This document shows positions 1 through 37,041 of a stretch of DNA of 37,041 bases, in pieces. The stretch is taken from IMG/VR virus record IMGVR_UViG_3300045988_137870; one strand, written 5' to 3'. The notes beneath the pieces are model-generated. The model was not told the origin of the DNA and ran no database searches. It saw only the letters and a list, made by a program, of their open reading frames with translations. A program made the position numbers and the translations under genes. The stretch comes from a virus. Numbering within the stretch: the stretch's first letter is position 1; every line of letters begins with the position of its first letter.

Positions 1-55
1 TACATGAAGCATCCGTTCACCAACGAAGCAGAAAGAGATTTACAACAACCTACCA
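1..55. repeat. 55-bp terminal direct repeat, copy 1 (identical to 36987-37041)
   Basis: Exact match read by eye: tacatgaagcatccgttcaccaacgaagcagaaagagatttacaacaacctacca. Confidence 0.95.
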
Positions 56-81
56 CAGAAAAACATAGAAAGGAAAGAAAA

Positions 82-384
82 ATGGAGAGAAGAACGTACA
101 CCGTTTCAGAAACCGCTGAAATCTTGGGCGTATCAACGGATGTCGTCTACCGCATGAAAAATGACGGCATCCTTCCGGCGGTAAAAAATCTATCGGCCAT
201 CCGTTTTCTAAAGCGGGATGTGCTGGCGATGGTCGGTGAGAAGCCTGACGATTTCCGCCCGTCTGCATTCCGAAGACTGCAGAGTGAACTATCTCTTGCG
301 AAACAGGAGAATGAACGCTTGCGGGGGGTTATCCGCCAGATTTGTATAGCTGCCAATACGGCGGCAGTGCAGGAGAGATTATGA
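82..384 (+). CDS. Excisionase-family (MerR-like/HTH_17-type) DNA-binding protein; possible Xis or early regulator
   Basis: The internal ATG at 82 follows a purine-rich SD (aaaggaaag). It carries the motif YTVSETAEILGVSTDVVYRMKNDGILPAVK and a C-terminal heptad region. The longer form starting at 4 has no SD. Confidence 0.6.
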   Translation: MERRTYTVSETAEILGVSTDVVYRMKNDGILPAVKNLSAIRFLKRDVLAMVGEKPDDFRPSAFRRLQSELSLAKQENERLRGVIRQICIAANTAAVQERL

Positions 385-680
385 ACAGGCCGTTGATTTT
401 TACGACAGCTCTCATGTCGGCAGCATTGGTAGCCGGTGTTGCGGTGGACGCAGACAATCTTTATCACCGGTTCTTTCCAGAAACAAAGATTGTCGAATAC
501 AGGAGAGAGGTAAGACCAGGAGATACCCTCTGGGATATCTGCGGCGAGATAGCGGCCGACAAAGAAGATTTGCGGAAACTGGTTTATCAGGCGAAAAAAG
601 ACAACAGAATCCGAGACGTCGGCAATCTGCAGCCGGGAACACTTGTCATTGTAAGAGTTGAGGAGGCGCGGAATGGATGA
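381..680 (+). CDS. Membrane-anchored LysM-like domain protein
   Basis: The ATG at 381 overlaps the upstream stop (ATGA) and follows a GGAGAG SD. It has an N-terminal hydrophobic helix (LIFTTALMSAALVAGVAV) and a LysM-like segment (GDTLWDICGEI...LQPGTLVIV). Confidence 0.55.
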   Translation: MNRPLIFTTALMSAALVAGVAVDADNLYHRFFPETKIVEYRREVRPGDTLWDICGEIAADKEDLRKLVYQAKKDNRIRDVGNLQPGTLVIVRVEEARNG

Positions 681-834
681 CAGACAATTTACCGTAACAC
701 TGGCTAAAGAAGATTGGAACATAGTGCTGAAGATATTAGAAATATGTAAAGAAACATACCGGTATTTGTGGGGACACGAAATCGAATGCATTATCCGCGA
801 AATAAAGTCAGATTTAGACAGTCAAGGTTTTTAA
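673..834 (+). CDS. Hypothetical small early protein (53 aa, below ORF-track cutoff)
   Basis: The ATG at 673 follows a GAGGAGG SD (659-665) and overlaps the upstream stop. Translation: MDDRQFTVTLAKEDWNIVLKILEICKETYRYLWGHEIECIIREIKSDLDSQGF. Confidence 0.45.
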   Translation: MDDRQFTVTLAKEDWNIVLKILEICKETYRYLWGHEIECIIREIKSDLDSQGF

Positions 835-853
835 AAGTAAAGGAGGCGAGAAA

Positions 854-1045
854 ATGACTGACGCGGAAAAGCTTGCAGAGCTAAAGGAATGGGCGAGATC
901 TTTTCGTAGCCGTTGTACTCAAGATGTCAACCATTGGGAAAAACTAAATGAAAATAAATTAGAACTCAAAGCCTTTGGAATGGTACAAGCAATGGATGTT
1001 GTAATGAATAAGATTGAAGAATTAGACAATGAAAAAGCCGACTGA
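854..1045 (+). CDS. Hypothetical early protein (63 aa)
   Basis: There is an AAGGAGG SD upstream of the ATG at 854. The ORF is co-oriented and tightly packed with its neighbours. Confidence 0.6.
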   Translation: MTDAEKLAELKEWARSFRSRCTQDVNHWEKLNENKLELKAFGMVQAMDVVMNKIEELDNEKAD

Positions 1046-1125
1046 TGTTCGCAGCATCAATCGGCAGGCGGAAAATATGGGTAAATTTCCGCCTCTATTG
1101 TAACAAAAACAGGAGGATTACACAA

Positions 1126-1326
1126 ATGGACGAAGAATTACAAAAAGTAACAAATGAGTTATGTGATTTTTTAAGACCGGTGAACATAAAGCTTGAAAAA
1201 TGGATAGTAGAAAACAAAAAAGGGCTTATTGCATCTAACGGAAAACCGACACATCTTGGACTATTAGTCGGAAATGCTTATGCGGTTTATATCCTTATTG
1301 ATGATCTGCTGAACAACGCTGATTGA
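1126..1326 (+). CDS. Hypothetical early protein (66 aa)
   Basis: The internal ATG at 1126 follows an AGGAGGA SD. The 5' extension to 1045 lacks an SD. Confidence 0.55.
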   Translation: MDEELQKVTNELCDFLRPVNIKLEKWIVENKKGLIASNGKPTHLGLLVGNAYAVYILIDDLLNNAD

Positions 1327-1343
1327 TTAATTGAGGTAAAAGC

Positions 1344-1538
1344 ATGGAATGTGAAGTATTTAATACCTTGAAAGTGGGAGCAAAAATCAGTGAGCCAAGA
1401 GGGCGTGAAGCTCCGCCAATCAAGGGGATATTGGCGGATAAGGTCGGAGAAACGGCCTTGATGAGAACGGGGTATACTCCCGGAGGGAAACCAATTCTGC
1501 GCTGGGCACATTATACAAAATTAAAAAAGGAGATATAG
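1344..1538 (+). CDS. Hypothetical early protein (64 aa)
   Basis: There is a GAGG SD 7 nt upstream. The ORF is tightly packed before the DUF1351-like gene. Confidence 0.5.
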   Translation: MECEVFNTLKVGAKISEPRGREAPPIKGILADKVGETALMRTGYTPGGKPILRWAHYTKLKKEI

Positions 1539-1540
1539 CA

Positions 1541-2500
1541 ATGGATACAAAAACAATAGATACTGAAGCGAAAATAACAGATATTCAAATTATAGAACCG
1601 CAGATTCTTTCCGCGGATCTCAATGTAACGACTAATTTTGAAGATGTAAAGAAGAATTTGCAGATAATTACGGAAAAATACATAGGACTGGTTGTCACCG
1701 ACCAAAACCAAAAGGATATGGAGAAGACACTCCGAGAGGTGGTGTCTCTCCGGACAAGTATTCAGAAGTTTGAAGTCAACGGAAAACGGAAGCTCCGCAA
1801 GCCTGTTGATCAATTCGCGGACGCCTGTAAGGAACTTTTAAAGATCGTGAATGAAGCGGAACGACCACTGCGGGAACAGCTTGACGCTTACGAAGCAAGA
1901 CGACAGGAAAGCGTAACAAAAGTTATCTTACACAAATATGAAGAAATGGCACTTGATGCAGGAATCCGTGAAGAGTTCCGCTCTTGTGATATTCTGTCCA
2001 AATGGATGAATAAGACAGCAAAACTGAAGGATACCTACGAAGATATCGCGCGCTTAGTATCCGAACAGACAGCCATGCAGAAACAGCATGATGATCTCAA
2101 AGAACTCCGCAATTCCCGCCGTGAGCTGGCACTTCTACAGATAGAGAAAGCCAATAGAGACTATGCTTTGGCGACGCCCATTACGGAAGATTTCCTGACA
2201 GACGAGCTGCTGGACACATCAGCCGAAATCATTAAAAACACAATCAATGAGGAAGCGCTGCGTCGCCATGAGATGGATGAGAATGCAAGGCAGGTATCCT
2301 CGCCCGCTGTTTCAGCTCCACCGCCGGCGGCCAAGCCTCCTGTGGTACCAATACCGCAGGTTGAGCCCGGTGTGTCATGGCCTAAGGTAATGACGGTCAC
2401 AATCACACTTAACAGTTCATTTGACTATCAGGCAGTAGAAAACGCATTAAGCAGTCTTCCGCCGCAGATTCGATGGAATTCCGATATAAAGGAGATGTAA
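1541..2500 (+). CDS. DUF1351-like phage protein (typically precedes Sak4-type ATPase/SSB recombination genes)
   Basis: It has an AAGGAGA SD. The N-terminal region resembles DUF1351 proteins of Firmicutes siphophages and myophages. It has a Pro/Ala-rich linker and the usual synteny with an ATPase and SSB. Confidence 0.55.
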   Translation: MDTKTIDTEAKITDIQIIEPQILSADLNVTTNFEDVKKNLQIITEKYIGLVVTDQNQKDMEKTLREVVSLRTSIQKFEVNGKRKLRKPVDQFADACKELLKIVNEAERPLREQLDAYEARRQESVTKVILHKYEEMALDAGIREEFRSCDILSKWMNKTAKLKDTYEDIARLVSEQTAMQKQHDDLKELRNSRRELALLQIEKANRDYALATPITEDFLTDELLDTSAEIIKNTINEEALRRHEMDENARQVSSPAVSAPPPAAKPPVVPIPQVEPGVSWPKVMTVTITLNSSFDYQAVENALSSLPPQIRWNSDIKEM

Positions 2501-2502
2501 CT

Positions 2503-3543
2503 ATGGCGATTGAATTTAAAAAAGCACATCGATCCAAAGCCAAGCTCAGGCTGGCTATTGCGGGTCCGTCAGGAGCGGGGAAAACGTATTCGGCGCTCCT
2601 CATTGCATCAGGTATTGTTCCTTTGGAAAAGGTGGCAGTGATTGACACAGAATCAGGATCTGCAGATTTGTATGCAGATTTAGGCGGATATTCAACGGTG
2701 ACGATTAATCCGCCGTATAGCCCTCAGAAATATATTGAAGCAATCCACGCGGCAGAAGCGGCAGGATTCGAATTAATTATTATTGACAGCCTGTCACATG
2801 CATGGAGCGGAGAAGGGGGGCTGCTTGACCAGCAGGGGAAAGCGGCAGACAGCAAGTACAGAGGAAACAGCTGGGCGGCATGGCGTGAAATTACGCCGCT
2901 TCACAACCAGCTGGTAGAGACCATGCTGCATACGCCACTCCACGTCATTGTCACAATGAGAAGCAAGACGGAATATATACAGACCGATGTAAATGGAAGA
3001 AAACAGATCCAGAAGGTCGGCATGGCACCTATTCAGCGTGACGGTATTGAGTACGAATTTACCACTGTCTTTGATTTATCGCAGAACCATACGGCTACGG
3101 TCAGTAAAGATAGGACAAAGCTGTTCGATGGGCAGTATTTTACGCCTACGGCTGATTGCGGCAAGGCGCTCCTGCAATGGCTTAATGCAGGTGCTCCGGT
3201 TACGGAATCCGCGCCTGTTATCCGTCAGGCCGCAACGCCGACAGTTAATCAAATTCCTGTAAACGCTGCTGCCGGCAAACCACAAGACAAAACACACCGC
3301 CAGCGTTTGGAGCGAATTTGGGCACAGATCGGCTGGGACAAAACACAGCCGCTGGACACTTATATGACTGCCCGGATGCAGGGACAGCGCGGAGCTGCGG
3401 CGACAGTCAACGACGCGACAGACGCCGACTGGCTTGCTGTGGACAGAGAGATTACAAAATACCTGATTGAGCAGGGACAGGCAAAAATTGCGGAACCTCT
3501 TACCGGCGAACCGCTTTTAAATGATACAGATGTCCCATTTTAA
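2503..3543 (+). CDS. Sak4-like RecA-fold AAA ATPase (ssDNA annealing/recombination) with long C-terminal extension ending ...NDTDVPF
   Basis: The ATG at 2503 follows an AAGGAGA SD. Motifs are Walker A (IAGPSGAGKTYSA) and Walker B (LIIIDSLSH). It is syntenic with SSB. Confidence 0.7.
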   Translation: MAIEFKKAHRSKAKLRLAIAGPSGAGKTYSALLIASGIVPLEKVAVIDTESGSADLYADLGGYSTVTINPPYSPQKYIEAIHAAEAAGFELIIIDSLSHAWSGEGGLLDQQGKAADSKYRGNSWAAWREITPLHNQLVETMLHTPLHVIVTMRSKTEYIQTDVNGRKQIQKVGMAPIQRDGIEYEFTTVFDLSQNHTATVSKDRTKLFDGQYFTPTADCGKALLQWLNAGAPVTESAPVIRQAATPTVNQIPVNAAAGKPQDKTHRQRLERIWAQIGWDKTQPLDTYMTARMQGQRGAAATVNDATDADWLAVDREITKYLIEQGQAKIAEPLTGEPLLNDTDVPF

Positions 3544-3561
3544 AAATAAAGGAGAATGACT

Positions 3562-4059
3562 ATGATTTCAGCTACACTTTACGGAAGAATTGCGAGAGAA
3601 CCGGAGCTGGTACAGCCGATGACGGGCAGAGACGCTTATGTGCGGTTTTCTATGGCGGTAGAAACAGGGCGTAAGGACGAAAACGGCAACCGAATTGCAC
3701 AGTTTGTCAGTATTTCTGTATTCGGAAAACAGGGAGATACAATCCTCCAGTATTTTCATAAGGGCAATCGCATCGCATGCCATGTGCGGAATCTGGAAGC
3801 CCGTGCTTATACTGACAAAGCCAACCAGCCACAGGCAAGTCTCAATGCGATACTGACTGGAGTAGAATTTGTCGAAACGAAGGCAGAACAGGAACAATCG
3901 GCGCCGCAACCTGCTGCCGTTCCGCAGATGGGGACGGCGGCGGGCTATTCTGCCCCGCGGCAGCCGGCAGCTGCTGTACCGCCTGTACAGACAGCAGCAC
4001 CACAGACGCTGCCGGGCATGAATATTGCTGTTCCGGGCACCGCTCCGTGGGAGGCCTAA
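3562..4059 (+). CDS. ssb: Single-stranded DNA-binding protein (OB fold plus Pro/Ala/Gln-rich tail, non-canonical C-terminal tip)
   Basis: The second ATG (3562) is better spaced from the AAGGAGA SD. The N-terminus (LYGRIAREPEL...RFSMAV...FVSISVFGKQ) is OB-fold SSB-like. The tail is disordered. Confidence 0.8.
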   Translation: MISATLYGRIAREPELVQPMTGRDAYVRFSMAVETGRKDENGNRIAQFVSISVFGKQGDTILQYFHKGNRIACHVRNLEARAYTDKANQPQASLNAILTGVEFVETKAEQEQSAPQPAAVPQMGTAAGYSAPRQPAAAVPPVQTAAPQTLPGMNIAVPGTAPWEA

Positions 4060-4063
4060 TACT

Positions 4064-5446
4064 ATGTTTAATCTGCGGAGTTACCAGACGGATCTGATCA
4101 GCCGGATTGCCGCAGATTTTTCTTCGGGCATTCAGCGTGTCTGTGCCGTCGCCCCATGCGGGGCAGGAAAAACTGTTGTAGTTGGCTGGATGGCGGGAAA
4201 AACGGCACTGGTTAATAAACGGGTACTGTTCCTAGTTCACCGCCGGGAACTCATCGACCAGTCTGACCACACTTTTACAGCAATGAATATCCGGCACGGT
4301 ATCATTTCTGCCGGTGTACCTGCTGATTATGAGTCATCCGTGCAGATTGGTTCCGTCCAAACGGTGGCGCGACGGCTTTCCCGTATTCCGCCGCCTGATT
4401 TCATCATTATTGATGAAGCGCACCATGCGACAGCGGGGACGTGGAAGAAAATCATGGAGGCATTCCCTCAGGCGATGACGCTTGGTGTGACGGCTACGCC
4501 TGCAAGGCTTGACGGCAACGGACTGGGGGATATTTTCCAGTCTCTTGTTATGGGGCCGTCTGTAGATGAGCTGATCCAATGGGGGAATCTGTCCAAATAT
4601 AACTATTATGCGCCGCCATCCAAGGCTGACGTTAAATCAGTACGTATCCAATTCGGAGATTATGTGAAGTCTGAATTGGAACGTGCTGTAGATGACGACG
4701 CTCTTGTGGGGGATATTGTTTCCAATTACCAAAAGCTGGCAGACGGCCGGCAGACGGTCTGTTACTGCGTGTCTCGTAAGCACAGTGAGCACACGGCGGC
4801 AAAATTCCGGGCGGCCGGGATATCCGCAGCCCATGTGGACGGAGAAACACACAAGGCGGAAAGGGACAGGATTATTTCCGATTTCCGCCGCAAAAAACTC
4901 CGTGTTCTATGCAATGTGGATCTTTTGGGAGAAGGGTTTGATGTGCCGGGAATGGAAGCGGTGATTCTGGCGCGGCCGACAGCGTCCCTGACACTGTTTA
5001 TCCAGCAGTCTATGCGTCCGCTTCGTCCCGATCCTGATAATCCTTCCAAGGTGGCCGTTATTATTGACCATGTTGGAAACTGTTTCCGTCATGGCCTTCC
5101 TAATGCGCCGCAGGAATGGACGCTGGACAGTAAACCTAAAAAGAAACGGATACGGGAAATATCTATGCATCAGTGTCCGAAATGTTATCAGGTGTGGATG
5201 ACGGCACAGCGTACCTGTCCTTACTGCGGATATGTGCCGCCTGTGGCCGAGAGGGAAGTAAAAGAAGAAGCGGGAACGCTGGCGAAAATTGACAGCCTGG
5301 AACTGCTGGAGAAAAAGCGGAAGCATCAAGAAGTCGGACGGGCCAGAAGCCGGCAGGATTTGGAAGATATCGCTCTCCGGCGGGGCTATAAATTTGGCTG
5401 GGTACGAAAGATGATGGAAATCAAAGGGATCCGGCAATCCATTTAG
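4064..5446 (+). CDS. SF2 DEAD/DEAH-box helicase with C-terminal CxxC...CxxC zinc ribbon
   Basis: Motifs are LRSYQ, Walker A (APCGAGKT), the DEAH box (IIDEAHH), helicase-C motifs, and CPKCYQ...CPYCGY. Confidence 0.8.
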   Translation: MFNLRSYQTDLISRIAADFSSGIQRVCAVAPCGAGKTVVVGWMAGKTALVNKRVLFLVHRRELIDQSDHTFTAMNIRHGIISAGVPADYESSVQIGSVQTVARRLSRIPPPDFIIIDEAHHATAGTWKKIMEAFPQAMTLGVTATPARLDGNGLGDIFQSLVMGPSVDELIQWGNLSKYNYYAPPSKADVKSVRIQFGDYVKSELERAVDDDALVGDIVSNYQKLADGRQTVCYCVSRKHSEHTAAKFRAAGISAAHVDGETHKAERDRIISDFRRKKLRVLCNVDLLGEGFDVPGMEAVILARPTASLTLFIQQSMRPLRPDPDNPSKVAVIIDHVGNCFRHGLPNAPQEWTLDSKPKKKRIREISMHQCPKCYQVWMTAQRTCPYCGYVPPVAEREVKEEAGTLAKIDSLELLEKKRKHQEVGRARSRQDLEDIALRRGYKFGWVRKMMEIKGIRQSI

Positions 5447-5467
5447 TTTCAATAAATAGAGGTGATT

Positions 5468-5863
5468 ATGATGACTGAGCATGAATTACAAAATTTAATT
5501 CGTTTACATATATCAGAAAACAAGCTGGGAACTATGTTTCGCGCTAATGTAGGCAGCGGATGGACGGGAACTGTACATAAAAGCAGCGCAAGATCAGTAA
5601 CAATTTACGGAGCCCGGAGATTTTCTACGGGTCTACCGGCGGGGTTCCCTGATTTATTTGGGTTCCGTACAATCACTATTACCCCGAATATGGTCGGGAA
5701 GGAAATGGCAGTCTTTTGCGGAATTGAAATCAAGAAACCGGACGGAAAGGTACGCCCGGTACAGCAGAACATGCTTGACTATTTGCAGGAGCGGGGAGCC
5801 CGCGCGGGAATCGCCCGGTCCTGTGAAGATGCAGAACAGATTCTTTCCGGTAAACAGCTATGA
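5468..5863 (+). CDS. VRR-NUC domain nuclease
   Basis: GFPDLFGF...IEIKKPDGKVRPVQ matches the PD-(D/E)xK core of VRR-NUC. The start is ambiguous (GTG 5462, ATG 5468 or 5471). Confidence 0.65.
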   Translation: MMTEHELQNLIRLHISENKLGTMFRANVGSGWTGTVHKSSARSVTIYGARRFSTGLPAGFPDLFGFRTITITPNMVGKEMAVFCGIEIKKPDGKVRPVQQNMLDYLQERGARAGIARSCEDAEQILSGKQL

Positions 5864-8772
5864 CGGAACTTGATTTTTTCGAAGAGATATACAAAGGATG
5901 CCATGGATATGTGTATCTTTGGACAAAACAGGACAAGGCAACTCATTCATACCTGTTGGAACCCGAAGTCTCTAAAAAAATATGGAATATGGCGCGAATG
6001 CTTTCCGGCATGCGGAAGGATGTCTATTTTTCTTTGGGGACAACGGCTGATCCTCTTCCTGCTGATCTTCGCGCTAAGCAACAGAATGTTACATCTATTG
6101 CCTGCCTCTGGGTAGATATTGATATCGTGGACTCTGCGGCACATAAAGCAGGTAATCTTCCGAAATCCGTCGATGAAGCGATGGGATTATTACCGGAAAA
6201 GTATCCACCGTCTATCATTGTGTCTTCCGGGCACGGGCTTCATGCTTACTGGCTGCTTAAAGAACCCGTTATAATCAATGACGAAAATCGGGTGGAAGTC
6301 ATCAATACTGTCCGCAAGCTCCAGCAAATTATAAGGAATAATGCGGTGGCCAATGGATGGAAAATTGACGCGACGGCTGATTTATCACGTATCCTCAGGG
6401 TGCCTTATACGTGGAACTTTAAGGATCCTGAAAATCCGGTGCTTTGTGAAGTGATTGAATACGCGAATCTCCGTTACCGTTATAAAGATTTTTCCGGCTT
6501 ACAAGTTGAAACGTCTCGAACACTTTCTGACCGCAAGCAAGGATTTGAACGGCGCAAAACAGACGGCAACTCTTTCATGATGCTGTCCAATTGCAAATTT
6601 CTGCAGCATTGCGAACTGGATGCCGATACTATCACTTATGATGAATGGGTTGCAGCTCTTTCTAATCTAGCGAGAGCTTCTGACGGACCGGCAGCATGCC
6701 ATGAACTATCCAAAGCTGATCATAAACGATACAGCGCAGAAAAGACTGATGCCAAGATTACAGAAGTCCTTTCTAATATGAGTCCACGCACATGTGAGTA
6801 TATACAGAAAACGCTCGGATTTAAACACTGTGAAAACTGCCCTGTCAAATGTCCCTCCGGGTGGGCACTGGCCAATATACCCCGTGCCATGGCCACATTG
6901 CGGGCGGTGACGACGCCAAACCCTGAAACGGTTTTTACCCCTGAAGTTATTGGAGCGCTTGCTCTGCTTCAGAAAGAGGCGCCTTTGGAATTCCAGAAAC
7001 ATAAGGCAAGGTTTAAAGGACATATCAATCTTAACGACTTATCCAAAATCATTGCCGAGGAACGCCGGAAAAGCTTTCACGTTGAGTCCTCATCTACGGA
7101 AAGGATATCTACATCTCAAGGAACATCTAAAGCTCCTAAAACGACAAAATCACTCATTCCTGATTGTCCGATAGACCTTCGGATACCTGCAGGTTTTTCT
7201 GTGGACTCCACCGGTGTGTGTGAATACCGCGAGCGGATGGACGGGGATGTGATCAGGAATCCGGCATCGGGCGTTCCGGTAGTTCTGACGTCACGGCTGT
7301 ATAACATGGATACGGATACTGAAAAGGTCGAAATATGCTTCAAATATTATAACCAATGGCGCCGGACGGTACAGCCGCGGTCGACCGTATTTTCAAGCCG
7401 GAGCATCGTTAAGCTGTCTGACTGGGGACTTAATATTTCATCGGAAACGGCCAAGTACCTTGTGAAATACTTACAGCAAATGGAAGCCATGAACCAAGAC
7501 AGAATCCCTTTGTACTACAGCGTCTCCCGCCTGGGATGGCGTAAGCATTGTGAAGAATTTATCCTTCCGTCTAATACAGACTATCGGATTGAAATGGATG
7601 ACGAGGGGGATATTACGGAAGCCATGCAGGCGGCCGGAGAATTGTCACGCTGGTATCAGCTGGCCGGGGAAATCCGGAAGTATACCTTCGCCCGGTTCCT
7701 TATGGCAGCATCCTTCGCGGCGCCTCTACTGGGATTGTTCCGCCAGCGGAATTTCCTTCTGTATTTTTGGGGTACGTCCGGCGGTGGGAAGACGGCTGCC
7801 ATGAAAATGGCCATGAGCGTATGGGGGAATCCTGACCGGATGATGACCAGTTTCCTCACGACAAAGGCAGGACTAGAACGCCGCTTATCCCTGCTCTCTG
7901 ATTTTCCTGTTGCCATTAACGAGCGGCAGGTCGCAGGCCAGGGGCGTGACAAGCAGGATTATTTGGAATATGTGGTCTATATGCTGGAAGGCGGTAAAGG
8001 CAAGGGACGCGCCAGCAAGACGGGCCTGCAGAAGACTGCCTACTGGCGAACCGTCGGTATGGCCAACGGGGAAGAACCGCTTACCCGGGAAAATTCCGTC
8101 CGCGGCGTTAAGAACCGTATCCTTGAAATCAATACATATCCTGTTCTTCCGGATGGACTTGCCAAACAGGTTCATCAAATGGACAGTTATGGATTAGCGG
8201 GCTCCCTGTACATTAAAGCTCTGCTTGCAAACCGGCCAGTGGCTGGCGAGGTGTGGAACCGTATCCGGCAGGACCTGTCTGTGCGGTATGCCGATTACAG
8301 CCCTGTCCATATAGACGCTGTAGCGCTTATTACGACGGCTGACGTGCTTGCAGGAATGTGGTTGTGGCGTATGGATCTCCAGACAGCTTTATCACAGGCG
8401 GAGTATATGGGTGGAGAAGTATTTAAATCCCTTCCGACGATCCATGAAATTTCTGATACGGAACGTGCGTGGGATTTTGTCCAAAATTGGATGGCCGCCA
8501 ATACAGCCCATTTCGATAACGAAAGTTATAGCAGCATGCAGAAAACCGTTTCGCCCCTCTATGGGTTTATCCGGGGAGGAAAGACCCACGTATTCCCCAA
8601 CGCGTTGCGTGAGGCAATGGACAAGGAAGGTATCAGTTACGAAAAGATGATTAAAGAATTTGCCACGGAAAAGAAAATAGAAACGTCCACAGGCGCCGAT
8701 GGATGGGTAAGAAATTTGAATGTTGTGAAATACCAGGGAAAAGCATGCCGTGTTATTACAATACTTAATTAA
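5860..8772 (+). CDS. Bifunctional primase-polymerase (AEP prim-pol N-terminus) fused to a DUF927/SF3-type helicase
   Basis: The ATGA overlap suggests translational coupling. Motifs are WVDIDI and SSGHGLHAYW (prim-pol), a Cys-rich segment (HCENCPVKC), and Walker A (FWGTSGGGKTAA) in the C-terminal half. Confidence 0.75.
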   Translation: MTELDFFEEIYKGCHGYVYLWTKQDKATHSYLLEPEVSKKIWNMARMLSGMRKDVYFSLGTTADPLPADLRAKQQNVTSIACLWVDIDIVDSAAHKAGNLPKSVDEAMGLLPEKYPPSIIVSSGHGLHAYWLLKEPVIINDENRVEVINTVRKLQQIIRNNAVANGWKIDATADLSRILRVPYTWNFKDPENPVLCEVIEYANLRYRYKDFSGLQVETSRTLSDRKQGFERRKTDGNSFMMLSNCKFLQHCELDADTITYDEWVAALSNLARASDGPAACHELSKADHKRYSAEKTDAKITEVLSNMSPRTCEYIQKTLGFKHCENCPVKCPSGWALANIPRAMATLRAVTTPNPETVFTPEVIGALALLQKEAPLEFQKHKARFKGHINLNDLSKIIAEERRKSFHVESSSTERISTSQGTSKAPKTTKSLIPDCPIDLRIPAGFSVDSTGVCEYRERMDGDVIRNPASGVPVVLTSRLYNMDTDTEKVEICFKYYNQWRRTVQPRSTVFSSRSIVKLSDWGLNISSETAKYLVKYLQQMEAMNQDRIPLYYSVSRLGWRKHCEEFILPSNTDYRIEMDDEGDITEAMQAAGELSRWYQLAGEIRKYTFARFLMAASFAAPLLGLFRQRNFLLYFWGTSGGGKTAAMKMAMSVWGNPDRMMTSFLTTKAGLERRLSLLSDFPVAINERQVAGQGRDKQDYLEYVVYMLEGGKGKGRASKTGLQKTAYWRTVGMANGEEPLTRENSVRGVKNRILEINTYPVLPDGLAKQVHQMDSYGLAGSLYIKALLANRPVAGEVWNRIRQDLSVRYADYSPVHIDAVALITTADVLAGMWLWRMDLQTALSQAEYMGGEVFKSLPTIHEISDTERAWDFVQNWMAANTAHFDNESYSSMQKTVSPLYGFIRGGKTHVFPNALREAMDKEGISYEKMIKEFATEKKIETSTGADGWVRNLNVVKYQGKACRVITILN

Positions 8773-8777
8773 TTTCT

Positions 8778-9118
8778 GTTACACGGGCTACACGTAAGCT
8801 ACACGTAAATCCGAAAAACGTGTTACCCGATTTTTGCCAGTGATTATCGAAAGAAAAGAGGTATAGATATGTTAGGTTACACGTGTTACACGTTAAATAT
8901 ATATAGTTGGTTGAAATATACCTACCTACCCTAAGGTATAAGGATGGTATAAGGGGGGTCTATAAAAAACACATACCCTATTTGCGCCAACGTGTAACCT
9001 ATTGTTAACCGTATTGGGGCACTTGATTTTATCGGTGCTCCGAGAGACGGCTTGGGTCACACGTTAACGGGTAACCCATAAAAACAGTTCAAATGTTCGG
9101 TAGCAGAGAGGTGTAACG
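8778..9118. repeat. Iteron array, at least 9 copies of GTTACACG(T) in both orientations, plus an AT-rich tract; putative replication origin or regulatory hub
   Basis: Copies start near 8778, 8789, 8800, 8819(inv), 8876, 8885 (perfect tandem 9-mers), 8991(inv), 9056 and 9111(inv). GGTATAAGG occurs twice (8935, 8946). An AT-rich tract spans 8894-8920. There is no ORF of 60 aa or more. Confidence 0.6.
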
Positions 9119-9123
9119 TAACG

Positions 9124-9540
9124 ATGGATTTCGATACAGAGAGATGGAGATTATTAAAAACCTGTGAGATGAATGCAAGGCGGTCTTGTATTCCCGGTAT
9201 TCAGAAAATGGCCGGTGAAATTTTTGTGGATCCCTGGCCGCAGTCGGATTCTGATATATGGTTGTCTATGTTTACTGAAGCTAAAGCTGTAAATATGAAT
9301 CTCTGCAGTTATTTGTTCTTGGTTCGCGGTTGTGGAACTTATTTACAGGAGAATTCATCTTATGGATTAACAGGTAGCGGATGGCCGTATTTGTTTAAGC
9401 CTTGTGTATCTTCTGATACATGGCCATCCAAGAATGTATTTCAGGAAATAATGAATGATATGTTTCGGCAGTTTAGTGCCCAGCAGATTTACCGGGTAAT
9501 GAAAAATACATGGGATTTTCAAAAAAGCGTAAGTAATTAA
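9124..9540 (+). CDS. Hypothetical protein (138 aa)
   Basis: It is the only long ORF here and is co-oriented with its neighbours. I recognise no motif. Confidence 0.5.
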   Translation: MDFDTERWRLLKTCEMNARRSCIPGIQKMAGEIFVDPWPQSDSDIWLSMFTEAKAVNMNLCSYLFLVRGCGTYLQENSSYGLTGSGWPYLFKPCVSSDTWPSKNVFQEIMNDMFRQFSAQQIYRVMKNTWDFQKSVSN

Positions 9541-9558
9541 AGAGAGAGGTTTCAGATT

Positions 9559-9657
9559 ATGATGTTCATATTAGGATGTATGTTCGGTGCATGTATCGGG
9601 TTGTTGATTTGTTCGCTATGTGTGATTTCAGGCAGGGGTACATATGATGACCGTTAA
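9559..9657 (+). CDS. Possible 32-aa hydrophobic Cys-rich micro-protein
   Basis: The ATG at 9559 lies 9 nt after AGAGAGAGG. Translation: MMFILGCMFGACIGLLICSLCVISGRGTYDDR. It overlaps the start of the next gene. Confidence 0.25.
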   Translation: MMFILGCMFGACIGLLICSLCVISGRGTYDDR

Positions 9658-10072
9658 AGAATTTCTGAATGATGTCCGGCGGCAGCATGCACGAGTAGAA
9701 GCTTGCAAGGAACGGCTGAAAGAAATTGAATGTGAAGTTATCTCTTTAAAATCTCCGCAGCTAGGTGACAAAATACAATCAAACAGTGTGAAATCGCTTG
9801 ATGAGGTGATCTGCAGACTCGAATTAAAAAGAGCAGAAACATCACGGGAATTTATTCGTTTGATGGATATGCAGGATAAAGCGGAGACTCTGATTAGCTG
9901 TGAGAAAAACAATGACCGATGGACAGTGTTATACCGCAGATACATACTCAATCAAAAATGGAAGAGAATTGCTGTTGAAATAAATCTTGACCTGCGCTGG
10001 ATTTACAGATTACATGATCAGGGATTGCGCAATTTGGAAAATACGCCATTAAAAGCCACTATCAACCTGTGA
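9644..10072 (+). CDS. Sigma-70 region-4-like HTH protein; probable late-gene transcriptional activator (ArpU/RinA/DUF1492-type)
   Basis: The C-terminal segment WTVLYRRYILNQKWKRIAVEINLDLRWIYRLHDQGLRNL resembles sigma region 4. The gene sits immediately upstream of terS, as late activators do in Firmicutes phages. Confidence 0.55.
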   Translation: MMTVKEFLNDVRRQHARVEACKERLKEIECEVISLKSPQLGDKIQSNSVKSLDEVICRLELKRAETSREFIRLMDMQDKAETLISCEKNNDRWTVLYRRYILNQKWKRIAVEINLDLRWIYRLHDQGLRNLENTPLKATINL

Positions 10073-10124
10073 TATAGTGTATGTGTGAAAGTAAGGACAT
10101 TTTACTTACTTCCTCCCTAATTAA

Positions 10125-10158
10125 GAGCCTACGCATCGTATTCTTGACGTGTAGGCTC
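10125..10158. promoter_or_regulatory. Inverted repeat GAGCCTAC-N18-GTAGGCTC in the late-regulator/terS intergenic region
   Basis: The 8-bp arms were read directly. A TTGACG hexamer lies inside at 10144-10149. The repeat may be an activator site, a late promoter region or a pac element. Confidence 0.35.
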
Positions 10159-10169
10159 AGTAAATTTGT

Positions 10170-10196
10170 GGCACTCATAACGGGTGCCTTTTTATT
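10170..10196 (+). terminator. Rho-independent terminator-like hairpin immediately upstream of the terS SD
   Basis: GGCAC-tcataacgg-GTGCC is followed by TTTTTATT. The SD (AAAGGAGG) starts at 10202. Confidence 0.55.
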
Positions 10197-10216
10197 GCAG
10201 GAAAGGAGGTAGTGGC

Positions 10217-10648
10217 GTGACACCAAGACAAGAAAAATTCTGCGTTGAGTACCTGATTGATCTGAACGCAACGCAGGCGGCTATACGGGCGGGATATAGT
10301 AAAAAAACAGCTGAAGCATTGGCAAGTAGATTGTTAAGGAATGTTAATATTCGAGGCCGTATTAAAGAATTGCAGGACAAGGTTTTTGAAGACGGCATGA
10401 TGTCTGCAGCGGAAGCGTTGTGGAGGCTGTCTAAAGCAGGCAGAGGGGAACTTAAAGAAGAAGTAGTTGTTACCGAAGGTATCGGCGATGGGTTTAGCGA
10501 AGCAAAGATAATAAAAAAACAAATTTCTGCAAGAGACCAGATAAAAGCACTTGAATTAATGGGTAAACGCCACGACCTGTTCAGTTCTGACACGAAGATT
10601 GAAATGGTACCTGTGATCATCACTGGAGAGCGTGAAATCCATGAGTAA
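10217..10648 (+). CDS. terS: Terminase small subunit (Terminase_2/P27-type)
   Basis: The GTG at 10217 lies 7 nt after AAAGGAGG. The motif is TPRQEKFCVEYLIDLNATQAAIRAGYSKKTAEALASRLL. Confidence 0.8.
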   Translation: MTPRQEKFCVEYLIDLNATQAAIRAGYSKKTAEALASRLLRNVNIRGRIKELQDKVFEDGMMSAAEALWRLSKAGRGELKEEVVVTEGIGDGFSEAKIIKKQISARDQIKALELMGKRHDLFSSDTKIEMVPVIITGEREIHE

Positions 10649-11894
10649 TGCCAATAGGATATATCTTCCGGATGTTATCGGCGGCGGTTACAGGGACTTC
10701 TGGAATTTCAAAGGCAGGTACCGGGTAGTTAAAGGCAGTCGTGCGAGTAAAAAGTCAGTTACCGCAGCATTATGGTTTATTTATAACCTGATGAAGTATC
10801 ACGAAGCGAATCTGCTGGTGGTACGGAAAACTTTCAGAACGTTAAAAGACAGCTGTTATACACAGCTTAAATGGGCAATACACCGCTTAGGGGTGGACGA
10901 TTATTATATCTGCAGAGAAAGTCCTCTTGAAATCACTTATAAGCCGACAGGACAGAAGATATTCTTTCGGGGACTGGATGATCCGCTAAAAGTTACGTCT
11001 ATTACGGTGGACGTTGGTGTGCTTTGTTGGCTGTGGGTGGAGGAAGCGTATGAAATTACGTCAGAGGCAGCATTTGATACACTGGATGAATCTATACGAG
11101 GTGAAGTGCCGAAAGGACTGTTTAAGCAGGCAACGCTGACTTTTAATCCGTGGAATGAAAAACACTGGCTCAAAAAGAGGTTTTTTGATAAGGCGGATAA
11201 TGATATTCTTGCAAAGACAACGAACTACCAATGTAATGAATTTCTTGATGATTCTGATCGCAGTATGTTTGAACGCATGCGGCTGAACAATCCGAGACGA
11301 TATCAGGTGGCAGGACTTGGCGATTGGGGTATCGTTGAGGGACTGGTATATGAAAACTGGGAAGAGAGGGCATTTGATACCGCAGAAATTGCAGGAAGAG
11401 AAAGTGTGCAATCCACATTTGGTCTTGACTTCGGATATACAAATGACCCGTCCGCGCTCTTCTGTGGGCTGGTAGATACGAAAGCGCGGGAGATTTATGT
11501 ATTTGATGAAATGTACAAAAAAGGCCTGACCAACGAAATGATTTATCAAGAAATAAGCCGAATGGGATATAGCAAGGAAAACATTACGGCCGACAGCGCG
11601 GAACCTAAGTCAATCGCACAGCTCCGTGCATTAGGACTGACTCGTATTCATGCTGCAAAAAAAGGCAGAGACAGCATACTGAACGGTATACAGTTGATAC
11701 AGGATTATAAAATTGTTATTCATCCGCGTTGCGTTAATTTCCTCACGGAAATAGGTAATTACACGTGGGATAAGGATAAATTTGATAATCAGGTGAATAA
11801 ACCAATTGACGATTTCAATCATTGCTTAGATGCTATGAGGTATGCCATGGAGCGATTCGGGCGAAGAGGCAGCGGCATTCAATTTTTAACATAG
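10641..11894 (+). CDS. terL: Terminase large subunit (PBSX/Terminase_3-6 type)
   Basis: The N-terminus (YRDFWNFKGRYRVVKGSRASKKS, a Walker A-like segment) is typical of PBSX-family TerL. It overlaps the end of terS. The alternative start is GTG 10632. Confidence 0.85.
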   Translation: MSNANRIYLPDVIGGGYRDFWNFKGRYRVVKGSRASKKSVTAALWFIYNLMKYHEANLLVVRKTFRTLKDSCYTQLKWAIHRLGVDDYYICRESPLEITYKPTGQKIFFRGLDDPLKVTSITVDVGVLCWLWVEEAYEITSEAAFDTLDESIRGEVPKGLFKQATLTFNPWNEKHWLKKRFFDKADNDILAKTTNYQCNEFLDDSDRSMFERMRLNNPRRYQVAGLGDWGIVEGLVYENWEERAFDTAEIAGRESVQSTFGLDFGYTNDPSALFCGLVDTKAREIYVFDEMYKKGLTNEMIYQEISRMGYSKENITADSAEPKSIAQLRALGLTRIHAAKKGRDSILNGIQLIQDYKIVIHPRCVNFLTEIGNYTWDKDKFDNQVNKPIDDFNHCLDAMRYAMERFGRRGSGIQFLT

Positions 11895-11904
11895 GCGGTG
11901 GACG

Positions 11905-13350
11905 ATGGATCTTAGCTTAAATGCGTTGTGGAATAATATCATACGCCGTGGGAGCGGCAGTGGACTAACAGAAATAGAGTTTCTGGAACTGGAACTTCAA
12001 GCATGGATTGATTCAGGGAAACGAAATCAGATGATTATCGGCAAGCGGTACTTTGATGGAGACCATGATATTTTAAATAAACAAAGACAGGCTGTAGATG
12101 CGAACGGCAATACTCGGACAGTTAATGGTCTGCCGAATAATCGGATTGTGGATAACCGCTATGCGGAATTGGTGGATCAAAAAGTAAGCTATCTGTTGTC
12201 TAAGCCGATGGAAGTACGGACAGATGATGAATTATACGGTAAACAGTTAGATACCATATTTAATCAAACGTTCCGACGCCGCCTGAAGAATCTGGGAATG
12301 GACGTACTGAACTGCGGGATGGGGTACTTGCATCCGTATATATCAAATGGCGAGCTTCGGTTTAAGAGGTTTGCCCCGGAACAGGTTCTTCCGTTTTGGG
12401 TGGATGAAGAACATGAAATACTGGACTCATTTTTGCGGATCTATTCTGTCTTTACTTATGAGGGCACGCAGCCGAAAATCATATGGAAAGTAGAGCACTA
12501 TACGACTGGAGGTATACGTCGATACATTTACACGGACAGCAAAAAGCTTATTTCCGATGTAGAGCAGACAGACGCTGACTACCTCACGGTAAACGGGGAG
12601 CCATTTAATTGGGACAGAGTGCCGCTGATTGCGTTCAAGTACAATAATCGGGAATTGCCGCTGATAAACCGGGTAAAGTGTTTACAGGATGCACTGAATG
12701 AGCTGTTAAGTAATTACAGTGATAACATGGCGGAAGACATTCGCAGCACCATTCTAATTCTGGAGGGATATGAAGGTGAGGATTTATCGGAATTCCGCCG
12801 GAACTTAATTGCTTACGGTGTAATCAAAGTAGGAACGGAAGACAGAAAAGGCGATGTGCGGACACTTAGTATTGAAGTCAACGCGGACAACTATGATCTG
12901 ATTATCAGATTGCTAAAGAAGGCGATTATTGAGAACGGCCATGGTTTTGATGCCAAAGATGACCGTATGTCAAATAATCCCAATCAGATGAATATCCGCT
13001 CTATTTACAGCGATATAGACTTAGATGCTAATAATATGGAGATGGAATTTCAGGCAAGTCTGGAACAGCTGATGTGGTTTGTGAATACATTCTTGCGCAT
13101 TAGCGGCACAAATCCTGAAAAAAATAAAGTAGAATTCATCTTTAACAGAGATACGCCTGTTAATGAGTCGGAAGTCATTCAGAACTGCAAAAATTCAGTT
13201 GGAATCATCAGCAGGGAGACCATTGTAGCAAATCATCCGTGGACGAAAGATACGGCGGAAGAACTGGCACGGCTTGAAAAGGAAAATGCGGAATCTCTTA
13301 TGCCTGATTATGCGGCAGACGGTTCCGCGCCTAATGGTGCTGAAGAATGA
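11905..13350 (+). CDS. Portal protein (SPP1 gp6-like)
   Basis: The call rests on size, position after terL and sequence character. Confidence 0.8.
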   Translation: MDLSLNALWNNIIRRGSGSGLTEIEFLELELQAWIDSGKRNQMIIGKRYFDGDHDILNKQRQAVDANGNTRTVNGLPNNRIVDNRYAELVDQKVSYLLSKPMEVRTDDELYGKQLDTIFNQTFRRRLKNLGMDVLNCGMGYLHPYISNGELRFKRFAPEQVLPFWVDEEHEILDSFLRIYSVFTYEGTQPKIIWKVEHYTTGGIRRYIYTDSKKLISDVEQTDADYLTVNGEPFNWDRVPLIAFKYNNRELPLINRVKCLQDALNELLSNYSDNMAEDIRSTILILEGYEGEDLSEFRRNLIAYGVIKVGTEDRKGDVRTLSIEVNADNYDLIIRLLKKAIIENGHGFDAKDDRMSNNPNQMNIRSIYSDIDLDANNMEMEFQASLEQLMWFVNTFLRISGTNPEKNKVEFIFNRDTPVNESEVIQNCKNSVGIISRETIVANHPWTKDTAEELARLEKENAESLMPDYAADGSAPNGAEE

Positions 13351-14669
13351 ACTGCTGGGAAAAGCGTTTTGAAAGATTGAAACAGCAGCAGATGGGGAAA
13401 GCGGAAACCGTCACGGCTGCTATGCGCAGGGAATACGTGAAAGCGTTGACCGCATTACGCAAAGAAGTTCTGGACTGGTATTACCGATACGCTGAAGAAA
13501 ATGAAATGTCTCTGGCTGATGCGAGAAAAGAGCTTGATACACGGGAGTTAAGAGCATTTCAGTTGACACTAAAAGAATATATCAAGCTGGCCAAGAAGAA
13601 AAACCTTCCGCAAAAATATATCAAAATGCTGGATAAAGCTTCTACTCGCGCACGGTTGGACAGGAGCCAGGAATTATATATTAAAACATCGCGGTATGTT
13701 GAAGAACTGGCAAAATCGCAAAATCTAAGCATGCGCAGTTTGCTTTCTGAAGTATATAAAGACAGCGTTTACAAAACGGCGTATGAAGCGCAAAAATTGA
13801 AAGGAGAGTTCTCCACATTTAAGGAAGTGGCAAAGCAGAATATAGAAACTGCAGTATCCAAGCCGTGGGCAAGCGACGGAAAGGATTTTTCGGGCAGGAT
13901 ATGGGAAAATAAAGCGCAGCTCATGAATACCCTGCAAACAGAAATGACACGGTCTTTCATGATTGGCGAAGGCGTGGCACCGTTAATTAATCGGATACAG
14001 AAACGATTTAATGTATCATTCAGCAATGCCCGTCGGTTAGTAGAAACGGAAACAGCCTATGTGCAGGAAAAAGCGATGCTTGATACTTACGATACATTGG
14101 ACGTGGAACAATATCAGATACTGGCTGTACTGGATTTGAAGACATCGGACATTTGTCGTCATCTGGATAAAAAAGTATTCGACAGAAAAGACGCTAAGCC
14201 GGGAATTACCATGCCGCCGTTTCATTGCTACTGCCGTTCGACTACGATCCCATACATTGAAGGAATTACTGATAGTCAGGAGGTCACGAGGGCGGCACGT
14301 GACCTATCAACAGGGAAGACGGTATTTGTTGAAGGTGATTTGAATTATGATGAATGGTATAATAAATACGTAAAGAATACCGATACTGGTGCGTTGACCG
14401 GGTTAAAAACCAGTAACGGAATTACTATTGCCAAGCTGTCTAAGCACCAGCAGGAAAGGGCGGATGCCCGCAATCTTGATTTAGATGGTATTAGAGATGC
14501 ATTGATAAATCCACTGCATATTGGAGAGGTCGTAGTAAAAGAAAATGGAAACTCGCAGAGATTTATCGGTGAAGCTACAACTGTGAATATAAATCCTGAC
14601 ACGGGGGTTATTATTACATCGTGGCCGACAGGTAAATCTCGACTGAAAAAATATAAGAAAGGGAAATAA
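13347..14669 (+). CDS. MuF/SPP1 gp7-family head morphogenesis protein with extra C-terminal toxin-like (DUF4258/BECR-like) domain
   Basis: The MuF core ends ...PPFHCYCRSTTIPY...YDEWYNKYV. About 95 more residues follow, including SKHQQERADARNLDLDGIRDALINP...GVIITSWP. Confidence 0.7.
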   Translation: MNCWEKRFERLKQQQMGKAETVTAAMRREYVKALTALRKEVLDWYYRYAEENEMSLADARKELDTRELRAFQLTLKEYIKLAKKKNLPQKYIKMLDKASTRARLDRSQELYIKTSRYVEELAKSQNLSMRSLLSEVYKDSVYKTAYEAQKLKGEFSTFKEVAKQNIETAVSKPWASDGKDFSGRIWENKAQLMNTLQTEMTRSFMIGEGVAPLINRIQKRFNVSFSNARRLVETETAYVQEKAMLDTYDTLDVEQYQILAVLDLKTSDICRHLDKKVFDRKDAKPGITMPPFHCYCRSTTIPYIEGITDSQEVTRAARDLSTGKTVFVEGDLNYDEWYNKYVKNTDTGALTGLKTSNGITIAKLSKHQQERADARNLDLDGIRDALINPLHIGEVVVKENGNSQRFIGEATTVNINPDTGVIITSWPTGKSRLKKYKKGK

Positions 14670-14670
14670 A

Positions 14671-14871
14671 ATGATTCTACGGTATGAGTTTACTGAAAAA
14701 GAAAAAATGTTCTTAAAGAAAATGCATTTCAGTTTTTCTGATGAAATGGAAGATGAGAAAGCCGCGGATTTAGTGGATGCTATTGCTGATAATATACAGG
14801 GGTTAAATGAAGATGACAGAAACATCGCCGAGGATATTATCACTAAAATCACTACTCATCCGGATTGGTAG
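14671..14871 (+). CDS. Small acidic protein; candidate immunity/antitoxin partner of the MuF C-terminal domain
   Basis: It starts 1 nt after the MuF stop, is 66 aa and rich in Asp/Glu, and is followed by a terminator. Confidence 0.45.
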   Translation: MILRYEFTEKEKMFLKKMHFSFSDEMEDEKAADLVDAIADNIQGLNEDDRNIAEDIITKITTHPDW

Positions 14872-14898
14872 AGAATAAAAATAACATACGTTTTCAAA

Positions 14899-14924
14899 AG
14901 CACTCTTAGCGGGTGCTTTTATAT
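14899..14924 (+). terminator. Rho-independent terminator after the MuF/small-ORF pair
   Basis: AGCACTC-ttagc-GGGTGCT is followed by TTTATATT. Confidence 0.6.
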
Positions 14925-15009
14925 TGCCTTTTCCGTACTGCAGGCGAAAAAGAACAGGTATTTCCGGTGTGGGGGATAAACCACGATAAAAAGTCGAAAG
15001 GAGATCATT

Positions 15010-15576
15010 ATGACAAAAGAAGAGTTAAAGGCATTGGGGCTGACCGATGAACAGGTTACGAAAATTTCAGAGGATTACGGCAAAAATTATGTAGCCAAGT
15101 CGCAGTTCAACGAAAAGAACGAAGCTCTGAAGAATGCCGAAAAAGAGAAAGGGGAATTATCAAAACAGATTGAAGGATTAAAAAAGAACAATGACAGTAA
15201 TGCGGAGCTCAAGAAACAGATAGAGGCTATGCAGGCGGCTGCTAAGACCATGGAAACGGAACATGCCACGCAGCTTGCACAGATGAAGCTTGATGCTGCA
15301 GTGGAACGTTCTCTGACTGCGGCAAAGGCAAAGAATACTAAAGCTGCCCGCGCTCTGCTGGATCTGAAAGACGCAAAGCTGGACGAAAAAGGGGAAGTCA
15401 TCGGACTTTCCGAAAAAATTAAAGAGTTGCAGAAATCAGACGCGTATCTGTTTGATGTCGTAGACGGACAGAAAAAAGAAGTAGATGGCATTCATCCCGG
15501 GTCAGGTTCCGGTGATGATGGTGGCGCGAAAGGTCTGACCGTGCAGCAGCAATTTGAACAGGCATTAGGTATTTGA
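15010..15576 (+). CDS. Scaffolding protein (GP20/DUF4355-like)
   Basis: It is coiled-coil and Lys/Glu/Ala-rich, with the N-terminus MTKEELKALGLTDEQV, and lies directly upstream of the capsid gene. Confidence 0.7.
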   Translation: MTKEELKALGLTDEQVTKISEDYGKNYVAKSQFNEKNEALKNAEKEKGELSKQIEGLKKNNDSNAELKKQIEAMQAAAKTMETEHATQLAQMKLDAAVERSLTAAKAKNTKAARALLDLKDAKLDEKGEVIGLSEKIKELQKSDAYLFDVVDGQKKEVDGIHPGSGSGDDGGAKGLTVQQQFEQALGI

Positions 15577-15594
15577 TAAAAGGAGAATTAAACA

Positions 15595-16515
15595 ATGCCA
15601 ATTAACACACTTGAATATGCAAAGAATTTTCAGCAGGGCTTGGATAAGCAAATGCTGGTAGGTGCGACTTCCGGATGGATGGAATCAAATGTACAGAATG
15701 TAAAATACAGCGGCGGGGACACGGTGAAAATGCCGGAGATCTCCATCGGCGGTTTGGCAAAATATGACCGCGATAACGGATTTAATCAGGGTGCTGTAAC
15801 TCTGAAATACGCAGACTACAAATTGACACAGGATCGTGGCCGTACGTTCCAGCTTGACTCTATGGATGTGGACGAATCCAACTTTGTGGCATCTGCCGGA
15901 AATGTTATGGGTGAGTTCCAGCGCACACAAGTCATTCCGGAAGTGGATGCATTCCGCTACTCTAAGATCGCGGCTTTGGCAAAGGGTGCATCTCATGAAA
16001 CGGCAACTTTCACGCCGGATAAAACAAACATTCTGGAAAAGCTGGATGATGAAATCGCAAAAGTTCAGGATATTATTGGTGAAGGGGAACCGCTTGTTGT
16101 TATCATGGCTACTCCGGTCCGCACCATTCTGAACAATGCAAAAGACATTACCAAGTACTTGGATACGGCGGACTTTAAAGCCGGTGAAATTACGACCAAG
16201 GTAAAGACTTACAATGAAATTCCGATTCTTCCCGTACCTTCTGCCCGCATGAAGACGGCGTATGTGTTCAATGACGGGAAGACAGCCGGGCAGGAAAAAG
16301 GCGGATTCAAGCCGGATACTGCGGCAAAAGGGATTAACTGGATTATCATTGCCCGCCGTGCACCGATTGCGGTTTCTAAGACGGACAAGATCCGCATTTT
16401 TGAACCGAACGTGAATCAGAAGGCCGATGCGTGGAAGCTGGATTACCGCAAGTTCCACGATCTCTGGATTCCGACAAACAAGCTGGCCGGTGTATGGGTT
16501 AATACCGGGGCATAA
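15595..16515 (+). CDS. Major capsid protein
   Basis: It has a strong SD (AAGGAGA), is 306 aa, and lies between the scaffold and connector genes. Confidence 0.75.
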   Translation: MPINTLEYAKNFQQGLDKQMLVGATSGWMESNVQNVKYSGGDTVKMPEISIGGLAKYDRDNGFNQGAVTLKYADYKLTQDRGRTFQLDSMDVDESNFVASAGNVMGEFQRTQVIPEVDAFRYSKIAALAKGASHETATFTPDKTNILEKLDDEIAKVQDIIGEGEPLVVIMATPVRTILNNAKDITKYLDTADFKAGEITTKVKTYNEIPILPVPSARMKTAYVFNDGKTAGQEKGGFKPDTAAKGINWIIIARRAPIAVSKTDKIRIFEPNVNQKADAWKLDYRKFHDLWIPTNKLAGVWVNTGA

Positions 16516-16526
16516 GGAGGTAAATC

Positions 16527-16751
16527 ATGGAAAGATTAACCAGACTGAACGAGGTACAGTACGCAGAAAGCGATTTTCAGAAAGAAAAACTGATCGCGGA
16601 AGGATTTGTCCTTGATAAAGACTATGATGACGACGTTTCGGATTTCGATAAAATGACAAAGCAGCAGCTTATTGATTATGCGGAAGCTAACGGTATTGAC
16701 ATTTCCGGGGCGACCACAAAAGCCGATATCCTTTCTCTGATTAAGGAGTAA
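16527..16751 (+). CDS. Small head-associated protein with Rho-N/SAP-like motif
   Basis: MTKQQLIDYAEANGIDISGATTKADILSLIKE resembles a Rho N-terminal/SAP helix-extended-helix. Confidence 0.5.
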   Translation: MERLTRLNEVQYAESDFQKEKLIAEGFVLDKDYDDDVSDFDKMTKQQLIDYAEANGIDISGATTKADILSLIKE

Positions 16752-16756
16752 TTCTT

Positions 16757-17119
16757 ATGATCGCCGATGTAAAAATCCTCATTAAAGGTGCGACAGGGTA
16801 TGATGTCAAAGATTCTGATATGGCATTGCTGGAATACATTTATCAGGGGGAGGTACAGCACGTTTTGAACAGCTGCAATTTGAAAGAAATCCCTGATGAG
16901 CTGCAGCACACTGTAGATGAAATGACAGCAGGCAGGTTCATGCAGATGAGCAAAGCGGCTATTTTAAGTGCCGATGAGCTTGACGTCGTGAAATCTATAA
17001 AAGAGGGTGATACGACGGTAGAGCTCGGTGGAACTTCGGCAGAACAGAGGCTGGATGCACTGATTGCGTTGTGGACAAAGGAGCGTGATTTAGGATGCTT
17101 CCGAAGGCTGCGTTGGTAA
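16757..17119 (+). CDS. Head-tail connector (gp6-like)
   Basis: The call rests on position, size and the AAGGAG SD. Confidence 0.55.
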   Translation: MIADVKILIKGATGYDVKDSDMALLEYIYQGEVQHVLNSCNLKEIPDELQHTVDEMTAGRFMQMSKAAILSADELDVVKSIKEGDTTVELGGTSAEQRLDALIALWTKERDLGCFRRLRW

Positions 17120-17469
17120 GATCAAGAAAAGCTATTGAAAGTTTGTATGCGGACACATGCAGAATTATTACAGAAAAGGATACTGTAGACCCGGATACGG
17201 GAATTGTAAAAACGGTAAGGGTGACATCTGCGGAGTACCCTTGCCGTATTTCTTACAAGAATTTACCTGCAACCCGCGATGATGGCATTCCTGTTATGAC
17301 ACAGTCCGTTACGCTGTTCTTGTCTCCCGAAATCGATACACCTGCAGGCGCTGATGTTGACGTGGTACGGCAAGGACGGCATCTGCATTTTAAATCTGCA
17401 GGTGTATCTGCCGTCTATGATAATCATCAGGAAATCAGCCTTGAACACCGGGAGGTGCACGATGGCTGA
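17095..17469 (+). CDS. Head closure/head-tail adaptor protein
   Basis: The call rests on position, size and the typical ...AEYPCRISYKN... region. Confidence 0.5.
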   Translation: MLPKAALVRSRKAIESLYADTCRIITEKDTVDPDTGIVKTVRVTSAEYPCRISYKNLPATRDDGIPVMTQSVTLFLSPEIDTPAGADVDVVRQGRHLHFKSAGVSAVYDNHQEISLEHREVHDG

Positions 17470-17941
17470 TGTAACTGTAGATTTCATGGGTTTTGAGGAA
17501 CTGCGGAAGCGAATTGCTGAATTGAATAGTTCCGCAGTGGGAGAAGCCAAGCGGCAAAGTATGAAAGAGATGGCCGCCGTGTATCTTGCCGAAGCGAAAA
17601 GGGCTACTCCGACGAGAGGCGTTCAAACCGTTGAAAGAAACGGCGTGATGATCACAACTAATTCTGAACATATGAAACGTTCGTGGAATGCTGGAACTAT
17701 TGAGCAAAATGGCAGGGAATATAAGGTTAAAGTATTCAATACAGCATCTTACGCTTCTTATGTCAATGATGGCCACAGGCAACAGCCGGGAAGGTATGTT
17801 CCTATTCTTGGTAAACGATTGGTGGAAAACTGGGTAGACGGATTGAACATGGCAGAAAAAGCGGAGAAGGAAACGGAACGGCAATCTAAAAATATTTTGC
17901 GCCGAAATATAAACCGGGTGTTATTGAGGTACAGCACATGA
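17462..17941 (+). CDS. HK97 gp10-family tail-completion/neck protein
   Basis: The ATG at 17462 follows a GGGAGGTG SD. The N-terminus (MADVTVDFMGFEELRKRIAEL) and ...YASYVNDGH are typical of gp10-like proteins. Confidence 0.6.
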   Translation: MADVTVDFMGFEELRKRIAELNSSAVGEAKRQSMKEMAAVYLAEAKRATPTRGVQTVERNGVMITTNSEHMKRSWNAGTIEQNGREYKVKVFNTASYASYVNDGHRQQPGRYVPILGKRLVENWVDGLNMAEKAEKETERQSKNILRRNINRVLLRYST

Positions 17942-18384
17942 CAATAATTAATGAGGTAATCAAAGGCATCTCAACGAAACTGCATAAGCTGACTAAATAT
18001 CCCGTGTATGTAGACGTAAAAAAGAATCATGTCGTATTTCCGTGCTTTTATCTGAAGCAGCTGGATCAGTCACAGGAGCTGTCTGTTGGTAACCGTTACT
18101 GGCAGGAACATAGCTTTGATATCTGGTTTATGCCGAATGCGGCCGATGAAGTTTCAGATGTCAGGGAAGAAATTCACAAGATGGCAGAAGCATTCTTTGT
18201 AGAGCTGGAGTATATTACTCTTTCAGATGGCTCTGTCATTAGAGGAACGGACATGCATTACCGCACGACTGACGGCGCACTCCACTTCTTTGTTTCTTAT
18301 AATCTATTTATTTTAAAAGAACGGGAAAAAGCAGAAAAAATGCAAAGTTTAGAAACGGAAGGAGCCATAAAAAATGGCAATTAA
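17938..18384 (+). CDS. Tail terminator/neck protein (hypothetical)
   Basis: It overlaps the preceding gene (ATGA) and lies before the sheath gene. Confidence 0.45.
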   Translation: MTIINEVIKGISTKLHKLTKYPVYVDVKKNHVVFPCFYLKQLDQSQELSVGNRYWQEHSFDIWFMPNAADEVSDVREEIHKMAEAFFVELEYITLSDGSVIRGTDMHYRTTDGALHFFVSYNLFILKEREKAEKMQSLETEGAIKNGN

Positions 18385-18571
18385 AAAAGAAGAACAGGCA
18401 GCGTCCGAGGAGCGTTTCGACGGCGTAACGATTGTTAAATCAGCCAAGTATAAACGCTATGCGGATATTTTGACGCATTTACTTAACGAAGGAGAACAGT
18501 ATACGCATTCCCAGATTGATGAATTACTGAAAGATGCGTTAAATCAGCCTGTCAAACAGGATATTAACTAA
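18374..18571 (+). CDS. Hypothetical small structural-module protein
   Basis: It is a co-oriented 65-aa ORF preceding the sheath gene. Confidence 0.4.
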   Translation: MAIKKEEQAASEERFDGVTIVKSAKYKRYADILTHLLNEGEQYTHSQIDELLKDALNQPVKQDIN

Positions 18572-18583
18572 AGGAGGTAACTT

Positions 18584-19939
18584 ATGGCATTAGGTGGCGG
18601 TACCTGGCTTTTCCAAAATAAAAAATTACCGGGTACATATATCAATTTCATTTCAAAAGACCGTCCGATGACGGATATTGCCGACCGCGGTTATGCGGCG
18701 ATGGCGCTTGATCTGGATTGGGGTGTAAGCGGAGCTGTATTCCGTGTGGAAGCGGAGGATTTTCAGAAGAACTGTCAGAAGATTTTCGGCTATGATTATG
18801 GCCATGATAAAATGAAGCCTTTGCGTGATTTGTTTATCAATCTGAAGACAGGGTATTTCTACCGTCTGAACAGTGGTGAAGAGAAAGCAAAGAATACACT
18901 GGCAACGGCAAAATATGCAGGAATCCGAGGGAATAGTTTATCTACTGCGGTACAGAGTGATCCGGATAACAGCGGAAAGTTCATCGTGTATACTTATCTC
19001 ACGACAGACGGACTGCTGAAAACGGTAGATAAACAGTCCAACGTCAGCAAAGGCGCGGATTTACAGGATAATGATTTTGTCGTATTCAGCAAAACCGCGA
19101 CACTTACTGTAAAAGCGGCGGAACCACTGACCGGGGGCACGAACGGAACAGCGGTTACTGTTTCCGAATATCAGTCTTTCATCGAGCATATAGAGCCATA
19201 TTATTTTAATATTTTAGGATATGCGGGCTCTGATGAGACAGTACAGTCTTTGCTGATTAATTTCACAAAGCGCTGCCGTGAAAACACGGGCTCAAAATTC
19301 CAGCTTGTTATTTACGGCAAGACCAAGGTTAATTATCCCGGCGTTATTTCTATTAAGAATAATGTGACAGATACGGGCGCTGAAAAAGGATCCTTAGTAT
19401 ACTGGCTCACTGGGAAAGAAGCGGCATGCGCAATTAATGCAAGCTGCACGAACGCAATCTATGACGGAGAATATACGGTCAATACAAACTTCAAGCAGTA
19501 TGAGCTTGAACAGGCGGTCAGCGATGGCATGCTCATGTTCCATAATGTCTCCGATTCGGTATCCGGCAATGTATTAGGCGATACCCGTGTTCTGACGGAT
19601 ATTAATACTTTCACGGAAGTAACCAAAGCAATGAACAAAGATTTTACGCTGAATCAGGTAATCCGCGTGCTGGATAATGCGGCAATTGACATTGCCCGAC
19701 TGTTTAATCGGATTTATCTCGGAAAGGTGCAGAATGATGCGGACGGGCGAATTTCTTTGTGGAAAGACGGCATTGCGTTGTTTGAAGAATACCAGCGTGT
19801 CAGGGCGATTCAGAACTTTATAGATGATGACTTGCCGGTACCCACACAGGGCGAAGAGAAAACTGCCGTTCTGTGGACATTTGAAATCCAGCCGACGGCA
19901 TGTATGGAAAAATTATATTGTACCGTGGTGGTAGCGTAA
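18584..19939 (+). CDS. Contractile tail sheath protein (XkdK-like)
   Basis: It has an AAGGAGG SD, the N-terminus MALGGGTWLFQNKKLPGTYINF and a size of 451 aa. Confidence 0.8.
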   Translation: MALGGGTWLFQNKKLPGTYINFISKDRPMTDIADRGYAAMALDLDWGVSGAVFRVEAEDFQKNCQKIFGYDYGHDKMKPLRDLFINLKTGYFYRLNSGEEKAKNTLATAKYAGIRGNSLSTAVQSDPDNSGKFIVYTYLTTDGLLKTVDKQSNVSKGADLQDNDFVVFSKTATLTVKAAEPLTGGTNGTAVTVSEYQSFIEHIEPYYFNILGYAGSDETVQSLLINFTKRCRENTGSKFQLVIYGKTKVNYPGVISIKNNVTDTGAEKGSLVYWLTGKEAACAINASCTNAIYDGEYTVNTNFKQYELEQAVSDGMLMFHNVSDSVSGNVLGDTRVLTDINTFTEVTKAMNKDFTLNQVIRVLDNAAIDIARLFNRIYLGKVQNDADGRISLWKDGIALFEEYQRVRAIQNFIDDDLPVPTQGEEKTAVLWTFEIQPTACMEKLYCTVVVA

Positions 19940-19954
19940 GAAAGGAGATAGCTC

Positions 19955-20446
19955 ATGGCAGATGAAATCAGTGCAATCCGTACGATGCTGGCCAAGGATG
20001 TTATTTCGGCAAAACTGGCCAGCGCCTATGTGACGGTAGATGGAAACAGGTATCTGTTATTTCAGGCAAAGAGCCTTGAAGCAACGATCGAAAAAGAGAA
20101 AGAAGAAGTTGCCATTCTGGGGCGCCTGATGAAGGGGAATAAGTCCGTGTCCGCTAAAGGCAGCGGTACATTGACAATTTACAAGAATACTTCGCTCTTT
20201 GAAAATATGATGCTGAAATACGTCAATCAGGGAGTGGATACTTACTTTGACCTGCAGGTCGTCAATAATGACCCGACCAGCGAAGCAGGAAAACATACTG
20301 TGATTCTGACCGGTTGCAATATCGATAAAGGTACTGTTGCCGGGTTCGATGCAGAAGGTAAGTGGCTTGAAGATGAGATTTCATTCACTTTTGAGGGAAT
20401 TAAGGTGCCTGAAAAATTCAAAGAACTTGATGGAATGAAAGCGTAA
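19955..20446 (+). CDS. Tail tube protein (XkdM-like)
   Basis: The call rests on position after the sheath gene, size and sequence character. Confidence 0.75.
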   Translation: MADEISAIRTMLAKDVISAKLASAYVTVDGNRYLLFQAKSLEATIEKEKEEVAILGRLMKGNKSVSAKGSGTLTIYKNTSLFENMMLKYVNQGVDTYFDLQVVNNDPTSEAGKHTVILTGCNIDKGTVAGFDAEGKWLEDEISFTFEGIKVPEKFKELDGMKA

Positions 20447-20450
20447 TGGC

Positions 20451-20477
20451 GGCGGGGGCATCCCCGCCTATTCTTTT
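20451..20477 (+). terminator. GC-rich hairpin plus T-tract after the tube gene
   Basis: GGCGGGG-gcat-CCCCGCC is followed by TATTCTTTT. Confidence 0.6.
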
Positions 20478-20493
20478 GTGAAAGGAAAACCAA

Positions 20494-20928
20494 ATGGCTG
20501 AAAAAACACTAAAAGCATTTTTTAAAGAAAACGTTATTAAAAAGGCACCGGTACAATATGCCGCGTCAAAGCGAATGGTTGGCGAAGACGGAAAACCCGT
20601 GCCGTGGGAAATCCGCGTACTGACTAATGAGGAAATGGACAGTCTACGTGATGCCTGCACGAAACGAATTCCGGTCAAAGGAACTAAAGACTGGAAGATG
20701 GAATTTGATCAGGATAAATTCATGATTGAAATGACACTGAAATCTGTCGTATTCCCCAATCTGAACGACGCAGAACTGCAGGGGAACTGGGACGCAATTG
20801 GAGCAGAAGAATTACTTAAAGCGATGCTGACACCAGGCGAACTGGCAGACCTGTATTCTGCCGTATCACAGGCGTCTGACTTTGAGGCAGGCATGGGCGA
20901 TAAGATCAAGACGGTAAAAAACTCTTAA
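20494..20928 (+). CDS. Tail assembly chaperone (XkdN-like), short form
   Basis: It lies between the tube and tape measure genes and is 144 aa. Confidence 0.7.
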   Translation: MAEKTLKAFFKENVIKKAPVQYAASKRMVGEDGKPVPWEIRVLTNEEMDSLRDACTKRIPVKGTKDWKMEFDQDKFMIEMTLKSVVFPNLNDAELQGNWDAIGAEELLKAMLTPGELADLYSAVSQASDFEAGMGDKIKTVKNS

Positions 20929-21098
20929 AGGCAAAGGATCTGGATGCACATGTGGCCTATTTTGCGCTTATTAAGCTGCATAGGCTGCCGCACGAGATTT
21001 TTACTTTGCCGGAACACGAATTGGCTATGATTTATGCTTTTGTTGATGAATACATCAAATCAGAGAAAAAGCAAACAGCCAAATTGAAGCGCAAATAG
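20494..21098 (+). CDS. Tail assembly chaperone, long form by -1 programmed frameshift at A_AAA_AAC (20916-20922)
   Basis: The slippery heptamer lies 2 codons before the stop. The -1 frame stays open for 58 codons more (KLLKAKDLDAHVAYFALIKLHRLPHEIF...KLKRK) and ends at TAG 21096-21098, just before the tape measure gene. Confidence 0.6.
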
Positions 21099-21114
21099 GA
21101 AGGGGGGGCAATAG

Positions 21115-23133
21115 ATGGCAACACTGCAGAACTACATCAGTCTTCGGGATGGTGTCAGTCCGATGCTTGAAAAAATGAGCCGTGCAGCTCACACCGTATC
21201 AAATAAATTAAACCTCGCCAGCGGAAGCGCCCGGGACGCCGGAGATTCTTTCGGTTATGCAGCTGAAAAAGCGGGGCTGTTTAAGAGCATCCTTGCCGGC
21301 AACATTGTCGGGAATGTCATCATGCGCGGGCTGGATAGTATTGCAGGTTCTATTTCAGGAGCTGTAGCGCTGGCTGATGAATACACAAGTTTGAATGCCA
21401 GGCTGGCACTGGTAGCCGGTTCACAGTCCAACGTGGCCGCACTAAATGATATGATTTACGAATCCGCGCAACGAGCACGTGGCGGGTATATGGATATGGC
21501 AAAAGCCGTGGCCAGCCTTTCCGTTAATGCCCGTGACGCTTTTCCTGACCCGCGGAAAACAGTGCAGTTTATGGAAGGTATGCAAAAGCTGTTTGTTATC
21601 GGCGGCGCATCTAAAGAGAATCAGCAGTTCGCCATGCTGCAGCTGCAGCAATCATTGGCCAGCGGCCGTCTGCAGGGCGATGAATTCAGGTCTATCACTG
21701 AAAACGCACCAATTTTGCAGGATATGATTGCTAAAACAATGAAGGTTTCCCGCGGCGAGTTGAAACAACTGTCTGCACAGGGGGAAATCACCGCAGATAT
21801 CATCAAGCGGGCTATATTTGAAAATATGGATGAAATTAATGATAAATTTGAGAGTATGCCAAAACGTTGGAGCGATCACTTTACAGATTTTAAAAATGTA
21901 GTATTGAAATCTTTTGCGCCGATTGCGGAACGTATCAATCGTCTGGCAAATAGTGAAGGTGTCCGTTCTATGTTCAGCATGCTGAAAAATGGAGTTAAGT
22001 CCACCATGCCTGTGCTTTACGCGGTTATCGGCGGTGTGGAGAAGTTTGTTAATATGTTCACTGCAGGAATTTCCACTGTGGCATCGTTTGTGCAAAATCA
22101 CAGCCTGCTTATGCAGATGGCACTTATCGCGCTGGGCGGGTATCTGGCATTTGTCGGAACGATGGCACTTGTTTCTGCTGGACAGATGGCGCTGGCAGCG
22201 ATATCAATGGCCGCTAAAACAGCGGCAGACTGGCTGGAGACGGCGGCACTAATCGCATTGACCGTGGCGCAGGAAGGCCTAAATGCGGCGCTGTATGCGT
22301 GTCCGCTGACATGGATAGTCGGGGCTATTATTGCTGTTATCGCCGTGCTGTATGCAGCGGTGGCTGCGGTTAATTATTTCGCAGGAACAAGCATATCAGC
22401 AACAGGCATTGTCTTTGGGGCATTTATGCTGCTGTTTTCTTCTATATGGAATATGATCGCATTTACCGTGAATATGTTTGTTTCTCTTGCTGAATTTATC
22501 GGGAACGTTTTCGTAGATCCTCTGAATGCCACTTATAACCTTTTTGCTGATATCTGGAATGGTGTCGTCGATCTGGTAGGACAGGCGGTAGCCGCTATTG
22601 TTGATATGATTGCTCAAATTCCCGGGATGAATAAGCTTGGAATAAGCACTGATTTTTCCGCAGAATCTCTCCATCTGGAGAGAAGAGAAATCTCCGGCAG
22701 TTATAATTATTCCGGTATGAAGATGAAAACGCTGGACTATGCAAATGAAATGACGTGGGGGTATAATGTCGGCGCGGGCATCGGTGACAGTATCAGCGAT
22801 GCTCTCCAGATGCCTGAAATAGCGGCACCCGGTTACAATGCCGAGGATATCGCCAATAACACGGCGAATACTGCAGACAATACCGGTAAGGGGGCAAAAG
22901 ACGCAAAAAGAGCAGCTGACGCTTTGGACAGTACGGCTGACGACCTTGCTTTTCTACGGGAAGCAGCTGAACGGGAAGCGGTCAATAAATATACGACAGC
23001 TACTATTCATATCGACGTAGGTGGGGTCACGGCAGGAGATACCGGCGGCAATGATTTTGATGGTGTCTTGCGGCGGTTGAATGATGTATTGATAGAATCA
23101 GTAGAAAACGGAGCGGAGGCGGTACAGCGATGA
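21115..23133 (+). CDS. Tail tape measure protein
   Basis: The TP901-type core (LQLQQSLASGRLQGDEFRSITENAPILQDMIA) and a long hydrophobic central region are present. Confidence 0.85.
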   Translation: MATLQNYISLRDGVSPMLEKMSRAAHTVSNKLNLASGSARDAGDSFGYAAEKAGLFKSILAGNIVGNVIMRGLDSIAGSISGAVALADEYTSLNARLALVAGSQSNVAALNDMIYESAQRARGGYMDMAKAVASLSVNARDAFPDPRKTVQFMEGMQKLFVIGGASKENQQFAMLQLQQSLASGRLQGDEFRSITENAPILQDMIAKTMKVSRGELKQLSAQGEITADIIKRAIFENMDEINDKFESMPKRWSDHFTDFKNVVLKSFAPIAERINRLANSEGVRSMFSMLKNGVKSTMPVLYAVIGGVEKFVNMFTAGISTVASFVQNHSLLMQMALIALGGYLAFVGTMALVSAGQMALAAISMAAKTAADWLETAALIALTVAQEGLNAALYACPLTWIVGAIIAVIAVLYAAVAAVNYFAGTSISATGIVFGAFMLLFSSIWNMIAFTVNMFVSLAEFIGNVFVDPLNATYNLFADIWNGVVDLVGQAVAAIVDMIAQIPGMNKLGISTDFSAESLHLERREISGSYNYSGMKMKTLDYANEMTWGYNVGAGIGDSISDALQMPEIAAPGYNAEDIANNTANTADNTGKGAKDAKRAADALDSTADDLAFLREAAEREAVNKYTTATIHIDVGGVTAGDTGGNDFDGVLRRLNDVLIESVENGAEAVQR

Positions 23134-23870
23134 GTTACTATTTCTTTTTAGGAAATACCATGCTGCCCGTTCCGCCGCCCAGAATGAATACAAAAATCAA
23201 TGGGAAAAACAAAACGATCAATCTGATTAATGAAGGAGAAGTCAATTTAATCAAGATGCCCGGATTAACAGAAATATCATTTGACTTCTTGCTGCCTAAT
23301 AGCAGGTATCCTTTTGCAAATTACGATTCATCACTACAGACAGGATTAATCAATTATGCGGTGGGGGCAATTTCATCCCGTATCGGAGGTTCTTTAGGAA
23401 ACGCATTTTCTTTTAAGAAAGCGGCACCGTTTCTTGATTCGCTCAAGGCCTCAAAAGAGACACGAAATCCTATCCGATTTATCGTTACCCGCATGGGTTT
23501 TGATTATTCCCAATTGTGGAATACCAATATGCTTTGCACTGTTGAGAATTATACAATATGTGAGGATGCCCGGAACGGAAACGATTTGAATATCAGCATT
23601 GTGCTTAAGCAGTATAAATTCTTTGGAACAAAAGAAGTAGAAGTGACGAAGAATGAAGATGGTACGGAAACATTGCGGGTAAAAGAACCGCGATATACCC
23701 CGACAACGCAGGTTCCCGCGATAATGAAAATAACAAATCAATTGTCTGTGCTGGAAGCCTGTAAAGGTGTTATTGGTGGCAATCTTGACTGGCGCACAGT
23801 GGCCAACGCCAGCGGGGTGACTAACCCGCTGGAAAAGAATATAAAAGGGCAGGTGCTTAAACTTGTTTGA
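23130..23870 (+). CDS. XkdP-like tail/baseplate protein with C-terminal LysM-like segment
   Basis: The N-terminus (MSYYFFLGNTMLPVPP...LTEISFDFLLP) is typical. It also fits the Xkd synteny. Confidence 0.6.
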   Translation: MSYYFFLGNTMLPVPPPRMNTKINGKNKTINLINEGEVNLIKMPGLTEISFDFLLPNSRYPFANYDSSLQTGLINYAVGAISSRIGGSLGNAFSFKKAAPFLDSLKASKETRNPIRFIVTRMGFDYSQLWNTNMLCTVENYTICEDARNGNDLNISIVLKQYKFFGTKEVEVTKNEDGTETLRVKEPRYTPTTQVPAIMKITNQLSVLEACKGVIGGNLDWRTVANASGVTNPLEKNIKGQVLKLV

Positions 23871-24861
23871 CGTTATTATCCATAACAAGACGGAAAATAA
23901 ATACTACGCGCCTGCGGTGTTAGATGGAGCGAAAATCGAATGGACTATCAGCGGGGCACCGGGAAAGTTCACGTTTACCGTATACAAAGATGAAACTCTT
24001 AAATTTGTTGAGGGTGATACAGTGCAGGTCAAGGTTGGAGATAAAGCTGTTTTTTTCGGGTTTGTTTTTGTAAAAAAACGAAACAAAGACAGCAGTATTG
24101 ATGTCACTGCTTATGATCAACTCCGATACCTGAAAAATAAAGAAAGCTGGCAATACAAGAATATGACCGCTACGCAGGTCATACAGAGGCTGGCCGAATA
24201 TTTTCAGCTAAAAGTTGGAACGTTAGCGGACACTAAATTCGTGATTGATAAGAGGGTGGAAGATAATGCCACTCTCTTTGATATTATCCAAGGTGCGCTG
24301 GATATCACCTTGGTCAATACAAAAGAAGTTTATGTGCTTTACGATGATTTCCAAAAACTCATGCTTTCTAAGCCGATTGACATGGTGGTTCCTATTCTCA
24401 TAGATAATGAAACCGCAGAAGATTTTGATTATGAAAGCAGCATAGACAAGGACACGTATAACTTAGTCAAGTTGGTAGTAGAAGACAAGCAGGCGGCGGG
24501 AGAAGGTAAGCGAAAAGAGTTCTATGCGCCGATGAGCCCCGACGAGTTCGCGAAATCGAAGGAGAAAGACCAGTGGGGCGTTCTGCAGTACTATGAAAAG
24601 CTGCAGAAGAATATCCAAAATCCACAGGAACGGGCTAACCAAATGCTTAAGTTCTATAATGTAGTCCGTCGTAAATTGGACATAAAAGGGGCGGCCGGAG
24701 ATATCCGGGTGCGTGCGGGTTCTATGATTTACGTAAAGCTCAATTTGGGCGATGTGGAATTAGCGCAGAAAGTACTGGTCACAAAGGTGGTTCATACATT
24801 TTCTAACCAGGCGCACATGATGGACTTGACGCTGAAAGGCGGTGTAATCAATGATCAATGA
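23863..24861 (+). CDS. XkdQ/YqbQ-like (gpD-like) baseplate hub protein
   Basis: The call rests on synteny and N-terminal similarity to the XkdQ family. Confidence 0.65.
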   Translation: MFDVIIHNKTENKYYAPAVLDGAKIEWTISGAPGKFTFTVYKDETLKFVEGDTVQVKVGDKAVFFGFVFVKKRNKDSSIDVTAYDQLRYLKNKESWQYKNMTATQVIQRLAEYFQLKVGTLADTKFVIDKRVEDNATLFDIIQGALDITLVNTKEVYVLYDDFQKLMLSKPIDMVVPILIDNETAEDFDYESSIDKDTYNLVKLVVEDKQAAGEGKRKEFYAPMSPDEFAKSKEKDQWGVLQYYEKLQKNIQNPQERANQMLKFYNVVRRKLDIKGAAGDIRVRAGSMIYVKLNLGDVELAQKVLVTKVVHTFSNQAHMMDLTLKGGVINDQ

Positions 24862-25279
24862 TGAATTGCCGAATGTATTGAAATCTCTTGTCGCACAGAC
24901 CGTGCGCGGAATGAATCCGTCTGATTTCGTTCTGGGCGAAGTCATATCTGAGGCACCTTTAGTTATCCGTGTAGGAGAGAATGAACTGGATGAAGATTTT
25001 CTGATACTTTCCGATAATGTCCGTGATTTTGAAGTAGATATTGAAGTCAACCACATTACTGAAAAACGGGCAGGCGGCGGAGGATACGCAGAGTATGCCA
25101 GCCATGACCATGGTTATAAAGGGAGGAAGAAGATCATTATCTATAACGGATTAAAAATCGGAGAGAAAGTCGTCATGATACAGCAGTCCGGCGGACAGCT
25201 GTTTTTTGTTGCTAATCGTGTATACAACCATTCTGAGGTCCACGGGCAATGGGGGTGGTTAAATGAAACTATTACCTGA
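24851..25279 (+). CDS. DUF2577 (XkdR-like) baseplate spike protein
   Basis: The call rests on synteny and sequence character. Confidence 0.6.
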   Translation: MINDELPNVLKSLVAQTVRGMNPSDFVLGEVISEAPLVIRVGENELDEDFLILSDNVRDFEVDIEVNHITEKRAGGGGYAEYASHDHGYKGRKKIIIYNGLKIGEKVVMIQQSGGQLFFVANRVYNHSEVHGQWGWLNETIT

Positions 25280-25685
25280 AGAATTTAACAATGTTTCCAT
25301 TGCGGGCAGCCAGACACGTATGCCGTCTAAAACCTATCGAATGAATATTGAGGGAGGAACCGTATCGGGAACAATAACAGATGACTTGGAAGCTGTGCGG
25401 CAAGCGGTCTATAAAGTTTTAAATACAGAACGGTATAAACACATCATTTATTCTTCGAATTACGGCGTGGAACTTGCCGATCTATTTGGTAAACCTATGC
25501 CCTATGTTATCCCTGAAATTCCGCGCCGGATAGAAGAGGCACTGCTGGTAGATGACCGTATCAACAAAGTAGACGGTTTTGATTTGCAATATGATAAGCA
25601 GGGAAACGTCAAATGTTATTTTGTAGTTCATTCTATTTTCGGGGATATTGAGATGGAAAGGAGTGTGAAAGTAAGGAATGTATGA
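25263..25685 (+). CDS. DUF2634 (XkdS/gp25-W-like) baseplate wedge protein
   Basis: The call rests on synteny and the motif ...EAVRQAVYKVLNTERYKHIIYSSNYG... Confidence 0.6.
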   Translation: MKLLPEEFNNVSIAGSQTRMPSKTYRMNIEGGTVSGTITDDLEAVRQAVYKVLNTERYKHIIYSSNYGVELADLFGKPMPYVIPEIPRRIEEALLVDDRINKVDGFDLQYDKQGNVKCYFVVHSIFGDIEMERSVKVRNV

Positions 25686-26775
25686 GGATCAAACGAGCCA
25701 AGTCATAGAAAAAAGAATGCTGGATACTGTTAGTCCCGCAATGGATAAACGAGAAGGCAGTATTATACATGATGCAACGGCTCCGGTATCGATCGAACTT
25801 GAACTGATGTATGCCGCATTGGACTGGTTTATGAAAAACACATTTGGTGATACGGCAGAGCGTCAGTTTTTGATTGAGCGTGCTTTGGAACGAGGACTTG
25901 TGCCGTATAAAGCAACAAGAGCGGTCGTACGTGGGATATTTACTCCGAGTGCGTTGGAAATACCAATTGGGCATCGATTTTCCTGTAACGGAATCAATTA
26001 TGCGGTAACGGAAAAGTTAAAAGCCGGTAGTTATCTACTGCGCTGTGAAACTGTAGGTGTTTCCGGAAATAAGGAAGCGGGAATGCTTGTGCCGATTGAT
26101 AATTTACCAGATCTGCAGTCTGCAAAGATTGAAGCGCTGACTATCCCCGCAATTGATGACGAAGATACGGAAGTGTTCCGGCAACGGTATTTAAAAAGTT
26201 TCGAAACGCAGGCATATGGTGGAAATATTGCGGATTATAAAGAAAAGGTACTATCTATTGCCGGTGTGGGCGGCGTCAAAGTGTACCCGGTCTGGAACGG
26301 CGGAGGCACGGTTAAAGTCGTATTTTGCACATCCGAATTTAAATCGCCCGATAGTGAATTTGTGAACACAGTGCAGGAAATGCTGGATCCGGTTCCTTAT
26401 CACCAGAAAGGCGTCGGTGTAGCACCGATAGGACATTATGTAACAGTAGCAGGGGTAACGGAAAAAACAATTAACATTAAAGCAAAAATTTCTGTAAAAA
26501 GTGGGTTTGTATTGAGTGATATAAAACCGAAAGTCACAGAAGCGATCAATGACTATCTGAAAGAGCTTAATCGAGAGTGGAAAAATACACAGACTATATC
26601 GGTTAACGAGTTTACGAATATAGGACTTATCGTCCGTGTGTCTAAGATAGAAAGCTGTATTTTAGATGTAACCGGCGTTCTCGATGTGGAAGAATCTACT
26701 ATTAACGGATCAAAACAAAACCTGCAGCTGGGCGTTGATGAAATTGTTAAATTGGGGGGGCTGACGTATGAGTAA
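25678..26775 (+). CDS. Baseplate J-like protein (XkdT-like)
   Basis: The call rests on size, synteny and sequence character. Confidence 0.75.
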   Translation: MYEDQTSQVIEKRMLDTVSPAMDKREGSIIHDATAPVSIELELMYAALDWFMKNTFGDTAERQFLIERALERGLVPYKATRAVVRGIFTPSALEIPIGHRFSCNGINYAVTEKLKAGSYLLRCETVGVSGNKEAGMLVPIDNLPDLQSAKIEALTIPAIDDEDTEVFRQRYLKSFETQAYGGNIADYKEKVLSIAGVGGVKVYPVWNGGGTVKVVFCTSEFKSPDSEFVNTVQEMLDPVPYHQKGVGVAPIGHYVTVAGVTEKTINIKAKISVKSGFVLSDIKPKVTEAINDYLKELNREWKNTQTISVNEFTNIGLIVRVSKIESCILDVTGVLDVEESTINGSKQNLQLGVDEIVKLGGLTYE

Positions 26776-27355
26776 TAATTTACGGGATAGCCTCAAATTG
26801 CGGAAAGCAAATATTAGACATTATTTCCCTGATGTGCTTGTTAATGCGGTAGAGTTTAAAGAATTTGCAAAAACGGTAGATCCAGAGATGAATTGTATTA
26901 TTGGGCTGCTCGTTGAAAAAGCTTTAAATACTTTTATCTTTGATCTCGATGAGGATGGAGCAACACGGTGGGAAGATATGCTGAAACTGACACCGAGAAG
27001 TACGGATACTCTAAATGATCGGCGAATGGCGATTCTTGCTAAAATCACACCGAATATTCCATATACATACAAAAAACTGGAGATTCTGCTGGATGGTATT
27101 TGCGGCGCAGGGAATTACAGTATCAATCTAAAACACAATCAATATTACATAAAAATACTGATTGCATTAGGCGTTAAAAGACAAAGACAAACTGCAGAAT
27201 ATATGCTCCGATGTGTATTGCCCGCAAATCTAACAATTGAAATAGATCTGATGTATAACCGTCACATAGATCTGAAACGATTTACTCACAGAAGAATAAA
27301 AGAATTGATGTATACTCATCATGATTTAAGAGCGGAGGTACTGGCAGATGCCTAA
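26768..27355 (+). CDS. DUF2313/YmfQ (XkdU-like) tail protein
   Basis: The call rests on synteny after baseplate J. Confidence 0.6.
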   Translation: MSNNLRDSLKLRKANIRHYFPDVLVNAVEFKEFAKTVDPEMNCIIGLLVEKALNTFIFDLDEDGATRWEDMLKLTPRSTDTLNDRRMAILAKITPNIPYTYKKLEILLDGICGAGNYSINLKHNQYYIKILIALGVKRQRQTAEYMLRCVLPANLTIEIDLMYNRHIDLKRFTHRRIKELMYTHHDLRAEVLADA

Positions 27356-28322
27356 TTACACCAAAACGATAAACCTTGAAAAGCCTTTGCAAACAGAAGT
27401 TTACGATGTGGATAAACGGAATGCAAACTGGGATAAGATTGATAAGGCTATCAAGAAAGACCGGGACGATGCAGATACTCATGCCGCAGATCCCGATGCC
27501 CACGCAAATGGGATAGCTGGCAACGCTGCCAGTGCTACAAAGTTAAAAACCGCAAGGAAAATTACCCTTGGCGGCGATATCCGAACCATCGGAAGGACAT
27601 TTGACGGCAGTGGAAATATTGAATTTAATGATATTCAAGTTATCCATGCGAAGGAAGCCGATGAGGCAACCCAAGCCGTAAACGATACTAATGGCAATCG
27701 TATAGATACTACTTATGGCCCTGTAGGCTATACATTAGAAGAAGCTTTCAAGAATGGAGTTACAAATGATGCGCTATTGGTGGATATTACTCATGGTTTG
27801 TCCAATATAAATAAACCTTGCATAATAAACAATATAAAAACTTTGCATAATTGTCCTCCGGACTTAGCCTGGGGTGTCCGTGAAACCTGCTTCATTAACA
27901 CAAACGTGGTTGTCGTCCGCATAACTGGGCTAGATAATAACGGACAGACCAACTGCATATGGACGAATATATATAATCAGGTCAATTGGACTGGATGGCA
28001 GAAATATGCGCACACGTCGGATATTCTTCCACCTATTGAAGCAGCGAACATTGGGAATCCCGCGAATTGGTGGGTGAAAATACGAGGCGGTTTCATTATA
28101 CAAGGTGGCTTCTATGCTATTAACAGTACAGCAAACAAAGAGACACCATTCACCGTTGCATTCCCGATTGCATTTTCGACGACCTGTATGGGGATATGCG
28201 GGAACGATGTTGGATCTGGTGTCTTTGCATTATCATTCAATCCGATATCTAATGCGCTATTTAATGTTTGGCGTGGTGGTAATAGGCCTACAACCTTTAG
28301 GTATACGGCATTCGGTTTTTAA
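27348..28322 (+). CDS. Tail fibre / receptor-binding protein
   Basis: The conserved fibre N-terminus (NWDKID...HAADPDAH...ATKLKTARKITLGGD) is present. The C-terminal module (...GGFIIQGG...VAFPIAFS...) resembles gp53-like fibre tips. Confidence 0.7.
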   Translation: MPNYTKTINLEKPLQTEVYDVDKRNANWDKIDKAIKKDRDDADTHAADPDAHANGIAGNAASATKLKTARKITLGGDIRTIGRTFDGSGNIEFNDIQVIHAKEADEATQAVNDTNGNRIDTTYGPVGYTLEEAFKNGVTNDALLVDITHGLSNINKPCIINNIKTLHNCPPDLAWGVRETCFINTNVVVVRITGLDNNGQTNCIWTNIYNQVNWTGWQKYAHTSDILPPIEAANIGNPANWWVKIRGGFIIQGGFYAINSTANKETPFTVAFPIAFSTTCMGICGNDVGSGVFALSFNPISNALFNVWRGGNRPTTFRYTAFGF

Positions 28323-28332
28323 TGGAGGGAAT

Positions 28333-28734
28333 ATGAAATATTTATCTATTTTTGCGAAGAAAACTGGTGAAAGATTAACGTCTTTTGTGGTCGGCATCCA
28401 TGGTGCGACGATACAAGAACTCAAAGAAAAAGCTAAGAGCGAATACCCATCTGCAATACAGATAGAACAAACAGCAGTAGAATGGCAGGAATCCTTAAAC
28501 GAAAACTATATTCTGAAAGATGGTAAGCTTACAAAACCTATTGAACCAAACGAAGTAGAGAAAAGAAATAATAAACTTGTGGCATTAGATACTAATTATG
28601 AAAAACAAATCAGCGACCTTGAACTCAAAATGGCAAAAGCAAAAGCGATTGAAGATGAGGATCTATACACTGAGTTAAAAGAAGAGCGAGAATCATTGAT
28701 AAACGAATACGTAGAAAAGAGAGGGGAAATTTAA
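28333..28734 (+). CDS. Hypothetical protein, possible tail-fibre chaperone
   Basis: The ATG at 28333 follows a GGAGGG SD. The longer ORF from 28105 overlaps the fibre gene and lacks an SD. Confidence 0.45.
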   Translation: MKYLSIFAKKTGERLTSFVVGIHGATIQELKEKAKSEYPSAIQIEQTAVEWQESLNENYILKDGKLTKPIEPNEVEKRNNKLVALDTNYEKQISDLELKMAKAKAIEDEDLYTELKEERESLINEYVEKRGEI

Positions 28735-28860
28735 ATGGAACGTTGTTTTTTGTGTCACCGCAAAATGGATAAGAAAACAGGACTTTGCACAAATAAGAAA
28801 TGCATCCGGAGCAAACCACTGGAAGAAAAGCCTGAAAATAAGACGGAGGACAATAAATAA
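28735..28860 (+). CDS. Possible 41-aa Cys4 (zinc-ribbon-like) micro-protein
   Basis: Translation: MERCFLCHRKMDKKTGLCTNKKCIRSKPLEEKPENKTEDNK. A GAGAGGGG SD lies 8 nt upstream. The ORF exactly fills the gap to the next gene. Confidence 0.35.
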   Translation: MERCFLCHRKMDKKTGLCTNKKCIRSKPLEEKPENKTEDNK

Positions 28861-29093
28861 TGAGTATGGTGGATATAAGCCCGGAAGCATTGGAGAGAAT
28901 TGTCCGGATCGAAACGAAACTTGATATGCTTGTTGAAATGCTACCTGAAATACAGAGACTTCAGGTAGCGCATGAAAGGGCGGAGCAAAGTGCGAAATCG
29001 GCGCATCACAGGATAGATAATATCTATAAGGTAGCCGGGCTGATTTCTACCATCATTTCCGTGGTAATTGCATTGATAGGAAAGGTGATGTGA
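28860..29093 (+). CDS. XhlA-like lysis protein (coiled coil plus C-terminal TM)
   Basis: It has an N-terminal heptad region, a C-terminal TM helix (GLISTIISVVIALIG), and lies before the holin and amidase as in PBSX. Confidence 0.6.
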   Translation: MSMVDISPEALERIVRIETKLDMLVEMLPEIQRLQVAHERAEQSAKSAHHRIDNIYKVAGLISTIISVVIALIGKVM

Positions 29094-29429
29094 TTGTTCG
29101 AGAAAATAAGGGATTTATGGAAAAAAGCTGTCGGATACATAAATGGACACATACCGAAAGGGAATGCCAAGCCGTCTATGAAAGTAGTCTATGGTTATGC
29201 CATAGGCTTTTTAATTCTGTTTTGTGTCGTGCTGGCCGCGTGGGTTATTGAATTCTGCAGGGGTTCGGCAAATACGATGACATTGATTAAATTCTTTGAA
29301 GATTATACGGCGGTTCCGGTCGTTGGGGCGATTGCATTTATCGCCAAGTATATGGTGGATAAAAATCGCAATGGCCGGCCGGATGCTATAGAAAAGGAGC
29401 TGAAAAAAGATGACGCTAAAAGAAATTGA
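29094..29429 (+). CDS. Holin (two predicted TM helices, charged C-terminus)
   Basis: The TTG at 29094 follows an AGGAAAGG SD. The hydrophobic segments are YAIGFLILFCVVLAAWVI and AVPVVGAIAFIAKY. The tail is Lys/Asp-rich. Confidence 0.6.
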   Translation: MFEKIRDLWKKAVGYINGHIPKGNAKPSMKVVYGYAIGFLILFCVVLAAWVIEFCRGSANTMTLIKFFEDYTAVPVVGAIAFIAKYMVDKNRNGRPDAIEKELKKDDAKRN

Positions 29430-29946
29430 AGTATTGCTGCAGAATGCTGTGGGAGGCATTGACCGAATTTATGAACACTGGACAGGCTGTGACGGGAGTG
29501 TAGTTAATCTGCCTGACTATACAGTAGTAATAGATCGGACTGGCGAATATCACGTCATGCACGAAGATTTTACTGAAAAGCTGGCGCACACGTGGCACAG
29601 AAACAGCCGGTCAATCGGTATAGCGATGGCGTGTTGCAAAGATGCGGTATGCTATTATGATCATCCTGACGGTGTAGATTTAGGAAGTGAATCGCCGACA
29701 AAAGAACAGATTGAAGCTATGGCGATGCTGACTGCAAAAGCTGAAATTATACTCGGGCTTACTGCGGACGATGTATATACGCATGCGGAAATTGCTGAAA
29801 TTGACGGTTATGGTGTTGATAGCGGAGACCCCGATATGCGCTGGGATCTGCTGTATTTACCGGATTACAGTAACGGCGGCGTGTTAGTACCGGGTGGAGA
29901 TTTGATTCGGGGCAAAGCAGAGTTTTACAAGAATCAGGAGGGCTAA
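29410..29946 (+). CDS. Single-domain N-acetylmuramoyl-L-alanine amidase-like endolysin (Amidase_2/PGRP-like)
   Basis: Motifs are IYEHWTG, HRNSRSIGIAMAC and THAEIA. I recognise no cell-wall-binding domain. Confidence 0.6.
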   Translation: MTLKEIEVLLQNAVGGIDRIYEHWTGCDGSVVNLPDYTVVIDRTGEYHVMHEDFTEKLAHTWHRNSRSIGIAMACCKDAVCYYDHPDGVDLGSESPTKEQIEAMAMLTAKAEIILGLTADDVYTHAEIAEIDGYGVDSGDPDMRWDLLYLPDYSNGGVLVPGGDLIRGKAEFYKNQEG

Positions 29947-30423
29947 ATGTGTGGGAAGACATTAAAACAAGTAATTATCGCTATCTGCTTATCGTTGGAA
30001 TTATCGTTTTGCTGTATACAAGTATCTGCGGATGGCAGCATTACGAATCAGGCAGAGCCAAAGCAGACTATCATGATATCAATAGCGGACTGGGACGAAT
30101 TGAAAACCGAATGGACCGGGCAGAAACTGGACTTAGCGCAACTCAGGCAGAAATTTACAATGCTGAATCTGAACTCCGAGGAGCAGCTGAAGCAGCTGGA
30201 AGTATTGCAGATAAAACTCGAAAGAACAGAGAAATCCTTGATGAATGCGACGACATCATTAACAGAAGTGAAAAAAGAACTGCAAGAATCGAGGTTATTA
30301 TTAGAAGAGTTGAAGAAAGAAATAAAGAAAATGGAGCACAAACAAGCGGTCATACGTAGGCAACGAGATATATATGCGGGGCTGTTTGTTATTACTGTGG
30401 GCGCAGCTATCGCTCGGAGGTGA
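29947..30423 (+). CDS. Signal peptide plus coiled coil plus C-terminal TM protein (unimolecular-spanin-like topology)
   Basis: The ATG lies 4 nt after an AGGAGGG SD. The N-terminal h-region ends in VSA|DG. There are long heptad repeats and a C-terminal helix (IYAGLFVITVGAAIA). Confidence 0.5.
   Translation: MCGKTLKQVIIAICLSLELSFCCIQVSADGSITNQAEPKQTIMISIADWDELKTEWTGQKLDLAQLRQKFTMLNLNSEEQLKQLEVLQIKLERTEKSLMNATTSLTEVKKELQESRLLLEELKKEIKKMEHKQAVIRRQRDIYAGLFVITVGAAIARR
29949..30359 (+). CDS. Alternative-frame ORF almost fully overlapping 29947-30423: N-terminal TM plus coiled coil (i-spanin-like type II topology)
   Basis: The GTG at 29949 shares the same SD. It has a TM helix (YLLIVGIIVLLYTSICGW) followed by a helical, charged region, and is enriched in GNN codons. 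Confidence 0.3.
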   Translation: MWEDIKTSNYRYLLIVGIIVLLYTSICGWQHYESGRAKADYHDINSGLGRIENRMDRAETGLSATQAEIYNAESELRGAAEAAGSIADKTRKNREILDECDDIINRSEKRTARIEVIIRRVEERNKENGAQTSGHT

Positions 30424-30448
30424 TCCTAAATTTAATCTATAGTATAAT
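30420..30448 (+). promoter_or_regulatory. Putative promoter of leader A (perfect -10 TATAAT at 30443-30448, weak -35)
   Basis: TATAAT was read directly. The hexamer 17 nt upstream is GTGATC. Confidence 0.4.
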
Positions 30449-30458
30449 ATAATTAATT

Positions 30459-30526
30459 GAGCCGTGGAGTATTGCACAAAGCGGACCGGAAAGAGCCTTG
30501 ATACAGAAATTGTATCAGGGCTTTTT
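30459..30526 (+). ncRNA. Leader/small RNA copy A: conserved 30-nt 5' block plus 11-bp terminator hairpin
   Basis: GAGCCGTGGAGTATTGCACAAAGCGGACCG is followed by GCCTTGATACA-GAAAT-TGTATCAGGGC and TTTTT. It is homologous to 33622-33691 on the - strand. Confidence 0.5.
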
Positions 30527-30544
30527 CCTTTCAAGGAGGATTAT

Positions 30545-31144
30545 ATGAGATGGTTTTTATATGCACCGCTACAATTACTCATTATGATAATCTGCTATAT
30601 TACCAATCCAGTTATAGTGATGTTTGTCGATGAAAATGGAGAACTGCGCGGATTCTTAAGGAAGTGGCAGACATTTGATGATTCTTGTGACAGTGAGGAC
30701 TGCGTAACAAAGTATGTCCCCAAATGGATGCAGTATGATTTCTATAAATATTACCGGGCGGAGAAACGGTATGACCCGAACTATGGACGGATGATGAAAA
30801 GATCAATTAACATTGCGCCGTTGCCACTGCTTGATAGATTGAAGAGGTATTGCTGCCGTATGTTCTGGCTGTCAAGAAACTGTGCATATGGTTTTGCAAT
30901 TGACTGGTTCGGAGCGACAATCGATCCGGATAATATAGTAGTCATTGATGATTATAGAGCAGGAGAATCCGAAAGGAATATATTTGTTACGCGGGATTTA
31001 AAATACTGGAAAATATATAATTCCATGCGAATTCTGAACACGAATTACCGATGGAAAATATATTTAGGATGGAAAATTCATAACGTGCAAAGTATACATA
31101 GAGCAATGCTGGCACTCCGAATGTGGTTCTGCAAAGCAAATTAA
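30545..31144 (+). CDS. Hypothetical N-terminally membrane-anchored protein (199 aa); moron next to attP
   Basis: The ATG at 30545 follows an AAGGAGGA SD. It has a TM helix (LYAPLQLLIMIICYITNPVIVMFV). I recognise no family. Confidence 0.65.
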   Translation: MRWFLYAPLQLLIMIICYITNPVIVMFVDENGELRGFLRKWQTFDDSCDSEDCVTKYVPKWMQYDFYKYYRAEKRYDPNYGRMMKRSINIAPLPLLDRLKRYCCRMFWLSRNCAYGFAIDWFGATIDPDNIVVIDDYRAGESERNIFVTRDLKYWKIYNSMRILNTNYRWKIYLGWKIHNVQSIHRAMLALRMWFCKAN

Positions 31145-31147
31145 AAG

Positions 31148-31178
31148 ACGGGGCGGGGAGAAATCCCTGCTCTTTTTT
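31148..31178 (+). terminator. Terminator-like hairpin after the moron
   Basis: The imperfect hairpin GCGGGGA-gaaa-TCCCTGC is followed by TCTTTTTTC. Confidence 0.5.
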
Positions 31179-31179
31179 C

Positions 31180-31399
31180 TTTGAGCGGCAAAAATACGGC
31201 AAAAATTTTAGCTAAAATACCGCATTTTAACGGTTATTGTTTTTATCATTATTTCTTGGCCACTCGGTAAAATCGGCAGAATCCAAATATAACGATTTTT
31301 AATATGTCCTAATAAAGCTTATGCTATAAAAAAGTATAAGCTGAAAAATCCCCGTTATTTGGGGACTTTTTGTGTAGACGGCAGACAAACGGCAAAAAT
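31180..31399. other. Candidate attP region with CGGCAAAAAT repeats (31186, 31197, 31390)
   Basis: It is non-coding and adjacent to the 3' end of int. It has three exact 10-mers as direct repeats and the inverted repeat ATAAGCTTAT...TATAAGCT (31315-31341). Confidence 0.4.
31344..31371. terminator. Bidirectional terminator (AAAAATCCCC-gttattt-GGGGACTTTTT)
   Basis: The hairpin has an A-tract on one side and a T-tract on the other. It lies downstream of int on the - strand. Confidence 0.6.
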
Positions 31400-32470
31400 T
31401 CATTTGTACATGGTTTCTATATATTGGTCTGCTTCTTTGCGAATATCATCTGTGTAATGAATATAGGTAGCTGCTACGGTAGTGACATTATCCCCTAAAA
31501 CAGCCGCAACAAGATTAATATCCTTTGATTTTGATAAAAGCATGGTGGCAAAGGTATGCCGTAAGGTATGAACGGAAATTCCCTGTTTTAATTTACGCAG
31601 CTGCCTATTCATGAGGGCATGTGTACTTGGTGTTGTCGGGATAACGCGCCCGTCAATAGCTGCAGGGGTATTCAGTTTCCACGTATTTAATCTGGCTGCC
31701 AATTTCGTATTCATATGTATGGTTCGGTTTCCGTTTCGTGATTTTACGGCTTTAAATCCCCGTTTTTCGGGAGATATCCAGTTATACTGTTTATCTATGG
31801 TGATTGTTTGTCTGGTGAAATTGATACTGTTCCATGTCAATCCGGCTATTTCTCCATATCTCATGCCGGTATTCAGAGCAATGAAAGCGATCATGTAAAA
31901 AATGGATGTATCACTTAATGCGTCAAGCAGTTGCAATGATTCTTTTTCTGTCAGTGCTTTTACCCGGTGGGGTGTCTTATCTTTCACCTGTGTGACACTG
32001 TCTGCCGGATTTGCTGTAATAATTTTATACGGATTGATGGCATAGTTAAAGATGGCACGAATCTGGGCGAAACGATTCTTTCTTGTACCACTGCTGAATC
32101 GCGCCATATCTTGATAGACATTGATCACATCTCCGGCGGTGATCTCCCGTATTTGTTTATTGCTCAGGGTAGGAATGCTGCGGAGCATAAAGAAATAGTT
32201 CCTTTTTGTGCTATATTCTAAAGAGGATCCTTTATCCCGCAAGTATATATTCTGTGTGAAACTTTTAAAGGTAATATCCGCAAGTTCTGGATCTGCTCCG
32301 CAGGCGGCATCTTCTTTTGCAGCAGCTAACAATTTGTCTTGGTATTGTTTTGCTTCCCGCAAGGTTTTAAATCCCTGTTTGGTTTTCTGTTTCCATTTAC
32401 TATTCACTTTATAGGACAGGACAAGGCAGATACTGCCGTTTTTTTCTCGTGTGGAAAATGAATATTCCAT
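31400..32470 (-). CDS. int: Tyrosine recombinase / phage integrase
   Basis: The internal start MEYSFSTREKNG (ATG 32470) follows an AAGGAG SD. Catalytic motifs are ...GMRYGEI..., HTLRHTFAT and ...AATYIHY. The longer ORF to 32698 overlaps the abi gene. Confidence 0.85.
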   Translation of the reverse strand: MEYSFSTREKNGSICLVLSYKVNSKWKQKTKQGFKTLREAKQYQDKLLAAAKEDAACGADPELADITFKSFTQNIYLRDKGSSLEYSTKRNYFFMLRSIPTLSNKQIREITAGDVINVYQDMARFSSGTRKNRFAQIRAIFNYAINPYKIITANPADSVTQVKDKTPHRVKALTEKESLQLLDALSDTSIFYMIAFIALNTGMRYGEIAGLTWNSINFTRQTITIDKQYNWISPEKRGFKAVKSRNGNRTIHMNTKLAARLNTWKLNTPAAIDGRVIPTTPSTHALMNRQLRKLKQGISVHTLRHTFATMLLSKSKDINLVAAVLGDNVTTVAATYIHYTDDIRKEADQYIETMYK

Positions 32471-32618
32471 AATAAAAATCAGCTCCTTTTCTGAAACAGG
32501 GCTGATTGTGCTATAATATATGCGTAACCAGCCTGTGGTAGGGTTGTTACAATTGCCGGAAGGATACCCTTTATCGTTCCGGTTCCCGTCGTCATATGTC
32601 CGTATGGCGGCGGGATTT

Positions 32619-33605
32619 TTATTTAAATATTTCATATAAACGACGTAGAAATTTCTCATGCAGACCGGTAACTTCTCTGACAAACGAGGCCGCGTCATTT
32701 GGGATATTATTTCCTAATGTCCTCATGGATGTTTCTATCATTTCATAGTTAATGGAAAATACTTTGTTTTGTTTAAATAACAGAGAAACACATAGTAGAG
32801 CGGCCAAAGCATCATCTTGACCATACTTATACAAATTTGTTTTTTCGTCAATTGGAATAAATAGTTTTTCATGAATTAAAAGTTTTGGTATTCTTGTCGT
32901 GCGGGACGCCTTTTGATCAATCTTATGAATATAAAGTCGATTATTATGCGCGCATTTATTGCGGATATTCGTAAGGTAATAAAGGATAGAAGACAAAATT
33001 GTTGGTGTCAATTTAGAATTGATTGACTTAGCAATTGTCTTTTTTAAATCATCTTGCAAATTATCATAAAAATTGCTCATAGTGCCAAAATCCATAATAG
33101 TATTTAATCCCCATAGTGGTACTTGATTATATACGTCCATAAAATGGCATATAGCTGGATGTTTTTTTCTTTCGTTAAATTTATTAATATCTCTTTGAAG
33201 TTTGTTGATTAATTTAATAACAAATTTTTTCTTTGAAGGGTCTTTTGTAAATGAGTCAGGAGAAAGATATTTCCAATGAGAAGATCCATATCGCAGAGAG
33301 AAATGAAGCGATATTAAAGATTTCATTTGGGTTTCAACTGTAACAATCGAATAAAGCAAGTTGTTCCTTAAAATAGAATCAAAATGATACAGTTGAAGAA
33401 AATGTTTTAGCGTCGTACCATTTTTATAATAATCTTCACCTAATTCTAAACTTTTAGCTTTGTCAATAAATGGTTCTTTATATCCGTTTATAAGATTATA
33501 GTACCCATATTGTAACAGGATTGAATCGGATCCGGATTGAAGTGAAATGTTCCTTTTATTTAGAATTTCTAATTGCTCTGAAATACTTGTTGGTTTAAGC
33601 TCCAT
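32619..33605 (-). CDS. Abi_2 (AbiD/AbiF-family) HEPN-like abortive-infection protein
   Basis: The start MELKPTS is at 33605. Features are ...LLQYGYYNLINGYK... and an Rx4H motif in LTNIRNKCAHNNRLY, typical of the Abi_2/HEPN family. Confidence 0.75.
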   Translation of the reverse strand: MELKPTSISEQLEILNKRNISLQSGSDSILLQYGYYNLINGYKEPFIDKAKSLELGEDYYKNGTTLKHFLQLYHFDSILRNNLLYSIVTVETQMKSLISLHFSLRYGSSHWKYLSPDSFTKDPSKKKFVIKLINKLQRDINKFNERKKHPAICHFMDVYNQVPLWGLNTIMDFGTMSNFYDNLQDDLKKTIAKSINSKLTPTILSSILYYLTNIRNKCAHNNRLYIHKIDQKASRTTRIPKLLIHEKLFIPIDEKTNLYKYGQDDALAALLCVSLLFKQNKVFSINYEMIETSMRTLGNNIPNDAASFVREVTGLHEKFLRRLYEIFK

Positions 33606-33621
33606 AAATATTCTCCGATAA

Positions 33622-33691
33622 AAGAAAATAGCCCTGACACAATATGTATCAGGGCTATTTTCGGTCCGCTTTGTGCAATACGCCACGGTTC
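33622..33691 (-). ncRNA. Leader/small RNA copy B: conserved 30-nt 5' block plus 11-bp terminator hairpin
   Basis: On the - strand, GAACCGTGGCGTATTGCACAAAGCGGACCG is followed by GCCCTGATACA-TAT-TGTGTCAGGGC and TATTTTCTTTT. Confidence 0.5.
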
Positions 33692-33702
33692 AATCTATAG
33701 TC

Positions 33703-33731
33703 ATGATACAGAAATTTAGATTTTTTGTCAA
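33703..33731 (-). promoter_or_regulatory. Sigma-70-type promoter of leader B/abi (TTGACA-17 nt-TATCAT)
   Basis: The -35 element is at 33731-33726 and the -10 at 33708-33703, read on the - strand. The conserved RNA block starts 11 nt downstream. Confidence 0.6.
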
Positions 33732-33855
33732 TCAAAAACGTAACAAAATTATCCTAAACCGTAACAAAAATATCCTAAAAGATGTTGAAAGTGACCTAAA
33801 AGGTGTCAAAAATTTTCAGGGTTTATGCAAACGATTTAAAACAATACCAATGTAT

Positions 33856-34872
33856 TCAACTTTTAATTACTTTTGACATATCTTTGACTATTTCAATTAT
33901 TTGTGTTGGCTCATCATTTGATCCATCTTCTTTTAAATAACCACTCTGGGGATTCGAAAAAATCGCTTTTGTCGTTTGCAACAAAACTGCATTGCGAATT
34001 TCCTCGTTACTAGTGGCCTTTACAAAAGTTTCAAAAGTACTTAGTGCATTTTGCTTATTTTTATTTATTATATAGTTATGTGATTGTGCTCGATAATTTT
34101 TGCCGCATGTTACTAGAATATAGAAAAGTACAATCAAACCGGTAAATCGTGGTAATATAGCTTGAGCAAATCGATATAAATATGGTTCCTCAAGTATAAT
34201 AGGACACCGCCAAAATGTTATAAAGGAATATGCCACAATGGCAACACTTACGCCGACAATCCATTTAAACCATATAGATTTACCTTTTTCAAACATATTC
34301 GCAGCTTCCTGGAAATTTACTGTGTGATTGGTTACACCTACGGAATTAGCCGCCTTCTGCACGGCCTCTGTTATTTCTCGTATATTTTCCTGTGCTGCTT
34401 CTCTTTCTTTTCTTGCCTGTTCTTGTTCCTGTTTAAAATTATCTAACGCCTCTTTGGCTTGTCGTTGTAAAGCTTCATAGTCAGTCCCCGCTTTAGTACA
34501 ATAGGCAACAATGGGAGAGATGGTTTTAAACCAAGAGTTATTATAGTTATTTGTGATGCTATCTATAAGACTCTGACGTACACTAGGCCCCTGCATAGAT
34601 GAGAAGCTCTTGATTTGTTCAATGGAATTAATAAAAGTATCCATTTCATTGTTCAAATCTCGTATTATTGACTCGGGAACTCTCATTATATCAATATCAG
34701 CTAAGCCTTTGAACAGATTGATCGCTGTTTCGAAATCGGTTTCTGCATCAGCGAAATTTAATTCAGATCCTAATTCATCACGGCGAATTAAATCTTTAGC
34801 GTTAAATTTTTTTATTGTGGAAAGATTTGTATCAAACTGAGTTCGTACTTCATCGGATAGTTTTATCGGCAT
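33856..34872 (-). CDS. Hypothetical protein: ~200-aa helical/coiled-coil cytoplasmic domain, two TM helices, helical C-terminal domain
   Basis: It has an AAGGAGGA SD. The TM segments are IWFKWIVGVSVAIVAYSFITFW and FTGLIVLFYILVTCG. It lies downstream of the repressor operon. Confidence 0.7.
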   Translation of the reverse strand: MPIKLSDEVRTQFDTNLSTIKKFNAKDLIRRDELGSELNFADAETDFETAINLFKGLADIDIMRVPESIIRDLNNEMDTFINSIEQIKSFSSMQGPSVRQSLIDSITNNYNNSWFKTISPIVAYCTKAGTDYEALQRQAKEALDNFKQEQEQARKEREAAQENIREITEAVQKAANSVGVTNHTVNFQEAANMFEKGKSIWFKWIVGVSVAIVAYSFITFWRCPIILEEPYLYRFAQAILPRFTGLIVLFYILVTCGKNYRAQSHNYIINKNKQNALSTFETFVKATSNEEIRNAVLLQTTKAIFSNPQSGYLKEDGSNDEPTQIIEIVKDMSKVIKS

Positions 34873-34938
34873 AATTGAGATCCTCCTTTTGTCTGCTATT
34901 TTCCCCTATCAATGATTTTCTTGAAAACAAATGTCATA

Positions 34939-35721
34939 TTAAAATATTTGATTCCCATCAAAATACAGACGAGTCATTTTGCCACCGTTTTTGAAATCGT
35001 ATTCTGCTTCGAAAGTACTACGAATCATAGCACCAAAGCTATTTTGTGCATCGACATACCCAGCTATATTACCGATGCCATGCATTTTCCTGAATTTATA
35101 ATCATTATAGCCTGGAAATTTTGCAGTAGAAGGAGCTTTAAGTAATTTTGAGACAGCTTTTTCAGTAACTCTTTGCATGTGAGTTTCTTCTTCAACTGTT
35201 AAGCTATTATCGGGAAGAGTTTCAAGAAATTGCCCGTCCTTATATAAATTTATAGTGTTATATCTTATTGATTCTACTTTATTATCAGGAGTCATATAAA
35301 GAATAACGTTTCCAAAGCCATTCCCTTTTAGTCTATATCCTTTGATATCTGGAGTGTCCCCTAAGTTTTCATCGTATGTAATATTTTCAACTTTATTAAT
35401 CTTTACGGTTTCAAATGCGCTCTCTACAGCAGCTAATTCTTCCTGAGTCTTTAAACCTAACGATTTAACAAAAATATTTTCGGAAAAAGCTTTTTCTTTA
35501 TTCTTATTTTCTGCTTCTATTCGTTGTGCTTCTTTAATTTCTGGCGGAAGAAGAACATTGTATAGATTCATGCTGACAATAAAAATCAGTAACCAAATTA
35601 TGACGATTTTCCAACGTTTCATGTTTGGGGCTTTACCGAAAGTTCCCCATTTTGGTTTTATTAATCCAACAATTAACATGATAAATGCGAACATCATAAC
35701 GGCGGAAAATAACTGATACAT
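34939..35721 (-). CDS. Hypothetical membrane protein: two N-terminal TM helices plus extracytoplasmic domain
   Basis: The start MYQLFSAV (ATG 35721) follows a GAGGGG SD, 28 nt after the repressor stop. The C-terminal segment ...PSTAKFPG...GYVDAQNSFGAMIRSTF... is common in small surface proteins. Confidence 0.65.
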   Translation of the reverse strand: MYQLFSAVMMFAFIMLIVGLIKPKWGTFGKAPNMKRWKIVIIWLLIFIVSMNLYNVLLPPEIKEAQRIEAENKNKEKAFSENIFVKSLGLKTQEELAAVESAFETVKINKVENITYDENLGDTPDIKGYRLKGNGFGNVILYMTPDNKVESIRYNTINLYKDGQFLETLPDNSLTVEEETHMQRVTEKAVSKLLKAPSTAKFPGYNDYKFRKMHGIGNIAGYVDAQNSFGAMIRSTFEAEYDFKNGGKMTRLYFDGNQIF

Positions 35722-35749
35722 CTGCTTTACCCCTCTCTCTTGATAAAAA

Positions 35750-36424
35750 TTACAATTTCCCTCTGATTTCAACGACTTTCCCAAGAATAGTCACCGGAAG
35801 TTCCTTACATTCTTTTTTATTGTATGTTCTTGGTGTGTAAACGGACGGATTCCAGCCTATTAAGGTCAGTCCGGCATCTGATTTACTGATCTGCTTTACT
35901 GTGGCGTCGTTTCCGTTAACTAAGACAACAGCTATGTCGCCGCTGTCCACATCTGGCTGACGCCGAACAATGACCACATCTCCGTCCATCATGCGGGGTT
36001 CCATGGATTTACCCGCTATTTTTAGCGCAAAGTATTCGCCTGTCTTGGCCATGCTTTGCGGGATTTCTTCCCAATCTTCAATATCCGTGATAGCCTCGAT
36101 AGGAATGCCTGCAGCCACTTTACCGAGAACGGGAATGCGGATCCCTTTAGCGGGAGAAGATGGTTTGTCTGTCTTATCAGGTAGAAGAGTTACTAATTGA
36201 TTACCATCTAATTCTTTTAAAAATACATCCAAATCTAAACCGACGGCTTGTGCAATTTTGTCAAATGCTTGAATCGTTGGGGAAATAGGCTTACCTGTTG
36301 ACGGGTTAATTCCTTTTTCCAATTGACCTATATACGCTTTACTAAATCCACACATATCGGCCATTTCCTGCATGGAAAGCGAGTGCTTATCACGATAATT
36401 TTTAATCCATTCGCCTAATGTCAT
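35750..36424 (-). CDS. CI-like repressor: XRE-family HTH plus S24 (LexA-like) autopeptidase domain
   Basis: The HTH is LSMQEMADMCGFSKAYIGQLEKG. The S24 motifs are AGKSMEP...DGDVVIV...VKQI. The start at 36424 follows an AAGGGGTGA SD. Confidence 0.85.
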   Translation of the reverse strand: MTLGEWIKNYRDKHSLSMQEMADMCGFSKAYIGQLEKGINPSTGKPISPTIQAFDKIAQAVGLDLDVFLKELDGNQLVTLLPDKTDKPSSPAKGIRIPVLGKVAAGIPIEAITDIEDWEEIPQSMAKTGEYFALKIAGKSMEPRMMDGDVVIVRRQPDVDSGDIAVVLVNGNDATVKQISKSDAGLTLIGWNPSVYTPRTYNKKECKELPVTILGKVVEIRGKL

Positions 36425-36457
36425 ATTTATCACCCCTTTATCCATATCGTCAAATAT

Positions 36458-36521
36458 ATTTTACATTAGTGAAAAAATCTTGTCAAACATACTTGACAAG
36501 AAACGAAATGAACAGTATACT
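36458..36521. promoter_or_regulatory. Divergent back-to-back promoters with palindromic operator CTTGTCAA-N6-TTGACAAG (36479-36500)
   Basis: The + strand has TTGACA (36493-98), a 17-nt spacer and TATACT (36516-21). The - strand has TTGACA (36486-81), a 17-nt spacer and TAAAAT (36463-58). Confidence 0.7.
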
Positions 36522-36544
36522 AGACAACAAAAGGAGGTGTAGTA

Positions 36545-36739
36545 ATGAGATATAGATTAAAGGAGCTAAGAGAGCAGCGAAAAATGTCACAAGAAGAATT
36601 AAGTGAAAAAGCAGGAGTATCGCGTCAGATTATTTCTACCCTTGAACAAGAAACGAGTGAAGTAAATACTACGACGGCTACGTTGCAAAAGCTTTCTGTT
36701 GCATTGAATTGCCCTCTTAGTGAAATTTTTTTGCCCTAA
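36545..36739 (+). CDS. Cro-like XRE-family HTH regulator
   Basis: It has an AAGGAGG SD and the HTH MSQEELSEKAGVSRQIISTLEQ. It is divergent from the repressor. Confidence 0.8.
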   Translation: MRYRLKELREQRKMSQEELSEKAGVSRQIISTLEQETSEVNTTTATLQKLSVALNCPLSEIFLP

Positions 36740-36766
36740 TCGTCTAGTATATAAGACGATTAGGGC
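36733..36766. promoter_or_regulatory. Perfect 13-bp inverted repeat GCCCTAATCGTCT-N8-AGACGATTAGGGC overlapping the cro stop
   Basis: It was read directly. There is no clear T-tract on either side. It may be a weak terminator or a distal operator. Confidence 0.45.
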
Positions 36767-36818
36767 TTATCAGAGTAGCTCATAAAACAAGAAAGGAGTG
36801 AGGGAAATAAAAGAGAAA

Positions 36819-36944
36819 ATGGAAGTCCACATAGAGGTGTTTGTCAATACATATGACGATAGCAAAGACATTGTGAAGCTAGCGTCTGACATACAAAAAG
36901 AGCACAGCTGTCACTGCACTCTTTTTGTAAAACAATCCCATTGA
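36819..36944 (+). CDS. Possible 41-aa ORF (MEVHIEVFVNTYDDSKDIVKLASDIQKEHSCHCTLFVKQSH)
   Basis: It fills the gap between cro and the excisionase-like gene. The SD is weak or distant. Confidence 0.25.
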   Translation: MEVHIEVFVNTYDDSKDIVKLASDIQKEHSCHCTLFVKQSH

Positions 36945-36986
36945 ACAACCTTACTGGAACGAAACAAATTCAATGTTTTTGCCCCA

Positions 36987-37041
36987 TACATGAAGCATCC
37001 GTTCACCAACGAAGCAGAAAGAGATTTACAACAACCTACCA
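36987..37041. repeat. 55-bp terminal direct repeat, copy 2 (circular-assembly overlap)
   Basis: Exact match to bases 1-55. ORF 4-384 continues seamlessly across the junction. Confidence 0.95.

What the first reader, a model, noticed from the sequence alone, without database searches (positions are those of the whole stretch)
30420..33731. Inverted pair of homologous promoter / short structured RNA / terminator leaders in front of two unrelated accessory genes
Seen directly:
- The + strand 30459-30544 and the - strand 33691-33606 each span exactly 86 nt, from a shared GA(G/A)CCGTGG start to the ATG of the downstream gene.
- The first 30 nt are 28/30 identical (GAGCCGTGGAGTATTGCACAAAGCGGACCG vs GAACCGTGGCGTATTGCACAAAGCGGACCG).
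- Both then form an 11-bp hairpin: GCCTTGATACA-GAAAT-TGTATCAGGGC vs GCCCTGATACA-TAT-TGTGTCAGGGC.
- The only two stem differences keep pairing (U.G becomes C-G, and U-A becomes U.G).
- Each hairpin is followed by a T-tract, an SD and an ATG.
- Each copy sits about 10 nt downstream of a -10 element: TATAAT for copy A, and a full TTGACA-17-TATCAT promoter for copy B.

In the only open reading frame through the element the substitutions are mostly non-synonymous, and a 2-nt loop indel shifts the frame. Conservation is therefore at the RNA level, not the peptide level.

One copy precedes an Abi_2/HEPN gene. The other precedes an unrelated membrane protein. The pair brackets a 3.2-kb segment holding the moron, attP, int and abi.

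Inference: this is either a shared RNA antitoxin of the type III TA kind or a shared attenuator that co-regulates two prophage accessory genes. I recognise no known riboswitch or sRNA family in it.
Basis: partly seen in the sequence, partly recalled or inferred. Interest (0 to 1): 0.85.

Follow-up and report, generated by a model that had tools for sequence, protein, structure and literature searches.

The report
AbiF-type antitoxin RNA leader, duplicated
The two inverted leaders are real copies of one short promoter-hairpin-terminator RNA gene; this RNA normally sits in front of Abi_2/AbiF abortive-infection toxin genes, where by analogy it should act as the RNA antitoxin and attenuator, and the phage carries a second copy, without a toxin gene, in front of an unrelated membrane-protein gene.

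Summary
A 30-nt block occurs exactly twice in the window, inverted, at 30459-30488 (+) and 33691-33662 (-). Each copy lies 10-11 nt after a -10 element and is followed by an 18-bp intrinsic terminator, an SD and an ATG.

About 90 related loci show the block is a 4-bp hairpin (CCGY/RCGG, fourth pair U.G/U-A/C-G/G-C) closing a conserved 15-nt loop. The terminator after it has been replaced by at least seven unrelated hairpin sequences.

The leader is native to one clade of Abi_2/AbiD/AbiF HEPN genes (45-100% aa identity). 39 of 40 distinct Abi_2 upstream regions of all classes carry a hairpin plus T-run. This matches the AbiF type III toxin-antitoxin systems characterised in 2025 (RCd22-AbiFCd; PbAbiF-AbiFr, PDB 8VZ6).

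The RNA class is not in Rfam and does not match the abiF motif RF03085.

Copy A is a toxin-less copy. More distant DUF7338 genes (40-59% identity) lack the leader. Copy A's leader, terminator and SD nearly equal the Abi leader of locus L080. Such orphans are common in gut phages and better conserved than their flanks.

The inverted pair is not a conserved unit. Verdict: a new sequence class of a known kind, plus a testable idea that the orphan acts as extra antitoxin or an anti-AbiF decoy.

The parts
30443..30448 (+). -10 element (TATAAT) of the copy A promoter. There is no clear -35. A second overlapping TATAAT lies at 30448-30453.
   Evidence: Read. The -10 is conserved in all 19 DUF7338-type leaders even where the sequence further upstream differs. 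It is not listed by the consensus scan, which needs a -35.
30459..30488 (+). Copy A of the conserved block: GAG, a 4-bp stem CCGU/GCGG closing the 15-nt loop GGAGUAUUGCACAAA, then ACCG.
   Evidence: Covariance model hit 30455-30492 at 60.7 bits. Stem covariation is shown.
30488..30533 (+). Copy A intrinsic terminator. The 18-bp hairpin spans 30488-30526 (core GCCUUGAUACA / UGUAUCAGGGC) and is followed by a U-rich tail.
   Evidence: Fold of -33.5 kcal/mol, z -5.45. Compensatory changes among orphan alleles are seen. It probably also ends the late/lysis operon, whose last ORF stops at 30423; that step is inference.
30533..31144 (+). SD AAGGAGG (30533-39) and the DUF7338 gene (30545-31144), a 199-aa protein of unknown function whose N-terminus looks hydrophobic by eye (no membrane-topology prediction was run).
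   Evidence: Pfam DUF7338, E 1.9e-31. phrog_2143, function unknown. No PADLOC hit.
31320..31335 (.). Approximate attP crossover point.
   Evidence: Homology to nine prophage-form loci stops at window 31329. Homology to the int side of prophage L086 starts at 31325.
31400..32470 (-). Tyrosine integrase.
   Evidence: Pfam Phage_integrase plus Arm-DNA-bind_4.
32619..33605 (-). Abi_2 / AbiD/AbiF-type HEPN protein (328 aa) with motif RNKCAH; the predicted toxin.
   Evidence: Pfam Abi_2, E 6e-41. PADLOC AbiD, E 8e-46. PDB 8vz6_A (PbAbiF), E 2.5e-13.
33617..33662 (-). Copy B intrinsic terminator. The 18-bp hairpin spans 33662-33624 and is followed by a U-tract.
   Evidence: In L146 a cargo swap has its breakpoint exactly at its 3' end (window 33619).
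33662..33691 (-). Copy B of the conserved block, with loop GGCGUAUUGCACAAA.
   Evidence: Covariance model hit 33658-33695 at 60.0 bits.
33703..33731 (-). Copy B promoter, TTGACA-17-TATCAT. The predicted start is about 33695-33696, which would give an RNA of about 79 nt.
   Evidence: 11 of 12 matches. The promoter region is conserved in L080 and L086. The start site is inferred from spacing.
33735..33776 (.). Two tandem 21-bp direct repeats immediately upstream of the -35 of promoter B. They may be a regulator-binding site; their role is unknown.
   Evidence: the repeat finder family D4. Partly conserved upstream of the same promoter in L080 and L086.

Best explanation
Each copy is a small RNA gene that also serves as a leader. 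A sigma-A-type promoter starts transcription 4-5 nt before a 30-nt block. The block forms a 4-bp hairpin presenting a conserved 15-nt loop. About 45 nt later, a strong intrinsic terminator stops most transcripts. The main product is therefore predicted to be a 75-80-nt RNA, and only read-through reaches the downstream gene.

Copy B is the cognate partner of the Abi_2/AbiF HEPN RNase downstream. The pair would work as a type III toxin-antitoxin and abortive-infection module:
- the terminator keeps toxin synthesis low;
- the abundant short RNA binds the AbiF dimer and blocks its active site;
- loss of this balance during infection frees the toxin.

Copy A is the same RNA gene without a toxin. 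It was placed by recombination between the end of the lysis operon and the DUF7338 gene, next to attP. It supplies extra antitoxin RNA in trans. That would protect the phage's own lytic growth, or, in the many phages that have only this copy, act against AbiF of resident prophages. It also gives DUF7338 a promoter and a low, attenuated expression level.

What is shown: the anatomy, the distribution, the covariation, and the homology of the protein to AbiF. What is inferred by analogy with RCd22-AbiFCd and PbAbiF-AbiFr: transcription, termination, RNA-protein binding, toxicity, and any role of copy A.
For: **Architecture.** The order is promoter, short RNA, Rho-independent terminator, RBS, abi. 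This is the arrangement mapped experimentally for RCd22-abiFCd. In that system the short RNA is the main transcript and neutralises the toxin in cis and in trans by direct binding (PMC12373285).

**Protein.** It matches Pfam Abi_2 and PADLOC AbiD. It is homologous to PbAbiF, which was solved with its ncRNA (8vz6_A, E 2.5e-13), and the RNxCxH motif aligns.

**Co-occurrence.** Abi_2 homologues at 72, 59, 56, 55, 53, 51, 50, 47 and 45% identity carry the same block at the same distance from a -10.
- They sit in prophages and in one chromosomal site with no phage genes in the 4 kb read (L087).
- The block stays nearly invariant while the terminator takes at least seven unrelated sequences.

**Structure.** Three stem pairs are invariant. 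The fourth is U.G in 14 sequences, G-C in 3, C-G in 1 and U-A in 1, and is never unpaired. The covariation score exceeds all 500 shuffles. U.G pairs make the fold specific to the sense strand.

**Generality.** 39 of 40 distinct Abi_2 upstream regions, including the phiC2 control, have a stable hairpin plus T-run. They fall into several sequence classes.

**Copy A is secondary.**
- DUF7338 homologues at 59, 41 and 40% identity follow late genes with no leader.
- Copy A's block, terminator and SD nearly equal the Abi leader of L080 up to CAAGGAG.

**Orphans look selected.** In 19 DUF7338-type loci the mean pairwise difference is 0.052 in the block, 0.142 in the terminator and 0.221 at third codon positions. 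Terminator changes are compensatory and the -10 is kept.

**Orphan phages lack the toxin.** Their contigs do not appear in the viral scan for this Abi_2 clade.
Against: - There is no transcript, binding or toxicity data for this RNA or protein.
- The block does not match Rfam abiF RF03085 even at E up to 10. That model does find phiC2.
- The block's stem is only 4 bp, with one covarying pair.
- The leader also directly heads a Fic gene (L146). It also stands before integrase or recombinase genes with no abi gene (L013, L099, L147). In two loci it stands before another leader class or a second hairpin plus a distant Abi_2 (L101, L017). It therefore behaves as a portable cassette. That fits a generic expression or attenuation role as well as it fits orphan antitoxins.
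- Two clade members (L084, L086) have different loops, with no obvious link to protein divergence.
- A role for copy A beyond promoter and terminator is pure inference.
Confidence: 0.58

Rival explanations
1. A generic cis-acting expression cassette. The promoter plus leaky terminator only sets a low expression level for toxic or costly prophage accessory genes (Abi_2, Fic, DUF7338). The conserved block would be a stability, processing or transcription-start element. The RNA has no antitoxin activity.
For: - Three unrelated gene families are directly headed by the leader.
- In L146 the cargo swap is bounded exactly by the leader's end.
- In C. difficile the terminator alone already counteracts toxicity in cis.
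Against: - A setting of expression level does not need a near-invariant 15-nt loop kept across Abi_2 proteins that have diverged to 45% identity, while the promoter and terminator sequences turn over.
- The associations with DUF7338 and Fic are shallow: DUF7338 is one lineage, its more distant homologues lack the leader, and Fic is one locus.
- Family precedent shows direct RNA-protein neutralisation.
Confidence: 0.2
2. A site for processive antitermination, like lambda nut or the pR'-tR' unit. A phage or host factor would recognise the promoter-proximal block and let RNA polymerase read through the terminator. Both accessory genes would then switch on together at one stage of the phage cycle.
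For: - Two inverted copies of a conserved promoter-proximal RNA element, each followed by a strong terminator, resemble nutL/nutR.
- The block keeps a fixed distance from the -10.
Against: - By eye I saw no boxA/boxB-like sequence and no good -10-like pause element in the block; no pattern search for these motifs was run.
- No N- or Q-like gene was identified.
- The same leader works in very different phage backbones (LexA-type or XRE+ImmA repressors) and at a chromosomal site with no phage genes in the 4 kb read. That argues against a dedicated phage-encoded reader.
- Most phages carry only one copy.
Confidence: 0.08
3. A trans-acting base-pairing small RNA. The conserved 5' region would be a seed against a host or phage mRNA, and the downstream genes would be incidental.
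For: - A conserved 5' region followed by a variable terminator is the usual build of base-pairing sRNAs.
- Several loci have no gene directly behind the element.
Against: - No convincing complementary site exists in the window. The best non-self duplexes score -29 to -35 kcal/mol, and several of them contain bulges or interior loops.
- The 19-mer or its complement occurs in 185,579 reference genomes only in these leaders, plus two chance hits in coding regions.
- The deep, specific link with one protein family is not explained.
Confidence: 0.07
4. A DNA-level feature. The inverted repeats would be recombination anchors or the ends of an invertible or exchangeable 3.2-kb segment, or simply a relic of cassette shuffling with no present function for copy A.
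For: - The arms are 50 nt and 90% complementary, and flank int.
- The leader does act as a recombination boundary in evolution. In L146, Fic replaces abi exactly at the leader. The copy A and L080 junctions lie at the SD.
Against: - No related locus shows the segment inverted.
- No other locus or contig returned by the pattern scans carries two copies.
- The U.G-containing, strand-specific covarying stem and the compensatory terminator changes point to selection on RNA.
- The orphan block is more conserved than its neighbours, so it is not a decaying relic.
Confidence: 0.05

Closest known systems
RCd22-AbiFCd of Clostridioides difficile prophage phi027 / phiC2 (PMC12373285)
   Same: - It is a prophage-borne Abi_2/AbiF HEPN toxin.
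- A SigA promoter drives a short ncRNA that ends at a Rho-independent terminator, followed by the RBS and abi.
- The short RNA is the main transcript.
- It sits beside the lysis module or at the prophage end.
   Different: - RCd22 carries two abiF motifs (RF03085: a 6-bp GC stem, an internal loop and a 3-bp stem) in about 100-130 nt.
- Here there is one 30-nt block with a 4-bp stem and a 15-nt loop, and it does not match RF03085.
- This phage also has a second copy with no toxin gene.
PbAbiF-AbiFr (PDB 8VZ6; Zilberzwige-Tal et al. 2025, as cited in PMC12373285 and PMC12737573)
   Same: - The protein is homologous (E 2.5e-13).
- There is one single-motif ncRNA per monomer.
- The RNA is encoded in cis upstream.
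   Different: The protein shows significant similarity over query residues 6-226 only; percent identity was not computed.
ToxIN/AbiQ type III TA and the phage-borne pseudo-ToxI decoy (PMC3475682)
   Same: - An RNA antitoxin gene is followed by a terminator that sets the RNA-to-toxin ratio.
- It is the precedent for a phage carrying an antitoxin-like RNA without the toxin in order to escape abortive infection.
   Different: - ToxI is a tandem array of 36-nt repeats processed by a ToxN endoribonuclease.
- Here there is a single unit, no array, and a HEPN toxin.
- A decoy function for copy A is only a hypothesis.
Lambda nutL/nutR and the pR'-6S-tR' unit
   Same: A conserved promoter-proximal RNA element followed by a terminator, with two inverted copies in one phage.
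   Different: - No boxA/boxB or pause element.
- No antiterminator gene was found.
- The element travels with abi genes into unrelated backbones.

Membership tests
AbiD/AbiF (Abi_2) type III toxin-antitoxin with cis ncRNA | The toxin is an Abi_2-family HEPN protein with an R-x4-H active-site motif. | tested here: met
   Pfam Abi_2, E 6e-41. PADLOC AbiD, E 8e-46. 8vz6_A, E 2.5e-13, with RNKCAH aligned to RNSCCH.
AbiD/AbiF (Abi_2) type III toxin-antitoxin with cis ncRNA | A short non-coding RNA is encoded immediately upstream on the same strand. It has its own promoter and an intrinsic terminator before the toxin's RBS. | tested here: met
   This is met by sequence prediction only. Promoter 33731-33703, block plus 18-bp terminator, then SD and ATG. 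39 of 40 distinct Abi_2 upstream regions show the same plan.
AbiD/AbiF (Abi_2) type III toxin-antitoxin with cis ncRNA | The RNA is conserved and co-inherited with the toxin across homologues, and its structure is supported by covariation. | tested here: met
   The block is present before clade members at 45-100% identity. The fourth stem pair is UG, GC, CG or UA and is never unpaired. Support is modest: there is one covarying pair.
AbiD/AbiF (Abi_2) type III toxin-antitoxin with cis ncRNA | The protein is toxic, and the RNA neutralises it by direct binding, in cis and in trans. | not testable with these tools
   This needs expression, rescue and co-purification experiments.
Rfam abiF RNA motif (RF03085) | A match to the covariance model: a 6-bp GC-rich stem, an internal loop CAAAUC and a 3-bp inner stem. 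| tested here: not met
   There is no hit at the gathering threshold in the window, nor at E up to 10 on either leader. The model does find phiC2 at 37.6 bits. None of 13 other Abi_2 loci matched either.
ToxIN-like type III TA | The antitoxin is a tandem array of short repeats processed by a ToxN/AbiQ-fold toxin. | tested here: not met
   There is a single block per leader. No tandem family lies between the promoter and the gene. The toxin is Abi_2/HEPN.
Riboswitch or sensing attenuator | A conserved alternative (antiterminator) pairing that competes with the terminator. | tested here: not met
   Terminator sequences are unrelated between loci while the block is constant, so no conserved block-terminator pairing is possible. 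MFE folds keep the two hairpins independent.
Phage-borne antitoxin-RNA decoy (pseudo-ToxI type) | A phage carries an RNA like a TA antitoxin but lacks the cognate toxin. | tested here: met
   About 18 viral contigs and 23 metagenome loci have the leader before DUF7338. None of these viral contigs appears in the scan for this Abi_2 clade. L025 has the window's int at 97% identity, but homology stops at the abi stop codon.
Phage-borne antitoxin-RNA decoy (pseudo-ToxI type) | The RNA protects the phage from the toxin-bearing host. | not testable with these tools
   This needs plaque or efficiency-of-plating assays with and without the orphan.
RNA anti-CRISPR (solitary CRISPR repeat) | The block is identical or nearly identical to a CRISPR repeat found in arrays. 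| tested here: not met
   The 19-mer occurs only singly, in leaders, in 185,579 reference genomes. There are no arrays.

The most novel reading that the evidence does not exclude
Toxin-less copies of an AbiF antitoxin RNA are a widespread RNA-based counter-defence of temperate gut phages. Placed at the end of the late operon, next to attP, they would flood the cell with decoy antitoxin during lytic growth. That would disarm AbiF modules carried by resident prophages. In a phage that itself carries the toxin, as here, the same copy would give self-immunity during induction.
Probability: 0.2. Interest if true: 0.75.

Novelty: new variant of a known kind. Interest (0 to 1): 0.5.

Why it matters
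AbiF-type HEPN toxins with RNA antitoxins were characterised only in 2025. They are proposed to be the ancestors of Cas13.

This locus adds three things:
- An RNA class outside the only curated model (RF03085). It is common in human-gut Lachnospiraceae and Veillonellaceae prophages.
- At least three further uncurated leader classes seen in passing. The RNA side of this family is therefore much more diverse than the databases show.
- A concrete, easily tested case in which the antitoxin RNA has been uncoupled from its toxin and kept under selection in many phages. This could be a natural RNA decoy against abortive infection, or a self-immunity device for prophage induction.

It also shows how such leaders act as exchange points for accessory cargo (Abi_2, Fic, DUF7338).

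Tried and rejected
- **Rfam.** Nothing at the gathering threshold in the window. Low-threshold hits on both leaders (Thr_leader, SdsR and others) align mainly through the terminator hairpin.
- **GenBank phage collection.** No DNA match to the leader.
- **RNA-RNA target search in the window.** The first script timed out. The second found only the element's own antisense plus background-level duplexes.
- **Operator idea.** The cI-cro intergenic palindrome CTTGTCAA-N6-TTGACAAG is unrelated to the block.
- **Leader-peptide idea.** A GTG ORF runs in frame for 81 nt into both genes. However, it has no SD, the GTG is lost in L008, and a stop appears in L002.
- **CRISPR-repeat mimic.** Rejected because no arrays exist.
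- **Chance 17-19-mer hits.** L027, L030 and L033 lie inside coding regions and were set aside.
- **Invertible segment or transposon ends.** No other locus or contig from the pattern scans has two copies.
- **Fic cargo of L146.** A search for relatives in viral contigs found none. The Fic gene next to Abi_2 in L088 has no leader.
- **The Cell 2025 AbiF paper.** It could not be read. Weinberg 2017 does not discuss abiF in its main text.

Full report
**1.

Reading 30300-33900 shows two copies of the same layout.
- Copy A, + strand: TATAAT (30443-30448), 10 nt, then GAGCCGTGGAGTATTGCACAAAGCGGACCG (30459-30488). A hairpin and T-run follow, then AAGGAGG and ATG at 30545.
- Copy B, - strand: TTGACA-17-TATCAT (33731-33703), 11 nt, then GAACCGTGGCGTATTGCACAAAGCGGACCG (33691-33662). 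A hairpin and T-run follow, then an SD and ATG at 33605.

Both spans from the block to the ATG are 86 nt, and the blocks are 28/30 identical.

Support from the tools:
- The repeat finder reports inverted arms of 50 nt at 90%.
- The 27-nt core matches twice and nowhere else, with up to 3 mismatches allowed. No shuffle gave a match.
- Each copy folds into a weak 5' hairpin plus an 18-bp terminator in which the A-rich flank pairs with the U-tract. Energies are -33.5 and -32.8 kcal/mol, z about -5.5.
- The promoter scan lists promoter B at 11 of 12 matches. Copy A has no clear -35.

The genes behind the leaders are DUF7338 (30545-31144) and an Abi_2 protein (32619-33605, - strand). A tyrosine integrase lies between them.

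**2. What the element is, from related sequences.**

Exact-pattern scans found the block in 26 viral contigs. They also found it in Fusicatenibacter, Dialister and a Veillonellaceae genome and in 51 metagenome contigs. Three short matches inside coding regions were chance.

In every real case a -10 lies 10-12 nt upstream and an intrinsic terminator follows. The terminator has at least seven unrelated sequences.

I then fetched homologues of the Abi_2 protein and their contigs. The same leader sits before clade members at 72, 59, 55, 53, 51, 50, 47 and 45% identity. These include a chromosomal site between corA and argS with no phage genes in the 4 kb read (L087).

Those more distant copies reveal the structure:
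- The block is a 4-bp stem CCGY/RCGG closing a 13-15-nt loop, flanked by GAG and ACC.
- Three pairs never vary.
- The fourth pair is U.G (14 sequences), G-C (3), C-G (1) or U-A (1), and is never unpaired.
- The covariation score beats all 500 shuffles and all slid controls.
- The U.G pairs make the fold specific to the sense strand.

A covariance model of the block finds exactly the two window copies (60.7 and 60.0 bits, next best 8.9). It finds none of the other Abi_2 leader classes.

**3. The link with AbiF.**

A scan of viral contigs for Abi_2 relatives gave 43 loci. Their upstream regions fall into several sequence classes:
- Class 1 is ours.
- Class 2 is GGAACGUACUCCGGUGUCCUUCGGGCCCGGGGUC.
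- Class 3 is a streptococcal class.
- Class 4 is a further one.

Nearly all have the same plan of promoter, short conserved RNA and terminator. Together with the look-ups and phiC2, 39 of 40 distinct regions have a stable hairpin plus T-run just before the gene.

This plan was shown experimentally for C. difficile phi027/phiC2 (PMC12373285):
- A SigA promoter drives RCd22, which carries two abiF motifs. A Rho-independent terminator, the RBS and abiF follow.
- The short RNA is the main transcript.
- The RNA represses abiF in cis and neutralises the toxin in trans by direct binding.

PbAbiF was solved with its ncRNA (8VZ6). AbiD/F proteins as a group are now viewed as two-component protein-RNA systems.

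The window protein matches 8vz6_A at E 2.5e-13 with the HEPN motif aligned. It also matches PADLOC AbiD at E 8e-46.

The curated abiF motif does not match our block, although it does find phiC2. It also misses the other classes. This is therefore a new RNA class of a known kind of system.

**4. Copy A is a secondary copy without a toxin.**

- DUF7338 homologues at 59, 41 and 40% identity follow late genes directly, with no promoter, block or terminator.
- The Abi leader of L080 is almost the same as copy A through the terminator and the SD (…GGGCTTTTTCCTTTCAAGGAG). It diverges only after that point.
- In the metagenome sample the leader heads DUF7338 in 23 loci, all one lineage at 80-92% identity (one short partial match reads 100%). 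It heads Abi_2 in 20 loci, which are diverse.
- In the remainder it precedes one of the following:
  - an abi remnant (L097, L103);
  - an integrase or serine recombinase (L099, L104, L132, L147);
  - another leader class plus a distant Abi_2 (L101);
  - a Fic gene (L146).
- In L146, Fic replaces abi exactly between the end of the terminator (window 33619) and the abi stop (32623). The window-type int lies beyond.
- The viral contigs with the DUF7338-type copy do not appear among contigs carrying this Abi_2 clade.
- L025 has the window's int at 97% identity, but homology stops at the abi stop codon.

The orphan copy looks selected. In 19 loci the block has a mean pairwise difference of 0.052. 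The terminator has 0.142 and third codon positions have 0.221. Terminator changes are compensatory (A-U to G-C, C-G to U.G), and the -10 is kept where the sequence upstream is replaced.

**5. Genome setting.**

Homology to nine prophage-form loci ends at window 31329. Homology to the int side of L086 starts at 31325. The attP crossover therefore lies there, and the window is in the excised or circular order.

In a lysogen, copy A and DUF7338 sit at one prophage end, and int, abi and copy B at the other. No other locus or contig returned by the pattern scans has two copies. The abi cassette (window 32468-33845) is shared with an otherwise different phage (L001). The inverted pair is thus a coincidence of two separately mobile cassettes, not a unit.

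**6. Mechanism and rivals.**

The best reading (0.58) has two parts.
- Copy B is the antitoxin and attenuator RNA of an AbiF-type type III TA module.
- Copy A is an orphan copy of that RNA gene. It supplies antitoxin in trans and gives DUF7338 a promoter with attenuated output.

The rivals are:
- A generic low-expression cassette (0.20). It is favoured by the cargo diversity. It does not explain the invariant loop kept across deep protein divergence.
- A nut/Q-like antitermination site (0.08). By eye I saw no motifs and I identified no reader gene, and the element works in unrelated backbones.
- A base-pairing sRNA (0.07). No target was found in the phage, and no long complement exists in reference genomes.
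- A DNA-level role (0.05). The element is a real recombination boundary in evolution, but the signals of selection are RNA-like.

Transcription, binding and toxicity are all inferred.

**7. Novelty and score.**

The kind of system is known since 2025. What is new is the RNA class, which is absent from Rfam, and the frequent conserved toxin-less copies in gut phages. These suggest an RNA decoy or self-immunity role analogous to pseudo-ToxI (PMC3475682). I rate it a new variant of a known kind, with interest 0.5.

Noticed in passing
window 33735-33776: Two tandem 21-bp direct repeats (AAAACGTAACAAAATTATCCT / AAACCGTAACAAAAATATCCT) abut the -35 of the abi leader promoter. They are partly conserved before the same promoter in L080 and L086. 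They could be a binding site for a regulator of the abi module.
   Followed up: partly
window 31320-31335: Homology to prophage-form relatives breaks at 31329, and homology to the int side of L086 begins at 31325. This marks the attP crossover and shows the window is in the excised or circular gene order.
   Followed up: partly
L040-L079, about 60-200 nt before the Abi_2 start (for example L044 about 1880-1990, L066 about 1880-1995, L078 about 1890-1965): There are at least three further conserved leader classes in front of phage Abi_2 genes, each with a promoter and terminator. None is matched by Rfam abiF RF03085 or by my class-1 model.
   Followed up: partly
L146 3081-4226: A Fic-family gene (HPFEDGNGRIGR motif) replaces abi exactly between the class-1 leader and the window-type integrase. 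This slot is therefore an exchange point for toxic cargo.
   Followed up: partly
L028 (Fusicatenibacter) versus L031/L034 (Dialister): Nearly identical leader-Abi_2 cassettes occur in a Lachnospiraceae genome and, twice, in one Dialister (Negativicutes) genome. This suggests recent transfer across classes, or a binning error in the assemblies.
   Followed up: no
L084 2917-5376; L101 (element at 2291, then a second leader plus Abi_2); L017 985-3399: Tandem Abi_2 genes sit next to each other, each with a different leader class. In L101 and L017 a class-1 leader stands in front of a second leader or hairpin that precedes a distant Abi_2.
   Followed up: no
L077 2966-3045: A skipping-rope RNA (RF02924, 63.9 bits) lies just downstream of an Abi_2 gene in a viral contig.
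   Followed up: no
window 36470-36500: The palindrome CTTGTCAAACATACTTGACAAG lies between the divergent LexA-like repressor (35750-36445, -) and the cro-like HTH gene (36545-36739, +). It is probably the immunity operator and is unrelated to the leader block.
   Followed up: no
window 32584-32615 (+): A strong terminator-like hairpin on the + strand (14 pairs, followed by TTTTTATTT) lies between abi and int. It is oriented to stop transcription that runs antisense through int from the DUF7338 side.
   Followed up: no
window 30464-30544 and 33686-33606: In both copies a GTG inside the block opens a frame that runs exactly 81 nt, without a stop, into the downstream ATG. ORF callers therefore extend both genes by 27 codons. 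Relatives break this frame, so it is an artefact.
   Followed up: yes

Follow-up and report, generated by a model that had tools for sequence, protein, structure and literature searches.

That a small RNA guards HEPN toxins of the AbiF type has been established only since 2025; these toxins have been proposed as ancestors of Cas13. In the AbiF(Cd)-RCd22 system of the C. difficile prophages phi027/phiC2 (Saunier et al. [quoted passage not shown] RCd22 is encoded upstream of abiF and transcribed from a SigA promoter, contains two RF03085 motifs, and most of its transcripts end at a Rho-independent terminator located before the ribosome-binding site (RBS) of the toxin gene (PMC12373285). A structure is available for PbAbiF-AbiFr from Prevotellaceae (8VZ6; Zilberzwige-Tal et al. 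2025, via PMC12737573 and PMC13064643). PbAbiF forms a HEPN dimer; every monomer carries one small bound ncRNA, by which its active site is blocked (PMC12737573). For the lactococcal AbiD, AbiD1, and AbiF, the upstream sequence is conserved more strongly than the protein and is required for function or cloning (PMC13064643). RF03085 is the single RNA class for AbiF-type toxins in public RNA libraries.

A comparable gene order is found in ToxIN/AbiQ, where the antitoxin RNA is also located upstream of the toxin and a terminator sets the ratio between the two. An antitoxin RNA may also occur on a phage, as pseudo-ToxI of phage phiTE, reportedly described by Blower et al. in 2012, is said to be a phage-borne mimic of such an RNA. 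Furthermore, the lytic cyanophage S-CREM1 encodes an orphan RF03085 sRNA (PMC9964418), and the cos site of sk1 has a hairpin with an inhibitory effect on AbiF (PMC13064643).

Here we analysed a viral stretch of 37,041 nucleotides (IMG/VR record IMGVR_UViG_3300045988_137870, hereafter the window), whose abi locus appears to belong to this known kind of AbiF-plus-ncRNA system. Like AbiF(Cd)-RCd22, it comprises a prophage-borne Abi_2 HEPN gene with an RNxCAH motif, preceded by a promoter, a short ncRNA, a Rho-independent terminator, and an RBS. In contrast to RCd22, which measures 98-132 nt and has two RF03085 motifs, the window RNA has one hairpin of another sequence class; the two proteins share ~27% identity, and C. 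difficile abiF is found inside the lysis module whereas the window gene adjoins the integrase. Toxicity and binding have been demonstrated for C. difficile AbiF-RCd22, whereas the window system is known from its sequence, and an excess of the short RNA over read-through, a feature of RCd22, is proposed for the window by analogy. The closest fold to the window Abi_2 is that of PbAbiF, at 21% sequence identity. With the lactococcal AbiD/AbiD1/AbiF/AbiD-like group the window shares an RNA region that is more conserved than the protein, but the AbiD/AbiD1/AbiF systems are plasmid-borne in Lactococcus and their RNA sequence is different. Finally, ToxIN/AbiQ antitoxins are tandem repeats processed by a ToxN-fold endoRNase, whereas the window encodes a single RNA unit and a HEPN protein. 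We consider it likely that the locus serves defence as a toxin-antitoxin module of RNA and protein of the AbiF type (AbiD/F, Abi_2), carried by a temperate phage of Dialister. The added interest seems to lie in copies of the RNA that occur widely without a toxin gene and that nevertheless appear to be under selection.

Anatomy of the abi locus

The window represents a circularly permuted temperate siphovirus-type genome. Genes for replication and for virion structure (Table 1) are followed by the tail and lysis region, a second copy of the RNA (copy B), and a DUF7338 gene. A gap of ~250 bp between DUF7338 and the integrase gene is the probable attP. Beyond this gap are the integrase (-), Abi_2 (-), and the RNA of the abi locus (copy A), and then two unknown genes, a cI-like S24 repressor (-), and a cro-like HTH gene (+).

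The 328-aa product of the abi gene was assigned to Abi_2 (Pfam PF07751, E=6e-41, 141 bits vs. a cut-off of 25.6) and also matched PADLOC AbiD (8e-46) and PHROG 2158, annotated as 'abortive infection resistance protein'. Its Rx4H motif RNKCAH occupies residues 215-220, of which R215, N216, A219, and H220 are unchanged across 35 aligned homologs, bearing out the Abi_2 (AbiD/AbiF) signature that a sequence-only reading of the same DNA had noticed. The sole solved-structure relative detected by sequence is 8VZ6 ('Abi family protein', E=2.5e-13), in which RNSCCH lines up with RNKCAH. An AlphaFold2 model built with the 35 homologs as input (pLDDT 94.6, pTM 0.90) had a single significant Foldseek match in the PDB, 8VZ6_A, the 'PbAbiF dimer bound to ncRNA' (E=3.4e-10, TM 0.71/0.78 over 320 columns), and the second-best match had an E-value of 0.4. 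Pfam and fold comparisons, both suggested by the earlier reading, point the same way, and the window Abi_2 is an AbiF-fold HEPN protein along its full length.

Table 1. Positions of the features discussed in the 37,041-nt window
Feature	Position	Strand	Remarks
Replication genes	1.5-8.8 kb
Terminase, SPP1-type portal, tape measure	10.6-23 kb
Second, toxin-less RNA copy	30457..30528	+	Core 30457-30487, hairpin 30488-30528, -10 box TATAAT 30443-30448
DUF7338 gene	30545..31144	+	199 aa; Pfam PF24027, E=5e-32
Abi_2/AbiD-AbiF family HEPN protein gene, putative RNase toxin	32619..33605	-	328 aa
Shine-Dalgarno GGAG	33613..33616	-	7 nt ahead of the ATG at 33605, read from sequence
Leader ncRNA, ~77 nt	33620..33696	-	From the inferred start 7 nt past the -10 box to the U-tract
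Intrinsic-terminator hairpin	33624..33662	-	18 pairs, 3-nt loop; UUUU at 33623-33620
Conserved core UUGAACCGUGGCGUAUUGCACAAAGCGGACC	33663..33693	-	Small hairpin
Sigma-70-type promoter TTGACA-17-TATCAT	33703..33731	-	11/12 positions match
Tandem pair of 21-bp repeats: AAAACGTAACAAAATTATCCT and a copy with 90% identity	33735..33776	.	Repeat family D4

The promoter upstream of abi is the top-scoring one in a scan of 1.8 kb, and an identical promoter drives the same RNA in L031, L039, L048, L058, L081, and L084. The core of the RNA is near-invariant in 26 viral, 5 true genome, and 46 true metagenome loci. Its hairpin has the stem CCGU/GCGG (33688-33685 paired with 33669-33666) and the inner pairs GU/AC. 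The terminator shows compensatory changes at 10 of its pairs across loci, and the SD and the ATG of abi are located 8 and 19 nt past its stem. The leader as a whole has a fold z-score of -5.0 to -6.6 relative to shuffled sequences and obtains 90 bits with our covariance model R1. The gene's own strong promoter, the intrinsic terminator, and the SD and ATG beyond the RNA had all been claimed from the sequence alone and were recovered at the positions in Table 1. For the conserved RNA of about 67 nt in the same reading, the conservation holds, whereas the length is closer to 77 nt; likewise, its description of the RNA as single-copy is right for the locus but not for the window, which contains an inverted copy at 30456-30505.

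A longer version of the abi ORF, with a GTG start and 355 aa, runs through the leader. A coding function was rejected because all four differences between the leader sequences of the two window copies alter the amino acid in this frame, and the leader is thus treated as non-coding. Just upstream of the -35 box there are two tandem 21-bp repeats, possibly a regulator site.

RNA class and its inheritance with the Abi_2 clade

The published model of AbiF-associated ncRNA, with which a comparison had been proposed, does not cover this leader: RF03085 was absent from positions 33500-33900 at E<=10, and a scan of the whole window at gathering score returned no Rfam family. The positive control phiC2 obtained 37.6 bits with RF03085 (gathering score 37). 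Likeness to the RF03085 consensus, CCCGCCAAGCCUCUCA[5]GCUCAAAUCGGCGGGU, is confined to the 3' half of the core (GCaCAAAgCGG vs. GCuCAAAuCGG). The Rfam family Thr_leader was rejected at 29.9 bits vs. a cut-off of 55 bits, its score being driven by the terminator. The window RNA forms a new class outside RF03085, with an almost invariant hairpin core of ~31 nt; the locus adds this compact class, found in a Veillonellaceae (Dialister) clade and absent from Rfam, to the known repertoire. Scans of IMG/VR for near-variants, with patterns anchored on either half of the core, found no new loci, and core variants turned up solely in loci fetched via diverged Abi_2 proteins. Similarly, blastn of positions 30300-34900 against GenBank phages gave no match.

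How general is the layout? We fetched 80 Abi_2 loci from IMG/VR and judged the 58 distinct upstream regions by eye. In nearly all of them, a promoter matching at 9-12 of 12 positions comes first and the start codon last, and between the two lie, in this order, a short RNA and a terminator-like hairpin with its T-run. The order promoter-RNA-terminator-abi thus appears to be close to universal in phage-borne Abi_2 genes. The RNAs of these 58 regions fall into several sequence classes, so that such surveys reveal a number of unmodelled RNA classes among phage-borne Abi_2 genes. For example, Abi_2-D (L008) and Abi_2-F (L071), from the same phage group, have RNAs of their own with the same build, GAGUUGACCGAAGCUCUUCGGAGCCUGGUC and GAAUUGGCCGUAUCUCUUCGGAGGAGGGCC. 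R1 scores do not inform on homology between the classes, because other Abi_2 leaders obtain 17-28 bits and unrelated terminators from the same loci 17-24 bits. Within the 'CUACGGGG' class, few true orphans are recognisable, e.g. L189. The use of this class as a control for orphan rates was rejected as confounded, as other phage contigs contain the 15-mer too, within a tRNA/tmRNA-like element that is unrelated.

To follow the RNA through the Abi_2 clade, we took homologs from a protein database search and fetched the encoding contigs for progressively diverged Abi_2. The RNA is located directly upstream of abi in all ten clade members examined (45-100% protein identity), with differing promoters, terminators, and neighbouring genes. 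Besides the window (Abi_2 A), these are L234 (72%), L235 (69%, Dialister pneumosintes), C (L046, 58%), B (L003, 55%), L241 (52%), L236 (51%), L239 (50%), L237 (47%), and L238 (45%); subtypes B and C had already been found through the RNA pattern scans. In L238, abi is a chromosomal gene outside a prophage, as it is flanked by CorA and DUF1934/ArgRS. In L240, whose homolog shares 36% identity, the RNA upstream is a different one.

The RNA core is identical among subtypes A, B, and C, while their proteins are only 55-58% identical. Where the protein is 72% identical, the RNA differs by a single change in the loop (CACgAAG). Where it is 45-52% identical, CCGG/CCGG replaces CCGU/GCGG as the stem, with both sides of the closing pair altered (U.G to G-C), and L237 has the stem CCGC/GCGG and a rewritten interior. 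Divergence of the RNA thus appears to keep step with that of the Abi_2 protein. The proposed core hairpin is weak (4+2 pairs), yet 98.9% paired across 15 sequences, with UG as the closing pair in ten, GC in four, and CG in one. The covariation score of this pair is 0.20, vs. 0.06 for shuffles and 0-0.08 for slid controls; support for the hairpin from covariation is modest, coming from one pair and perhaps few events. The claim of an arrangement like that of a type III toxin-antitoxin locus around an Abi_2/HEPN toxin gene is supported by this comparison with related loci, since the fold, the family-wide layout, and the linkage of RNA and clade agree with it.

Copies of the RNA without a toxin gene

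The second RNA copy of the window shares with the leader an inverted repeat of 50 nt (repeat I1; 30456-30505, + strand; 90% identical), 3.1 kb away. A 20-mer common to both copies was found in none of 100 shuffles of the window. The second copy obtains 101.7 bits with R1, and its hairpin has a predicted stability of -33 kcal/mol; the promoter and terminator scan detected no canonical -35 box and called no terminator at this copy. It is located between the last gene of the lysis region and the DUF7338 gene, whose SD and ATG follow directly.

Used as an exact search pattern, a 19-mer taken from the core retrieved 26 loci in IMG/VR. Among genomes, the true loci numbered 5 (Dialister spp., Veillonellaceae DNF00626, and a MAG labelled Fusicatenibacter). 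In human gut and oral metagenomes, 46 of the 50 matches were true loci. The gene after the core is DUF7338 in the majority of copies, and Abi_2 A, B, or C in others. L084 has the promoter and integrase of the window, yet where the window has Abi_2 it carries a Fic gene, and tyrosine or serine recombinases follow the core in L071, L028, L038, and L085. Free-standing copies of the RNA occur in these four loci, in L018, and in L008, where the copy lies between two Abi_2 genes. As the same RNA also precedes unrelated genes, one of them in the window itself, it can be regarded as a separable module. An antitoxin role for Abi alone does not predict the same RNA before DUF7338, Fic, and integrases.

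To what extent DUF7338 depends on the RNA can be judged from close DUF7338 loci sampled independently of the RNA (n = 43), in which the cassette is intact in 18, partly deleted in 2, and absent in 23. More distant DUF7338 homologs (40-59% identity) have no cassette and directly adjoin the late gene before them. DUF7338 therefore does not need the cassette and is a downstream neighbour rather than a partner of the RNA. In the cassette-bearing loci, nucleotide diversity (pi) is 0.037 in the core vs. 0.19 in the 40 nt upstream, and 0.12 both in the stretch from terminator to SD and in the start of the DUF7338 coding sequence. The toxin-less RNA is thus dispensable for DUF7338 and yet under purifying selection in its core. 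Two other readings of the cassette were rejected: a MITE-like element, as there are neither terminal repeats nor target duplications at the presence/absence junctions, and a DNA site for integrase or repressor, as phages that share the core differ in their repressors and tyrosine integrases, and one type of them has a serine recombinase instead.

Proposed mechanism and alternative explanations

By analogy with the characterised systems, the leader RNA is most likely the antitoxin of Abi_2. A constitutive sigma-70 promoter would produce the RNA of ~77 nt, with most transcripts ending at the terminator hairpin, so that the short RNA would far exceed the read-through transcript that contains the SD and abi (cis attenuation). 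Through its 5' hairpin (CCGU-GGC-GU-AUUGC-AC-AAA-GCGG, with the fixed flanks UUGA and ACC), the RNA may attach to the dimer of the HEPN protein and obstruct the active site with its RNKCAH motif, the role that AbiFr has for PbAbiF and RCd22 for AbiF of C. difficile. If infection or some other disturbance then shifted the balance between RNA and protein, the RNase would be freed and growth would stop. In this scheme, start and stop of transcription, toxicity, RNA binding, neutralisation, and trigger are all modelled on the C. difficile and Prevotellaceae systems.

The position of the core before four unrelated gene types, each time with an SD straight after the hairpin, would also fit a portable cis-acting expression cassette without antitoxin function, whose promoter and leaky terminator keep prophage accessory genes (Abi_2, Fic, DUF7338, integrase) low or conditional, perhaps through a factor of host or phage origin that recognises the conserved core. 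The locus in which Fic replaces Abi_2 while the window's promoter and integrase are kept (L084) would fit as well, and cis attenuation is part of the published RCd22 mechanism too (PMC12373285). However, attenuation requires the terminator alone, and the terminator varies, which leaves the near-invariant core of 31 nt unexplained; nor does the core show any evident antiterminator pairing with the arms of the terminator, which vary. As DUF7338 moreover dispenses with the cassette, and the RNA goes with the Abi_2 clade to a non-prophage site (L238) and diverges with the protein, we regard a purely cis-acting role as unlikely. This linkage to all ten clade members and the joint change of RNA and protein would not be predicted for a host-directed seed either, and it seems quite improbable that the RNA is an independent sRNA of Dialister prophages that base-pairs in trans with a host or phage mRNA to regulate it and has incidental neighbours. 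Such an RNA would have the classic sRNA build seen here (own promoter, conserved 5' part, variable terminator), and the free-standing copies and the purifying selection on the core where no Abi_2 is nearby speak in its favour, but ~31 invariant nt would be unusually long as a seed, and the 37-kb phage genome contains no target beyond chance (longest match 10 nt, shuffles 9-12 nt). A classical ToxIN/AbiQ-type type III system, whose toxin processes a precursor of tandem repeats to antitoxin units and then assembles with them, hardly comes into consideration: although promoter, RNA, terminator, and toxin have the identical order, the abi locus contains one RNA unit and no tandem array, and the HEPN Abi_2 does not have the ToxN/AbiQ fold, its sole significant PDB match being PbAbiF.

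If the leader is the antitoxin of Abi_2, the toxin-less copies may be extra antitoxin or anti-Abi decoys. As decoys, they would serve counter-defence by neutralising Abi_2 A, B, or C of a resident prophage and letting the incoming phage replicate. We put this forward as a tentative and rather doubtful possibility; it would cover the second copy of the window as well as the copies in ~40% of related DUF7338-bearing Dialister phages. The all-or-none pattern, in which phages have lost the core or else keep it nearly unchanged, would then reflect an arms race, as would the identity of the RNA across toxins only 55-58% identical. Alternatively, the second copy in the window could simply raise the dose of antitoxin. 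The Dialister copies resemble phiTE pseudo-ToxI and the S-CREM1 sRNA as Abi-associated RNA present on phage genomes without a toxin, but differ from these phage RNAs in their location at the end of the late operon, their occurrence in temperate phages, and their own -10 box, and their anti-defence role is hypothetical. Should the decoy reading be true, they would be the AbiF-system analogue of pseudo-ToxI; should the orphans be inert, the locus would be merely one more AbiF-type module. The RNA circulates without its toxin in numerous gut phages while purifying selection on the core persists, and the human gut virome thereby offers a concrete, testable case of possible counter-defence against Abi by RNA, or else of control over antitoxin dosage. 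An IMG/VR contig with a 100% identical Abi_2 (L275) is without the DUF7338-linked cassette, and within the available sequence Abi_2 is also present beside one of 42 DUF7338-linked copies, that of the window.

Surroundings of the Abi_2 gene and the integrase

Both flanks of the gene for Abi_2, the AbiF-like HEPN protein, carry further sequence features (table). The tandem 21-bp repeats next to the Abi_2 promoter may serve as a regulator binding site, and they are not present at the locus of Dialister sp. Marseille-QA0723 (L031), whose promoter is otherwise similar. Beyond them, the gene for the 338-aa protein may be a further prophage accessory or defence gene; a Pfam search with this protein gave no match, and PADLOC gave a weak match to LeoBC (E=5e-5). 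On the other side of Abi_2, the terminator-like hairpin is oriented against both the Abi_2 and the integrase genes. The mechanical ORF call for the integrase (31400-32698) is over-extended, the likely start being an ATG near 32475. The imperfect direct repeat at the far end of the integrase gene could represent arm-type sites of attP, and the window as a whole (1-37041) looks like the entire genome of a temperate phage, circularly permuted and joined across attP. The likely host of this phage is a Dialister (Veillonellaceae), and blastn of positions 30300-34900 against GenBank phages returned no match.

Features in and around the Abi_2 region, and the module array of another phage contig
Feature	Position	Strand	Location
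Abi_2 leader RNA, second copy	window 30457-30528	+	inverted relative to the copy upstream of Abi_2
34-nt direct repeat, 76% identical, including ACGGCAAAAATT	window 31174-31207 and 31367-31400		spacer separating DUF7338 from the integrase 3' end
Terminator-like hairpin, 14 pairs and T-run	window 32584-32615	+	between Abi_2 stop codon and integrase start
Two tandem 21-bp repeats, AAAACGTAACAAAATTATCCT and AAACCGTAACAAAAATATCCT	window 33735-33776		abutting the upstream side of the Abi_2 -35 box
338-aa protein, function unassigned	window 33856-34872	-	just upstream of the Abi_2 promoter
L008 module array	oriented region around 10220	-	

Copies of the RNA cassette without a toxin gene

The second RNA copy of the window is inserted between the last gene of the lysis region and the DUF7338 gene. 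Its -10 element lacks the TG extension (TAGTATAAT), in contrast to TGGTATAAT in most sister phages, and a promoter and terminator scan called neither element for this copy. Among the DUF7338 loci of IMG/VR, such orphan cassettes, i.e. promoter, RNA, and terminator without Abi_2, form a natural deletion series: L255 and L268 retain the terminator but have lost the promoter together with the 5' part of the core, and L263 and L270 have lost the cassette entirely. Slowly decayed cores were not seen in these loci.

Probable exchange of cargo and other leader classes

Fic/DOC toxin genes also occur in the integrase-proximal slot (L084 and L038/L239), which appears to be a place where toxin or defence cargo is exchanged. 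The promoter and RNA core of L084 are the same, but the gene behind them is Fic instead of Abi_2, and in L239 the Abi_2 module is followed by a Fic gene. Modules can also be arrayed, with three promoter-RNA-terminator modules and two divergent Abi_2 genes in L008 (IMGVR_UViG_3300029703_000292), in the order D-type RNA, Abi_2-D, orphan D'-type RNA, core-type RNA, and Abi_2-E (letters denote subtypes).

A large class of Abi_2 leaders (IMG/VR loci L091-L138 and others; L035) shares GGnAUCUCUACGGGGACCnnnnCG before the terminator. In the one such locus scanned with Rfam (L035, Streptococcus phage IPP16), this leader matched no family. Other phage contigs (L167, L173, L195, and L223) contain the same 15-mer as well, there as part of a tRNA/tmRNA-like element.

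Follow-up and report, generated by a model that had tools for sequence, protein, structure and literature searches.

The two genes that follow the CI-type repressor gene in the window—the whole 37,041-nucleotide stretch of viral DNA analyzed here—are, as judged by sequence comparison, unrelated and independently exchangeable cassettes (morons) in a variable slot between the CI and integrase genes. They are called ORF260 and ORF338 here. ORF338 is best read as an abortive-infection or exclusion factor that would act at the membrane as a single protein, and ORF260 would most likely have a separate function at the envelope, in superinfection exclusion or receptor masking. The combined account—two unrelated exchangeable cassettes behind CI, one a one-chain membrane abortive-infection protein and the other a separate envelope factor—is given an even chance of being correct. 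A preliminary description of this DNA had regarded the two genes as one membrane module, a candidate sensor plus membrane-effector pair in a rex-like position. The immunity region and its surroundings comprise the following features, from the cro gene to the end of the lysogeny module:

36545..36739, plus strand: Cro-like HTH protein (HTH_3, 3.3e-15), divergent from CI
36493..36521, plus strand: cro promoter, 11/12 consensus matches, back-to-back with the PRM-like promoter
36458..36486, minus strand: PRM-like promoter of the CI operon, TTGACA-17-TAAAAT, 11/12 consensus matches
35750..36445, minus strand: CI-type repressor ORF (HTH_3 PF01381, 5.9e-9, and Peptidase_S24 PF00717, 4.2e-27)
34939..35721, minus strand: ORF260 (ATG 35721, stop 34939, 260 aa), predicted 2-TM anchor, helical linker and two α+β modules
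34873..34938, minus strand: ORF260–ORF338 spacer of 66 nt with a Shine–Dalgarno site, AAGGAGGA
33856..34872, minus strand: ORF338 (ATG 34872, stop 33856, 338 aa), predicted helical protein with a TM hairpin
33703..33731, minus strand: promoter-like site in the ORF338–Abi_2 interval, TTGACA-17-TATCAT, 11/12
33624..33662, minus strand: strong hairpin (18 bp) with a T-run
32619..33605, minus strand: Abi_2/AbiD-family abortive-infection gene (ATG 33605 behind GGAGAA; mechanical ORF from GTG 33686)
31400..32470, minus strand: tyrosine integrase (PF00589, 9.3e-17), which marks the end of the lysogeny module

The repressor ORF also matches phrog_4 (transcriptional repressor) at 2.4e-35. Translation probably begins at the ATG at 36424, preceded by GGGGTG; the protein would then have 224 aa, the length as called in the sister locus L005. 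ORF260 starts 28 nt 3′ of the CI stop and is preceded by a Shine–Dalgarno site, GAGAGAGGGG; the ATG of ORF338 is preceded by AAGGAGGA and a further 8 nt. A consensus scan of both intergenic gaps gave neither a promoter-like site (threshold ≥9/12) nor a terminator-like site, and the sole minus-strand terminator-like site from CI to the ORF338 stop is a weak 5-bp stem within the stretch of ORF338 that encodes the TM region. Past the ORF338 stop, the hairpin at 33624..33662, approximately 195 nt away, is the first convincing terminator and likely the end of the transcript. As judged by these consensus scans, CI, ORF260 and ORF338 are most likely part of a single transcript that would run from the promoter at 36486–36458 to the hairpin at 33662–33624, and both proteins would consequently be made in the lysogen. 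Every sequence-level statement of the preliminary description was confirmed, including the gene order—CI, 28 nt, the 260-aa gene, 66 nt with a Shine–Dalgarno site and the 338-aa gene—and its failure to see a convincing promoter or terminator between the three genes agrees with the scan of either gap. The rex-like position holds as well: Both genes are co-oriented with CI in the immunity operon, with tight spacing and no predicted terminator between them. ORF260 and ORF338 are considered real genes because of their relatives in the database and, for ORF338, a dN/dS of 0.1–0.2.

The Abi_2/AbiD gene passes the Pfam gathering score (PF07751, 7.6e-41, 140.9 bits compared with a cut-off of 25.6) and matches PADLOC AbiD at 9.8e-46 and phrog_2158 at 2.5e-56. 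It is a neighboring, separate defense cassette, the third in the slot. The hairpin at 33624..33662 is also part of the 5′ leader of this gene. The hairpin leader of Abi_2 genes is associated with an RNA, the Rfam abiF motif. An assignment of the present leader to the abiF motif or another known RNA was rejected for lack of a match, the Rfam check yielding only a sub-threshold, hairpin-driven Thr_leader-like match. The integrase likely starts at M77 of a 432-aa ORF and would then comprise 356 aa, as does its orthologue in L093 (356 aa). The region 31400–37041 has no megablast match among INPHARED phages.

The independence of the two genes becomes apparent in their co-occurrence. Profile HMMs detect an ORF260-family gene in 6 of 107 ORF338-family loci—the window, L005-7, L092 and L094—and an ORF338-family gene in 2 of 80 viral ORF260-family loci, these being on the same contigs as L092 and L094. 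The six co-occurring loci carry ORF338 alleles at 88–91% and all represent the same prophage in near-identical copies. In sister prophages with the same CI and a 91–97% identical ORF338, the ORF260 slot is filled by a 471-aa TM-DUF4041-T5orf172 protein. In the 65% ORF338 clade, the place of ORF260 is taken by a Zn-ribbon protein of 211 aa, and in the 61% clade by a 73-aa HExxH ImmA-like protein (protease), located just 4 nt upstream. The two-gene module of the preliminary description does not survive this survey, the joint occurrence being confined to a single lineage.

ORF260 features two TM segments, residues 3–21 and 39–57, as judged by Kyte–Doolittle windows. The loop between them contains five K/R and no acidic residues, and the C-terminal 200 aa should therefore face outwards. 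The AF2 model (pLDDT 93.5) consists of the two TM helices, a helical linker and two helix-plus-β-sheet modules; ORF260 is, according to this model, an N-out/C-out anchored protein with two small α+β modules that would face the periplasm. This matches the earlier assignment of two N-terminal TM helices and an extracytoplasmic domain. The C-terminal part carries the conserved motif LKAPSTAKF...VDAQNSFGAMIRS. ORF260 has 206 relatives in the database at E ≤ 1e-3 and matches phrog_26910 at 8.7e-36, a family annotated as function unknown. No Pfam, NCBIfam or PADLOC model matches it, a profile search of PDB sequences returned nothing, and a Foldseek comparison of the AF2 model with the PDB gave no match at E ≤ 0.001, only an insignificant NTF2-like similarity. 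The C-terminal domain is widespread, Patescibacteria included, and occurs on swapped anchors: two TM helices, one TM helix, a Zn-ribbon plus TM helix, or a lipoprotein anchor.

ORF338 features two TM segments at approximately 200–223 and 238–256, as judged by hydrophobicity. The short, net-acidic outer loop and a K/R-rich stretch after the TM region indicate that both termini should be cytoplasmic. The AF2 model is all-helical (pLDDT 80.6): One continuous helix of approximately 90 residues (132–222) enters TM1, the outer loop of the 2-TM hairpin comprises 8–13 residues, and a helix of residues 231–286 exits TM2. The helical cytoplasmic domain, TM hairpin and helical C-terminal part of the preliminary description are in line with both the model and the hydrophobicity. 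The N-terminal helical bundle (1–130), cytoplasmic by prediction, varies between relatives. The most conserved part is the post-TM module 258–312, which is likewise predicted to be cytoplasmic and carries the motif NYRAxxHNYxxNKxxQNALSTFETF. The majority-residue fraction amounts to 0.73 in this module, 0.42 in the N-domain and 0.35–0.47 in the TM helices—the poor conservation of the latter fits an anchor as well as a pore. Invariant in the family are G179, V180, F187, W201, Y260, H265, N270, L277, T279, L297 and F305. Close alleles show a dN/dS of 0.1–0.2, that is, purifying selection. Diversifying selection or an arms race in the N-domain was considered and rejected, as these values hold everywhere; local divergence of alleles reflects segmental recombination (mosaicism), with dS near 1. 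Inactivated or chimeric copies of the family (L091 with a stop at codon 114, P0054, P0049, P0007 and P0015) are consistent with a costly or toxic gene.

The ORF338 family is large. While 59 relatives of ORF338 were found in the database at E ≤ 1e-3, the family comprises at least 4,684 representatives, counted as clusters at 50% identity, at E ≤ 1e-3; a threshold of E ≤ 1e-30 leaves 2,034. Almost all are 330–345 aa long. It is present in 77 species genomes of many phyla. Searches of ORF338 against Pfam, NCBIfam, PHROG and PADLOC gave coiled-coil or TM noise only, and 27 diverse relatives searched against profile models gave nothing consistent. A profile search of PDB sequences returned coiled-coil matches only; in Foldseek, the AF2 model gave long-helix noise against the PDB, with no match at E ≤ 0.001, and only the family's own member in BFVD. 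ORF338 has no tblastn match among INPHARED phages and a single one among PLSDB plasmids, from Vibrio and annotated "hypothetical"; the source names of the relatives are all "hypothetical protein". For ORF338 and ORF260 alike, no homology to any characterized protein was found, and a literature search yielded comparators and no description of either family. The earlier assignment to an unknown family stands in that Pfam, NCBIfam and PADLOC models claim neither protein.

ORF338 homologues occur behind a repressor gene and on its strand in L005, L009, L001, L013, L098 and L099. In the first five of these, the homologue also precedes the integrase gene; no integrase was identified in L099. At least four other prophage backbones hold a homologue between repressor and integrase, with gaps of 4–43 nt, and the backbones with post-repressor homologues differ, with CI, HTH, tyrosine-integrase and serine-recombinase types. 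No same-strand terminator was found inside these immunity operons. Beyond prophages, an ORF338 relative sits between BrxC and PglX in the BREX loci of four species (L017, L036, L060 and L071), and two type I R-M loci (L195 and L196) have the order hsdM, intervening gene(s), ORF338 relative, hsdS and hsdR. In a Vibrio plasmid, the relative is surrounded by an array of Hhe, a HEPN-associated protein, GIY-YIG and AbiH; prophage neighbors of further relatives include Abi_2, NYN, HSDR_N and T5orf172. In raw counts, six type I MTases occur among 146 immediate neighbors and four S subunits at ±2 genes, known defense genes being a minority of the 146. In several sphingomonads, the relative occupies a stable position directly downstream of nrdB; several viral contigs have it between the genes for the terminase large subunit and the portal. 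All-against-all clustering of neighbors in 106 loci, carried out in search of a conserved partner, gave only lineage-specific ones: In sphingomonads this is nrdB, the 65% clade has the Zn-ribbon protein, and a protein of 358 aa with a GAGAS motif recurs in two type I R-M loci. As judged by these raw contexts, which also include non-defense ones, the family appears to behave like a self-contained gene that resides in defense islands.

RexA and Sbash gp30 are cytoplasmic DUF4747 proteins, while RexB and gp31 have four TM helices; according to the model for both systems, an infection-triggered membrane protein causes the loss of membrane potential (PMC6426596). The genes of lambda RexA/RexB and mycobacteriophage Sbash gp30/gp31 adjoin the repressor gene, are co-oriented with it and presumed to be expressed in the lysogen, as in the window, and infection-triggered membrane depolarization is also the outcome proposed for ORF338. 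ORF338 differs from RexB and gp31 by having two TM helices and a large cytoplasmic domain of its own, and ORF260 is an outward-facing 2-TM protein. ORF260 cannot be a RexA-type cytoplasmic sensor, since it is anchored in the membrane and the prediction places its folded part outside the cytoplasm. An obligate pairing of the two as sensor and membrane effector, after the manner of RexAB or Sbash gp30/31, is highly improbable, even though they are direct neighbors on one strand behind CI, 66 nt apart with no signal predicted between them, and are found together in five other sampled loci of the same prophage lineage. Outside this one lineage they are not inherited together (6/107 and 2/80 loci by HMM), unrelated genes replace ORF260 beside a 91–97% identical ORF338, and ORF260 relatives occur alone, without an ORF338 relative, in chromosomes and other prophages. 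Neither protein has a DUF4747 match (Pfam, E ≤ 0.1), nor was a RexB-like Pfam or PADLOC match to ORF338 found. In addition, the fold of ORF260 is predicted to lie outside and ORF338 exposes almost nothing outside the cytoplasm, which would leave contact between TM helices as the only possible contact. For ORF260, a second reading is that of a host-derived envelope protein kept by the prophage for phage-unrelated lysogenic conversion, in adhesion or the upkeep of the envelope for example. In housekeeping surroundings on a chromosome, a 79% identical relative lies between pyrG and the RNase J gene, so that ORF260 may have a phage-unrelated cellular function; a 37% relative near surE and bioY also has a plain chromosomal context, and the wide distribution of the C-terminal domain on many kinds of anchor, Patescibacteria included, points in the same direction. 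This reading is rather doubtful in view of the 287 loci with ORF260 relatives in viral contigs, where 39 of the 79 examined are preceded by a recognizable repressor or have an integrase no more than 5 kb away, and of a Veillonella prophage copy in the post-repressor slot, behind HTH-ImmA and before RhuM-integrase—a position typical of exclusion genes. ORF260 probably works independently, in exclusion or at the envelope.

For ORF338, the defense role put forward in the preliminary description is plausible given the BREX, type I R-M and Abi-rich contexts; the part that did not hold is the attribution of this role to ORF260 and ORF338 as a pair. In the proposed mechanism, the variable N-terminal domain would sense a phage-derived cue, the long helix would pass the change on to the membrane module, and the conserved juxtamembrane and TM module would oligomerize and compromise the inner membrane, whereby the infection would be aborted. 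The logic would be that of RexA and RexB fused in one chain, with no homology to either. The proposal that the family is an undescribed, phylum-spanning single-gene anti-phage system, "one-chain Rex", deployed by prophages from their immunity operons and by bacteria in BREX/type I R-M operons, is tentative and falls somewhat short of an even chance. A superinfection-exclusion protein that blocks DNA entry or an early step at the inner membrane, with the cell not killed, would agree with the predicted inner-membrane location, the stand-alone gene and the immunity-operon position, and prophage-encoded entry-blocking membrane proteins are a known kind; HK97 gp15, P22 SieA and T4 Imm are phage or prophage proteins of this type. 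It is nevertheless quite unlikely: An outer loop of just approximately 8–13 residues leaves little for an incoming phage to encounter, sensing inside the cell is suggested by the large cytoplasmic N-domain, and the many relatives in non-prophage chromosomal BREX/R-M operons across phyla fit a general intracellular defense better. In another reading, the family is not a defense family. A general membrane-associated protein—for membrane remodeling, similar to a dynamin stalk and paddle lacking the GTPase, for stress or linked to nucleotide metabolism—carried by mobile elements as a fitness gene would account for the stable position behind nrdB in several sphingomonads, the non-defense majority of neighbors and the purely purifying selection on ORF338. 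In addition, 7 of 27 members show weak PADLOC matches to the dynamin-like LeoBC that cover the helical and TM1 region (best 9.3e-6); for ORF338 itself, residues 46–223 align with LeoBC positions 341–478 at 4.9e-5 and 20.6 bits. A dynamin-like LeoBC identity of ORF338 was rejected, as Pfam detects no GTPase domain. This non-defense alternative is unlikely, since ORF338 contains no enzymatic domain, be it a GTPase or another one, the matches to LeoBC and JetC fall in coiled-coil sequence and are probably compositional, the distribution is patchy with pseudogenized and chimeric copies, and the repeated embedding in BREX, type I R-M and immunity operons of unrelated phyla is hard to square with housekeeping.

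Further single-protein systems resemble ORF338 in part. Lactococcal AbiZ, reportedly described by Durmaz and Klaenhammer in 2007, is said to be a single-gene membrane Abi protein with two TM helices. Both are single polypeptides of approximately 330 aa with two predicted TM helices and proposed membrane action during infection, but homology is not detectable: The PADLOC AbiZ model misses ORF338 and matches 1 of 27 relatives at 0.0077. SLATT-domain proteins are said to have been described by Burroughs et al. in 2015 as 2-TM effectors of CBASS-, RT- and SLOG-associated systems. ORF338 shares with them a 2-TM hairpin between conserved cytoplasmic helices and the presumed membrane-perturbing logic, but has no Pfam SLATT match at E ≤ 0.1. 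Of 27 relatives, one matches SLATT_5, at 0.0064 and short of the cut-off; PADLOC RTasSLATT reaches 0.041, and Foldseek matches of ORF338 to viral proteins annotated as SLATT have E values greater than 1. A SMODS, SLOG or reverse-transcriptase partner is absent among the 25 most frequent ORF338 neighbor families listed (±1, ±2 genes). For PdpSau, which has one N-terminal TM helix, an OB-fold-like domain and a location in the lysis module, infection-dependent membrane depolarization was reported (PMC10127798). PdpSau and AbiP resemble ORF338 as prophage accessory genes for a membrane-anchored protein with a cytoplasmic domain; unlike in PdpSau, the TM hairpin of ORF338 is C-proximal, its cytoplasmic part is all-helical and its gene lies in the immunity operon. 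As for ORF260, Ltp and Sie2009 are superinfection-exclusion membrane proteins or lipoproteins of temperate phages. ORF260 is also small, anchored, outward-facing and encoded beside the repressor. It differs from Ltp, a type marked by a lipobox and HTH-like repeats, by the absence of a Pfam Lipoprotein_Ltp match, its 2-TM anchor and its two helix-plus-sheet modules, and from both by having close chromosomal relatives.

Prophage immunity regions are rich in defense genes, yet most of their morons are unnamed. The slot behind CI is a site of cassette exchange: ORF260, T5orf172, a Zn-ribbon or an ImmA protein is followed by ORF338 and then by Abi_2, NYN or nothing. As the case of ORF260 and ORF338 illustrates, a functional pair cannot be deduced from adjacency behind CI. 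The ORF338 family is very abundant and uncharacterized, features a clear, testable architecture and recurs in BREX and type I R-M loci. If it defends, a widespread single-protein membrane effector would join the defense catalog, and the family would provide a simple model for how a cytoplasmic signal reaches a TM hairpin.

A lysogeny module of classic layout occupies the right end of the window, with the following features:

36545-36739, plus strand: cro-like HTH gene, divergent from CI
between the cro-like gene and CI: divergent promoters (11-of-12 consensus matches)
35750-36445, minus strand: CI-type repressor (HTH_3 and Peptidase_S24)
34939-35721, minus strand: ORF260, encoding a 2-TM protein
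33856-34872, minus strand: ORF338, encoding a helical protein with a TM hairpin
32619-33605, minus strand: Abi_2/AbiD gene (Pfam, 7.6e-41; PADLOC AbiD, 1e-45)
31400-32470, minus strand: tyrosine integrase

Judged by ORF size and order alone, the plus-strand genes from 1 to 31 kb look like those of a temperate tailed phage for replication, packaging, head, tail, and lysis; the window carries no tRNA gene. The GC content is 0.30 to 0.37 over 33 to 36 kb, compared with approximately 0.40 to 0.49 across most of the phage, which fits acquired cassettes. The mechanical start of the CI ORF (ATG 36445) lies just 13 nt past the -10 hexamer; ATG 36424, preceded by GGGGTG and yielding 224 aa as in the call for the related prophage fragment L005, is more likely the true start. 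The preliminary description gives the 28- and 66-nt spacings, Shine-Dalgarno sequences, and ORF lengths exactly. A consensus scan detects no promoter-like site in the CI-ORF260 or ORF260-ORF338 gap and no credible minus-strand terminator ahead of an 18-bp hairpin at 33662-33624. The Abi_2/AbiD gene has its own promoter-like site (33731-33703, minus strand, 11 of 12). The hairpin and its T-run follow approximately 40 nt downstream of this site, just ahead of GGAGAA-ATG (33605), and either terminate the CI operon or serve the Abi gene as an attenuator or small-RNA-like leader. In this region (33600-33740), no Rfam family matched, and only a sub-threshold Thr_leader-like match was returned.

CI, ORF260, and ORF338 had been read as a rexAB-like operon encoding a sensor and a membrane effector of defense. 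The rex-like place behind CI is confirmed and matches the position of RexAB, and a defense role is plausible; the sensor-effector pair does not hold. Every fetched locus was searched by BLAST, then with a profile HMM made from the alignment of each family. The two families occur together only in the window and in five near-identical prophage fragments (L005-7, L092, and L094; the contigs of the last two were recovered again as L115 and L116 by the ORF260-family scan). By both methods, the ORF260 family is absent from the other 101 ORF338-family loci, and the ORF338 family is absent from the other 78 viral ORF260-family loci. Co-occurrence is limited to one prophage lineage, an outcome that the preliminary description had itself specified as refuting the pair. 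In the IMG/VR sister prophages L091 and L093, the same CI and an ORF338 of 91 to 97% identity flank a slot in which ORF260 is replaced by a different 471-aa protein (L091 6510-7925; L093 1128-2543) featuring an N-terminal TM helix, DUF4041, and a T5orf172/MUG113 (GIY-YIG-like) domain. This swap marks the region behind CI as a cassette-exchange hotspot.

The hydrophobic helices of ORF260 span residues 3-21 and 39-57, and the connecting loop carries five K/R residues, which predicts the other 200 residues to lie outside the cytoplasm. The AF2 model (pLDDT 93.5) features a helical linker followed by two modules of one helix plus four or five strands. Foldseek against the PDB returned no match at E<=0.001, NTF2-like matches being insignificant. 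A conserved, promiscuous domain makes up the last ~75 residues (LKAPSTAKF...VDAQNSFGAMIRS.F) and is found behind four anchor types: 2-TM, 1-TM, Zn-ribbon-plus-TM, and lipoprotein. Relatives without an ORF338 partner occur in chromosomes and in a Veillonella prophage. The 79%-identical relative (L108 5001-5786) lies between argS and pyrG on one side and RNase J, DUF2232, and GdpP on the other, a purely housekeeping, chromosomal context, which suggests capture of the prophage gene from a host gene or exchange between the two. A 37% copy is located near surE and bioY, and the 40% Veillonella copy follows HTH-ImmA and precedes RhuM-integrase. Given these close chromosomal relatives, the role of ORF260 may be purely cellular; most likely, ORF260 acts on its own on the outward side of the membrane, in exclusion or envelope modification.

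ORF338 is all-helical in its AF2 model (pLDDT 80.6):

7-129: N-terminal bundle
132-222: continuous helix, the final ~20 residues being TM1
231-286: helix after a short outer loop, comprising TM2 and a conserved cytoplasmic helix
C-terminal part: helix 290-305, a disordered acidic stretch, and a terminal amphipathic helix

The TM hairpin keeps its position in all 27 relatives compared, the most distant at 24% identity. Conservation is highest in the post-TM cytoplasmic part, 258-312, where the majority-residue fraction is 0.73, compared with 0.42 for the N-domain and 0.35 to 0.47 for the TM helices. Close alleles show a dN/dS of 0.1 to 0.2, that is, purifying selection, and mosaicism is segmental. 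Damaged or chimeric alleles are present in metagenomes:

L091 8001-9017: in-frame stop at codon 114
P0054: deletion that fuses the conserved C-terminus onto the Zn-ribbon gene upstream
P0049: N-terminus fused to a DUF1828 protein
P0007: internal deletion of the coiled coil
P0015: truncation ahead of TM1

The ORF338 family comprises 4,684 representatives (50% identity) at E<=1e-3 and 2,034 at E<=1e-30, nearly all of 330 to 345 aa, and is carried by 77 species-representative genomes; its range spans Negativicutes, Streptococcus, Bacteroidota, Acidobacteriota, Nitrospirota, Alphaproteobacteria, and Vibrio. Every source names its members "hypothetical"; no Pfam, NCBIfam, or PHROG model matches, and PADLOC yields only noise. 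ORF338 is inherited on its own, with no partner gene conserved family-wide, and its homologues recur in prophage immunity operons:

Gene orders at eight loci (numbers, protein length in aa; 337, 338, 341, and 344, ORF338 or homologue; Zn, Zn-ribbon protein)
L005: CI-260-338-Abi_2-int
L009, L095: CI-Zn211-337-serine recombinase
L014: HTH-...-Zn211-337-serine recombinase
L098: HTH-...-Zn222-337-Abi_2-int
L001: HTH-ImmA-like, 4 nt, 337, 184-aa gene, serine recombinase
L013: CI-124-HSDR_N-ion channel-341-NYN-int
L099: CI-like, 14 nt, 344

The 65 to 67% clade of ORF338 (L009, L014, and L095-L098; at least three different repressor/recombinase backbones) has directly upstream a gene for a 211- to 222-aa protein with a double Zn ribbon and a hydrophobic, glycine-rich segment, an arrangement that may reflect mere linkage or a partnership specific to the clade. 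The family is also placed recurrently in defense loci. In Type 1 BREX of four species, brxC and a pglX-type methylase flank a homologue. Type I methyltransferases account for 6 of the 146 immediate neighbors, with four S subunits one gene further out, and two type I R-M operons (L195 and L196) have the order hsdM-...-homologue-hsdS-hsdR. There, the homologue is preceded by a 358/359-aa, possibly SIR2-like protein (L195 5925-7001; L196 5910-6989) with an N-terminal LFGAGAS motif and without Pfam match, whose gene overlaps the homologue's start codon in L195 and stops 11 nt upstream in L196; it was found beside no other family member. On the Vibrio tubiashii plasmid pFP31 (L114; NZ_CP117031.1, 184-203 kb), small genes, all in one direction, form a long array containing Hhe, a HEPN-associated protein, a 5'-nucleotidase, a GIY-YIG nuclease, AbiH, and an ORF338 homologue; it looks like an integron-like or cassette-type defense array. 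In sphingomonads, the gene follows nrdB (ribonucleotide reductase small subunit) by 0 to 10 nt (L058, L063, and L069, with cluster members L053, L059, and L089), a ~660- to 700-aa gene further upstream presumably being nrdA; this conserved context does not look like a defense island. In the IMG/VR viral contigs L105-L107 and L100, distant members (~25% identity) are flanked by terL and the portal gene (portal Pfam-confirmed in L105, presumed in L100), which places them in the packaging module and not the lysogeny module. For neither the nrdB nor the terL-portal placement is a defense role obvious.

CI-ORF260-ORF338 shares position and proposed logic with RexAB and Sbash gp30/31. Those systems are defined by a DUF4747 sensor, a partner with four TM helices, and joint inheritance (PMC6426596); ORF260/ORF338 has none of the three. 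AbiZ and SLATT effectors share the 2-TM design of ORF338, and neither profile matches its family at significance. Matches to the dynamin-like LeoBC are weak and cover only coiled-coil and TM1 sequence, and a GTPase domain is absent. PdpSau and AbiP are membrane-anchored prophage Abi proteins (PMC10127798) that differ from ORF338 in architecture and position.

ORF338 would be made in the lysogen, where its variable cytoplasmic N-domain may recognize an infection cue. The long helix would couple this recognition to the conserved juxtamembrane and TM module, which may then oligomerize and breach or depolarize the membrane, aborting infection. That the family defends at all appears slightly more likely than not; this specific membrane-abortive mechanism is put forward tentatively and is less likely than not. 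The remaining interest lies in the ORF338 family, which is abundant, unnamed, architecturally distinctive, and keeps company with defense systems. With some of its contexts being non-defense, it is a good experimental candidate, one among many such.
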